A stretch of DNA of 64,000 nucleotides from positions 6,076,001-6,140,000 of the forward strand of contig OX597831.1 of NCBI GenBank assembly GCA_951406725.2, in the 5' to 3' direction. The DNA comes from Octopus vulgaris (lineage: Eukaryota). A program made the translations under genes and the position numbers. The first letter of the stretch is position 1. Each line of letters opens with the position of its first letter. Below, piece after piece: positions 1 through 64,000 of the stretch. The notes under the pieces were generated by a model, which made no database searches, was not told the origin of the DNA, and was given only the letters and a program-made list of their open reading frames with translations.

Positions 1-360
1 TCGGTGATACCTTTCTATCAGTGGTTTTTAACTCTTTGTGAACATTGTAGATGTAAGATCTGGCAACTTTTGAAAACTGAGCTCTCTTAATCAACGTGCC
101 CAGCCTTTAAGGCCACAAATACAGCATACCTTTTCATTTCTAGAGTAAGCTGAGTGTCTACCATTATTATTTTGTAAAACATAATAAATGATATAAGAGT
201 GGATGTGTGGTAAGTAGCTTGCTAACCAACCACATGGTTCCGGGTTCAGTCCCACTGCGTGGCATCTTGGGCAAGTGTCTTCTGCTATAGCCTCGGGCCG
301 ACCAATGCCTTGTGAGTGGATTTGGTAGACGGAAACTGAAAGAAGCCTGTCGTATATATG

Positions 361-393
<33 letters not shown>

Positions 394-666
394 TTGTGTG
401 TCTGTGTTTGTCCCCTAGCATTGCTTGACAACCGATGGTGGTGTGTTTACGTCCCCATCACTTAGCGGTTCAGCAAAAGAGACCGATAGAATAAGTACTG
501 GGCTTACAAAGAATAATTCCCGGGGTCGATTTGCTCAACTAAAGGTGGTGCTCCAGCATGGCCGCAGTCAAATGACTGAAACAAGAAAAAGAGTAAAAGA
601 GAGAGTAAAGAGAGTTAATTTAAAAACTGTAATAATTCATAAATGTCATATTCTCAAATAGCCTAC
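1..666 (-). mobile_element. Tc1/mariner (maT-like) transposon 5' relic, interrupted by a SINE
   Basis: 1-190 resembles 7735-7930. It ends in the TIR-like TCTCAAATAGCCTACACGCCCTG-TA, matching the TIR at 7965-7992. Confidence 0.6.
195..615 (+). mobile_element. SINE family A (tRNA-like head, internal TA/TG microsatellite, AAGAGT tail)
   Basis: Head GTGG.TGTGTGGTAAG...GGTTCAGTCCC (Pol III A/B-box-like). Near-identical copies recur across the window. Confidence 0.85.
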
Positions 667-694
667 ACGCCCTGTATGTATGTATGTATGTATG

Positions 695-726
<32 letters not shown>

Positions 727-1662
727 TGTATGTATATTTGTATGTATGTGTATATGTGTGTGCATGTGTATATTTGTATGTGTGCATGTGTGTGTGTGTG
801 TGTTCTCTTTCATATTCAATTATTTATAATCTTCTGGTAAGGATGCTAGCTTCTAACAAAGATACAATATTCCATCACTGTAATAATGCAAATAACAAAA
901 ACAGTGTCATATTTTGAATTTGGGAAATTCTTGCAATATTTCACTGTTCCGCTTACAGTTTGTGTTTGAAACGTGAGTATCAGCTGGTTGGTTTTCTCTT
1001 CTTAAAACCCTAGCTTCTCCAGATTGTCGCTAAGGCGTTTCCTCACAAAATCGAGTGCAGCAAATATTATTGGTATAAATGTGAATTTATATGGCTATAA
1101 TAGAAGCCGAAAGTTTTGAAGCAGTCGTCTTTTGTTATTCTCTTTCACATTGATTTTTAAAGAGACATTCCCATCGGCAACAAAGCTAACCTGTATGGCA
1201 ATACACGCCTTTTCTTCTGTCCCAAGCAACTAAATCCAGCCTGTTATCTTTAGACTGTGTACAAGTTTTGGTGGGAACATTCCACCAATATATCGTGTGT
1301 TGATGTTTAAGTATGAATTCAGTAACAGCAAGACTTTCTATATTTGTCTCACAAATGTCATATTTTCAGATATGTATGTACATACGTGTGTACATATGTA
1401 TGAGTGTGTATTTGTGTGTGTGTTATTTTATTTCTCTTTTTAATTTTGGAGTAAATTTTGCCAGGCCCCCTACTTGGTGGTAAGGTTGTATAGGAAAGCC
1501 TCTTGTTTTGTTCATCAGCCCTTCAAAATCATATCCACTTACAAGGCTTTGGTCGGCTCCAGGCTATAGTAGAAGATGCTTGCTCAAGGTGCCATACCAC
1601 GGGACTGAACCCAGAACCATGTGGTTGGTAAGCAAGCTACTTACCACACAGCTACTCCTGCA

Positions 1663-1692
<30 letters not shown>

Positions 1693-1699
<7 letters not shown>

Positions 1700-1920
1700 C
1701 ATGTAAAAAGCACCATCCGATCGTGGCCGTTTGCCAGCCTCGTCTGGCACATAAAAAGCACCCACTACACTCTCGGAGTGGTTGGCATTAGGAAGGGCAT
1801 CCAGCTGTAGAAACACTGCCAGATCAGACTGGGCCTGGTGCAGCCTTCTGGCTTCCCAGACCCCAGTTGAACCATCCAACCCATGCTAGCATGAGAAGCG
1901 GACGCTAAACGATGATGATG
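1693..1920 (+). mobile_element. SINE-like family C with (GAT)n tail
   Basis: GGTTGGCATTAGGAAGGGCATCCAGCTGTAGAAAC...CCATGCTAGCATG...GGACGCTAAACGATGATG. Other copies at ~26707, 29340, 39145, 41200, 46235, 49100, 53140, 55967, 58915, 59720, 61870. Confidence 0.75.
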
Positions 1921-2001
1921 TATATATATATACACACGCATACATATATATACACACAAATACATCATCATCATCATCATCATCATTTAGCGTCCTAACG
2001 C

Positions 2002-2047
<46 letters not shown>

Positions 2048-2088
2048 TATACACACACATACACACATCGTACATATATGATTGTGTA

Positions 2089-2305
2089 TGAGGGAATGCT
2101 GAAAAGTTCCGGGCTTCGGGTAAAAGAAAATGCTAGAGGATCAGTTAATTATGATTTTATCCAATATATTCCCTTCTTAGATTCACACACTTATTGCAGT
2201 CGTCCTTCAGTTTTTCTAAGCCCTGTAAAAGAACTCAGAAGGTTGGGTCTCCTACCAGGCCATTCACAATACCCTTAAAGCCAGGAACTTTTCAGCACTC
2301 CCTCG
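2089..2305. mobile_element. Mariner-type MITE
   Basis: TIRs TGAGGGAATGCTGAAAAGTTCC / GGAACTTTTCAGCACTCCCTCG, flanked by TA on both sides. Confidence 0.75.
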
Positions 2306-2603
2306 TATATGCTAACACACATAAAGTTTTCTGCTGATATACACAGCTCTCTTTCTTGACAGCTCAGCAAATGAATGAAGTTTTTATCATGAACATTATT
2401 GGACTTGGTTAACTGATGTCATGCTATGACTTCATACAGTTCCTCACCATCACTCATCACACATCACTAACCTTTAATTCATGTCTCTTTCACTCTCTTC
2501 CCTTACTTTGGCAGTTAATAGTTTTGCACATGTGTTAAATAAATTAGAAGCACATTGGTATTTCTCAGGTCATGTTGACATAAACTTATATTATTGCTAA
2601 TTT

Positions 2604-3017
2604 AAGGCAGCGAGCTGGCAGAAACGTTAGCACGCTGGGTGAAATGCGTAGCCGTATTTCGTCTGCCGTTACGTTCTGAGTTCAAATTCTGCCGAGGTCA
2701 ACTTTGCCTTTTGTCCTTTCGGGGTCGATAAATTAAGTACCAGTTATGCACTGAGATCGATGTAATCGACTTAATCCCTTTGTCCGTCCTTGTTTGTCCC
2801 CTGTGTTTAGCCCCTTGTGGGTAGTAAAGAAATAAGTATTTCATCTGCCGCTACGTTCTGAGTTCAAATTCCGCCAAGGTCGACTTTGCCTTTCATCCGT
2901 TCGGGGTCGATAAATTAAGTACCAGTTTCGCACTGGGATCGATGTAATCGACTTAATCCCTTTGTCCGTCCTTGTTTGTCCCCTCTATGTTTAGCCCCTT
3001 GTGGGCAATAAAGAAAT
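2604..3017 (+). mobile_element. SINE family B (Meta-domain-like), dimeric
   Basis: Head AAGGCAGCGAGCTGGCAGAAACGTTAG plus two ~184-bp units containing GCCTTTCATCC.TTCGGGGTCGATAAATTAAGTACCAG. Confidence 0.75.
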
Positions 3018-3061
3018 ATATATATATATTATTGCTAATTAGAATTAGATAGTGCAATAGC

Positions 3062-4150
3062 GTTTGCATGTGTGTGTGTGTGTGCAAGTGTGTATAGATG
3101 TGTGTGTGCATGTGCATGTGTATATGTCTTCGTGTGTGTGTATGTGTGTTTGTTTATGTGTATATATGTGTGTATATGTATGTGTGTGCATGTGTGTTTG
3201 TGCGTGTGTATGTATACATGCATGTTTATGTATATGTATGTGTGTGTATGTGTGTGCATGTGTGTGAATGCATGCGTGTTTATGTGTGTGTGCATGTGTG
3301 TGTATGTGTGTGTGCATGTATGTGTGCACATGTGTATGTGTGCATGCATGCGTTTATGTGTGTGCATGTGTGTGTATGCATGTCTGTTTATGTGTGTGTG
3401 CATGTGTGCATGCGTGTGTGTGTGCATATGTGTGTGTGTATGCATGTGTGTTTATGTGCATGTATGTGTGTGTGCATTTGTGTGTATACATGTGTTTATG
3501 GGTATATATGTGTATGAATATATGTATGTGTGTATGCATGTGTGTGCGTATGTCTAAGCAAGCATGTTTATGTGTGTATGTGCATGTGTGTCTGCATATG
3601 TGTGTATGTGTGTGAGCATGTGTATGTGTGCATGCGTTTATGTGTGTGTATGTATGTGTCTGCATGTGTGTGTATGCATGTCTGTTTATGTGTGTGTGCA
3701 GGTGTGTGTGTGTGCATGTGTGTGTATGCATGTGTGTTTATGTGCATGTATGTGTGTGTGCATGTATGTGTGTATGCATGCATGTGCATATGTATGTATG
3801 TGTGTATGTATGTGTGCATGTGTGTGTGTATACTTGCACATTTATGTGTATGTATGTGTGTGCATGTGCATGTGTATCTGTATGTATGCGTGTTTCCGTG
3901 TGTATATGTGTCTGCATGTGTGTGTCTATACGTGTGTGTGCATCCATGCATGTTTATGTGTGTGTGTGTGTGCATGTGTGTTTATGTGTGTGTGTGTGTG
4001 TGTTCATGTGTGTGTGTGTGCATGTGTATGTACATGTGTGTGTGTATCCATGATTGTTTATGTATGTGTATGTGTGTGTGTGCATGTGTGTGTGTGTGTG
4101 TGTGTGCATGTGTGTGTGTGCAGGCATATATGTATGTCGGCACATGCATG
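3062..4150. repeat. Degenerate (TG)/(CATG)/(TATG) simple-sequence tract
   Basis: About 1.1 kb of alternating purine-pyrimidine low-complexity sequence. Confidence 0.9.
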
Positions 4151-4361
4151 TATAAACAGCGAACCAACGACATTTATCGTTAATTGTAATATAAAATAAT
4201 AAGTTAAATTAATAAATTGGTAAGCAATCGCTGATAAGCCTCAAGGAATTTGAGATTAGGGGGCAGTTTGAGACTGTGGAAAGCCCTGAGGTTAATCCAC
4301 AGGGTTTAATTCCTCCGTCAGTCTTAATATATTCATTAAACATGAATATATCACCCACTGA

Positions 4362-4745
4362 GTGGAGGTGCAATGGCCCAGTGGTTAGGGCAGCAGACTT
4401 GCCGTCGTAGGATCGCGGTTTCGATTCCCAGACTGGGTGTTGTGAGTGTTTATTGAGCGAAAACACCTAAAGCTCCACGAGGCTCCAGCAGGGGATGGTG
4501 GTGATCCCTGCTGTACTCTTTCACCACAACTTTCTTTCACTCTTACTTCCTGTTTCTGTTGTACCTGTATTTCAAAGGGCCGGCTTTGTCACTCTCTGTG
4601 TCACGCTGAATATCCCCGAGAACTACGTTAAGGGTACACGTGTCTGTGGAGTGCTCAGCCACTTACACGTTAATTTCATGAGCAGGCTGTTCCGTTGATC
4701 AGATCAACCGGAACCCTCGTCGTCGTAACCAACGGAGTGCTTCCA
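4362..4745 (+). mobile_element. tRNA-derived SINE family D
   Basis: Head GTGGAGGTGCAATGGCCCAGTGGTTAGGG...GGTTTCGATTCCC. Related copies at 22120-22460(-), 54590-54775(-), 55169-55870 and 57170-57500. Confidence 0.8.
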
Positions 4746-4845
4746 TTCCCATCACCCACTGTCTATGTGTCTGGTTGGCTGGTTATTGGGTCATCTCTGA
4801 GGATGAAGAAGGTGACGATGATAGAGATAATAATAATGATGATGA

Positions 4846-4877
<32 letters not shown>

Positions 4878-4880
<3 letters not shown>

Positions 4881-5265
4881 CATAGGTGTGGCTGTGTGGT
4901 AAGTAGCTTGCTTACCAACCACATGGTTCCAGGTTCAGTCCCACAGCGTGGCACCTGGGGCAAGTGTCTTCTGCTATAGCCTTGGGCCAACCAAAGCCTT
5001 GTGAGTGATTTTGGTAGACGGAAACTGAAAGAAGCCCATCATATAAATGTATATGTGTGTGTTTGTGTGTCTGTTTGTCATCCCAACATCGCTTGACAAT
5101 CAATGCTGGTGTGTTTAGGTCCCTGTAACTTAGCAGTTCGGCAAAAGAGACCGATAGAATAAGTACTAGGCTTACAAAGAATAAGTCCTGGGGTCGATTT
5201 GCTCGACTAAAGGCGGTGCTCCAGCATGGCCACAGTCAAATGACTGAAACAAGTAAAAGAGTAGA
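4878..5265 (+). mobile_element. SINE family A
   Basis: Full-length match to the 195-615 copy. Confidence 0.85.
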
Positions 5266-5911
5266 AAGTTTATGGTACAAAGCCAGCAACAGTTGACAAA
5301 CTGAAGACATTCATTTAACAAGAATGGATACAAATACCAAACAAACTGCCCCCTGATGTTGGGATTCCCTTGTTTTTTATATTATCAGCAGTGTCAGAAC
5401 TGGAACAGTCATCATTTTGGAAACAGGCAGTCATAGAAAAATTGAATTCTGTCAGTAGATTCCATTAAATTTAGAAAACGAAATGTATTTTAATACATTG
5501 CTTCTCAAACTATCTGATGCCCTTCCTAATATCAACCACTCTGCAGAGTGGACTTCGTGCTTTTTATGTGGCACCAGCACAGGTGAGGTCAGTTTTAGCT
5601 AGGTTTTTGCAGTTGGATGCCCTTCCAAACACCTACCATTTTAGAGTATGGGCTGGATGCTTTTAAGAGGTGCCTGCACTGACAGGGTCACCAAGTACTT
5701 GCAAGGCAAAAAAAAAGCAAACTTTCAAGAGGGGCGGGACAATGGAGGTGATCTTGTGTCAGATGATTGAAGTTTATAGTGAGACAGAGAGACAAACAGG
5801 TGTCTTGCTGTCAAGAAAGTACAAAGCTAGCTAGCCAGGGGGTGGAGAGAGAGAGAAATAGGTGCACTACTGCATAAGAAATACATGGTTACTCAACCTG
5901 AGGGAAGTGCA

Positions 5912-5943
<32 letters not shown>

Positions 5944-6214
5944 AGACCGCACAGTCATACCTGTACCTATATATATAAATACATATATTTCATGTTGAAA
6001 TTCTAGTGTGTGTATGTGTGTGTATGTATGTATATATATATATATATACAGGGTGTGTAAGATATTTGAGGACAGATTTATGTTTATAACAAAAACAGAT
6101 ATATAATAACTTTATTTATCAAAAAATTCTATGAGGATAAAAATAAACCTTCTTTTCTACAATGTTATTCAATAAAGCCGCCTTCAGCTTCAACAATTGC
6201 TTCTATATGAGATC

Positions 6215-6215
<1 letters not shown>

Positions 6216-6247
<32 letters not shown>

Positions 6248-6503
6248 AATTATTGTATACAGTGCTCAGGTGCACCACAACTTGTTAAAATGTGCGTATA
6301 AAGCATATGCAGTAATGTACAAATGTCTGGGAGGTGAACAATGTATGAGTCAGATACATGCTTGCATGTGTATGGAGGGGAGAAAATCAGGTGTAGTGCT
6401 GGCGAATCTCAGGAAGCATGGAAGTTTTGAAGGATGCAGTGCTCCGACAACTAACAACTGATGCCGGCAGTCTGTTCCATGCTTCAGCAACTCTCAGCGT
6501 GAA
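6216..6503 (-). mobile_element. CR1/L2-like LINE 3' end with (TTA)n tail
   Basis: Minus strand encodes FTLRVAEAWNRLPASVVSCRSTASFK, typical of a CR1-group ORF2 C-terminus. Related pieces at 49725-49910 and ~59625-59685. Confidence 0.7.
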
Positions 6504-7147
6504 ATCATCTACATGAAAATCATCTACATGCTTGAATCAAATGGTCCTGGTTTATTGTGGACATTACTCTGACTATGGCCACTTTCAAAAGATCTTTCGT
6601 GTTAGGGACACGTTCACTGTCCTCTCTCTTAACAATGCTCCACATGAATTGTGATCTGGGGAATTAGGGAGCCAAATGTGAGGAGTTATGTGATCATGGA
6701 AATTTTCAGCCATCCATTCCTGTGTTACTGGAGCCATGTGTGATAGTGCAGAGTCTTACTGAAACACATATGGCCTTCCATTGCATACACTGTCTATCCA
6801 GGGCTTAACAATTATTTCCAGGACCTCAATGTAGGAAGCAGAGTTAACTCTAAGGCCTTACGGAAAGAAGTAAGGTGGCATCACATGTCCTTCATTGCTG
6901 ACAACCCCTAAAACCATGACAGTTGCAGGAAATTTCGTATGCATAACACTTGGAATTTCAGAAAGATCTGCACATAACCATCTGTCATTTCTTCTGTTAA
7001 CTTTTTGTTCTTGGTCGAAGTTTTTTTCGTTTGAGAGAAACCAAATCAAATCTTCTTCTGCTGGATTTTTCAGTTTGTTTAAGAGCTTTTTAGATCTGAT
7101 GTAGCGATTTTCTTTTGCTTTTTCTGACAATTTGACCTTTCCTCATC

Positions 7148-7558
7148 AGGAGTGGCTGTGTGGTAAGTAGCTTGCTAACCAACCACATGGTTCCGGGTTC
7201 AGTCCCACTGCATGGCATCTTGGGCAAGTGTCTTCTGCTATAGCCCCGGACCGACCAATGCCTTGTGAGTGGATTTGGTAGACGGTAACTGAAAGAAGCC
7301 TGTCGTATATATGTATATATGTGTATGTATGTGTGTGTTTGTGTGTGTGTGTTTGTCCCCTAGCATTGCTTGACAACCAATGCTGGTGTGTTTATGTCCC
7401 CGTCACTTAGCGGTTCAGCAAAAGAGACCGATAGAATAAGTACTGGGCTTACAAAGAATAAGTCCCGGGGTCGATTTGCTCGACTAAAGGCGGTGCTCCA
7501 GCATGGCTGCAGTCAAATGACTGAAACAAGTAAAAGAGTAAAAGAGTAAAAGAGAGTA
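7148..7558 (+). mobile_element. SINE family A inserted in the maT transposase
   Basis: Full-length family A copy that splits the transposase remnants. Confidence 0.85.
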
Positions 7559-7993
7559 TATAAGACTTATATCTGATGTCTTTGTGGACAACAGTTTTGA
7601 CTGTTCCTTCTAACACATGGAGATCTTTTGCAATTGACCTCATGGAATTTCTGGGATTATAATCAATGGTCTGTTGAACTTGCTGGATGAATTCAGGTTT
7701 CAGAGTGTTTAGAATGCTTTTTATGCTTTGATACTGGTGATACATTTCCATCTTCAGTCTCTAGCTCCTTAAAAACTTTGTAGATGAAAGATCTTGCAAC
7801 TTTTAAAAATCAAGATATTTCTAAATCGCTATGCTCAGCCTTTATAACCACAATAACAGCATGTCTCTTCATTTCTTGAGTAAGCTGAGGGTCTGCCATT
7901 ATTATTTTGTGAAACAAAGATTATATAGAGTTAGCAAAAATACAGCAATGACCCAAAAAAGGTATGTCCTCAAATACCTTACGCACCCTGTAT

Positions 7994-8342
7994 ATCTATT
8001 ATATAAAATCCCTTCTGTCTGTCTGTGTGTGTGTCTTCTAGGATCTCGGGCATCCTCCATCTGATTGCGCTCAAATTTGATATGTAGATACCGACTGTAT
8101 CAGGGCGTGTATAAGTCTTGAAAAAGTTGGAAAAATCGATTCCAGGTGAGAATGTGATCGATAAAGCATTCTTTGGAATAGAAAAAAGTCTATCTTTATT
8201 TCTTCTTTTGCTGGTGTCTCAAATTTAGGTTAAATCAGTGTTTCTCAAAGGGGAGGCCTATGGGACGGTCAGACAAGTTGAAAATTTGGTTTAAATGTTT
8301 AACAACTCAGCACTGTCCATTGGACAAGGGGCGTTTTGCTCG
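7994..8342 (+). mobile_element. Non-autonomous Helitron-like element
   Basis: 5' TCTATTATATAAA followed by a CTGT repeat; 3' hairpin TGTCCATTGGACA and a CTCG-T end (CTAG variant). Confidence 0.5.
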
Positions 8343-8361
8343 TGTATATATATATATATAT

Positions 8362-8540
8362 ATTACGGAGATGTACTCGCATAGCAAGTGATTTGATCTG
8401 AGATTGTGTGCTGGAACGAAAACAATTGCAGCGTGGAAAGTGTTTGTAAGCCATTTAAGAAACACACAAAAGCCGTTGTGAATCGAACGGCTTGTGTGTT
8501 TCTTAAATGGCTTACAAACACTTTCCACGCTGCAATTGTT
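8362..8540. repeat. Asymmetric fold-back element between (TA)n tracts
   Basis: Arms 8421-8477 / 8486-8540, identical except for a 2-nt indel, plus a unique 60-bp tail. Confidence 0.85.
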
Positions 8541-9430
8541 ATATATATAGGAAAACGAAAATGAGTCAAGTCAAAGAATTTAGAGTAGTGAGCAGCATGT
8601 ATTTGAACAAAAAAGATAAATAACAGTATATCATATGCCATTTAAGATAAATTCATAATTTATCAACATTATTACTTCCAGAGAGAATAAAACCTGGTGG
8701 CAATTGACACCAACCACCAAAAAAAAAAGGGCAGATAATTTGAAAAATCAGGAACTCACTAAACTTGATTTGCTGTGAGAGAAAAGATTTTTGGAGACAC
8801 AGGGACATCTGTGGATATGTTACTAACTCAATAGGCTTCATAAGAACAGCAGTTGCCCTACATTACCTCCAGCAGAATGAGATACTAAGATAGATATATA
8901 TATATATTTATATATATATATAAAAGAAAATATGTGTGTTAGTGTGTTAAAACTTCTCTAGCTGGGCAAGCTGTTACAAGCAAAACTCAATGTCCTGCTC
9001 AAATTGACATCATAAATAAATTTCACTCTATAAAATGTATTGAGTTCTATTGTTTATAAATATTTTATTGTTTCCTGCATATTAATCAACAATAATTATT
9101 AAAAGTGATTTGTTTTGTAAGATTGGAACAATGCAAGAAAAGAAATTAAAAAAAAGTATTTTTATCTTATATTTCTATATTTTAGGGCTATGACACTTTC
9201 TTCAGGACATTTGGAAAAGCGGGTCGGAAAAGATCATTGCTCAGATGAGTGGGGAGGAAGGAGAAAGGTGACATGTACAGAGAGGTGTTGCTAATACATA
9301 CACTTGTGTGTCTGTATGTGAATGTGTGTGTGGGTGTGTGTGCATGAAAGTTTTTGATAATTCTTGATACAATCACAATATTAAAAAAGAGTTCCTTCAA
9401 TTAAGAATTATCAATTATATTAATATATAT

Positions 9431-9820
9431 AGGCGTAGGAGTGGCCGAGTGGTAAGTGTAGCTTGCTTATGAACCATATGGTTCCAGGTTCAGTCCTACT
9501 GTGTGGTACATTGGGCAAGTGTCTTCTACTATAGCCTCGGGCCAACCAAAGCCTTGTGAGTGACAGAAACTGAAAGAAGCCTGTCGTATATATGTATATA
9601 TATGTGTATGTGTGTGTATATGTTTGTGCGTCTGTGTTTGTCCCCCCCCCCCCCCCGCAACATCGCTTGACAACCGATGCGGTTCGGCAAAAGAGCCCAA
9701 TAGAATAAGTACTAGGTACTAGGCTCACAAAGAATAAGTCCTGGGGTCAATTTGCTTGACTAAAGGTGGTGCTTCAGCATGGCCACAGACACATGACTGA
9801 AACAAGTAAAAGAGTAGAGA

Positions 9821-9822
<2 letters not shown>
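9431..9822 (+). mobile_element. SINE family A (internally deleted)
   Basis: Match to the family A head and tail. Confidence 0.8.
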
Positions 9823-9883
<61 letters not shown>

Positions 9884-10519
9884 CACACACACAAGCTGTC
9901 CTTAAAAGAACAGAATGACATGAACTTTTTATGAAAGTTCGTGGATTGAATGTAAGCACTTTCGCTATTTACAGCTTTTCAAACACACGTGGGGTAATTT
10001 GTACAGAGGAATTTTTGTCAGAAATGTTGTCTATTTTCGTTTAATTTCAGATTTTGAATTCTTATAAACAAATCTTCTTTTGCCTATCATCATTGATCTT
10101 TTTCTTCCTTTATTTTGAAAAAAAGGTGGGAAAAAATAAAAGGGAAATAGAATAAAAAAGGAATATAAATATTTTGAATTTTTCATTTGCACAAAGATGT
10201 ATAATACACCGAGATGAATAATTTTTTTTATATAATTAATAACTTTAAGTTACAGAAAATCTCTCTTCAAATGTATATATTTGTGGGAGACTGCCACAAA
10301 CACACGTTTCCGTCTACCAAATCCACAAAACTTTTACTAGAAAAAGATTAAATTCTTTATTTATCACAATTTAATTATAAGGAAACAAAGGAACAGAAAA
10401 AGAAGAAAAAAAAGGGAGGATTAAGTAGCCGAAGATGGAATTGGTGGTGGGGACACCCCAGAATGATCAGGCATGATCAACCGAGTCCTATGTTACTGCA
10501 GGGAGTGGCCAAATTGATA

Positions 10520-10600
10520 GTGCCTTCGATGTTTCGGCTTACTCGCTTTCATCAGCCTGACGAAAATAAACTAGCTGAAACTTCGAAATTACAGTCAGCA
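10520..10600. ncRNA. Two degenerate back-to-back hammerhead-like motifs
   Basis: Minus: CTGATGA-AAGC-GAGTAA-GCC-GAAA-CATCG-AA. Plus: CTGACGA...TTC-GAAA-TTACAG-TC. Stem I is missing in both. Confidence 0.3.
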
Positions 10601-10704
10601 GTAAAAGTTAATAAATTCTAAAAACTATAGAGTTTAATGGAAAAGATCCGATCCGTCTAATGTCAAGTCGTTTTAAATAACATGATATAAAAACAAACAT
10701 TAAT

Positions 10705-10723
10705 ATGTATGTATGTATGTATG

Positions 10724-10759
<36 letters not shown>

Positions 10760-10960
10760 TGTATGTATGTATGTATGTATGTATGTATGTATGTGTGTGT
10801 ATGTATGTATGTATGTATGTATGTATGTATGTATGTATGTATGTATGTATGTGTCTGTGTGTATGTATGTATGTATGTATGTATGTATGTATGTGTCTGT
10901 GTGTATGTATGTATGTATGTATGTGTGTATGTGTGTATGTATGTACGCATGCATGCATGT
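10705..10960. repeat. (TATG)n microsatellite
   Basis: Directly visible. Confidence 0.95.
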
Positions 10961-11089
10961 ACTAAAAACTACTTAATTCAGAGCGAAAATATACACAGCG
11001 AAACTATTTTGTTTACCATTCCAAACAAATTAAAGTGACACTTCAAATGCCAAAACTGCGCATTTCCCGCCCATTTGATAGCACTGCTC

Positions 11090-11137
<48 letters not shown>

Positions 11138-11959
11138 TGGTTTAAATTTGGACTGTTTTAGCTCGAAGCTATTAATTTGAAGCCATTCGCTGAGGTAAAA
11201 GAACAATCCTTAACAGGAAAGACGTAGGACAAGTGATGAAAGCTGACATACTGTAATTTCTCAGAGTAATTAATTTAGTTTCTAAAAAAGAAAAATAATA
11301 GCTCACACACGGTTTTGTTTTATTGGAGTATTCGTGTGTAGGATGAGAAAGGTGCGGTGGTGAGAAAGTTAAACTGAATCCTTAGTCTAGGTAAGGATGA
11401 GGTGGGAAAAAGAGAATGTATAAGAAAATTATAGAGATAGATAAAGATTGAATTATTTATATTGGAGTTGGTAATTGGAAAGAGAGGGGGAAAATAAGAG
11501 ACAGAGAAAAGAGAGACAGATTGGGGAGGTAGAGAATGGGAGAGAGAAATAATGAGAAAGAGGAGAAAAACGAGAGAGAGAGAGAGAGGGAATGAGAAAG
11601 AGAGAGAGAAAGAGTAAAAGTACTTTTACTGAAGTTGGTAAAAAAAAAAAAGAGGGAAAGAAAAAGAGGGAAAGAGTAAGAGGAAAGAAAATAACTTATA
11701 TAGAGAGAGAAACATTAAAAGTATAGTGAAGGAAGCGTAAAAGGGATAGTGAGAGGAGGAAGAGTAGAGAAATATAGGGAGGGAGAGATAAAGGACTAAC
11801 AGAGGGGGAGAGAGAGTAAGAGAGAGAAAGAAGGAAAAAGAGAAAGATAAAGAAAGACAGAGATAGAGAAGCTTTAGAATTATTTTTATTAGTGAAAGAT
11901 ATAGAGAGGGAGGGAGGGAGAAAGTGAGAGAAAGAGGGAAAGGGGAGTGTGAGTGAAAT

Positions 11960-12275
11960 TCTTCGTCAATGGTAGCGTGTAGACCGCGTGATAGTCTCTT
12001 CACCAATCAGAGGTGAGAACAGAGAAACGGTTGGCTGCTATTTCTCTCTCTCTCTCTCTCTCCCTCTCCCCTTTTTTCTCTCTATATAATACATTACTGC
12101 CTCGGCTTTACTATCTCACTCTTTCTGTAGCACACTATTGTCTCACCCTTTCTTTCTCCCTCACTGCACTCTGTCTTCGCCGTTTCTCTCATCGTAATCT
12201 CCATATATACACCTCTGAGTCAAATACCATGAAATATTCATTAAGAAACACTGTCGGATTTCTTCCGTCAGTTTA
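11960..12275 (+). promoter_or_regulatory. Putative promoter of the Spot14-family gene
   Basis: CCAATCAG at ~12003, ACCGCGTGAT (SRE/E-box-like) at ~11982, CGTCA half-site at ~11964, CT-rich tract, and Inr-like TCAGTT at 12268, ~200 nt upstream of the ATG. Confidence 0.4.
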
Positions 12276-12464
12276 AAGAAAAACAAAAACACAGCACAGA
12301 CGAGCAATCAGACACAATCAAGCGCAGTTGTCAAGGATATTATCATTCAAATTCACTACCGTCTCTGTTGCGATTTTCAATATTGATATATTCTCAATCC
12401 AGCTATTTTCTCTTCCTCATTGAAATATTTATTATTATACATACATATATTTCTTGCTTTCACA

Positions 12465-13157
12465 ATGAATCATTCCGTCCGTCACATGAGTATCTCCGAA
12501 GAACGGGTGACCCACCAGTCGATCGTGTCCGCCCTAAGCAACTTCGTAACAGCCGTCAACCACATGGACTCGACAGTCATGATCCCGAGCCGGCTCAGAG
12601 ACATGGAGGTTTCGCAGGATTCGGACTCCATCATCAACTCGAACTCTGACCCTTATCATTCTTTCAGCGCCCCGCCGTCTCCTGCAGCTTCAATCTCCAG
12701 CATCCCAGCTCTCAACTCGAACCTGAAATTGAAACCGCACACCACCAACCATCGCCGGTATTCCGCCGAGCAAAGCACCCTGATGGGTACCGGTGCCGAT
12801 GCGAAGAACTTGTACAACTTCTACAGCATGTTGAAGGCCATTAAACAAGAAGTGACATGCGGAAACTTGGAAGATGACTGTCTGGAGTCTCCGACGGAGC
12901 AAGACCGTGACCAAGATCAAGAAGTGGACTCGACATCAACTATGGATATCTCCGACGAAGACGATTGCGCGTCAGTGGGTTCAAATAGCAGTGGCAGCGA
13001 AGAGTTACCAAGAAATGTGGCCAATTCGTTCAAGTTTCACCTCCGTGGATTATTTAACCTGTTGCAGGATTTTACGGAAACGGCGAAATATCTCTCCCAT
13101 AGGTATGAGAACGAAGTCGGTTCCAGTCAGGCTAACAAAATACTATCTCAGTTTTAA
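12465..13157 (+). CDS. MID1IP1: Spot14/MID1-interacting protein 1 (THRSP/MIG12) family protein, single exon, 230 aa
   Basis: Non-repetitive, GC-richer ORF from cacaATG at 12465. It has the three Spot14-family blocks: SIVSALSNFVTAVNHMDSTVMIPSRLRDM, NLYNFYSMLKAIKQEV and FKFHLRGLFNLLQDFTETAKYLSHRYENEVG. Confidence 0.9.
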   Translation: MNHSVRHMSISEERVTHQSIVSALSNFVTAVNHMDSTVMIPSRLRDMEVSQDSDSIINSNSDPYHSFSAPPSPAASISSIPALNSNLKLKPHTTNHRRYSAEQSTLMGTGADAKNLYNFYSMLKAIKQEVTCGNLEDDCLESPTEQDRDQDQEVDSTSTMDISDEDDCASVGSNSSGSEELPRNVANSFKFHLRGLFNLLQDFTETAKYLSHRYENEVGSSQANKILSQF

Positions 13158-13334
13158 TGAGCCTGCATGTTCTTTTGTAAACTGTAACAATTATGGATAA
13201 TGTTTAAAAATAATAATAATAATAGTAATAACAGTAGTGGTGTTGATGGAGATGATGATTCTACGAATGGGTGTTATATTAACTTCATTCTATAATTTAT
13301 TTCAACCCTCCAAAACTATCGGCTTTATATATAT

Positions 13335-13446
13335 GTGTGTGTACACATGAAGTATATATATACACATGAAGTATATATATATATACATGAAGTATATATA
13401 CATGAATATATATGTACACATGATGTATATGTATATATATAATACA

Positions 13447-13487
<41 letters not shown>

Positions 13488-13563
13488 GATGTGTATATAT
13501 ATATGTATATACACATACATACATGGATATATATATATGTACACATGAATTATATATGCATGG

Positions 13564-13595
<32 letters not shown>

Positions 13596-13620
13596 CACAT
13601 GAAGTATGTATATATATATA
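13335..13620. repeat. TACACATGAA-(TA)n minisatellite in the putative 3' UTR
   Basis: Recurring ACATGA(A/T)GTATATATA unit. Confidence 0.8.
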
Positions 13621-14335
13621 CACACATACACAAACCCTACCAAAAATACACAAAAACACTCACTACCACCTCCACACAGGTAGTAACAGCAATCGCGACC
13701 AACTCATACTGAAAAACCTGCACTCACTTTTTTTTCATCACAAGAAAAATTTAACAAAACAACGCAACCAACTTGATGTATTTGACTTTCGAGTTTGTTC
13801 TTTATTACAAACTTGACAGATTTGTTTTCATTAGGGGAAAAAAAAAAATACAACACATTCACAGGTTATGTACGCATATGTATGCTTGCTTCTACGTACA
13901 CCTACCTGATGACAGAGAACATAACCTATAAAACTCACCTAGATACACAGACATTACACACACGCACATCATTTATATATATATATGTATATATAGATGT
14001 GTGTATGTGTGCACATAGATACACAGATGATGACAGTATATAAAAAAGCTAAAGAAAGCCACCCACTCATAAAAGACACACGCATATGATGAAAACATTT
14101 TACAGTTACAAAAACCTAATTAGCTGCAGGTACATAAGACCACCTTAATTACTCACATCTAGATGCTTTCACATAAAAATGTGCATGCAACCCTTTCCCT
14201 TCCCGTACAAGCACCCATTGTTCATTCTCGGGTAATATGTTCTAGTTATTTAAATGACGAAACGATTAATTTGCCTTTTTAATTGTTGCAATATTTCCTT
14301 GCGTTTTGTTCTTTTTTTTTTTTTCAAAATTTTAT

Positions 14336-14369
<34 letters not shown>

Positions 14370-14711
14370 GGATTTTTGTCAAAGATTATCGCATGATAAT
14401 CCTCTCAAAGTTGTTACATTCGATTTTTCAACCCCTGTGTATTGTTGAAAATTTGTTGAATCACTATTAATATTATTTTTATTTTTTTTTTTGGTTGTAC
14501 ATTTGCTTAACTGTAAAATACCCCCTAACATACTCCCATTTAAGAAAAACCAACACCACCCCTTTCTTCCCTTTTAAATCAAGACATTTCTTGGGTAAAT
14601 GTGTCCTAAGTGGTCGTTATTAAAAAAAGTTTATGGGGAGCCGCCGAGTTCACGACTTTCTAATCTCTGTTGAGGCCACTTCACGGACGATCACAACCAT
14701 GTAACCACAAA

Positions 14712-14760
<49 letters not shown>

Positions 14761-15194
14761 CATTCACCCATAACTGTCTGGCCTTGAGCGTAGCCTAATA
14801 ATAATTAAATGGATTTCATGGGTAGTAGAGGTTGTCTCGTTAGCAACAAATTCTCGGTGAATCGCATATCGGCGACCCAGTTTCTATTGCCAGTTTGAAA
14901 CTCTTAATATGTACCCCACTCGTCCTTGAGAAAGCAATAAACTTCATGCTCCCCCACCAAAGTATGTCCCCCAACCCCCTTAAAATGAATTTACAGAAAT
15001 TAATAAAAACAATTCCATGTCTTTCATCCTCCTATCGATAATAATTTATTCTAATCCAGGGTGTGGCTTTTTGTCCTACGCGGGAGTTATCGGACTTTCA
15101 GAAATTTCCTTTACCTTTCTTCCCTTGTATGTATGTATATATGTGTGTGTGTGTGTGTGGAATATACGTGTTATATGTAATAGTTGTGTGTGTA

Positions 15195-15269
15195 TATATA
15201 CACTCTATACATGTAAAATATCCATGTGCATATAATATATATACATGTATGTGTATAATATACACACTC

Positions 15270-15300
<31 letters not shown>

Positions 15301-15322
15301 ATCTATACATGTAAAATATCCA

Positions 15323-15354
<32 letters not shown>

Positions 15355-15493
15355 CGCGTGTGTGTATAATATATATACACAATCTATACTTGTAAAATAT
15401 CCATGTGCATATAGTATGTGTGTATATATATATACGCGTGCGTGTATAATATATATACACAATCTATACATGTAAAATATCCATGTGCATATA

Positions 15494-15535
<42 letters not shown>

Positions 15536-15665
15536 GCGTGTGTGTATAATATATATATACACAATCTATACATGTAAAATATCCATGTGCATATAGTATG
15601 TATATGTGTGTGTATGTATATATATAATATACACACATTTTTATACACTCTATATATGTAGAATA
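15195..15665. repeat. ~60-80 bp minisatellite
   Basis: Five to six copies of ACACAATCTATACATGTAAAATATCCATGTGCATATA with variable TA/TG spacers. Confidence 0.85.
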
Positions 15666-18600
15666 TACATGTGTGTTTGTCCTCCAAGACTACCAGTGTT
15701 TGATGTATTTTGTGGGTCCTGTGCACTAAGTCCCTCATCTTTGTCCTTACCATTCCGGAATATATTCTATACGAAATGGCATTAGATTTCCTCTTAGCTG
15801 TGTTGTAATTATGTTAAAAGAGCAGTGCCAGCCATCTGTCTCGAAGCGATGGATTTAATTATTCATCACTTACACTGGAAACCCAGTGGAAGGTCGATAA
15901 ATTTAGTATTAGTCAAATACCGGGTTCTACTTGATATCGATTAAACAAACTTTTCCTTCGTCGACAAAGTTAGGAATTACTGTTTGGTAATGTTCTGTTT
16001 GGATGTGTAATAATGCTGACCCAAATCTTTTGCCGTATAAATAATGTATAAACTCGGCAACGATGCACTTTCTTGTGACTTCTCGTTTATGTGATGTAAT
16101 GCTCTCACCTACATCGGCGCTACATAGCAACCATCACTGGTTCTTCTCTGGTGTTACCCTTCAATATTAAGACAAAATAGTTTTATTATTGTTGAGGCTT
16201 ATTACTCAGCACTAATCACCACACAGTATGAAAACTAAGGTGTGTGTTTGTGTTTGTGTGTTTTTTTTTTTCCTATTGAAGGACGATGTTCAAGAGCTGT
16301 CAGTAAAGTCTAGTAATAGATACTTAACAAGGAATTGCGGGAGTGTCGAAGCTCCTAGAGGCTATAGGATTATTGTAGGTTGGTGTTAAGAGAAAGATGT
16401 TAGAATGTTATAAAAAGAAAAAAAAATTATTAGGTGTCAAATTAATTATTATGAGTGAGTATCTTTACTAACTCCACTCCTTGCCTATTTTGTGTCCCTC
16501 GGCGTGTTCTTGATGGATTACAAAAACACAATTTTAAACGCGGGGTGATATAAAGAGAGAAAAATACCCCGAGGTTAGGGTAGTTTTGTCTTTTTGAAAG
16601 TATTTCATTAGTTTGTTAATTAAAATAGGAAGCTAAATTTAAAACGAAGCTGGCATGCCAAATATTTATTACTCAATGTCTGTTCGTTGGAAATAGATAT
16701 TTCTGCACTATACACTGTCCTTGTTACGTCTGGTAACTATAGTTCTGGGTCAATCACTCGAAGCTCTCAGCATGTCCAGCCTACCATCAAGCAACCAAAT
16801 TTTAGGTTCTTAGTTTAAAGCTATCGTCGTTAATACCACTCAGACAGACATAATGTCACTCATAGCTTCTAATAAATCTTTAATCTCGTTACTAAGGAAG
16901 GAATAAATAAATAAATAGTATTCCTGCTTGCGTTCTTTTCCCTTTCTGCTCTTCTCCTCCCTATTGCTTGATAAAGACACTTTGTATTACAGATGTTAGG
17001 GAATGCCCAATTCTACCAAGAACCAACAAAGCCTTTTTTAATTTCCTCTATTTTTATTAAGAAGTCTACGAATCCAGATATAACTTCGTCGTTAATTGGG
17101 TTACTGTTTTAAACGGATTCCTAAAATGTTTTGGATCTCGTTTCATTGGAATCTCTTCCTAGCCAAACAGCAACATGTTTGTATCTATGATCTGACTACA
17201 AGCAAATATAAAATAAATGTAACTATGGTAGTCTGTATTTAACGGACGTATTTATTAGAAAAAATAAGCCAACCCTTTCTGGGTATAGAAAATATATTGT
17301 ACCATTGAAGTATTTAAGACAATTTTTATCTCACCCCTCAAATGTGAGGCCGTATGCTTGTGTTTAGAAACCAATATTTCAGGTTGAGCCAGTAGCAGAG
17401 GTTTCTGCTTGAAAAAGGCAGTTCCTCAATTTAATATGTAATAGATTCTGCATATTTTTGTTTTGTTTTGATGTTCCAATGAAGTCCAGCTCGTGTTAAC
17501 ATTAAGGGTCTAGAATAAATATTAATCGTCACTAGAATAAAAGAAAGCAGAACTGAAGGAATTTAATCATACACAGCTCAAACAATTGTTCATGTGGTAT
17601 GGCGCTTGATCTCTGCATGGTTTAATGCTATGAATGTCATGCAAACCCATCAAATCTTTGAGACCTCACTGAAGACATATGCAGAGCCTTGTCTTCTAAC
17701 TCTGCACCGTTACAAGGTACACTAACGAACAGGTGAACTGCACTGTAAATATTTGTTTGAGAGGCTCACCGATTTGAGTGAGTCATTGTAAGACAAACGT
17801 TTTTTTTTTCTTCTAAAGACATGATGCAACCCCACTCTCCCATCAACACTTCGTAATAGAAACCCTGTTTATTATTCTCCTGTCTTTGACTGTGATATTT
17901 TCACTACAGGGAACCCCTCTCCCCAAAAATCCAAATTCTTTGTAATCTAAATACTTGCTCAGTGGAACCGGTGTCCTTTTTAAAGTTTTCAAGTTTAGTT
18001 TTATATTTTTCACCGTCATTATAGGCGGTGGATGTTTAGCTCACCCTCCTCCTCAATCTGCCCTGGTTTAAATAGACTTGGGCCCTTTTTTTTTTTTTAG
18101 GGAGTTTACCATGTATTTGCCGCATTCCCTTGTTGGCTCTTTATATAGAAAACTTGGTGAAGATGGATCATGTCTTACTAAACCCCGTCTCTTACGAAAG
18201 TCAACCAGTTTACTACAAACATAGCCGATAAATTGGCTATCTTGATAGTTTATCCACTTCTTTGTTGTTATTTCTCAAATTAGATGCTGCTAATTAAAAC
18301 AACTATTTAGTAATTAAAACACGACCCTCTATATTTAGCTGTCCTATCAAAATATAAATGACCCTGTACTTGATTAATTCATGTCATGTGTAATAACATG
18401 CTGCAAACCTGTCGATTGAATTATTGCACTTAAGTTACTAAATGTCTATTTATAAAGCAGGTGGGAAAGAAAATATAAATTAGCCGACTTAACCACAGTG
18501 TATTACTGGTATCTATTTAAATACGTTCGTTTGCAAGAATGAGCTATGTGAAATATGAGGAGGAACCTGATTGAAAAGCTTACGATTTACGTTGCTTTTT

Positions 18601-18946
18601 CCCCCCTCGTACTTTGTACTCTTTTGCTAACCACGAATTTATTTAAGGGCTAAGTTGTCATGACTTTATTATCTGCTGTTGCAAACTAGGTGTTGTAGGA
18701 TCAATTTCAACTGATTGCTTTCACATTAAACTTTCATTTTATCTCTCAGTAAATTGAGTAAAATAATTTTTAAAACCTTCATATTTGAGACCTAAAAAAA
18801 TTCCTCTCCCCCACACTTTTTTTTTTTCTTCTCTATCACATTGTTCATGTTTAATATTCTTTTATAGTGGATTCTGTTTAACACCACCACCCCCCTCTTT
18901 TCCCAGCTATTGAACCATAATATACACATGACAGCTAAATTTTATG

Positions 18947-18983
<37 letters not shown>

Positions 18984-21900
18984 CCAAAACAAAAGAAAAA
19001 TAAGCAAGTTGAATAAAAAAAGCAAATGTATTGTTTCTGAAGGATGCTAGTACATATATCTATATACCACCTCCTCTCTTTCTTTCCCTTTATATCTGTA
19101 TGTATGTATATATACATATAGCATGTAGAATATAATACATTTATATCTTGAAAGAAAACAAAATATATATCTATATATATATTCGTTGCAGTTTTTTTCT
19201 GGTTACCTTCGTTTAATCCGAAAGACTGCAATGTTCATTCATTGCTCAATCTCTTCCTTCCTGTTTTTTTTTTTTGTCATCCATCCATCCATCCATTCAT
19301 TTATATAACAAAGCTTACAAAAAGTTTTAGAACTGAAAACCTGCTGGTAATTTATAAATTTCCCCCGCCCCCCCAATAAAAATATTTCTCAAACGAGAAA
19401 ATATTTATTGCTTTTACTCTAATGCTGAATCTCAGAGTTTTGCTATCTTCTTTTCATGTTTTCTGTTTTTTTTTTTTTTGTTTTTTTTTTTAAGAATAAA
19501 TATTCTTTCACTAAAATTGGAGAAAAAAAATTTTTGTTGTTGATTTTTTTTTTTTTTTTTTTTTTTTACTTAAAACCTTCCTCTTTCAGATGTATTTTTT
19601 TTAAATCCTTGAGAGTAGTTTTGTTACTGTTGACTCATTTTTTTTTCAGTTTTATTTCTGGTCCTTTTTTTCATTTACCCTGAGTCTATACACACACACA
19701 CCCACACACTTGTTGACATATTTCCCTAGGCAGAGTTTGAACTTTGAAACTTTAATAACTAATTCATGGTTAAAACTCAATAAAAAGTTCTGCAGATTTA
19801 CTTCTGCACGTCCATGCTAGCTTGGGTTGGATAGATTTTGTGTTTTGAGGCACTATTTTACAGCCAAATGCCTTTCCTATTTTATTGCCTTTTATGACAT
19901 GCAGAGATGTGGTATATCCATTCTAAAACTAGTATTAAAATCTGTGTGCATGTGTAATATGTAGCTTCCATCCATGTATATCCTCTACACTGTAGAGTCT
20001 ACAGCAAGACACCTGTTCTCTCACGTGTTCACTTCTCAACACTTGGTGTAAAAAAACCACTACTTTCTCTGCTACTCTTACTGATAATAGGGCTTTTTAA
20101 AAGTTTTTTTGCCTTGCAAGTTACATAATATTTTCATAAATGCTAGTGCCACACACACAAAGGTACCCAGTACACTTGTATAGAGTGAATGGTGTTGGGG
20201 TATCTAAGCAGACATTGAAGCTTGATGCAGTCCTTTGGCTGATCAGATGCTGTTGAGCCATCTAACTTATGCTAGCATGGAAGACGATGTTAAATAATGA
20301 TGGTAATAAATGTTTGTGTGTGTGTTTTATTTAGGAACAACAGGAAGTCCTAAATACATGGAGTTCATTCTGTCAAAGCTACTCCAAGTTTTGTTTCCAT
20401 AGAAACAGAAAACTGAAAGTAACAACAGAAAGCCGTCTCTGCTTTGAATATGTGTGTTTGGAAATAGGGGGTCATGGTTGGAAGGTAGGACTGGTTAAAA
20501 CCTGATGTGGTACTACAGTCTGGTGAATAATATTTAGCATTGTGTATTTGGTAGTTTAGTCTCCTAACACCATTGGGTGATTGAAACCTCCTTCATAATC
20601 CATATTCATGTTGTTTAGCCCCAGGTCAACTGTGATCAAGCAGAGATGATCATAAGCATTCAAGCCATGATCATACCATCTATTTTAAAGTTATCCAAGA
20701 CCACATCCATTCTGTTTTTTAAAATGTAGAGAGATTTGACTGCTGTTTCTAGCGGATGGGTTCCTTTGGGTAATTTTTATGCATATTCTTTACCGATAGT
20801 AGGATACAGAGGGAATCGTGCCCCTTTCTCTTTGCCAGCTATAGACAGGGAGTGAATTTGAGCTCTACATTGGCAAACAGATCATTTAGGAATTATTGAC
20901 TATATCAGTGATAAACACTGTTGCCATACGGGGTATATATATATATGTTATGTGTATACTAGTGAGCAAACAAATGAAAGTAGCTCTCAATACTTTTGGT
21001 CGGAGCTCCTAGTCTATGATGAGATTGACGTATCCAATGCTCCCATGAAACTAAGTCATGTGGAGTTGTGAAATGGTTATTAAAATAGATATGTAGGCTA
21101 AGCTAGTGAGAACTTCAGTCTTTTAGCATCAAAACTAGCCAAATCCGGCCCAGATATTCCACCTGTTTTATGTGCAAACTGGTCAGATCTGGTCTCTTAG
21201 ACTTGTCCTAAAATGTTATTCTAAAAAGAAACAATCACATCATAGAAATTTTGAAGCTTCAGGATAATGTGTGATTAATACAAAATGATGTGATTAAATA
21301 AGCATGAATAATCTGAATGATGAAGGGTTAAAAAATTTTTTCATTCTTATTAATCAACCCAGAGGAATTACAGCAGTGTCCATGACTATTTTCCAAACCT
21401 GTATGATAGGAGGAAGGAAGTTCTCCTCTAACCAAAGGCCTGGTCTAAATGCTTACAACAGAGTAGTCTCTGCTAAAGGTACCCAAGGTCCAGGTGGTGC
21501 TTTTAAACTGGGGCCAGGCCAGGTTATGTCTACCATCTAAGAACAGAAATTGACTTTCTGGTGGGCTTCTGTACACTCTCAACTAAATTTCACTCACAAG
21601 GCTTTGGTCAGCCCAAAACTATGTTAGATGTTTGTCCAAGGTACTGTGTGATGGTATCGAACCTGAGACCATGTAGTTGCAATACCAGCCTCTTAATCAC
21701 ATGACCATGCCTGTGCCACTTTTACATTTAAATAAAGGATTTCAAGTTACACTTGTGGTCATGTTAGATGGTTTCTTTTTATTTTAAGGGAGTCCCAATA
21801 TCTCTCTCTCTCTCTCTTTTCTATTTATTATTTAAGATTGAAAAAGAGAATTTATTAAAATCTCTTAACATTTAATACTTCAGATTCAACCTGCTGAAAC

Positions 21901-22459
21901 CAATTATTTTCCTTCTACATGGCAAAACTCTTAATTTTGAAGTGTTCATAATGAATGAAGGCAGCGCTCGGTTCCTTCTCTAGAAGCATTTTGGTAATAA
22001 TAGACTAAAACAAAAACCCATTGGAATTAAAAGCCTTCCACCACAATTATATGTAAGAACTAGGTTAAGGCTATACACACACCATTTTTTTAATATATAT
22101 ATATATATGTATTGTCGTCATGGCACTCCATTGGTTATGACAATGAGGGTTCCAGCTGATCCGATCAACGGAACAGTCTGCTTGTGAAATTAACATGTAA
22201 ATGGCTGAGCACTCCACAGCCACGTGTACCCTAAACGTAGTTCCCGGGGAGAATCAGTGTGACAAGGTTGGCCCTTTTTGAAATACAGGTACAACAGAAA
22301 CAGGAAGAGTGAGAGAAGGTTGTGGTGAAAGAGTACAGCAGGGTTCGCCACCACCACCCTGCTGCTGGAGCCTCGTGGAGCTTTAGCTCAAAGACTCAAG
22401 ACGCCCAGTCTGGGAATCAAAACCACGAGTCCACTGCCCTAACTACTGGGCCATTGCAC

Positions 22460-22490
<31 letters not shown>

Positions 22491-22593
22491 GTAAAATTTT
22501 ATAGGGTGGTGTGAAATTTTTTATAGAAATCTCACAACATGTGGCCTAGCATGTATAAAAAGTCAATAGACAACATATTCTCATTATAAAATA

Positions 22594-22695
22594 GTGTACA
22601 TTTAAACACAAGAGAAAACTACCTTCAATAGGTAATTTTTACACGTGTAAAAATTACCTATTGAAGGTAGTTTTCTCTTGTGTTTAAATGTACAC
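22594..22695. repeat. Perfect 102-bp spacerless palindrome
   Basis: GTGTACATTT...TTACAC|GTGTAA...AAATGTACAC, centre 22644/22645, at the end of a unique segment flanked by TA runs. Confidence 0.95.
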
Positions 22696-25024
22696 AAATA
22701 TATATAATCAACAAAATGCAGATTATGAAGAAAGTTATTAATCCCTCCAAATTATTTCCAGGTTAATTGAAGTAGTGTATTTCATCTGACACGTGGTCAT
22801 AAAAGATTTTTTTTTTTTTGAAATTAGGAATAAATTATGACTTATTCAGTGCAGCACCTTGTGTTAGACTGTCGTGTGTTCAGAGGGGGTTATTAATGGC
22901 TTTTATCAAGCTGGCAGAATCGTTAGCATGCCAGGCAAAATGCTTAGCAGTATTTCACCTGTTGCTACATTCTGAGTTCAAATTCCATCGAGATCGACTT
23001 TGCCTTTCATCCTTTCGGGATTGATAAAAGATAAAATTAGTACCTGTTGAGCATTGGGGTAGATGCAATTTACTATCCCCCGCACCCAAATTTCAGGCCT
23101 TGTGCCTATAATAGAAAGGATTATTATTATTAGCTGTGGGCTAAAAACATAAACCTTTGGACTATGACAAATCCAGTGTTTATATCTATAAATCTATCCT
23201 GGCACCTGTTGACACTTAATCTATTCTACACATAACATATATATAAAGCTAATTTTATACATGCATATATAATACTTGAGAGTTAATTTTCTATTTATTT
23301 TGAATACATGAAAGTTAAATTTATATATATAAAGCTAATTTTATTCACATACATACATATATATATGTGTGTGTCTGTGTGTGATACTTGAAAGTTAATT
23401 TTATCTATATTATATTTATACTGAATACTTGAAGATTAAATTTATATATATAGTGCAGATATGGAATATTTGAGAGCTAATTTTATCCATGCATACATGC
23501 ATTTATAAATGTATTTCTGCAAGTGATGGCGATAGTGATGTCCTACTCATGCCAGCATGGAAAGTCAATGTAAAATTATATATATTCTACACTTGAAAGC
23601 CAATTTTAACAGACAGACAGGTAATCTTGAAATGCTGTGTCCTCAAAAAAAAAAAAACCATGTTCGTACTGTATACATTTATAACAAAGTGTTCTGTGTA
23701 CACTCAGCAGTCTCATGTCTTTGCATGGTATTTAAAATATGCTTTATAGTATTGTGTACAAATATACTATATAGTACTTTTATATATACAATGTATTTTT
23801 TAAAATGTATGTGTGTATGTGCATTTACATACACACACAGGCAAACAACCAGCTGTTGGCAACCACTTGAGGTTTTCATTTTTTTTTTTTTTTTAATGAG
23901 GTTTATTTGTCTTGCTGATGTCTTTCATAAATGTATGAATGTCACTGAATCCTCCTTCTCTCCCTGCTCATGAAACTACTCTCTTACCATCAGGTTTTCA
24001 AAAATGTTATTGGATATTTTTTTTGTTTTATTTTGTATGCTTTAGAAAGAATAAAACTATTTTATTTTACCATTATATATTTGTGTGTTTGTCGTATATG
24101 AATTATTGTTTTAACCTATTTCATTTCATTATTCTTACACCCATTTCCTTTCTCTCTCTCTCTTACTCTCCTCCTCACCCTCTCTCTTTCATCCTCTCTC
24201 ATTCTCCCTCTCTCTCTCATGACTGTGTGGTTAAAAAGATCATTCCACAACCTTGTGATTTTAAGTCCAGCCCTAGTGTATCACCGAGGGCAAGTCTCTT
24301 CCACTGCAGCCCTTGTCTGGACAATGCTTTGTCACTGAATTTGGCAGACAAAAACTGTGGTAAGCCTGCTATGCATTCTGATCCTGCAGTCATCTTTACT
24401 TGCAAAGTCTTCAGTGTAAGTATGTGGTTTGTGGGGGTCGACCGCGTCCTCCGCTTCATTCTTTGTCAATCACTCATTCTCATTTAATTGTATATATTTT
24501 AATTGTTTGTTTCTTCATACATTACGTCTCATTCGATACCCTGACCCCAATGTTTGTTTTGTCTGTCCTCGTATCGTCCCCTCTTTTTCTCAACCTTATG
24601 GTGAATAAAGAAATTCTCTCTCTCTACTCCCTCTCTCTTTCTCTCTGTCCTATTCCCCTATTACCCTTCTTAGTCATCTGAGCAAATGTACACACCCTAG
24701 GCTATTGACCACTCTCACTTTCATGTCCTTCCTCCTCAGCTACCCATTCTGGCCCTTCTACTGCCATTGCTCTGTCACCTGTTCCCTTCCTCAGTCTACA
24801 AGGTGCATTCCAGAAGTTGTGATACTTCTGTAATTGTAATTTTAGTCTATCATTAGTATACATCCAATAAGCTGACCTGCCAACTTTTGTTATTCCAGAT
24901 TGGAGCAGATAGCTGTAACACCGCTTTGAGCACAACCGACTAAACACTGCTGGTTAGAGTTGACCAGTTTGCAGAATCACAGTTTGAAAATAGTTTGGAA
25001 GCTCACTTGTAATAAATATTTGTG

Positions 25025-25491
25025 TTGACCCTTTCATTACCAAACCGGCTGAAACCAGCTCTGGCTCTGAGTACAAATCTCTTCTTTTCATAAGTTTTGA
25101 ATTAAAATCTTCCACCAAACCTTAGTCACAATTGATGTTTCTAACAGTAGCTGAATGATAACTAAGTTATTTTACTAAATTCTTTGTTATATTTAAAATT
25201 AATTGAAAGAAACACAACATCTCAACTGAAATATAGTAAAATATATAACAGAGAGACAATTCTTAATCCTTTAGATAACAATCTGGCTGAAACCGCCTCA
25301 GGCTCTGAGTACAAATGTCTTATTTTCATAAGTTTTTAATTAAAATCTTCCACCAAACCTTAGTCACTGTTTGTGTTCCTAACACTAGCTGAATAATAAC
25401 CAAGTTATTTTACTAAATTCTTTGTTATATTTAAAGTAACTGAAAGAAACACAGAACATCTGAAAATAAATACAGTCAACGGAAGGGTTAA
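25025..25491. mobile_element. Two tandem piggyBac-type MITE copies
   Basis: TT(A/G)A-CCCTTT...AAGGG-TTAA termini; ~235-bp unit repeated, with a third copy at 27485-27691. Confidence 0.65.
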
Positions 25492-25601
25492 ACTAGGCAA
25501 AAAACGCTACAGAAACGTTTGCTAACATCTATTTTCCGATGGTACAAGAGGCTAGGCAAAGCTCATATATATACACACACACATATGCTCATACATAAAT
25601 A

Positions 25602-25667
<66 letters not shown>

Positions 25668-26538
25668 AGATAAGAAAATGGAGAAATACATCTAAATCAA
25701 ATATCAATTACCAGATAATACTCAATCACATACTTTATTAAACCACCACATAAGAGACTGTAGGGTTAAACATAAAAAAGCAGAACAAATCAGTGTACAT
25801 AAAGGAATGTACATAAAAAAGTGTACATAAAAGAGTAATGTTGTATAATAAGTAGAATATATATAAAAAAGAGAATATACATATAAGTAAATATAAATAT
25901 AAGTATAGATTACATATATATATATGTACATGTATAAGTAAATACATATATATAAGTATACTCATATAAATATATGATACGTATGCACGTATATATATAG
26001 GTTGCATGTGTATTTATACATGTCAGAATGCTTACATATACACATACACACACACATACCTCTGTACTTGGGAATGTCCAAGACAAAGAACCAGTGAATG
26101 AATGTTCTAGTGAATGAATGTCTACTCACATTAGATCAAAGCTTCTTTATAAAACAATGTTCTCTGTGTACCTTTGTGGAGTTCACACAAACAGGCGTCT
26201 CTTTATGTTCTGAATCACATACCCGACAACTTGCTAATAACCAAGAGAAAAGTAGGGACCATCCAGTTGGCATCATCAATTAAACCATCTTCAGTATTTG
26301 GCCCCTAGTGGGTGTTTTTTGATGGACACAGCAAAACAAATACTGACTGTGGACAACTGCTCTTTAAACTGAAACGGGGTCACTGCTTTAGCAATTATTA
26401 AAATTCATGGATTAAACACATCTTTACCAATAACGTAGCCTGTCAATAGTTTAACTAAGTGAGACGTTAATTGTTTGGCTCTCAACTTTGTGCTATTTTG
26501 CATTTAATTCGAAGGACCCATATTGCTAAGAAAATATT

Positions 26539-27086
26539 AGGCGTAGGAGTGGTTGTGTGGTAAGTAGCTTGCTTACCAGCCTCATGGTTCTGGGTTCAGT
26601 CCCACTGCGTGGCATCTTGGGCAAGTGTCTTCTACTATAGCCTTGGGCCGACCAAAGCCTTGTGAGTGGATTTGGTGGATGGAAACTGAAAGAAGCCCGT
26701 CGTATATCATCATCGTTTAACATCCATTGTCCATGCTAGCATGGGTTGGATGGTTCAACTAGGGTCTGGGAAGCCCGAAGGCTGCACCAGGCCCAGTCAG
26801 ATCAGGCAGTGTTTCTACAGCTGAATGCCCTTCCTAATGCCAACCACTCCGTGAGTGTAGAAACATATATATATATATATGTGTGTGTATTTGTCCCCCC
26901 AACATCACTTGACAACCGATGGTGGTGTGTTTACATCCCCGTAACTTAGTGGTTTGGCGAAAGAGACTGGTAGGATAAGTACTAGGCTTACAAAGAATAA
27001 GTCCTGGGGTCGATTTGCTCGATTAAAGGCGGTGCTCCAGCATGGCCACAGTCAAATTACTGAAACAAGTAAAAAAGAGTAAAGAG

Positions 27087-27121
<35 letters not shown>

Positions 27122-27350
27122 ATGTTTGTGTGTCTGTGTTTGTCCCCCCCACACACACACACACACATCGCTTGACAACCAATGCTGGCATGTTTATGTC
27201 CCCGTAACTTAGCGGTTCAGCAAAAGAGACTGATAGAATAAGTACTAGGCTTACAGAAAATAAGTCCTGGGCTCGATTTGCTCGACTAAAGGCAGTGCTC
27301 CAGCATGGCCACAGTCAAATGACTGAAACAAGTAAAAAAATTGTAAGAGT
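26539..27350 (+). mobile_element. SINE family A interrupted by family C, with a duplicated 3' half
   Basis: Head 26539-26705, inverted family C piece 26707-26860, then two 3' halves. Confidence 0.75.
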
Positions 27351-27484
27351 AATCCTTTCTTCTGTGAGTCTGTAAATGCGCAACAGCAGACAGTTTCAAG
27401 GAACTCAGTGATGCTGTTCACATTTTGTTTGAGATCTAAAATAAAGTCTGCAAATTTGTTGACAATTCCATGCCATGCAACTGT

Positions 27485-27910
27485 TTCACCCTTTCGTTAC
27501 CAACCCGGCTGAAACCAGCTCTGGCTCTGAGTACAAATGTCTTGTTTTCATAAGTTTTGAATTAAAATCTTCCACCAAACCTTAGTCACAATTTATGTTA
27601 ACCAAGTAATTTTACTAAATTCTTTGTTATATTTAAAGTAATTGAAAGAAACACAGAACATCCCAAAATAAATACAGTAATGATAGGGTTAAACATTTGT
27701 TTGACCCTTTAACATTCAGATTATGATGTCAAATGTTTTGAATTAATCGTTCATTATCTTATAAGCTTTGAGATTTTAATGATGTGATTGTTTATTTTGA
27801 GAATAACATTGTAGGGTAGCTGTGGGAGTTCAAATCTGACCAGTTTTGAACATAAAATAGGTTGAATATTTTGGGCTCGGTAGGGATGGTTTAAATGCCA
27901 AAGGGTCAAT
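27485..27910. mobile_element. Two adjacent piggyBac-type MITEs of different families
   Basis: 27485-27691 matches the 25025 family. 27701-27910 has CCCTTTAACATT...AATGCCAAAGGG termini, with relatives at 21115-21330 and 38185-38342. Confidence 0.6.
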
Positions 27911-28064
27911 TATCATCTTGATGGTTTTATAATTTGATGCAATTATTTCTCTTTCGCAGCACCGTTTATGAACTGCGATAGTTGCAGTGAATGTCACAAA
28001 ACACTTTATTTTCACAAATTGCATCAGCCAATGTTTGTGACTGTGTCAGAGCTGGTGCCATGCA

Positions 28065-29336
28065 TTGGGTTGTCCGGAAAGTTCGTACCAATTTTTAAAG
28101 GAAAGAAAAAGGACAATAAATACTTGCCATTACATTTTTAATCAACCAAATATGAACCATTTTATTGCACAATGCATCTCCCTTTTTCCTTTAACTTGAA
28201 AATACCCTCTTCCCAGAATTGAGGTGGTTTCATGGCAAAGAATTCATCAAGGTATCTTCTTACATCATCCAAGGAATTGAAATTTTTACCATTAAGACTA
28301 TTCTGCAGAAACCTGAATAAGTGGAAATCCGAAGGAGCAATATCTGGTGAATATGGAGGGTGGAGTAACACATCCCAGCCGAGCTGCAGCAATTTTTGTC
28401 TGGTTCCCAAAGAAACGTGCCATCTTGCATTATCAAGTTGGAAAACAACACCCTTCCTGTTGGCCAATTCTGGACGTTTCTCTTGAATTGCTGCTTTTAA
28501 CTCGTCCAGTTGTGTGCAGTGTTTCTCAGAATTAATTGTCTGGTTACTTGGGAGAAGCTCATAGTACAGAATTCCTTTGCAATCCCACCAGACACAAAGC
28601 AAGACTTTTCTAGGGTGAAGACCTGCTTTAGGTGGCTCATGTTGCTTACTCCAGGATCGCTTTCTCTGAACATTTCGGTAGGTAATCCATTTCTCATTAC
28701 CTGTCACAATTTACTTTAAAAAAGTCACGTTTTCATTCCATTTATAAAGCGAATCACAGATGGAAATGTGATCCAAAAGGTTCTTCTCACTCAACTCATG
28801 TGGTATCGAAACATCATAGCGATTTGTGTACCCAAGCTTTACCAGGTGCTCATGAACGACGGATTTTGATAGGTTGAGGCTTTCTGTCAATTCTCAGGTT
28901 GTGCAATGTGGGTTATTCTCAATTAATGACTTGATTTGGTCATCATCTGTAGTGGATGGTCTGCCTGACCGCTCTTTATCAATAAGGCTACAATCTCCAG
29001 CTCGGAACCTTGCGAACCACTTCCGTACAGTTCTTTCAGATAAAGAAACATCACCGTAAACTGTGCATATTTCTTTGGTTGCTTGTGAGGCACTTTTCTC
29101 TTTACGGAAAAAGAAAAGCATCAAGTGTCGTAAATGAACTTTCTTATCTTCCATTTTAAAGGATTACGGAATTAACACAGGTTATAGGAACACAAACCTT
29201 CTTCCACGAAAAGATAGCTTAAACTGTGCTCTAAATGGAGGTGTAGTAAAATCCTATTTTATGGACTCAACCATGTTCTAAAATAAGTCGAAAGGTAAGC
29301 TACTATAAATTGGCATGAACTTTCTGGACAACCCAA
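28065..29336 (-). mobile_element. Full-length mariner (DD34D) transposon, transposase frameshifted
   Basis: TIRs TTGGGTTGTCCGGAAAGTTCGTACCAATTT / AAATTGGCATGAACTTTCTGGACAACCCAA. ORF pieces LSERTVRKWFARFRAG..RSGRP, TGNEKWITYRN, DNARWH and HPPYSPDIAPSDFHLF. Confidence 0.95.
28162..29154 (-). pseudogene. Mariner transposase pseudogene
   Basis: Two ORF fragments (28894-29154, 28162-28707). The first catalytic D appears as N. Confidence 0.9.
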
Positions 29337-29496
29337 TAAAATGCACCCAGTACACTCTGTAGAATGGTTGGCATTAGGAAGGGCACCCAGCTGTAGAAAC
29401 CATGCCAAAACAGACACTGGAGCCTGGTATGGCTCCTGGCTTTGCCACCTCCCATCAAACTATCCAACCCATGTCGGCATGGAAAACAGATATTAA

Positions 29497-29528
<32 letters not shown>

Positions 29529-29824
29529 TGTTGTCGATTCGCTAATATCAGCCACAAATATGCCCCTATTACGATTAAGTTCAAGAACTCTTTCTCCTGG
29601 TTCCAGCAGTTTTATAGCAAAAGCAGTTGAGTGTGGGACTTTGGTAAGGAAGGCAACTGTGTTTGTTTCCTTTCTTAGTTCCTTCACACATTTTCCCCAT
29701 GTATGATGGTTTCAAGCTTTTATCCCCTTTATATCATCTGTCCGTTTGTCTGTCCATCCAGATGTCCATTTGTCTATCCATCCATCAATCATTCCATCCA
29801 TCCACCCACCCATCCATTCATCCC

Positions 29825-29937
29825 CCCCTCTCTCTCTTTCAATCTATCTAGCTAGCTCTCTCTCTCTCTCTCTCTATCTATCTAGCTCTCTCTCTCTCTC
29901 TCTACCTAGCTAGCTCTCTCTCTCTCTCTCTAGCTAG

Positions 29938-29998
<61 letters not shown>

Positions 29999-30187
29999 GC
30001 TAGCTAGCTCTCTCTCTCTCTATCTATCTATCTAGCTAGCTAGCTCTCTCTCTATCTATCTATCTATCTATCTATCTAGCTAGCTCTCTCTCTCTCTATC
30101 TATCTATCTAGCTAGCTCTCTCTCTCTCTCTCTATCTATCTAGCTAGCTAGCTAGCTCTCTCTCTCTATATATATATCTATCTATCT

Positions 30188-30250
<63 letters not shown>

Positions 30251-30252
30251 GC
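29825..30252. repeat. Compound (CT)/(CTAT)/(CTAG) microsatellite
   Basis: Directly visible. Confidence 0.95.
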
Positions 30253-30605
30253 CTGTTTCTTTTCCCTAATGGCCCAACTACATTGTTCCACTACCAAGTT
30301 ATCTTAGGTCAAGAAGGAACTTTGCACCAGCCACAGATCTGATCAGTGGCTCTCAATAGATTGTCCCATAGGAACCTCCAGTTGTCCTCCACATTATGTG
30401 ATACTATATCCTCCTCTTTTCTGTTACAGTGATACGTCTCTAAATCTCTGTCCATTCTGAGGATCCTTAAGCTTCCAGACCCTTCTTTTCCACGCTGGTC
30501 GTCTTCTGAGCAGCCCTTTAGCTCTGATCCTGAAGTCGCAAACTACTGACGTATATTGTGGGTAGTTATATACATATACATAAACGTAGATATCTATATA
30601 CATAT

Positions 30606-31040
30606 TACTCTTTACTCTTTTACTTGTTTCAGTCATTTGACTGCGGCCATGATGGAGCACCGCCTTTAGTCGAGCAAATTAACCCCGGGACTTATTCTTT
30701 GTAAGCCCAGTACTTATTCTATCGGTCTCTTTTGCCGAACCGCTAGGTGACGGGGACGTAAACACACCAGCATCGGTTGTCAAGCAATGCTAGGGGGACA
30801 AACACAGACACACAAACACACACACACACACATATATATATAGTCACACAAACATATACACACACATATATATATATACATATATACAACAGGCTTCTTT
30901 CAGTTTCCGTCTACCAAATCCACTCACAAGGCATTGGTCGGCCCGGGGCTATAGCAGAAGACACTTGCCCAAGATGCCACGCAGTGGGACTGAACCCGGA
31001 ACCATGTGGTTGGTTAGCAAGCTACTTACCACACAGCCAC
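30606..31040 (-). mobile_element. SINE family A
   Basis: Reverse-complement match to family A. Confidence 0.85.
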
Positions 31041-31752
31041 TTATATATATGTACATGTATGTTTTATACATAAGTGTGTATGTGTGCGTGAGTGTGTGTG
31101 TGTGTGTGTGTGTGTATGAGTGTGTGTATGTTGGTGTCACCTTGTTTTGACATCTCATGATAGTTGTAATATGATTGTCACTATCGTGGAAGCAGTGTCA
31201 TTCAGTTTGCAATATATTCTGTGAGGGACATGTCAGGCCATGAGAAAATGCTGGCTTGCTTGGAAAACAAACCTGCCGTGATAAATTCATGCGAGCATGG
31301 AAAAGTAGACATTAAAATAATGGTGGTGGTTGTGGTGGTGGTGGCGGCAGCGGCGGTGATGGTGGTGGTGGTGGTGGTAATGATGATGATGATGTTAAAA
31401 TGTTGCAAAAAAGAAAAACAATAGAAAATAAAACTAAGACCAGCTATTCTATTTTGCATATCACATGACTAATTTGCATGTCCCATGACAAAAGCATAGT
31501 CATTCACTTTAACGTGCAATATTGTTTGTAGGGTGGGTGAGTTTTTCTTAAATATAATCTCCATATTTACACGGTGCCGTAACTTTCTAATGCTGTCTGC
31601 TGAATTCACTTCAGATGCTATAGAATTCTCAAAGACAGACATTTACTTGTAGACACAGACACATTCACACTGTTTGTATAGTTTATTAAAAAGATGGTTT
31701 GTCTAGGAATTTTCTTTTGTATATTGTTATTAATAATGACTGACCGCTTTCT

Positions 31753-32075
31753 ATTGGGTCATCCCATAAATAATGCGGTTTTTTTCAATTGCATGGACTG
31801 AAAGATGGAGGGGATGGGATAAACTAGTTGCATCAACTTTCTAATGCGGTTTTTTTCAATTGCATGGACTGAAAGTTGGAGGGGATGGGATAAACTAGTT
31901 GCATCAACTTTCTATAAAAGGAGCTAGTAATTTTACCTTCTACTTGTTCCTAGTGCAAGTTTTGAAGAGTGCGGTTCGATTGTAGCAGTTGTTTTTTCAA
32001 AGCTATAGTGGAAGTGACAAAGGAGCATATTCGACATATTTTGCTTTGTGAGTTCAATAAAGGCAACAATGCAAT
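31753..32075 (+). mobile_element. Mariner 5' fragment with a ~70-bp tandem duplication
   Basis: TA-TTGGGTCATCCCATAAATAATGCGGTTTTTT TIR-like start; translates VEVTKEHIRHILLCEFNKGNNA (mariner N-terminus); 31771-31841 is repeated at 31842-31912. Confidence 0.7.
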
Positions 32076-32878
32076 GGAAAATGAATTCCCCAAATGAAAA
32101 TTTTACACACATGCATGCACAGACATATTTATGCATAACCACACCCATGCACACAAACAAACACCTGCATGCATGCACACACACACATGCATGCACATAC
32201 ACATATGCATATGTGCACACACATGCATGCACAGACATTTATGTATAACCACACACATTCACACACACGCACCTTCACACACACAGAAACACATGCATGC
32301 ATGCCCACACACACACACTTACATGTGCATGTGTGTGGGTGGGCATGCATGTGTGTGCATGCACGCATGCATTCACACACATGCATACAGGCACACACAT
32401 GCATGTATGCACATACACACATGCATGCCCACCCACCCACACACACACACACACACATGCACATGCACACACATGTATGTAATATTATTCTCTTTCTGGG
32501 TCACAAAAACTTTTTTTGGAAATGTAAGAAAAATAGTTCAAATTTGTTTTCTTATTAATGACACACATTCTTCTCTTTTTTCATGAAACACAATTTCCAC
32601 AAAGTTACTAGGTCAGTAGCCTTCTTTTGTTGTCATCCAGTCTCAGCTGAACAATTAAAGTTTTCTATGCAAAATCTGCAATTGAACAGATATGGAGCAT
32701 GACTGCATAATATATGCTTACAACCACACCAAGAGATTTAGCCAACAAAGAAGTGACACTATGTGCTGCAAACAAAAAGCAATTAATGCACGTTCATCTA
32801 GTTGTCAGTCTGGGTAAGTTTGGATTATCAGAAAAGGAAAACAAACCAACTGATTTGCGCATTACAAATATAATCTCC

Positions 32879-34016
32879 TTTCTTTACTAACCACAAGGGA
32901 CCAAACACAGAGGGGACAAACAAGGACAGACAAAGGGATTAAGTCGATTACATAGACCCCAGTGCGTAACTGGTACTCAATTTACTGACCCTGAAAGGAT
33001 GAAAGGCAAAGTCGACCTCGGCAGAATTTGAACTCAGTACGTAACGGCAGACGAAATACCGATTTCTTTACTACCCACAACAGGCTAAACACAGAGGGGA
33101 CAAACAAGGACAGACAAAGGGATTAAGTCGATTACATAGACCCCAGTGCGTAACTGGTACTCAATTTACTGACCCGGAAAGGATGAAAGGCAAAGTTGAC
33201 CTCGGCAGAATTTGAACTCAGTACGTAACGGCAGACGAAATACCTATTTCTTTACTACCCACAACGGGCTAAACACAGAGGGGACAAACAAGGACAGACA
33301 AAGGGATTATGTCGATTACATCGATCCCAGTGCGTAACTGGTACTCAATTTACTGACCCTGAAAGAATGAAAGGCAAAGTCGACCTCGGCGGAATTTGAA
33401 CACAGTACGTAACGGCAGACGAAATACCTATTTCTTTACTAACCACAACGGGCTAAACACAGAGGGGACAAACAAGGACAGACAAAGGGATTAAGTCGAT
33501 TACATCAACCCCAGTGCGTAACTGGTACTCAATTTATTGACCCTGAAAGGATGAAAGGCAAAGTCGACCTCGGCGGAATTTGAACTCAGTACGTAACAGC
33601 AGACGAAATACCTATTTCTTTACTACCTACAACAGGCTAAACACAGAGGGGACAAACAAGGACAGACAAAGGGATTAAGTCGATTACATAGACCCCAGTG
33701 CGTGACTGGTACTCAATTTTTTGACCCGGAAAGGATGAAAGGCAAAGTCGACCTCTGCGAAATTTGAACTCAGTACGTAACAGCAGACAAAATACCTATT
33801 TCTTTACTACCCACAAGGGGCTAAACATAGAGGGGACAAAGGGATTAAGTCGATTACATCGATCCCAGTGCGTGACTGGTACTTAAATTAGCAACCCTAA
33901 AAGGATGAAAGGCAAAGTCTACCTCGGCAGAATTTGAACTCAGTACGTAACGGCAGAAGAAGTACCGCTAAGCATTTCGCCCGACGTGCTAACGCTTCTG
34001 CCAGCTCGCCGCCTTT
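32879..34016 (-). repeat. Hexameric tandem array (184-bp period) of the SINE family B body with a single head
   Basis: Units start at 32879, 33063, 33247, 33431, 33615 and 33799; head at ~33960-34016. Confidence 0.9.
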
Positions 34017-34142
34017 AAAATACAAATATAATCTGTAAGTGGAACAGTGAAACTATGCAAGAGTTTTCCCACGTTTAAAATGTGACCTTGCTTTCGTTAT
34101 CCGCATTCCAAAGATGGAGGTTTGTATATTTGTGAAAAAGCA

Positions 34143-34713
34143 GGTGCGAAATGCTTAGCGGTACTTCTTCTGCCATTATGTACTGAGTTCAAATTCTGCC
34201 GAGGTCGACTTTGCCTTTCATCCTTTCAGGGTCGCTAATTTAAGTACCAGTCACGCACTGGGATCGATATAATCAACTTAATCCCTTTGTCTGTCCTTAT
34301 TTGTCCCCTCTGTGTTTAGCCCGTTGTGGGTAGTAAAGAAATAGGTATTTCGTCTGCCGTTACGTACTGAGTTAAAATTCCGCCGAGGTCGACTTTGCCT
34401 TTCATCCTTTCAGGGTCAGTAAATTGAGTACCAGTTACGCACTGGGGTCGATGTAATCGACTTATAAGAAAGAATTAAAATAATGAAAAGCAGAAAATGG
34501 ACATTAAATGATGATGATGATGATGATGATGATACATGCACGTGCTTACGTTCTGAGTTCAAATCCCGCCGAGGTCGACTTTGCCTTTCATCCTTTCGGG
34601 GTCGATTAAATAAGTACCAGTTACGCACTGGGGTCGATATAATCGACTTAATCCGTTTGTCTGTCCTTATCTGTCCTCTCTGTGTTTAGCCCCTTGTGGG
34701 TAGTAAAGAAATA
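34143..34713 (+). mobile_element. SINE family B multimer, inverted relative to the array
   Basis: Shares private variants (CGGTACTTCTTCTGCC, G.TAATTTAAGTACCAGTCACGC, TACTGAG) with 33650-33980. Confidence 0.8.
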
Positions 34714-34832
34714 GACACATGCACGCTCGCACACACATACACAAAATTAATATAAACAGAAGTTTGCAGTCAGACAGACAGACAGACAGACAGATAGATA
34801 GACAGATAGACAGACAGACAGACAGACTGATT

Positions 34833-34896
<64 letters not shown>

Positions 34897-35309
34897 CACA
34901 CACACACACATGCACACTCATACATTTTGTTTCTCCCACTTGTTTAATTATTCTCAAACTAATGTCACCAATCCTTTGGAATACCTGGGGAATACCTGGC
35001 TTCCTTAGAGGTCCACTTATTCATGCTTTCTATTCATTCATATCCTTTACTACTGACCCACCCAGAGGTGACTAAACACGCACTCCCCACCCCCACCCTC
35101 AACACACACACATTCTTTTGTTCTACCCTTTTAACAAAGACACAAAGATTAATACTGATTAATAAATCAGATGACAATTCTTCACAGGTGGCACTGCTGA
35201 GGCCTGGCCAGAAATAGCTGACCTTCCTGAAACCTCATTACAATTATTTCTCTCACACAAAAAATGCTAATGTTGAAGTCATTGATGTAGCAGTTGTCAT
35301 AAAAGAAGT

Positions 35310-35340
<31 letters not shown>

Positions 35341-36169
35341 ATTGTTCTTGTTGTGTGAGTTGTAGTGGTGGTAGGGTTCTTTCCAAACTCATCTTCTCTT
35401 GATGTACATATCTTGCGCTAATTCAACCCTGACTGAAAAGATCTATAAGTCAAATCTCTCCAACCATGACAATTCCATTTGTTTTCTAAGACTGTTTTAT
35501 TGTTACATTTTTCTACCAGTTTTTCATTTTTTTTTTACCTATTTCTTTATTTAAGTAGGGTGTGATTCAATGGAAGCTTGGTTGTTATTTCCAGACAGTG
35601 CCCACCTGACCCTACTATACTGTGTAGTCAACAAAATCAAAAACAAACAATGAGTTTGCACAAAATTAAAAACATAAAATGGTGACAATTTACCCATCAT
35701 ATCCTGTATATATGTATATATATGTATATATGTATATATATGTATATATATGTATATATGTATATATATTCGTTTGGTTGCCTCACAGTTTGTTTTTTTG
35801 CATCACATTTTTTTTACCCATTCTTTAGTCACACTTCCCAGCTGTGGCTTTTATGATATCATTTCAAAAACCTTCTACTGTTCCTGTTATGAATAAGATA
35901 TTGTAACTATAGGAAAGTATTCAAGTAGAACAGGAATTGAAATAGATAATGTCTCTTGGTGATAAGCTTAACGTAATACTTGAAACTTTGGGAAAATCAT
36001 TTCTAATCCAAAGCTTGTTGATAAAAATACTTATTTTCTCCTTTATTTATTATTGACATTAATCTCATTCAAAGAAGAAAATAAAGAAATCGTTCTAATA
36101 GTTGTTAATGTATGTATTTTTTTGATATATATAAAGAAATATATGCACACATGCATACATATATAAAAT

Positions 36170-36421
36170 AAATGTGCCCTTTTAAAAACCTAGCCAGGCT
36201 CATGGGCCCGGTTTCCCGGTTTCAATGGCGTATGTGTTCCCCAGCTGGACGGGACGCCAGTCCATTCCAGTGTTACTCATTTTTGCCAGCTGAGTGGACT
36301 GGAGCAACGTGAAATGAAGTGTTTTGCTCAAGAGCATAACGCATCGCCCGGTCCAGGAATTGAAACCACAATCTTACGCTCATGATGCTGACACCCTAAC
36401 CACTAAGCCACGCGCCTCCAC
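36170..36421 (-). mobile_element. tRNA-derived SINE family E
   Basis: Minus-strand head GTGGAGGCGCGTGGCTTAGTGGTTAGGG...GGTTTCAATTCC, followed by CTTGAGCAAAACACTT. Confidence 0.7.
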
Positions 36422-36422
36422 T

Positions 36423-36455
<33 letters not shown>

Positions 36456-37130
36456 TTCTTGGTCATTTATGACTTTATACACTCCTTAATAGTCTCTTGT
36501 TTTGTACTGTATATTATGTCTGGTTTTTAGACTGTTCCATTAATGAGCTCTTTACATGAGTACTATCATATATTGCGACTTAAACACACACACACACACA
36601 CGAGTGAGTGGACAGTTGAAAGAAGGGCACTCAACCAGTTTATTGGGAGTTACGTGTATAGATAAAAACAGTCTGCTTCAAATTCGTTGGTAATCTCAAG
36701 TTCCAAGTGTGGTGCTAGTTGTCAGCTATTTTGAATTCGAATGACAGAATTTGATTGTTATTGCCATAAGGAGGGCTGCGATTGGTCGAAGAAGGTCACA
36801 TGGTGTCGTGCTTTGATGTCGATATATGAATAACTATTAGCTGGAAAATACTGCATGGGGAATAGGAAATAGACCACATGGAGATTAGGAAATCAGTCAG
36901 GTTGTGGCTGGGTGAAAATAAGAAGGGGCAGCATGTGCAAGTATATAGTTCCATATGTGGGTGAGTAGATGCACTCATATAGTTTTGCATGCATGTGCAT
37001 ATTGATGTGAACATGTGCATCTGTACATGGGTGCACACGCATGTATGCACATGCACACACTTGCATGAACGCACACATGCATACACGCATCATATACATT
37101 TATATGTATATATGTATATCCGCATGCATA

Positions 37131-37363
37131 CCTATTTCTTTATTACCCACAAGGGGCTAAACACAGAGGAGACAAACAAGGACAGACATAGGTATTAAGT
37201 CGATTACATCGACCCCAGTGCATAACTGGTACTTAATTTATCGACCCCGAAAGGATGAAAGGCAAAGTCGACCTCGGTGGAATTTGAACTCACAATGTAA
37301 CGCAGATGAAATACCGCTAAGCATTTCGCCCGGCATGCTAACGTTTTTGCCTGCTCGCCGCCT
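37131..37363 (-). mobile_element. SINE family B monomer
   Basis: Head plus one body unit. Confidence 0.8.
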
Positions 37364-37639
37364 TACATACCAGTGTACATGCGTGCATACACATGCACAT
37401 GTAAATTAACATGTGCATGCATGTGAGTACTCATGTGCAAAACAAGCATTGGGGCTTGGTAAGCGATGAGAATTGGTAAGCGTTGGGGATTGGTATGCGT
37501 TGGGGAATGGTAAATGACAGTCCTCCTCAATGTGTTGGTTGGTAGCAGTGGCCTTGGTGCAAGTGGAGCAAAGTAGCTGCTGGTGCTAAGGTCGTATATC
37601 CGGGTTGTGACAGTCAGAGGCCTGAAATTTGCCAGAAGG

Positions 37640-38180
37640 GCATAACTCTGGTGACAGCAATACAATAAATCGTATTTTTTATTGATCGATACTGTGGCTT
37701 GTTGAAGAATATGCAATTTTCATAGAGGCAGAGCTGGCAATTGGAGGCGCCAGGTGAATATGGTGGCGCTTTGTCGACAATAGTCCGCTTGATGCTTGGT
37801 ATTTCATCTCAGAAATCATGGAGTCTCCAGACAAAGCGAGACAGAGAAGTAGAATTCTCTCTGTCTCTGGATCTGAATGAGTGCATATGCTGGGAGTATC
37901 TTCCCTTGAAGTCATTAGCTGTCATACCTGTATAGTGCCGAGTAATGCCATTGTATGGTGTAAGGGTGGCTCTGTATACTATGGCCCTTAAGAGGCAAGA
38001 TCCTTCTAGAAGGCACATGGTGGTGTTTTGGAAGTTCAGGTTGGGGTTGGGGGTGGTGTGGGAGCATTTTACGTCTATTGATGCATGCAATGTCAGATGC
38101 GATGTCATCTAAGCAGGAGTAGCTTACCTTGACATTATGGGGGTTGAAGAGTTTGTAATATTTATGGCCTCTGGGGAATT
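37640..38180 (-). pseudogene. Penelope-like retroelement GIY-YIG endonuclease C-terminal fragment (Neptune-like)
   Basis: Frameshifted pieces [93 protein letters not shown] and INKKYDLLYCCH. Confidence 0.85.
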
Positions 38181-38761
38181 ACGAGATTTGTGATTGTTAT
38201 ATTTTATAATAATAAATAATGTGATTGTTTATTTTCAGAATGACATTGTAGCAGAAGTGAGGGACTGGATCTGACCAGTTTGTATATAAAACAGGTGGAA
38301 TATTTTGGCCAGATATAACTGGTTTAAATGCTTAAAGGTTAAACAATGCTAATGGTAATTGTAGAGTGTAAAGTCAACAAGGTTTAGCTGTACATCCAGT
38401 TGGTTGGACAACCGCATAGAAATTCATTTGTGTCATTTAGAACCCAGAGCTGATCTTACTCTTTTGAGTGTGTATCTGTATTTTCGGATAAATAATTTAG
38501 ATGTGAAAACATTGAGAGAAAACAGCACTTGAATTTGATGTAATTAATCAGTGTCAGACAATACGAAGTTTGTTCTGATATCTCTTATCAGATATTCAGG
38601 AATGAAAAGGACTTATATTCGTCAACAGTTCATCTTTTTGTTCAGTGGGTCAACCTTGATTAGCAGTTTGCCTGGCTGTCAATGATAATAGTGTTAATTT
38701 TAGCAATATCATCTAGGTTACCTTCGCCCACACACATATAATTTATATATATATATATAAT

Positions 38762-38794
<33 letters not shown>

Positions 38795-38805
38795 CATATA
38801 TATAC

Positions 38806-38908
<103 letters not shown>

Positions 38909-38937
38909 CATACATATATATATATACATACATATAT

Positions 38938-38976
<39 letters not shown>

Positions 38977-39767
38977 CATACATATATACATATATATACA
39001 CACACACACACATAGATATCAACAAGGGAAAGGGGGAATGAAGCAGTCCAGGGTTTCTAATAATAGGTAAAGAGTTTGAGTTAGATAACAGTGATGAGGA
39101 GTGATATCTTAAAGAGTTTTATATATATATATATATATCTATGTCATCATCGTCATTTAACGTCCATTTTCCATGCTGGCATGGGTTGGATGGCTTGATT
39201 GAAGCCGGTTAAGGGTGGGAGCCACACCAGGTTTCCATCTGCTTTGGATTGGTTTCTACAGCTCGATGCTCCTCCTGATGCCAACCACTTTAGAAAGTGT
39301 ACTGGGTGCTCTTTCTGTGGCTGTGGAGATGAGGTGAACTGGAAGGAAGGGGCAGTGATGTCAAAACCTGAGGGGCCCCATCGGAAGAGGAAGAGAGAGT
39401 GATGAAGTGAGGAAAATAAGACCGGCATGGTCCACTTTGGCCTCAAGGCAGTGGTAGTGACCAGATACGTGCGGACACGAGGGTGAAACGGGGCTTTAGC
39501 AGTAGTTAGTAGGTGATAGGTGAGATGGATAGGGCATGTCTTGAATTTAACAGCTGGACAGGTGACACCGAGAGGAAGTGAGCCACAGTGACGGTGAATG
39601 GACGAGTGTGGACACGAGGGCAAGACAGGACTTTAGCAACAACTACCAGGCAGCAGAAAAATGGCAATGAGTGAGCTCATCACAAAATACCAGGCAGAAT
39701 GTAGTGGCAATGGCAGCTGTGGAGGCCCGTGATGTTACTTGACGATCGGTAAAGAATGAGGAGAGAA

Positions 39768-40123
39768 CTAGCAGTTAAGCCCGGTTTCACCCGGTCTGTT
39801 TGGATGATGTGGGTGTGATCATTTTTGGTTAGACATAATCTATAACAGCATTTCTCAACCTTGTCGTTTCGGGTCCCTTGCTTCGATTGGAGCCTCCAGC
39901 TGTATGAAAATTTCCTGACCCCCACCGCCCCTTGTCAGAAAACAGCTTCAAGAGTTGTGAAGAAAGAATTTGTACATAGCCTGTTTCTGTCTAATCAGTA
40001 AAACATTTATTTAATTATGAACATATAAAGAAATTATACATTAATCCCTATTTTTGGAAGCAGTAGAATCCATAAAAATTTTATTTGCAGAGAGCAGAAA
40101 TTAAAAGAAGGTATGTGAAATGG

Positions 40124-40155
<32 letters not shown>

Positions 40156-41105
40156 ATGCGTGCTTGCGTGTGTGTATGTGAGAGAGAAAGAGGGTGAGAA
40201 AGAGAGATAGAGTGAGTGAGTGAAGGTGTGTGCCAGTGAGTTACATTGGCTGGCACAATGACTAGGAGGCTTTTGAGGTGGCAGATGACTGGGGTGATTT
40301 GAAAGATGTGAAGAAATGCCATCTTTTCAGTGGAGCACTTCTTTGTAGGCAACGTTTCTCGTTTTCCCTTCTGATGCACAAATGTATAGACTTTGTGGCC
40401 TGCCAACACGGGAGCATCCAACGTAAAGTTGACCATGGGAGAACACTTGCTCTGTGAGATTTAAACCAACCATTTGCAATGATTGACCCCATGCCTTATT
40501 TATTGTCATTGCAAAGGAGAGTTTGATAGGAAATTAAAGCCACTTAAACAAGTAGATCGCATCGGAAGGAGTGAGGGACATTTGAGTTATAAGAACATCT
40601 TGACCAGTGGTCGGTCCATTCAATTCTATTGGACCTCTGTCTAATCATGTCTTTTAAGGTACACACACATACATAGAAAATGTGAGGTCATGGTAGAAAA
40701 TTTTTATGATAATTGATATATGGAAAAAGATTTAAAAGAAAATGAGGGCAAAAAGCACTCGTTTTTTCACAATGAAAAATCGTTTCCTAGTAGCCGGAAT
40801 TTCGCGACAAAATGTATGTTTATTAAGCACAACAGCCTGCAGTGCATGCCGCTGGGCATTAAAAGCCAATCGCACAAACCTAGAGGGGCTTTGGGCCCCC
40901 TTGAATCGATAAAAAATCACTCTTTTTGCCATAGCAACCACATCTTTATAGCTTGTGAATTTTAACCATCGCAGATCTCATCCTCACCACACAATTAGTA
41001 TCCCTGCCAATTTTCAGCTCAATTTTAGCCTTTGTTTGGCCGCCATTAATGTCAAAGCAAAATGTGCATACAATTTTCGTCCAAGGACTGTTTTATAGAT
41101 ATAGA
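39768..41105 (-). mobile_element. Internally deleted Helitron with PIF1-helicase C-terminal remnant
   Basis: 5' TCTATATCTATAAAA at 41105; 3' hairpin CCGGGTGAAACCGGG then CTAG-T at 39768; FAMTINKAWGQSL..FSHGQLYVGCSRVG..TRNVAYKEVL at 40327-40515. Confidence 0.85.
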
Positions 41106-41520
41106 AAAATACAGCAACCATTTATGGTGTTTCAAGTGCCAGGGATCACACATGGCAAGGGACTGTGCAGGAATGAAGCCTATATTTCTGCACCACCACC
41201 CCCATAAAAAGCACCATCCGAACGTGGCCGATGCCAGCACCGCCCCGACTGGCTTCTGTGCAGGTGGCACATAAAAAGCACCAACCGACCGTGGCTGATG
41301 CCAGACCCCTCTGGCACCTGTGCAGGTGGCACGTAAAAAGCACCCACTACACTCGCGGAGTGGTTGGCGTTAGGAAGGGCATCCAGCTGTAGAAACACTG
41401 CCAGACCAGACTGGAGCCTGGGGCAGCCCCTGGCTCCCCAGACCCCGGTCGAAACCGTCCAACCCGTGCTAGCGCGGAAAACGGACGTTAAACGATGATG
41501 ATGATGATGATGATATATGT

Positions 41521-41592
<72 letters not shown>

Positions 41593-41605
41593 TAGATAGA
41601 TAGAT

Positions 41606-41678
<73 letters not shown>

Positions 41679-41780
41679 GGATAAATGAATTATCTTGTTA
41701 AGGATTATTCAAAATTTAACCGATCCCGGGTAGCAAAAATCACAGTAGAATCTTCGTTCAGCTCCATTTCTTCCCTTCAC

Positions 41781-41835
<55 letters not shown>

Positions 41836-42067
41836 ATATATATACATATATTTGTATATATGTGACTATATATGCATATGTGTGTGTGTGTGTGTATCTG
41901 TATGTATGGTGTAAGGGTGGCTCTGTATACTATGGCCCTATCTATCTATTTATCTATTTATCTATCTATCAACACACACATACACAGATATACCGTCCAC
42001 ACACACGCCTTATATACATGTGTTTATGTGCGCATGAGTGTGTGTGAGAGAAAGGGAGTGAGAGAGA

Positions 42068-42115
<48 letters not shown>

Positions 42116-42635
42116 TGAGAGAGAGATTCAAAGTTGTATGGTGCATAGTTCAAGGTCGTTTATCATAATATTCTTGATGATTAAACGCACTTCAGGGGGA
42201 GATTTAGATTCAGTGAAAGACCATGATGATAATTTCTGTCCTGTTATCAGCATCACTGCATTGTATCCTTAATCAAGTCCTGTGATCAACAATAGCCAAG
42301 TCCACCTAGCTGTAAAGAAGCCCCATGTACAAGATAACATTGTCAAACTGATAAGGGATTTATTTGTTTCCACTACTGACAGAAAGAAGTTACTCGATCT
42401 ATGTGTAGGGCCTCCAATGGTAAGATCTACTCTGATGCTAAACTGTATCGACACAAATCGGTTATCTTTCCCTTGAGTAAACACCAATGGTGTTGAGGTG
42501 GGAGACTCGCAAGTTTGGGAAATTCCTCGTGGGGAAAACAAAAATTGTGCAGGCATAGTTGGTGCGGGGTAAGAAGCTTGCTTCCTTTCATGCGTGTCAA
42601 TGGACTTGGAAGGAGAGAAAAAAAAATGGGATGAG

Positions 42636-42778
42636 GGAATCACTCGGCTTATCCGTCGATGAAGAGCGTGGCTATCCGCATGAACTGATGCAAATTGCAG
42701 GACCCAGTGAACATCGACACCTCGAATGCACATTGCGGCCCCAGGATCCCATTGTCCCGGGGCCCCGTTTTCAAAGTG
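42636..42778 (+). pseudogene. Dispersed, diverged 5.8S rRNA pseudogene
   Basis: ATCACTCGGCT..CGTCGATGAAGAGCG..AATTGCAGGAC..GAACATCGACACCTCGAATGCACATTGCGGCCCC..CCCGGGGCC follows the eukaryotic 5.8S consensus. No recognisable 18S or 28S flanks. Confidence 0.85.
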
Positions 42779-43195
42779 AAGGTGGCAAGCTGGCAGAAAC
42801 GTTAGCACGCCAGGCGAAATGCGTAGCCGTATTTCGTCTACCGCTACGTTCTGAGTTCAAATTCCGCCAAGGTCAACTTTGCCTTTCATCCTTTCGGGGT
42901 CGATTAAATAAGTACCAGTTACGCACTGGGGTCAATGTAATCGACTTAATCTGTTTGTCTGTCCTTGTTTGTCTCCTCTGTGTTTAGCCCCTTCTGGGTA
43001 GTAAAGAAATAGGTATTTCGTGTGTCGCTACATTCTGAGTTCAAATTCCACCGAGGTCGACTTTGCCTTTCATCCTTTTGGAGGTCGATAAATTAAGTAC
43101 CAGTTACGCACTGGGGTCGATATAATCGACTTAATCCCTTTGTCTGTCCTTGTTTGTCCCCTCTATGTTTAGCCCCCTGTGGGCAATAAAGAAAT
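42779..43195 (+). mobile_element. SINE family B dimer
   Basis: Head plus two body units. Confidence 0.8.
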
Positions 43196-43694
43196 AATAA
43201 GAAGCTTGCTTCCTAAGCACATGGTTCTGGGTTCGGTGCAGCTGCATGACACCTTGCGTAAGTGTCTTCTACTCTAGTCCTGGGTGAACCAAAGTCTTGT
43301 GTGAGGATTTGGTTGTTGGAAGTTGAAAGAAACCAATGGTGTTAGGAAGGGCTGTAGAAACCATGCCCAATCAGACTGGAGTCTGGTGCAGCTCCCCAGC
43401 TCTGGTCAAACTGTCCAAACCATGCCAGCATGGACAATGGATATTAAATGATAGTGATGATGGTGATGATTTATGTGTGATTGTACCCACTGCTGCTTAA
43501 CTACTAGTATTGGTTTGTTTACATCCCCATAACTTAGCAGTCCAGCAAAAGCGAGTAATGGAATAAGAACCAGGTTTGAAAATAAGTACAGGGGCCAGTT
43601 TATTTAACTTAAACCTTCAAAGCAGTGCCCTAGTATGGCTGAAGCAGTAAAAGATAATGGTCAACCTTGACCACCCATGTGCACACAAACATAC

Positions 43695-43898
43695 AGGTTG
43701 AGACAAAGTATATTTCCTTCAAGGGAAACTGGCTGTTGTCCATAGATGCAAGCCTCTCCATCACTTCATACCACAGATGTTTATCTAAAGGAAAGACAGC
43801 TGGTCTGGGAATGATACAGCTTTGTGCCAGTGTTATCAAAAGTGTTGCTATCAAAATGCAATGGGCCGCAACAGACACACAAGGCACTCTGCTTGACC
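43695..43898 (-). CDS. Possible coding exon (204 nt, phase 1-1) with a signal-peptide-like segment
   Basis: TGTTGCAG acceptor and GTATGT donor; open frame SSRVPCVSVAAHCILIATLLITLAQSCIIPRPAVFPLDKHLWYEVMERLASMDNSQFPLKEIYFVST; unique sequence; no homolog recognised. Confidence 0.3.
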
Positions 43899-44975
43899 CT
43901 GCAACAGTTCAGCTGATCTTCCACTCTGATTTGGTTCATTTTTATTGACTCTAAAAGCAGAGGATGTAAAGTTGACTTCAGTGTGGTTTGAACTCAGAGT
44001 GCACAGAATAATGACCTATACCCAAAACTCTAATGACTCTGTCACCTCGCTGCCTTTAACACCATTGTCCAGTCTTAAGGCAGTTGTCTCTCATCTTCGG
44101 CCACAACCACTGTTCTTCCCTTCCAATATTGTCAGTTTGTTGCACGAATTGTTCATATAAAAATTCCTGTTTCCTGTCATTTTTCCTTCTGTTTTTGAAT
44201 TTTCTTGCTGTTTCAGTGACTTTTTGAGTATTTCTGACCACAGACATTATTCTTTCTTCACTATGTACAACATAAGACACTATCAGTTCTTCTTCTCCTC
44301 CTCCTCCTCCTCCTCCTTCTTGCTACTGTTGCTACTGCCATTACCTCCACCACTACACCCCTGCCTCCACTGTCACTGTCTCTGCCTCCACCACCAATGC
44401 TGCATCTGCATCTGCAGCTGCTGCCACTACCATTGTTGCTGCAGCTGTTGCGACCACCACAGCCATTGTCACTCTTGCCATCCTTTTCATGTCCATTTTT
44501 CCATGCTTGCATGGGTCAGACAGAATCCACTGAGGCAGATTTTCTACGACCGGATGCCCTTCCTGTGGCCAATTCCCATTTATTTTACAGACAATGAAAT
44601 ATTTCCCTTTAGCAAAACATTTTTCACAGAAAACTAGAAACAGCCGACATCACTTGTATGAGAGTGGCACTTGTTTGCATTAATTATGAGAAGTTCATCA
44701 CAAACATACACAAACAACAAGCTTCTTTGAGTTTCCACTTACCAAGTCCATTCACAAGGCTTTGGTTGGCCTGTGATTATAGCAGAAGATATTTACCCAT
44801 GGTGCCACATGCTGGGACAGAACTCAGAACCATATGGTTGGGAAGTAAGATCCTTAACCACACAACCACACTTGTGCTGATAGAAGATGTTAATTAATGT
44901 CTACAATTTTTTTCAGAAAATTAGTGAAGAGTTTTGCAAATTAGGAAAATAATTTCCCCTGAAAAAAAAAAAACT

Positions 44976-45380
44976 AGGCGCAGGAGTGGCTGTGTGGTAA
45001 GTAGCTTGCTAACCAACCACATGGTTCCGGGTTCAGTCCCACTGCGTGGCATCTTGGGCAAGTGTCTTCTGCTATAGCCCCGGGCTGACCAATGCCTTGT
45101 GAGTGGATTTGGTAGACGGAATCTGAAAGAAGCCTGTCGTATATATGTATATATATATATATATGTGTGTGTGTGTTTGTGTGTCTGTGTTTGTCCCCCT
45201 AGCATTGCTTGACAACCGATGCTGGTGTGTTTACGTCCCCGTCACTTAGCAGTTCGGCAAAAGAGACCGATAGAATAAGCACTGGGCTTACAAAGAATAA
45301 GTCCTGGGGTCGATTTGCTTGACTAAAAGTGGTGCTCCAGCATGGCCGCAGTCAAATGACTGAAACAAGTAAAAGAGTAA
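44976..45380 (+). mobile_element. Young SINE family A copy in one arm of the inverted duplication
   Basis: Full-length; absent from the corresponding A/T-rich site at 48147-48170. Confidence 0.9.
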
Positions 45381-46548
45381 GCTTCAATAGAAAATGTTTG
45401 AGCTTGCATAGAAAGTTTACCTTCAAAGTTTATGAACAAAAATGTCAGATTATATCAAAGTGAGGATGTCCTTCATGACAAGAATGAGATTACAACACAC
45501 GTCAGTTTCCAGTTTTACAAAATTCTCATAGAAATATTTTGGTGTCTCAGTATTTACGTTGGTCTCCAGTCTACACTGAAGTTTGGTATTTATCAAAGAA
45601 CTGCTTGTAAGGGTCAAGAGGCCCAGCAGAATACCTGCCATGTCAGTAACCTCGCATGGCATTGGTTAGCCTGACACACAATAGTAGAAGACACTCGCTC
45701 AAAGTGTCATTGCAGTCTGTCTGAAGCTGAGATCCAACGGCTGCAAATTGAACTTCTTAACTACAGAACAATGTTGGCATCATTATTTCGATTATTGAAA
45801 CAAAAGCACAACAACATGACTGCATTTTTAATAATCTAGTCTCCCCAGTTTACAAGGGGGTACCAGGTGACTTGGCCATTGGTCTCTTGTAGAATGCCTT
45901 TTGATTAGAAAATTTTTTGTACTTTCTGAGAGTTTGGTGTCTGAGTAATTTAATGTATGCACTAATTTAATGTGTATACATACTAGGCATGGATATACAT
46001 ATATACACATACATTACACACACATACACACATATATATTTACACACATGTATCATCATTATCATCTTCATCATCATCATTTAATGTCCACCTTCCATGC
46101 TAGCATGAGTGTAATGGTTTCACAAAATCTGGCTACTCCAAAGCTTGCACCAGACTTCTGTGACTGTTTTGGCGAATGTATATATGTATATATATATATA
46201 TGTCTATTCACACACACACACACACACACATAAATCATCATTTAACGTCCATTGTCCATGCTGGCATGCTCTGGACGGTTTGACTGGGCTGGCATGCTAG
46301 AAGGCTGCACCAGACTCCAGTCTGATTTAGCATGGTTTTCTCATGGCCGGATGCCCTTCCTAATGCCAATCACTCTAAGAGTGTAATGGATGCTTTTACA
46401 TGCCACTGGCTCAGGTGCCATTTGTGACACCAGTGTGCCACAGGCATGAGTGCCAATTTACATGCACGACTGCATTTTGCTCAGCTTGATGGGTCTTCTT
46501 CTCAAGCATGACATAATGCCAAAGGTGTTGGTCATTGCCTCCTTGAGG

Positions 46549-46776
46549 CTCAGCCACTTTGCCTCCCTCAGACTCAACACTTGAAAGGAACTCAGCCACT
46601 TTGCCTCCGTCAGACCCAATATTTGAAAGGAACTCAGCCACTTTGCTTCCATGTGGCCTAATGCTTGAAAGGAATTCAGCCACTTTGTCTCCATGAGACC
46701 CAATGCTCAAAAGGAACTCGACCACTTTGTCTCTGTGTGGCCTAATGCTCAAAAGGAACTCAGCCACTTTGCCTCC

Positions 46777-46777
<1 letters not shown>
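46549..46777. repeat. 42-bp minisatellite (~5 copies)
   Basis: AAAGGAACTCAGCCACTTTGCCTCC-N17 units. Confidence 0.85.
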
Positions 46778-46807
<30 letters not shown>

Positions 46808-48499
46808 TAAATACACACATACACACACACACACACACACACTCTCTCTCTCTCTCTCTTTCCATCTATCTCCTACATGCAAACATATATATATATCTAC
46901 ACACGCAAGCACTACTTCAAACGTTGCTAGTACATTTTGTAAAGCCCAGCGAAATCCCCAACAGGCTGAGAGGCCTCAACTGAACTAATCTTTTAGCTTA
47001 GATGTTGTTTTCCCATAACTTCCGTCTCCACCCCCAGCCATCAACTCATTAACTGATTAACTCATTAACTGTGCCTCCTCTCACAACCTTAATTGCTTCA
47101 GGCTCATAATTGCAGATATTCACAAACTGTTGTTACCATAATGAACAACACTTCTTCCAAATCTCTGAACTGCTCACGGAGTCAAACTTGTCGGGTCTAC
47201 TGGCCATCAGTTGCACGAACCAGGCATTCAACATCTGTTATTCTTGTAGCTCTTTTACTAGGTTTGTAGTGAATAACATTTTCTTCTGCCGTCTTCTTAT
47301 GAGGAGGCCATTGAAATATATTAAAATTTTGGGCACAGGTGTAGCTGTGTGTTAAGAAGCTTGCTTCTGAACCACATGGTTCTGGGTTCAGCCTCACTGT
47401 GTGACACCGTGGGTGAGTGCCTTCTAATATAGTTGTCCCAGGCCAACCAAAATCTTGTGAGTGGATTTGATAGACAGAAACTGAAAGAGAAGTCGATTTG
47501 TTTGACTAAAGTCGGTGCTCCAGTATGATCGCAGTCAAATGACTGAAACAAATAAAAGAATACACACACACACACACATTAAATTGGACACCAAACTCTC
47601 CGAAAGTACAAAAAATTTTCTAATCAAAAGGCATTCTACAAGAGACCAATGGCCAAGTCACCTGGTACCCCCCTTGTAAACTGGGGAGACTAGATTATTA
47701 AAAATGCAGTCATGTTGTTGTGCTTTTGTTTCAGTAACCGAAATAATGATGCCGACATTGTTCTGTAGTTAAGAAGTTCAATTTGCAGCCGTTGGATCTC
47801 AGCTTCAGACAGAGTGCAATGACACTTTGAGCGAGTGTCTTCTACTATTGTGTGTCAGGCTAACCAATGCCATGCGAGGTTACTGACATGGCAGGTATTC
47901 TGCTGGGCCTCTTGAACTTACAAGCAGTTCTTTGATAAATACCAAACTTCAGTGTAGACTGGAGACCAACATAAATGCTGAGACACCAAAATATTTCTAT
48001 GAGAATTTTGTAAAACTGGAAACTGACGTGTGTTGTAATCTCATTCTTGTTATGAAGGACATCCTCCCTTTCATATAATCTGACATTTTTGTTCATAAAC
48101 TTTGAAGGTAAACTTTCTATGCAAGCACAAACATTTTCTATTGAAGTTTGTTTTGTTTTGTTTTTTATTTCTTCAGGGGAAATTATTTTCCTATTTTGCA
48201 AAACTCTTCACTAATTTTCTGAAAAAAATTGTGGACATTAATTAATATCTTATATCGGCACAAGTGTGGTTGTGTGGTTAAGGATCTTACTTCCCAACCA
48301 TATGGTTCTGGGTTCAGTCTCACTGTGTGTCTTCTACAGCCGCATACCAACCAAATCCTTGTGAGTGGATTTGGTAGATGGAAACTCAAACAAGTTTGTT
48401 ATGTATGTATGTGTGCATAAGTGTGTGTGTCAGTGTATATGTATATTCACATATATATATGTGTGTGTGTGTGTAAGTGTGTGTGTGTATATATATATA

Positions 48500-48755
48500 A
48501 TTTCAGCAAAACAATTAAGATTCAAATGAATATGGTACTTAACTTAGATGCACCAGAATTCTTTATGGTATTAACCATAAAAATATGTGGGGTGATTATA
48601 ACCAAGAAAAAAGTAACGAGAATGGATCAGTAATTTAGTACAATTGTTTCATACTAAGAACATTTTTATTTTGCAGCTTTAAATAAAAATGTTCTTAGTA
48701 TGAAACAATTGTACTAAATTACAAATCCATTCTTGTTATTTTTTTCTTGGTTATA
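48500..48755 (-). mobile_element. Fold-back element retaining the 3' half of a hammerhead
   Basis: Arms 48597-48671 / 48681-48755, each with GAAA-CAATTG-TA; the CUGANGA half is absent; flanked by TA repeats. Confidence 0.6.
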
Positions 48756-48798
48756 TATATATATATATCTGTAAATGTAATATGTGACAATTATTCAG

Positions 48799-48872
48799 TA
48801 GCCATGATAAAACTCTGAGTTTCGGATGCCACAATGGAAATCCACGCTGCCATCTCTTCAGTTATCTGGCCA
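48799..48872 (-). ncRNA. Type I hammerhead ribozyme motif (left arm of the 48767-49062 element)
   Basis: GGCCA-GATAA CTGAAGA GATG..CATC C GAAA CTCAGAG TT TTATC-A-TGGCT. The plus-strand twin at 48908-48968 has the core mutated to CTGAAAA. Confidence 0.7.
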
Positions 48873-49540
48873 TCGGGGAAAAAAAGGAGCATTTTTTTCG
48901 ATGGCCGGGTAACTGAAAAGATGGCAGCATGGATTTCCACCTCGACATCCGAAACTCAGAGTTTTATCATGGCTACTGAATAATTGTCACATTAACAGAT
49001 AAATTCGTCTATTTACATATCAAAGTCTCTTTCATTCTTTTGTTGTCTTACCATTTCTATCAATATATATATATATGGAAATTGTAGCTGTGATAATAGT
49101 GCCGGTGGCACATAAGAGAACCATCCGAACGTGGCCGTTGCCAGCGCCGCCCTGACTAGCTTCCATGCCGGTGGCATGTAAAAAGCACCATCCCATCGTG
49201 GCCGTTGCCAGCCTCACCTGGCCTTCGTGCCGGTGGCACGTAAAAAGCAACCACTACACTCATGGAGTGGTTGGCGTTAGGAAGGGCATCCAGCTGTAGA
49301 AACAATGCCAGATCAGACTGGGCCTGGTGCAGCCTTCTGGCTTCCCAGACCCCAGTTGAACTGTCCAACCCATGCCAGCATGGAAAGCGGACGCTAAACA
49401 ATGATGATGATGATGATGATGATATATACATATATATATATACACTTATTATTATGAGGATATATACCTCTTAAAAGGATGTTTATATGCTGAGTCTGTC
49501 AATGGTCCCTCAATCCTTTGGGATATGATACCTTTTTGTG

Positions 49541-49658
49541 TTGATTTCCAACCCTGATGAAATGTTCAATTTACTATATTCGAAATGCATCTAGAATTTA
49601 ATTATTTGGAATTTGAATTAATTGAATATAGAAACAGTTGTAAGTTATAAGAAATCAA
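49541..49658 (+). ncRNA. Type I hammerhead ribozyme motif with long stem II
   Basis: TTGATTTC-C-AACC CTGATGA A ATGTTCAATT..AATTGAATAT A GAAA CAGTTG TA AGTT-ATAA-GAAATCAA. Confidence 0.7.
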
Positions 49659-49911
49659 TGTTCAAAACTGGAGTTATGATAATTTTCTTTTTCTTATACA
49701 CACACACACACGCCCATATATACATCATCAGCCATGCTTCCTGAAACTTGCCAACACTACACCTGATATCCCCCATCACTCCATACTCCATGTATATCAT
49801 GGCTCATACACTGTTCCCTTTCCTGACTTTTGTACACAATCCTATGTACTGTACATGCACCTATGACGAGTTGTAGTGTACCTGAGCACTATACACAATA
49901 ATTTCACTATT

Positions 49912-49946
<35 letters not shown>

Positions 49947-49949
49947 TAT

Positions 49950-50345
49950 GTTATGTTTGACTTTTGCTTTACATTTGTACAAGTTGGCTCCAAGTCTCAC
50001 CCAGAGACCTCAAGAGACAAGTTGGAAGTTCATGTTGGTGTTATGTCTAGGGTGCCATATATTTCATTTTGTACATAGTGTTGTTCTAGAGAATGTTTAA
50101 GAAACCATCAGAAAATTATGTGTTTGTTTTAAAACTTGAGATTACATAGAAAGTATTTTGCGCAGGATATGGGCAGTTCCCATGAGCACTATCTTTTGAA
50201 TTTCTGCCATTTTGGGGTTTCCTGGTATCTGAGTTAGGTAGCAATCAGCCCCTTTTGCTATCATTCCCAGGGCACCCATGACAATAGATATTGTTTTAGT
50301 CTTCAGCTTCCACATTTTGCTAATTTCTATTTCAAGATGTTTATA
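49950..50345 (-). mobile_element. R4/Dong-like RLE LINE 3' fragment
   Basis: KHLEIEISKMWKLKTKTISIVMGALGMI..EIQKIVLMGTAHILRKILSM*; bounded by (TAA)n. Confidence 0.8.
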
Positions 50346-50346
50346 C

Positions 50347-50397
<51 letters not shown>

Positions 50398-50405
50398 CAT
50401 CATCA

Positions 50406-50497
<92 letters not shown>

Positions 50498-50498
<1 letters not shown>

Positions 50499-51010
50499 CT
50501 TCATAACACAGTGTAGGTAAAAAATGCACCTGAGCCTTTAGTCATCTTTCAAGTCACAGCAGGGACCTCAGACAGATAATTCTTTCCTTAAGATTTGTGC
50601 TATGCCCAGTAGGGCCACTTTTTGCAAGACATCAATCTTGTATGGGATTTCCAGTTGCCTTAAGGAATTTTGAAGTTTCAATGGGATTTTGAGTCCAGCA
50701 CTCCAATCACCACAGGTATCACTTTTACATTACCCTCATTCCATACAGTCTTGCCATTTCCACTTTCAAGTCGGAGTACTTGATGACTTTTTCAAACTCT
50801 TTACTTACAACATTCATGTCATTCGATATGGCTACATCAATGATCTGACAGCATTTGTCTCTCTTATTCAATGTGACAATATCTGGCCAACAGTGTTCGA
50901 TTATACGATCTGTCTGAAATTCATAGTCCCAGAATATCATTACATTTCCATCCTCGTGCTTAAATGTACTTGGTATATGCTCATACCAGTTCCCTGTTAC
51001 TTCATATTGG
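50498..51010 (-). mobile_element. Second R4/Dong-like RLE LINE 3' fragment
   Basis: IFWDYEFQTDRIIEHCWPDIV..CQIIDVAI..EKVIKYSDLKVEMARLY (restriction-like endonuclease); ends in (TAA)n. Confidence 0.8.
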
Positions 51011-51079
51011 TATATATATATTATTTATTATTACTATCTAATTGAACACTATGCATCCATTTCCAAGTAAGTATATATA

Positions 51080-51142
<63 letters not shown>

Positions 51143-51242
51143 TTTATTTTAAGCAGCAGAAAATTCAACAAAATCTGTTACTCTGAGTTTCTCGTTGCCG
51201 TTCATCAGACAGTTTTTGCTAAACTGTAGGTTTTTGCAAAAA

Positions 51243-51280
51243 CTGTCTGATGAACGGCAACGAGAAACTCAGAGTAACAG
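51243..51280 (+). ncRNA. Minimal type I hammerhead ribozyme motif
   Basis: CTGT CTGATGA A CG GCAA CG A GAAA CTCAGAG TA ACAG. An identical copy lies on the minus strand at 51175-51212 within perfect 78-bp arms. Confidence 0.8.
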
Positions 51281-51382
51281 ATTTTGTTGAATTTTCTGCT
51301 GCTTAAAATAAAGCATATTACTCTACCACTGGTATTTGAGTACTCTTTTTTCCACCTTGTTTCACATTTATGTGTTTACTCC

Positions 51383-51413
<31 letters not shown>

Positions 51414-51418
<5 letters not shown>

Positions 51419-52322
51419 CAATTGAGGATAAAATCTTTAAAAGAAATTATCAGTAGTCAGCGTGAAAAACCTCGTAAGAGAAAAAATCCGTAAATTCTTC
51501 CTCTTTGAAAATATTCATTTATATTATATTGAGGGTACTACTATTCGTAGATACCAACACGCTAAGAGGGACCAATGCGGTCAAAACTACTAAAAATAAA
51601 CAAAATTTTACCGAATGCAAAACTTCAAAACACATCATTTTAAAAAAGAATTCAGTTACATATCACATGTGATTTCGCATTTAATGCAGAATATGCATTT
51701 CATGTTCATCAGTGCAACAAACTCAAGAAATATAAGAGAAAAACATAACATTACAAGCTCGATAGCCAACCGTAGAATTCGTCGTAGCATGTACGAATGT
51801 TTATCTTTACATATCTATGAAAATGGCGGGCTTATTCGCAATGCATTTCGGTAATAAATTGTCTAGTCGGAATAAAAATTCAGTATTGAACTATTCCGGT
51901 GAAAAATATAAATTAACAATTGAGGATAAAATCTTTAAAAGAAATTATCAGTAGTCAGCGTGAAAAACCTTCTATTCCGACTAGACAATTTATTACCGAA
52001 ATGCATTGCGAATAAGCCCGCCATTTTCATAGATATGTAAAGATAAACATTCGTACATGCTACGACGAATTCTACGGTTGGCTATCGAGCTTGTAATGTT
52101 ATGTTTTTCTCTTATATTTCTTGAGTTTGTTGCACTGATGAACATGAAATGCATATTCTGCATTAAATGTGAAATCACATGTGATATGTAACTGAATTCT
52201 TTTTTAAAATGATGTGTTTTGAAGTTTTGCATTCGGTAAAATTTTGTTTATTTTTAGTAGTTTTGACCGCATTGGTCCCTCTTAGCGTGTTGGTATCTAC
52301 GAATAGTAGTACCCTCAATATA

Positions 52323-52330
<8 letters not shown>
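51414..52330 (-). mobile_element. Non-coding pLTR-like element: 498-bp unit, 59-bp terminal redundancy, 358-bp inverted copy
   Basis: Direct repeat 51414-51472 / 51912-51970; inverted arms 51517-51874 / 51973-52330; (TA)n on both sides. Confidence 0.85.
52129..52192 (+). ncRNA. Type I hammerhead ribozyme motif
   Basis: GTTGCA CTGATGA ACAT..AATGCA-TATTC-TGCATT..ATGT GAAA TCACATGTGA TA TGTAAC; minus-strand twin at 51655-51718. Confidence 0.85.
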
Positions 52331-52384
<54 letters not shown>

Positions 52385-52403
52385 ATATATATATATATGT
52401 ATG

Positions 52404-52458
<55 letters not shown>

Positions 52459-52479
52459 ATATATATATATATATATATA

Positions 52480-53095
52480 ATAAATATTAGGGAATAAATC
52501 CAAACTTACAGGGAAAAAATCAGATTTAGGATTGAATCCAATTTTATAGTAAAATATTATATTATATTAAATTAGAGACAAAACCACTATTAGGCAAATC
52601 ATACAATGAAAAACTTAAGCCAATACATAAGATTATTTAATTTATATTATTTAAATATATAACAAAATTATTAAAAAAATATAATTAATATATCACTACG
52701 ATCGTTTCATGGCTGCTATCTTCTTTAAATTTTCGAGTCACAGTCATTCATCAGGTGTTTTAAATATTTATCTTGGTGAGGTTAAACAATGAACAGTTCA
52801 TTTATCTTGGTGAGGTTAAACAATGAACAGTTCATTTATCTTGGTGAGGTTAAACAATGAACAGTTCATTGTTTAACCTCGCCAAGATAAATATTTAAAC
52901 CACCTGATGAATGACTGTGACTCGAAAATTTAAAGAAGATAGCAGCCATGAAACGATCGTAGTGATATATTAATTATATTTTTTTGATAATTTTGTTATA
53001 TATTTAAATAATATAAATTAAATAATCTTATGTATTGGCTTAAGTTTTTAATTGTATGATTTGCCTAATAGTGGTTTTGCCTCATCTCTAATTTA

Positions 53096-53102
<7 letters not shown>
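52480..53102 (-). mobile_element. Fold-back element with a 34-bp triplication at the apex
   Basis: Arms ~52561-52797 / 52864-53102; unit TTTATCTTGGTGAGGTTAAACAATGAACAGTTCA x3 (52767-52868). Confidence 0.85.
52901..52964 (+). ncRNA. Type I hammerhead ribozyme motif
   Basis: CAC CTGATGA ATG-A-CTG..CAG-C-CAT GAAA CGATCG TA GTG; minus-strand twin at 52694-52757. Confidence 0.8.
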
Positions 53103-53168
<66 letters not shown>

Positions 53169-53515
53169 TTAATGTCCGTTTTCCATGCTAGCATGAGTTG
53201 GACGGTTTGACCGGGGTCTGGGAAGCCAGGAGGCTGCACCAGGCTCCAGTCTGATCTGGCAGTGATTCTACAGCTGGATGCCCTTCCTAACGCCAACCAT
53301 TCCATGAGTATTGTGGGTGCATTTTATGTGCCACCGGCACATACACCAATCAAGGTGGTGCTGGCATTGGCCACGTTCAGATGGTGCTTTTTACGTGCCG
53401 CCGGCATGGGTATCACAACTACAATTTCCATTTGACTTATATTTTGATGTTGATGTACTTGACTCAATAGGTCTCCTCAAGCACAGCGGGTCACCCTACG
53501 ATCCAAGGTTAGCAC

Positions 53516-53649
53516 AGCAGGCCGTCCTGCGAGCCATGAACTCACTTCATTTGTCAGGTCTTCGCAGTCACAGCATATCTCCAGAGGTATTCTGTGACTG
53601 CAAAGGCCTGACAAATGAAGTGAGTTCATGGCTCGCAGGACAGCCTGCT
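53516..53649. repeat. 58-bp inverted repeat at the 5'-truncated end of a family C-tailed insertion
   Basis: 53516-53573 vs 53592-53649, few mismatches. Confidence 0.85.
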
Positions 53650-53991
53650 ATATATACACACATATATATTTGCATTGATTGGCTTGGAGCAATAATAGAA
53701 GGTTCTTGCCCAAGGTGCCACACAGTGAAACAGAACTGGAAACCGTGTGGTTCCAAATCATGGACAAGTCAAGACGTGACAAATGTGAAAAAGGAAAGTG
53801 GGGAAATGAAACAGTTCAGAGTTTCTAATAATAGATAAAGAGTCTATGAGTTAGATAACATTTGTGAGAACCGTTATCTTTAAGAGCCTTTCATATGATA
53901 TATACATACACATATATATCTGTGTGTGTGCATATATGTGTGTATATATGTAGGTATATAAATATGTGTGTGTGTGTGTGTAGTTAAGTGC

Positions 53992-54034
<43 letters not shown>

Positions 54035-55258
54035 TTCATTGTTCAAGAGTGTTTATCATAATATCAACAATTAAAGACACTTCTAGAGTGGACTTAAGTT
54101 GGGTGAATGCCCACGATGGTAATTTCTATCATATCATCAACATCACTGCATTGCATCCATGCTCAAGTCATGTGATTGAACATTATCCGAGTCCACCCGG
54201 CCAAAAGCAGAACCCGACCCACATAAGATAAACATGGTAAAACTGATAAGGGATTTTATTTATTTCTGGTATCGATAGGGAAAGTTACTAGATCTCTGTA
54301 TAAGACCTACATTGATCAAAGTTGGTCATGCATCAGCAGATGGATGCACAGAACTAGACATGATGATTATTCTTTGCAGAAAGCATGCAGTTATCCGTGG
54401 ATGCAAGTTTCCATCCCTTGTTCCACCAATGTTTATGCAAGGTAAAACAGTTGACCTGAGCCATTATAGTTTGACACCAAAGTTGTTGTAAGCATTGTTG
54501 TCTCCTGTAGTGAATGAAATGAATGCATAATGCGCTACTTCTCAAACAGTACATGTTCCTTCTCGAGCCATGCCTGGCTCATAAGGGCCGGTCCCCCGTC
54601 CGTCGCAGGTGAGCTGCAAGATGCAAGAGGAAAGAGTGAGAGAAATTTGTGGCAAAAGAATCAGCAGAAGGTGTTTTCGCTCATAAACACACACATCGCC
54701 TGGTCTGAGATTCGAACCCGCGGTCGAGGGACCGCGAGTCCACTGCTCTAACCACTAGGCCATGTGCCTCCACAAACAGTACATGGTGGTGTACTGATGC
54801 ACTGCAAGGAATATCTTGGTGCATTGCTTGTTTTATAATTCTATAATTTAGGTATTTAGAAAATCCATGAAATGCTTTCGTGTGAGGTGAATCATTTGAT
54901 TTCAAGAAAGGGGCCACATGCAAAAAATAAACCAAAGTGAATAGTTGTTCTTTAGCCTCTAATTTTCCAATACTGTACCAGAAATACAAGCAGCTTGTAG
55001 AAAATATAAGCCACTAATAGGGAATAGAAATTAATAATAGGAAATGCGACAAGAAGGAAGTGTGAGTAACTAGTGGGGAAGATAAGCAGCCAGGAGGAAA
55101 TGCAGAAATGCAAGCAAGCAAGAAGAAACACAAGAAACCAGCAGGAAATAAAAACTAGTACAGAATACGTGGAGACACATGGCTTAGTGGTTAGAGCGAT
55201 GGACTCGCAGTTGAGGGATTGTGAGTTCGAATCTCAGGCTGGGTGATGTGTGTTTTTA

Positions 55259-55650
55259 TGTTGTGTGGACCAGTACAGTCCAGGGGTTCCGCAAGAAGTT
55301 ACAAAACTGCTAAAATCGGCAGTATTTTTTAATTGTTCTGTGCGATTATGTGTGCATAAGACTATTAAATTATTGCACAGGAGTTCCTCGAGCGAGTGGA
55401 ATGTTTCCTTGGGGTTCCACTCCAGCAAAAAGTTTGAAAAGCACTGGTGTGGACACTCCCAGACGATAAGTAGGCTAGTCCAATATGTATAAATAGTGGA
55501 CGTGATAGCTAGTTGGAGAAGCATCGAGTAAAGTCGTCAGTAGACTAGACGTCAAGTTCTGTTGAGTCGAGTCATCGGAAGTGAGAGTTCGATAGTTGAG
55601 TAGAGGTATGTTATTGGTGAAGGCACACCATCTGAATGTGCGATATAACA
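55259..55650. mobile_element. Solo LTR-like insertion inside a SINE, itself containing a hAT MITE
   Basis: TGTT...AACA termini, approximate 5-bp TSD (tttta/gttta), internal TATAAATA. Confidence 0.55.
55271..55446. mobile_element. hAT-type MITE
   Basis: CAGT...CACTG termini and an exact 8-bp TSD GTGTGGAC (55263-55270, 55447-55454). Confidence 0.8.
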
Positions 55651-56112
55651 GTTTATGAGTGAAACACCTCAGCTTCATGCAGCTCTGGCAGAAGGTAATG
55701 GCGAACTTCTGCTGACTCTTTCACCACAACCTTTTCTTACTCTTTCTTCCTGCATCTAGCTGCTCACTTGCGATGGACCAGCATCCTGTTCAGGTGGGGA
55801 ACCTGTATGCCAGTGAAACCGGGAAACTGGCCCTTATGAACCAGGCATGGCTTGAGAAGGAACAAACATCAACAACAGGAGAGAATACAAGTGACGAGAA
55901 GGGAACATAAGCAACCAGGGGGAAATACAAGAAACTAATAGAAAATACAAGTAAACAGGAGGAAACATCATCATCATCATCGTTTAGCGTCCGCTTTCCA
56001 TGCTAGCATGGGTTGGACAGTTCAACTGGGGTCTGGGAAGCCAGAAGGCTGCACCAGGCCCAGTCTGATCTGGCAATGTTTCTATGGCTGGATGCCCTTC
56101 CTAACGCCGACC

Positions 56113-56595
56113 ACAAGCAGTCAGCGGCATATTGGCTGAGATCTCGCAGCAGCCATTGCCATCTCTGAGACTGGAGCGAGACCTCACCTGCATCCATTTG
56201 CCATGTGCGAGATCACAACGAGGCTCGCGATGGCAAACTGTATATAAGGGCAAAACAGATTGAGATTCCTCCTCTTTTGTCACCTCTTAGCAGCAGCACT
56301 TGCTGAGCACACTCCACAGGCTGGGCCTGTCTGTATGTTGTACCTCCAGAGGCAATATGCCCGCACTAACGGAGCTACTACACAATGCACACAGCTAAAG
56401 ATGGTTGCTGAGAGCAGCACACTTCACCTATTCTGTGAAACTTGTAAATAAACCAGTTGTAAATTGCATTGGACTTGAAGTCTTCTCTCTTCACCTGCCG
56501 GAGCCTGAACTACATGACGAACAAAAAGAGACAATGGAAGAAGGCAATATTCTCCCGATATCGTAAACCTTGTCATCCATTATAAGGACATACAA
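56113..56595 (+). mobile_element. LTR-like segment
   Basis: GC-richer unique block with TATATAAGG (~56241) and AATAAA (~56447); termini not clear. Confidence 0.35.
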
Positions 56596-58100
56596 TTTAA
56601 GGCTATATAACATCGATATAGTTTGCATCTACAGTCTGGAAGTCCTATCTTACCCAGAATATCAATCTACTAGAAGCTGTTGTCTAGAGATATGCAACCA
56701 GACGCAGACCCTCTGTCAGTCATACACCATATCTTCACTATTTTTCAGCTTTGGGCATTGACACACAAAGCTTGAAAGTTTAGCAGTAACGTCTTAGAAG
56801 CCCATAATGTTATTCGCCGTTTTCCCAACGACGACTTTGGCCACCTTTTAGGATTCAAACTTGTACAACCTGTACACATATTTATAAAATACAAAACAGA
56901 AAATAAATAAACCCAGTCCAACACCCACAACTTTCAGAAACATTGATTCTCACGATAAGAATTGTCAGTGCATTGAATAAACTACTTTAACTGTCAGGAC
57001 ACAGCATCATTGATATTTTTACCAAAATTAGTTCTTTCAGTTTTATGTTCGGAATTCAAATGTTACTAGGGTCAACTAACACCCCACCTCATTCCCACAC
57101 AATTTCAGGCTTTGCTTGCGTTTACGGTAGAAAGGATCGTCGTTGTCATCATCATCATCATCAGCAGCAGCAGCGGACTCGCGGTTTCGATTCCCAGACC
57201 GGGTGTTGTGTGTGTTTATTGAGCGAAAACACCTAAAGCTCCACGAGGCTCTGGCAGGGGGCGGTGGCAATCCCTTCTGTACTCTTTCGCTCCAACTTTC
57301 TCTCATTCTTTCTTCCTGTTTCTTGTCCCCGACTTCGTACTAAACCGCTGAGCCTGGATGCGCATTCATCCATCCGTCGATGCTCTCAGTGTCGGGAGTT
57401 GACCTGCTTTCTCTTCTGCGGGTCTTACGAATAGCAAAGGACCACGTTTCGGACTTCTCCCACTCTGGGACGAAGACCGCTTTGCTCAACAAACAAACAG
57501 CAACAGCAGCAGCAACATCATCATCACCTCACCATCACTATCATCATCATCATCATCATCATCAACATCACCATCGTCATCATCATCCTCATCATCATTA
57601 TTATTATCATTGTTCCGCCGAGGTCGACTTTGCCTTTCATCCTTTTAAGGTCAATAAATTAGGTACCAGTTGCGTACACGAGTCGATCTAATCGACTGCC
57701 CATCCCCCCTCCCCCAAAAAAATTTTCGGGCCTTGTGCCTAGATTAGAAAAGATCATTATCATTGTTATCTTCGAGACATGTAGAGAAAACGTGACATAC
57801 ACAAGCTGGGTCAATGACACACACACACCGACAATGAAATACGTGTGCGATGTAAGGGAGACAACTTTATCAGCGATGAAATTATGGCGCAATAATCTTT
57901 CAAAGATAGTTAGGCTGCCTGCCAAATGACAGTTAAATCTCTCTCAAATCACAGTCTATCGTATAAAAAACGTAAGGACAAATATTATGTAATACAATAC
58001 TAAATATATCCCATATCACCCACTAAAAAAAAAAATTAAAAAACCCAATGGCTACGTGTTATTCTTTTAGGAAATCAACAAGGGTTAACTTGAATGATAT

Positions 58101-58670
58101 CGGGCGAAATGCTTAGCGGTATTTTGTCTGCCGTTACGTTCTGAGTTCAAATTCCGCCGAGGTCGACTTTGCCTTTCATCCTTTCGGGGTCGATAAAAAA
58201 AGTACCAGTTACGCACTGGGATCGATATAATCGACTTAACCCCTTTGTCTGTCCTTGTTTGTCCCCTCTGTGTTTAGCCCCTTTTGGGTAGAAAAGAAAT
58301 AGGTATTTCGTCTGCCGTTGCATTCTGAGTTCAAATTCTGCCAAGGTCGACTTTGCCTTTCATCCTTTCGGGGTCGATTAAATAAGTACCAGTTACACAC
58401 TGGGGTCGATGTAATCGACTTACCCCTTTGTCTGTCCTTGTTTGTTCTCTCTGTGTTTAGCCCCTTGTGAGTAGTAAAGAAATAGGTATTTCGTCTGTCT
58501 TTATTTCACCTGTCTTTGCATTCGGAGTTCAAATTTCGTCGAGGTCGACTTTGCTTTTCATCCTTTCGGGGTCAATAAATTAAGTACCAGTTGCGTACTT
58601 TAGTCGATCTTATCGACTAGTCCTTCCACTGCAAAATTTAGGGCCTTGTGCCTCGAGTAGAATAGAATGA
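58101..58670 (+). mobile_element. SINE family B trimer
   Basis: Three consecutive body units after a truncated head. Confidence 0.8.
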
Positions 58671-59120
58671 TGTTGCAACTCTCTAACTTTTTACAAGATT
58701 TAAAACTGGGCAACAATTGAATAACAATAACCGTAAGCTTATTGTATAAAAGTGCCCAGGAGTACTAAACTCGTCAAGAAAGGTTGGAAAAGGAAAGAGA
58801 GAGCAGACATATATATCAAGTGAAGAGACACAGAAATGAAAGTTAGACGAACTTGCACAGTTTGTAGAATTCATTATAATTTAGACACAGGTGTAGCTGT
58901 GTGGTAAGATGCTGTAGGAACACTGCCAGATCAGACTGGAGCCTCTTGGTGCAGCCTCCTGGCTTCCCAGACCCCGGTCGAACCGTCCAACCCATGCTAG
59001 CATGGAAAACGGATGTTAAACGATGATGATGAGGAGGAGGAAGGATGTACAGAGTCAGAAGGAAAGGTGCAAAACATTTTGTCCAACTCCCTTACAATTC
59101 TGCCAGTTTTCTTAGAACGG

Positions 59121-59528
59121 TACTCTCTTTTTACTTGTTCCAGTCAATTGACTGCGGCCATGCTGGAGCACCGCCTTTAGTCGAGCAAATCGACCCCGGG
59201 ACTTATTCTTTTTGTAAGCCCAGTACTTATCCTATCGGACTCTTTTGCTGAACCGCTAAGCGACGGGGACGTAAACACACCAGCATCGGTTGTCAAGCAA
59301 TGCTAGGGGGACAAACAGACGCACAAACATATACACACATACATATATATATATATATATACATATATACGACAGGCTTCTTTCAGTTTCCGTCTACCAA
59401 ATCCACTCACAAGGCATTGGTCGGCCCGAGGCTATAGCAGAAGACACTTGCCCAAGATGCCACGCAGTGGGACTGAACCCAGAACCATGTGGTTGGTAAG
59501 CAAGTTACTTACCACACAGCCACTCCTG
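59121..59528 (-). mobile_element. SINE family A
   Basis: Reverse-complement full-length copy. Confidence 0.85.
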
Positions 59529-60449
59529 TTTTTACAGAGAGTAAAACCATAAAATATGGAGAAGTGGACAAAAAAAAAAAGGCCATAAAACTGGCATTTT
59601 AGGAGCCTTAGGAGAAGTGTTGCTGAATTCTGGGAAATAAGGAATTTTTGAAGGATGCAGTGTCCTGACTGTTAACAAATGATATGGGTCATTTATTCTG
59701 TCCTGTGTGAAAGTACCCACATAATAGCACCCGTCCCAGAGCCACGTAAAAGCACCTTTGTTAGTGTCGCAGTAAAGTGCCCATACCGGCACCATGTAAA
59801 AGCATCCAGTACACTCTGTGGAATGGCTGGCATTCATTAAGAAGGGGCTTCCAGCCATAGTAACCATGCCATGGAACCTGGGCAGCTCTTCAGCTGGCCA
59901 ACTTCTATCAAACCTGTCCAAGCCATGCTAGCACAGAGAAGAGACATTAAAAAGATAATGATGATGGTGGTGATGATGATGATGGTGGTGGTGATGATGA
60001 TGATGATGATGGTGGTGATGATGATGATGGTGGTGGTGGTGGTGGTGACGATGATGATGATGGTGGTGATGATGATGATGGTGGTGGTGGTGGTAACAAT
60101 GATGATGATGGTGGTGGTGGTGAAGTTGGCAATTTGGAGCATACAAAAGACATTTCTAAAAGTCATGGCTGTTACCTTTCAAAGTTTATTTCACAGGTGC
60201 CATGGGGCCTTTGCAACCTTTCCTCTTTATGGCTTTTTTTTTTTAATGCTCACTTCTCTGTCTTTTTATCTTTTTCTCTGTGTACTTTGCCCATAATTTT
60301 GGCTGTCACTCACACCTTTCTTCTCCAATGACCACTTTCTGTCTCCTCTGGTGAGTTGGAGTGTTCCTCTGTGTTGATTATGGTTTATATTTTGGTATTA
60401 ACAAAAGCTCCATACTTGTGAAGTTCAACATTGGATGAAAGTATTGTCA

Positions 60450-60795
60450 ACTAACGTTTTATCTCACAACATCATAAGCGGAAAGTGTAACCTCTCAAAA
60501 GAGCTGTTCTTCACTCCTGCTCCAGAGCGTCGGCTGCGGGGTCATTCCGAAAAGCTCTATCTGCGACGATTTCATCTCAATCGAAGGAGAGGGGTTTTCT
60601 CCGTCCGGGTTGCGGATCCATGGAATAAACTGCCGGACGAGATGGGGAAGATGCCGACGACCGCTTTGTTCAAAGTCTCCCTTGACCTCAAGTGGCCTGA
60701 ACTCTTTACATGAACACCACCCTGTACATAACTCCATGTCCCCCTACATGGCCTTGATTTTTGCTTTTTGAGCCAAAGAATTAACTAACTAACTA
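60450..60795 (+). mobile_element. CR1-group LINE 3' end
   Basis: RLRGHSEKLYLRRFHLNRRRGVFSVRVADPWNKLPDEM..FKVSLD, short 3' UTR, (TAAC)n tail. Confidence 0.85.
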
Positions 60796-61192
60796 TCTCT
60801 CTCTTGTTTTGTTGCATTTTTTTGGGGGGTATTTTCTCATGTGTTGCAATGACTCCCTTGTTCTTAAAGATGAGTTATGATTCATCTTAATGAAATGCTT
60901 TCCATTAAGAGTGCTCTATAACTAATTGGGAACGAATTAGAGCTGCAGCAAATGTATCTATGCTAAGGCAATAAAATGGAAATAGCAAATCCTCCCCCTC
61001 CTTCTTAACCCTCCATCACCATCGCCACCATGACCACGACCACCAACACCATCACCATGATCACCATGACCACCACCACCAGTGGCTGGAAACATGTTGA
61101 GGTATGTAAAGTGTTAGAGACAGAAACCTAATTGGTTCTTACAATAAATACATCTGAAAGTAAAATTTATATATGGACCCTTAAGATACTAT

Positions 61193-61607
61193 AGGCGCAG
61201 GAGTGGCTGTGTGGTAAGTAGCTTGCTAACCAACCACATGGTTCCGGGTTCAGTCCCACTGCGTGGCATCTTGGGCAAGTGTCTTCTGCTATAGCCCCGG
61301 GCCGACCAATGCCTTGTGAGTGGATTTGGTAGACGGAAACTGAAAGAAGCCTGTCGTATATATGTATATATATATATGTATATGTGTGTGTTTGTGTGTC
61401 TGTGTTTGTCCCCCTAACATTGCTTGACAACCGATGCTGGTGTGTTTATGTCCCCGTCACATGGCGGTTCGGCAAAAGAGACCGATAGAATAAGCACTGG
61501 GCTTACAAAGAATAAGTCCCGGGGTCGATTTGCTCGATTAAAGGCGGTGCTCCAGCATGGCCGCAATCAAAATGACTGAAACAAGTAAAAGAGTAAAGAG
61601 TAAGAGT
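61193..61607 (+). mobile_element. SINE family A
   Basis: Full-length copy. Confidence 0.85.
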
Positions 61608-63059
61608 ATTGAGAATCTCCAATTTGCTATTTTGCTTGCATGGGAACCCCATCTAAAATCTCATGTGGACTCTCAGAGGGTCATACGGACCCTGATTCAG
61701 AACCACTGATTTAGATCAACTTAAAACAGAAATTGATATACAGCTAGGAGTAGTCCTGTGTGGGTGGGCTGTTATCAAAGGGCTTGAAATCACATTCACT
61801 GCCTCCCTCCTCCTGTCTCACACATTGCTATCTAAGAAGTAAATCACTATCACCACCACCACCACCATCATATAATATCCGTTGTCCATGCTGGCATGGG
61901 TTGGATGGTGTGACCAGAGTTGGCAAGCTGGTGGGGGCTGCACCAGGCTCCAGTCTGAATTGCCATAGTTTCTATGGCTGGATGCCCTTTCTACACCAAC
62001 CACTTTACAGAGTGTGCCGGGTGATTTTATGTGACACCATACAGGTGCTTTTACATGGTACCACACGGACGCTTTTATGTGGCACCACACAGGTGCTTTT
62101 ACATGGTACCACACAGACACTTTTATGTGGCACCACACAGGTGCTTTTACATGGTACCACACGGACACTTTATGTGGCACCACACAGGTGCTTTTACATG
62201 GTACCACACAGACATACACTCATACATACATACACACATACATACATACATACATATATACATACATACATGCATACATACATACATACACTCATACATA
62301 CATACACACATACACTCATACATACTCATATATACATACATACACACATACATAATACATACATACACACATACATACATACATACACACATACATACAT
62401 ACATATATATACATACATGCATACATGCATACATACATACATACACACATACATACACTCGTACATACATACATACTAACCCTAACCCCTTTAAGCTAAA
62501 ACCAGTACATACGCACGAATGATATCATAAATAACAGTGACAAACGAAAAATCACCGCCGATAGTCATTGTTGACAAACAACGGCAGTAATTTTATTCAC
62601 ACATCATTGATTGGTTGAAATTACCGAAATACGACAACTTTAACAAGAAATAACTTCCAAAATACAGAATTTTCTCAACAACGCTAAGAGTAAAAGATGT
62701 TTTATGTGACACATTCTACAAGTATACGAAGTTTTGAAAGTGTTTAGTTACAAAAAATTATTTTTTAAATCTGTCGGTCAAAAAGTAAAGATCCAAATTC
62801 ACCAACACCCAATCCTGACGTGATATGGTCCCTTTTACTGTTCATTTATCTGTCTTCTTGTGTCTTATCCAGGGTTCTACGCATTTACTTTTGGCTATCT
62901 TTGATGTCTTTCTTAACTTACTGTTGCTTTCTGTCCTCTCTTTTATTCTTTTCAAACTATTTGTAGGTTATCTGATCACTATACAGAATAAGCCCACTAT
63001 TGTATGTTACTATAAAACAACTCTTTCAATGACAGCCAGAGGAACACTTTATTCCGAGA

Positions 63060-63447
63060 CTAGCAGTATCGCCCGGCGTTGCTCGGGTTTGTTTCGACCC
63101 CTCAGAATTGGAATTTTTGAAAAGATTTTGCATTATGTAGCTTGTTATTCTCTTTAAGTGAACATTTTTCTGGTTGAAATACACCGAAAAATGGCGACAC
63201 AGCAGTAAAAAAAATCGTAAAAAATAGGGATTTTCATAATAAAAATGCACCTTTTTGATGTAAATAATTTTTGGTTTTAACATGATCCAATTTGAATTTT
63301 ATTTTCTATGGAATGAAGAGCAATCCATCTTCTATCATAACTCAATTTTGGTCAACTTGCGCCGCAGGGTCTTGGAGGAGATAGTGTTAGTTGAAGGCTT
63401 ACCAAACCTGCCATACACAGACAACTTCAGCTTTATATAGAGAGAGA
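63060..63447 (-). mobile_element. Non-autonomous Helitron
   Basis: 5' TCTCTCTCTATATAAAGC; 3' hairpin CCCGAGCAACGCCGGG followed by CTAG-T. Confidence 0.75.
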
Positions 63448-64000
63448 TTTGAAAGAACATCATCATTTTTAGAACGGGATTAATTTGATGGTGGGTTGCA
63501 TTAGTATGTTGGTGCGACTTTGAGGAAGATGAAAATGTTTTCTCATTTAATTTTCTAAACAGCAGGAAAAAAAAAAAGTTTTAGAGAGTTGTTTCCCTTA
63601 GAACGGTAAAGTTCCGTAAGAACTGGAAGCTGCTGGGTCTTGCCTTAAAATGCTTTCCTGCTGTAAATCTTTAATATTTAATGTGATCCGCTCGAAATTA
63701 ATATTGATTCGTTTCGACATCGAGGGAAAACTCATGTTGCAGCATCCATGACTTTATCAAGGACATTAACAGCTTAACTTATTTAAAACGGCTTCAAACT
63801 CTGGATTAAAACAGATTTTACTCTTAGTTAATCGGGAACTTATTCCTTTATTTCTTGCTGTACACCGTGGACAAATATGTTAAATATTTGTAACATTATA
63901 ACTGGAACTAACAATAAAATAATATAAAGCAGATATTCCTAACCCCATGGGGTAAAATTTCAAAATGCCAATTTTTGGCAAAAACAAAAATAAAAAATTT

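Follow-up and report, generated by a model that had tools for sequence, protein, structure and literature searches.

Hydra-clade Penelope-like elements (PLEs) are distinguished by the motifs RWK and DKT, a CxCX5C linker and (TA)n targets (PMC8557442). An octopus member with hammerheads and (TA)n targets has been published, Hydra-1_Obim from Octopus bimaculoides (Craig et al., 2021, PMC8557442). Dual hammerhead motifs, lying 100-700 bp apart on opposite strands, have been ascribed to truncated PLEs (Cervera and de la Pena, 2014, PMC4209133). In vitro, PLE insertion involves cutting and extending each strand of the target, with the tail corresponding to the interval that separates two RT start sites (Frangieh et al., 2024, PMC11167929).

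The window analyzed here, a 64,000-nt stretch of Octopus vulgaris DNA, harbors six inserts (E1-E6) at 48500..53102, each bordered by (TA)n or (CA)n as the original prediction had described (Table 1). Sequence comparison resolves them into six unrelated dispersed families, with at most weak between-family matches of 12-30 nt (E>=0.029), in agreement with its statement that no obvious sequence is shared. The region contains five long inverted repeats (367, 258, 101, 87, and 75 nt; 88-99% complementary), as expected from the five inverted duplications described there, but E3 is two-armed too, by virtue of a 37-nt inverted tail piece. The six inserts are very probably PLE insertion products: E2 and E4 are the 3' ends of coding Hydra elements, E1 and E3 those of decayed Hydra-type elements, E5 was likely mobilized in trans and E6 perhaps so.

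Table 1. Inserts of the region and the simple-repeat tracts that neighboring inserts have in common (window positions).
Feature	Position	Strand	Layout
E1	48500..48755		head-to-head; long arm -, terminal site 48500; short arm +, internal site ~48755
E2	48769..49066		head-to-head; core CTGAAGA on - at 48861, G8A core on + at 48913; stem III CTCAGAG
E3	49445..49690	+	old copy; core 49554; stem III CAGTTG; inverted tail piece 49449-49483
E4	51141..51382		head-to-head; cores +51247, -51208; stem III CTCAGAG
E5	51412..52336		1.13 units on - (core 51712) and 367-nt inverted arm on + (core 52135)
E6	52479..53110		head-to-head; cores -52754, +52904; stem III CGATCG
(TA)n tract, E1 and E2	48752..48768		
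(TA)n tract, E4 and E5	51385..51415		
(TA)n/(TATG)n tract, E5 and E6	52318..52487		

E2 is the pLTR (3' end) of a coding Hydra-clade PLE with a 717-aa ORF. In 26 of 30 loci the endonuclease match is followed, in sense orientation, by the E2-type hammerhead, which also sits between the tandem ORFs of a 2590-bp unit. The intact ORF of this unit bears RWK, DKT and the CxCX5C linker, lacks a CCHH motif and belongs to an element with a (TA)n target. The long arm of E4 agrees at 148/148 nt with the pLTR found in a Hydra-clade PLE unit of 3352 bp. The ORF of this unit shares 44% identity with the E2-type protein and is frameshifted in the fetched copy; RWK and DKT are present in the E4-type ORF, and the linker reads C-N-F-K in both fetched copies. 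Assignment to the Hydra clade is based on motifs, weak similarity to Pfam-positive PLE ORFs and a by-eye match to Hydra-1_Obim, as Pfam yields no match on the Hydra-type ORFs and only E 0.024 on the endonuclease piece. Decayed Hydra-type endonuclease remnants occur upstream of the E1 family in 3 of 6 fetched loci, and a decayed Hydra-type endonuclease precedes the E3 family in one of two. The overall organization is that of an EN+ PLE: an ORF with RT and C-terminal GIY-YIG upstream of a hammerhead-bearing pLTR (decayed endonuclease only for E1 and E3), partial tandems (the pLTR), an inverted 5'-truncated copy and a tail at one end. Because E2 and E4 end coding PLEs while E1 and E3 adjoin endonuclease remnants, E1-E4 are 5'-truncated copies of autonomous-type PLEs of at least four families. 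This linkage supports the predicted PLE origin and mobilization, and the (TA)n flanks support microsatellite targeting; the label "non-autonomous," however, is borne out for E5 alone, the only insert shown to be an ORF-less unit, and is not supported for E1-E4. Neptune-like PLEs, found with PF01541, were rejected as the source elements: their 3' ends correspond to none of E1-E6, and nearby matches are separated by (TA)n.

In each of the six families, 3' ends fall at two fixed positions separated by 64-121 nt. Head-to-head insertions combine one long with one short end in 68 of 71 distinct pairs and two short ends in none, in genome searches that score the best 40 candidates and thus in samples leaning to copies like those of the window. 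The two 3' ends and their long/short pairing agree with the tail and the initiation at two sites published for PLEs. Inversion junctions vary between copies, and the arms of one copy share variants (private variants are common to both arms in 5 of 25 E4 copies); the fold-back is thus formed at each insertion and is not a family property. A fixed fold-back master was considered for E4 and rejected, because the query included the junction and because E4 also occurs in longer copies and in the full PLE. Target-site duplications are not readable inside (TA)n.

From this anatomy we infer an insertion in which the PLE GIY-YIG domain would cut a (TA)n tract on its two strands and a single uncleaved RNA would template the reverse transcription primed by each cut strand. 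One cDNA would start at the terminal site and the other at the internal site 64-121 nt upstream; both would stop early, and their head-to-head joining would produce a fold-back in which one arm only has the tail. No 5'-end pile-up occurs at the cleavage site in E1-E4 and E6 (3 of 98 unselected arms within 3 nt, the 30 arms of E4 being biased by the query with the junction), and the E5 5' ends, judged by eye, show no sharp pile-up either.

The full core CTGANGA..GAAA..NUH with a palindromic stem III occurs on both strands in E4, E5, and E6. E2 is complete on the minus strand and reads CTGAAAA (G8A) on the plus strand; E3 has a core on the plus strand alone, with a decayed stem I in the window copy; E1 retains 3' halves alone on its two strands, GAAA-CAATTG-TA being left of arms truncated inside stem II. 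The motifs are real, their stem III is palindromic as predicted, and the description of type I hammerheads in five inserts and a 3' half in one is confirmed; the hammerhead is damaged in the window copies of E1, E2 (plus strand) and E3. The window copy of E3 differs in stem III from most of its family (CAATTG), stem III of E5 is TCACATGTGA, and stem II of E4 has only 2 bp with a GNRA-type loop with A.A closure. The motifs are those of a minimal type I hammerhead, with conserved core, stems I and II, palindromic stem III and NUH. A strict descriptor gives 3 matches in the region and 0 in the rest of the window (mean 0.002 in 500 block shuffles). The Rfam search suggested for these motifs returns no hammerhead family among the best 150 of 160 matches at E<=1. 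Stems are retained in most of the 23-62 arms per family, and some two-sided changes are seen in stem I of E1 (A-U 25, G-C 6) and stem II of E3 (G-U 9, G-C 6, A-U 4). In E4-E6, families too young for covariation, core conservation (0.99) barely exceeds that of the flanks (0.96-0.99) and therefore does not establish selection on the ribozyme. The stem III words alone form no hairpin, and their predicted duplexes have -6.4 to -15.8 kcal/mol. The hammerhead is the usual minimal pLTR ribozyme, predicted to act in dimeric form where transcripts are tandem; in fold-back copies it is predicted to be buried, and so silenced rather than doubled.

E5 is a dispersed, ORF-less, low-GC (31%) unit of 498 nt with one type I hammerhead and a longest stop-free stretch of 84 aa. 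Its copies are near-identical (98-99%) and reach up to ~2.2 units, reading through the cleavage site; the head-to-tail junction, at 51905/51906 in the window, is seen in 19 of 26 loci. Head-to-tail units that lack an ORF and each contain a hammerhead are expected of non-LTR retrozymes. PLE proteins have no tblastn match to E5, for which the searches revealed neither a parent nor a partner ORF. E5 is thus likely a young, non-autonomous, retrozyme-like family mobilized in trans by an enzyme of the PLE kind, its putative partner. The copies could instead have arisen from hammerhead-processed circular RNA by rolling-circle reverse transcription rather than by linear read-through of a tandem locus. 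The frequent head-to-tail junction and the read-through of the cleavage site point this way, as does a stem III that should be long enough to form in the monomer, and circles have been shown for other animal retrozymes (PMC7229834). However, a linear multimeric template yields the same DNA, and cleavage is dispensable for insertion of an anole PLE in vitro (PMC11167929), so that a circular origin appears rather unlikely. E5 is covered by contigs of 4 runs, and X1 includes the junction; of these runs a single one is recorded as RNA, and the contigs carry neither RNA ends nor strand.

E6, with a 34-nt unit repeated 3.1 times at its junction (52766-52870), may be mobilized in trans by a PLE-kind enzyme, like E5. 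No ORF link and no parent or partner ORF were found for it, nor was a head-to-tail unit among the best 100 of 324 places. The sole same-strand trimer among these 100 places, on C5, reflects a duplication confined to that site, its units being separated by (TA)n, and an upstream extension at L059 is local only, with 2 candidates.

It is very improbable that all six inserts are independent non-autonomous ribozyme retroelements, retrozymes or SINE-like, that borrow PLE enzymes. None of the window copies contains coding sequence, E5 is ORF-less and tandem, and the starts of many E2 and E6 copies are confined to a short interval, 15-45 nt upstream of the core, which would fit short pLTR transcripts mobilized in trans; for a share of copies this could still hold, if RNA 5' ends map to that interval. 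As a general statement it is refuted by the 2590-bp and 3352-bp units with which E2 and E4 are continuous, and E1 and E3 are continuous with endonuclease remnants. The 5' ends of E1 are moreover scattered over more than 600 nt, as truncation would predict. Fold-back DNA transposons of the MITE/Foldback type, with long terminal inverted repeats and chance hammerhead-like words, have next to no probability despite the long TA-flanked inverted arms and the many E4 matches with one common junction, since that junction came from the query and longer E4 copies exist, no fixed and equal TIRs inherited as a unit were found, the arms are unequal in a fixed way (the tail), many copies are single-armed or tandem, and PLE ORF linkage and variable inversion points refute the idea.

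Having thus retained PLE insertion, we lean slightly toward a specific form of it: a PLE enzyme dimer obligately starts two cDNAs on one RNA, one per start site and strand, and E5 is a very young, abundant, ORF-less hammerhead retrozyme with the same signature, which would give direct anatomical evidence for PLE integration of animal retrozymes, possibly from circular RNA.

Inserts of other families concentrate around the focal insertion, 9 of 17 lying within 150 nt, a zone that makes up 10.6% of the flank (p 2e-5). The clustering is likely due to copies landing in each other's (TA)n flanks. Each insertion would leave (TA)n on both sides, beside which later copies of any family could land, and the chains E1-E2 and E4-E5-E6 would grow in this way.

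These results correct the annotation of abundant octopus-type "fold-back" repeats, which are PLE stumps, and show that the Hydra-clade PLEs of this genome form a large group that has been active recently. The one-long-one-short rule, common to six unrelated families, constrains PLE integration and is testable with the published in vitro assay. E5 provides a natural, near-identical non-autonomous substrate, and the same genome contains a pool of intact candidate partners; therefore, the proposed dependence of retrozymes on PLEs becomes directly testable.

The families are new members of a published kind, Hydra-clade PLEs with hammerheads and (TA)n targets, and mostly follow a known pattern. Like the Hydra-clade PLEs of PMC8557442, they have a single ORF with RWK, DKT, a CxCX5C linker and C-terminal GIY-YIG in a unit of ~2.5-3.4 kb; the hammerhead lies in sense orientation close to the 3' end, (TA)n is the target, and insertions are tandem and inverted with a tail at one end. 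A Hydra entry in the supplement of that paper has nearly the ribozyme of E4 (ACTGT stem I, CTCGGAG stem III), whereas Hydra-1_Obim, with its ACCAATGGT-type stem III, differs from the families described here. Tails are 64-121 nt long, compared with 30-40 bp in print, and the single octopus Hydra family listed in PMC8557442 contrasts with at least four in the present genome, one having 18,654 first-look candidates. The type I core, palindromic stem III and high within-genome diversity are shared with the minimal hammerheads of metazoan PLEs (PMC4209133), but several stems II here have long loops (up to ~65 nt), and U4C and G8A variants occur. E5 resembles non-LTR retrozymes in that its units are dispersed, low in GC and free of ORFs, are arranged head to tail and bear one type I hammerhead apiece (PMC7229834; Li et al., preprint 10.64898/2026.07.22.740005); its length exceeds the 170-400 nt of PMC7229834 and falls within the 51-972 bp of the preprint. 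Unlike those retrozymes, E5 has a minimal rather than canonical hammerhead and short arrays (<=~2.2 units seen), and it shows the PLE tail and inversion signature, of which the portions of these two sources used here report none. Finally, as in anole Poseidon PAc (PMC11167929), two RT starts would set the tail, both strands would be cut and uncleaved RNA would serve as template. In contrast to PAc in vitro, where the strands show no difference in start site, the arms differ here in 68 of 71 pairs.

The six fold-back inserts (E1 to E6) are real and well explained. As originally described, they are bounded by simple repeats, and hammerhead cores with a palindromic stem III are seen by motif scan; five long inverted repeats are confirmed, and E3 has a 37-nt inverted piece of its own family's tail (the stretch between the two 3' ends). 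A strict hammerhead descriptor gives 3 matches in the cluster region and none in the rest of the window, with shuffles (n = 500) averaging 0.002. The Rfam scan of the window has no hammerhead among the matches listed (150 of 160). A second descriptor gives 129 distinct matches across 965 kb of loci fetched from the same genome and 0 in one shuffled copy of them. These matches include at least 18 distinct palindromic stem III words, so there are many more hammerhead families than the six studied.

Features of the window and of fetched loci, with 3' ends and sizes of the six families (first-look candidates, lower bounds)
Feature	Position (window unless a locus is named)	Strand	3' ends, nt from predicted cleavage site	Candidates in genome	Remarks
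Spot 14 / MID1IP1 family ORF	12387-13157	+			single exon; PF07084, E 7.5e-25; ~35 kb off cluster
Mariner-type transposase fragment	28162-28710	-			PF01359, E 3.5e-25
Hydra-type PLE endonuclease region	37704-38178	-			decayed; tblastn E 7e-14 to 2e-18
5.8S rRNA-like copy	42624-42781	+			RF00002, 78 bits; dispersed, diverged; adjoins 185-nt tandem SINE-like repeat
E1-E6 cluster	48500-53110
E1			42/139	at least 2250
E2			29/103	at least 2673
E3			79/200	at least 86
E4			42/106	at least 215 (junction-biased query); at least 835 (upstream part as query)
E5			150/249	at least 1596	identity 98-99%
E6			143/218	at least 924	25-nt core word matched exactly 324 times
Short fold-back	53532-53633				just beyond cluster; no hammerhead core by scans used
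Inverted flank at E4 insertion	L073, ~2500-3000
Second ORF-less hammerhead unit	L200, ~1420-1920

Searches of the genome assembly (2.8 Gb, 227 contigs; best 40 scored per search) reveal that each insert is a single copy of a dispersed family, and each family occurs only once within the window. Conservation was read from 23-62 distinct arms per family: it is 0.94-0.99 at the ten core positions and 0.83-0.99 in the flanks, and stems I-III are paired in most arms. The full ribozyme is present in the E1 family, but the copy in the window is missing part of it because of the inversion. Core position 4 is C, not U, in 24/62 arms of the E2 family (L215-L244), a subfamily-wide variant found likewise in older E4 copies.

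The families had been proposed to be non-autonomous; this holds for E5, an ORF-less unit, but not for E2 and E4, which are joined to ORFs of Penelope-like elements (PLEs). Upstream of two E2 copies lies a 3' UTR and, beyond it, an ORF of GIY-YIG type, whose peptide has at least 18,654 candidates in the genome and many open frames of 717 aa. At 26/30 fetched loci of this peptide an E2-type hammerhead lies downstream, in sense, and in a tandem array of 2590-bp units it sits between ORFs. The ORF contains RWK, DKT and CxCX5C and lacks CCHH, a combination that marks the Hydra clade (PMC8557442); a Pfam search of the Hydra-type ORFs gives no match. The E4 long arm is identical (148/148 nt) to the terminal repeat (pLTR) of a unit of 3352 bp. 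The ORF of this unit has a frameshift in the copy examined and is 44% identical to the E2-linked protein. Hydra-type endonuclease remnants occur upstream of the E1 and E3 families (3/6 and 1/2 stretches, respectively). The Hydra-type RTs of loci L245 and L252 have the catalytic motif YKDD, vs. YRDD in the published Hydra entries shown.

A separate Neptune-like PLE group (RVT_1 and GIY-YIG matches, 781-aa ORFs) is rejected as the parent: none of E1-E6 forms its 3' end, and a (TA)n tract sets off the matches that lie nearby. Its members carry variant minimal hammerheads close to their 3' ends, in sense (L186/L187 3' UTR; L189, L197; L193, L200), namely a GTAC type, a U3-A8 core (TTGATAA) whose stem III is CATG, and one that may have GCAA in place of GAAA. 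Upstream of the 781-aa ORF, that family has an additional ORF of 359 aa.

The E5 unit (498 nt, 31% GC) has a longest stop-free stretch of 84 aa and no tblastn match; head-to-tail junctions are present at 19/26 loci, with arrays reaching ~2.2 units. Among the matches listed in the genome searches, E6 is neither linked to an ORF nor truly tandem. Its longer arms mostly start 28-42 nt upstream of the core; E2, though a coding family, has a similar start zone, so this is no proof of non-autonomy. A second ORF-less tandem hammerhead unit (~495 nt, stem III TTGATTCAA) lies at L200 (G000:C4:176462000-176470000) and also beside L252, and represents a further retrozyme-like family.

All six families have two classes of 3' end followed by (TA)n, a long and a short one. 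After five rows of one locally triplicated locus are counted once, the 75 listed head-to-head pairs become 71, comprising long+short (68), long+long (2) and irregular (1) but no short+short. Inversion points differ from copy to copy in E5, and private variants are common to both arms in 5/25 E4 copies; both arms of an insertion are thus likely copied afresh from one template. Because only 3/98 5' ends lie at the predicted cleavage site, the template RNA is likely uncleaved. For whole fold-back transcripts, the predicted structure is a long hairpin in which the core is base-paired. At the fetched locus L073, ~20 nt of flank reappear inverted on the opposite side of an E4 insertion, beyond the (TA)n tracts that border it at either end.

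Neighboring inserts have (TA)n tracts in common (E1-E2 and E4-E5-E6). At 136 loci other than the window, 17 inserts belong to a different one of the six families than the focal insert. Of these, 9 are no more than 150 nt away from it (8 separated by a TA tract, 1 nested), a zone covering 10.6% of the flank (excess, p 2e-5); further out, the density is 1 per 43 kb. Six inserts in 4.6 kb are far above chance against this density, and the spot thus shows, in extreme form, a chaining of inserts that is general.

A literature search, with Repbase and Dfam outside its scope, found no report of the E1-E6 families or of the one-long-one-short count, and the remaining value lies in E5 and in this coupling rule. 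Minimal dimer-type hammerheads are described in PLE pLTRs, and truncated PLEs give opposite-strand pairs 100-700 bp apart (PMC4209133). Work on an anole PLE shows that two RT start sites delimit the PLE tail, that both target strands are cut and extended during integration, and that hammerhead cleavage is dispensable in vitro (PMC11167929). For PLE insertions, an inverted copy and a one-ended tail are also described (PMC8557442, PMC3846280). PMC7229834 and preprint 10.64898/2026.07.22.740005 deal with non-LTR retrozymes and with their origin from PLEs, the latter arguing from co-occurrence and phylogeny. In Octopus vulgaris, 31 recently active Penelope-like families were counted in a study whose main text does not mention hammerheads (PMC13282606). 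Hydra-1_Obim, from Octopus bimaculoides, is listed with a hammerhead and a (TA)n target (PMC8557442, supplement), and by eye the PLE proteins of the present genome resemble it.
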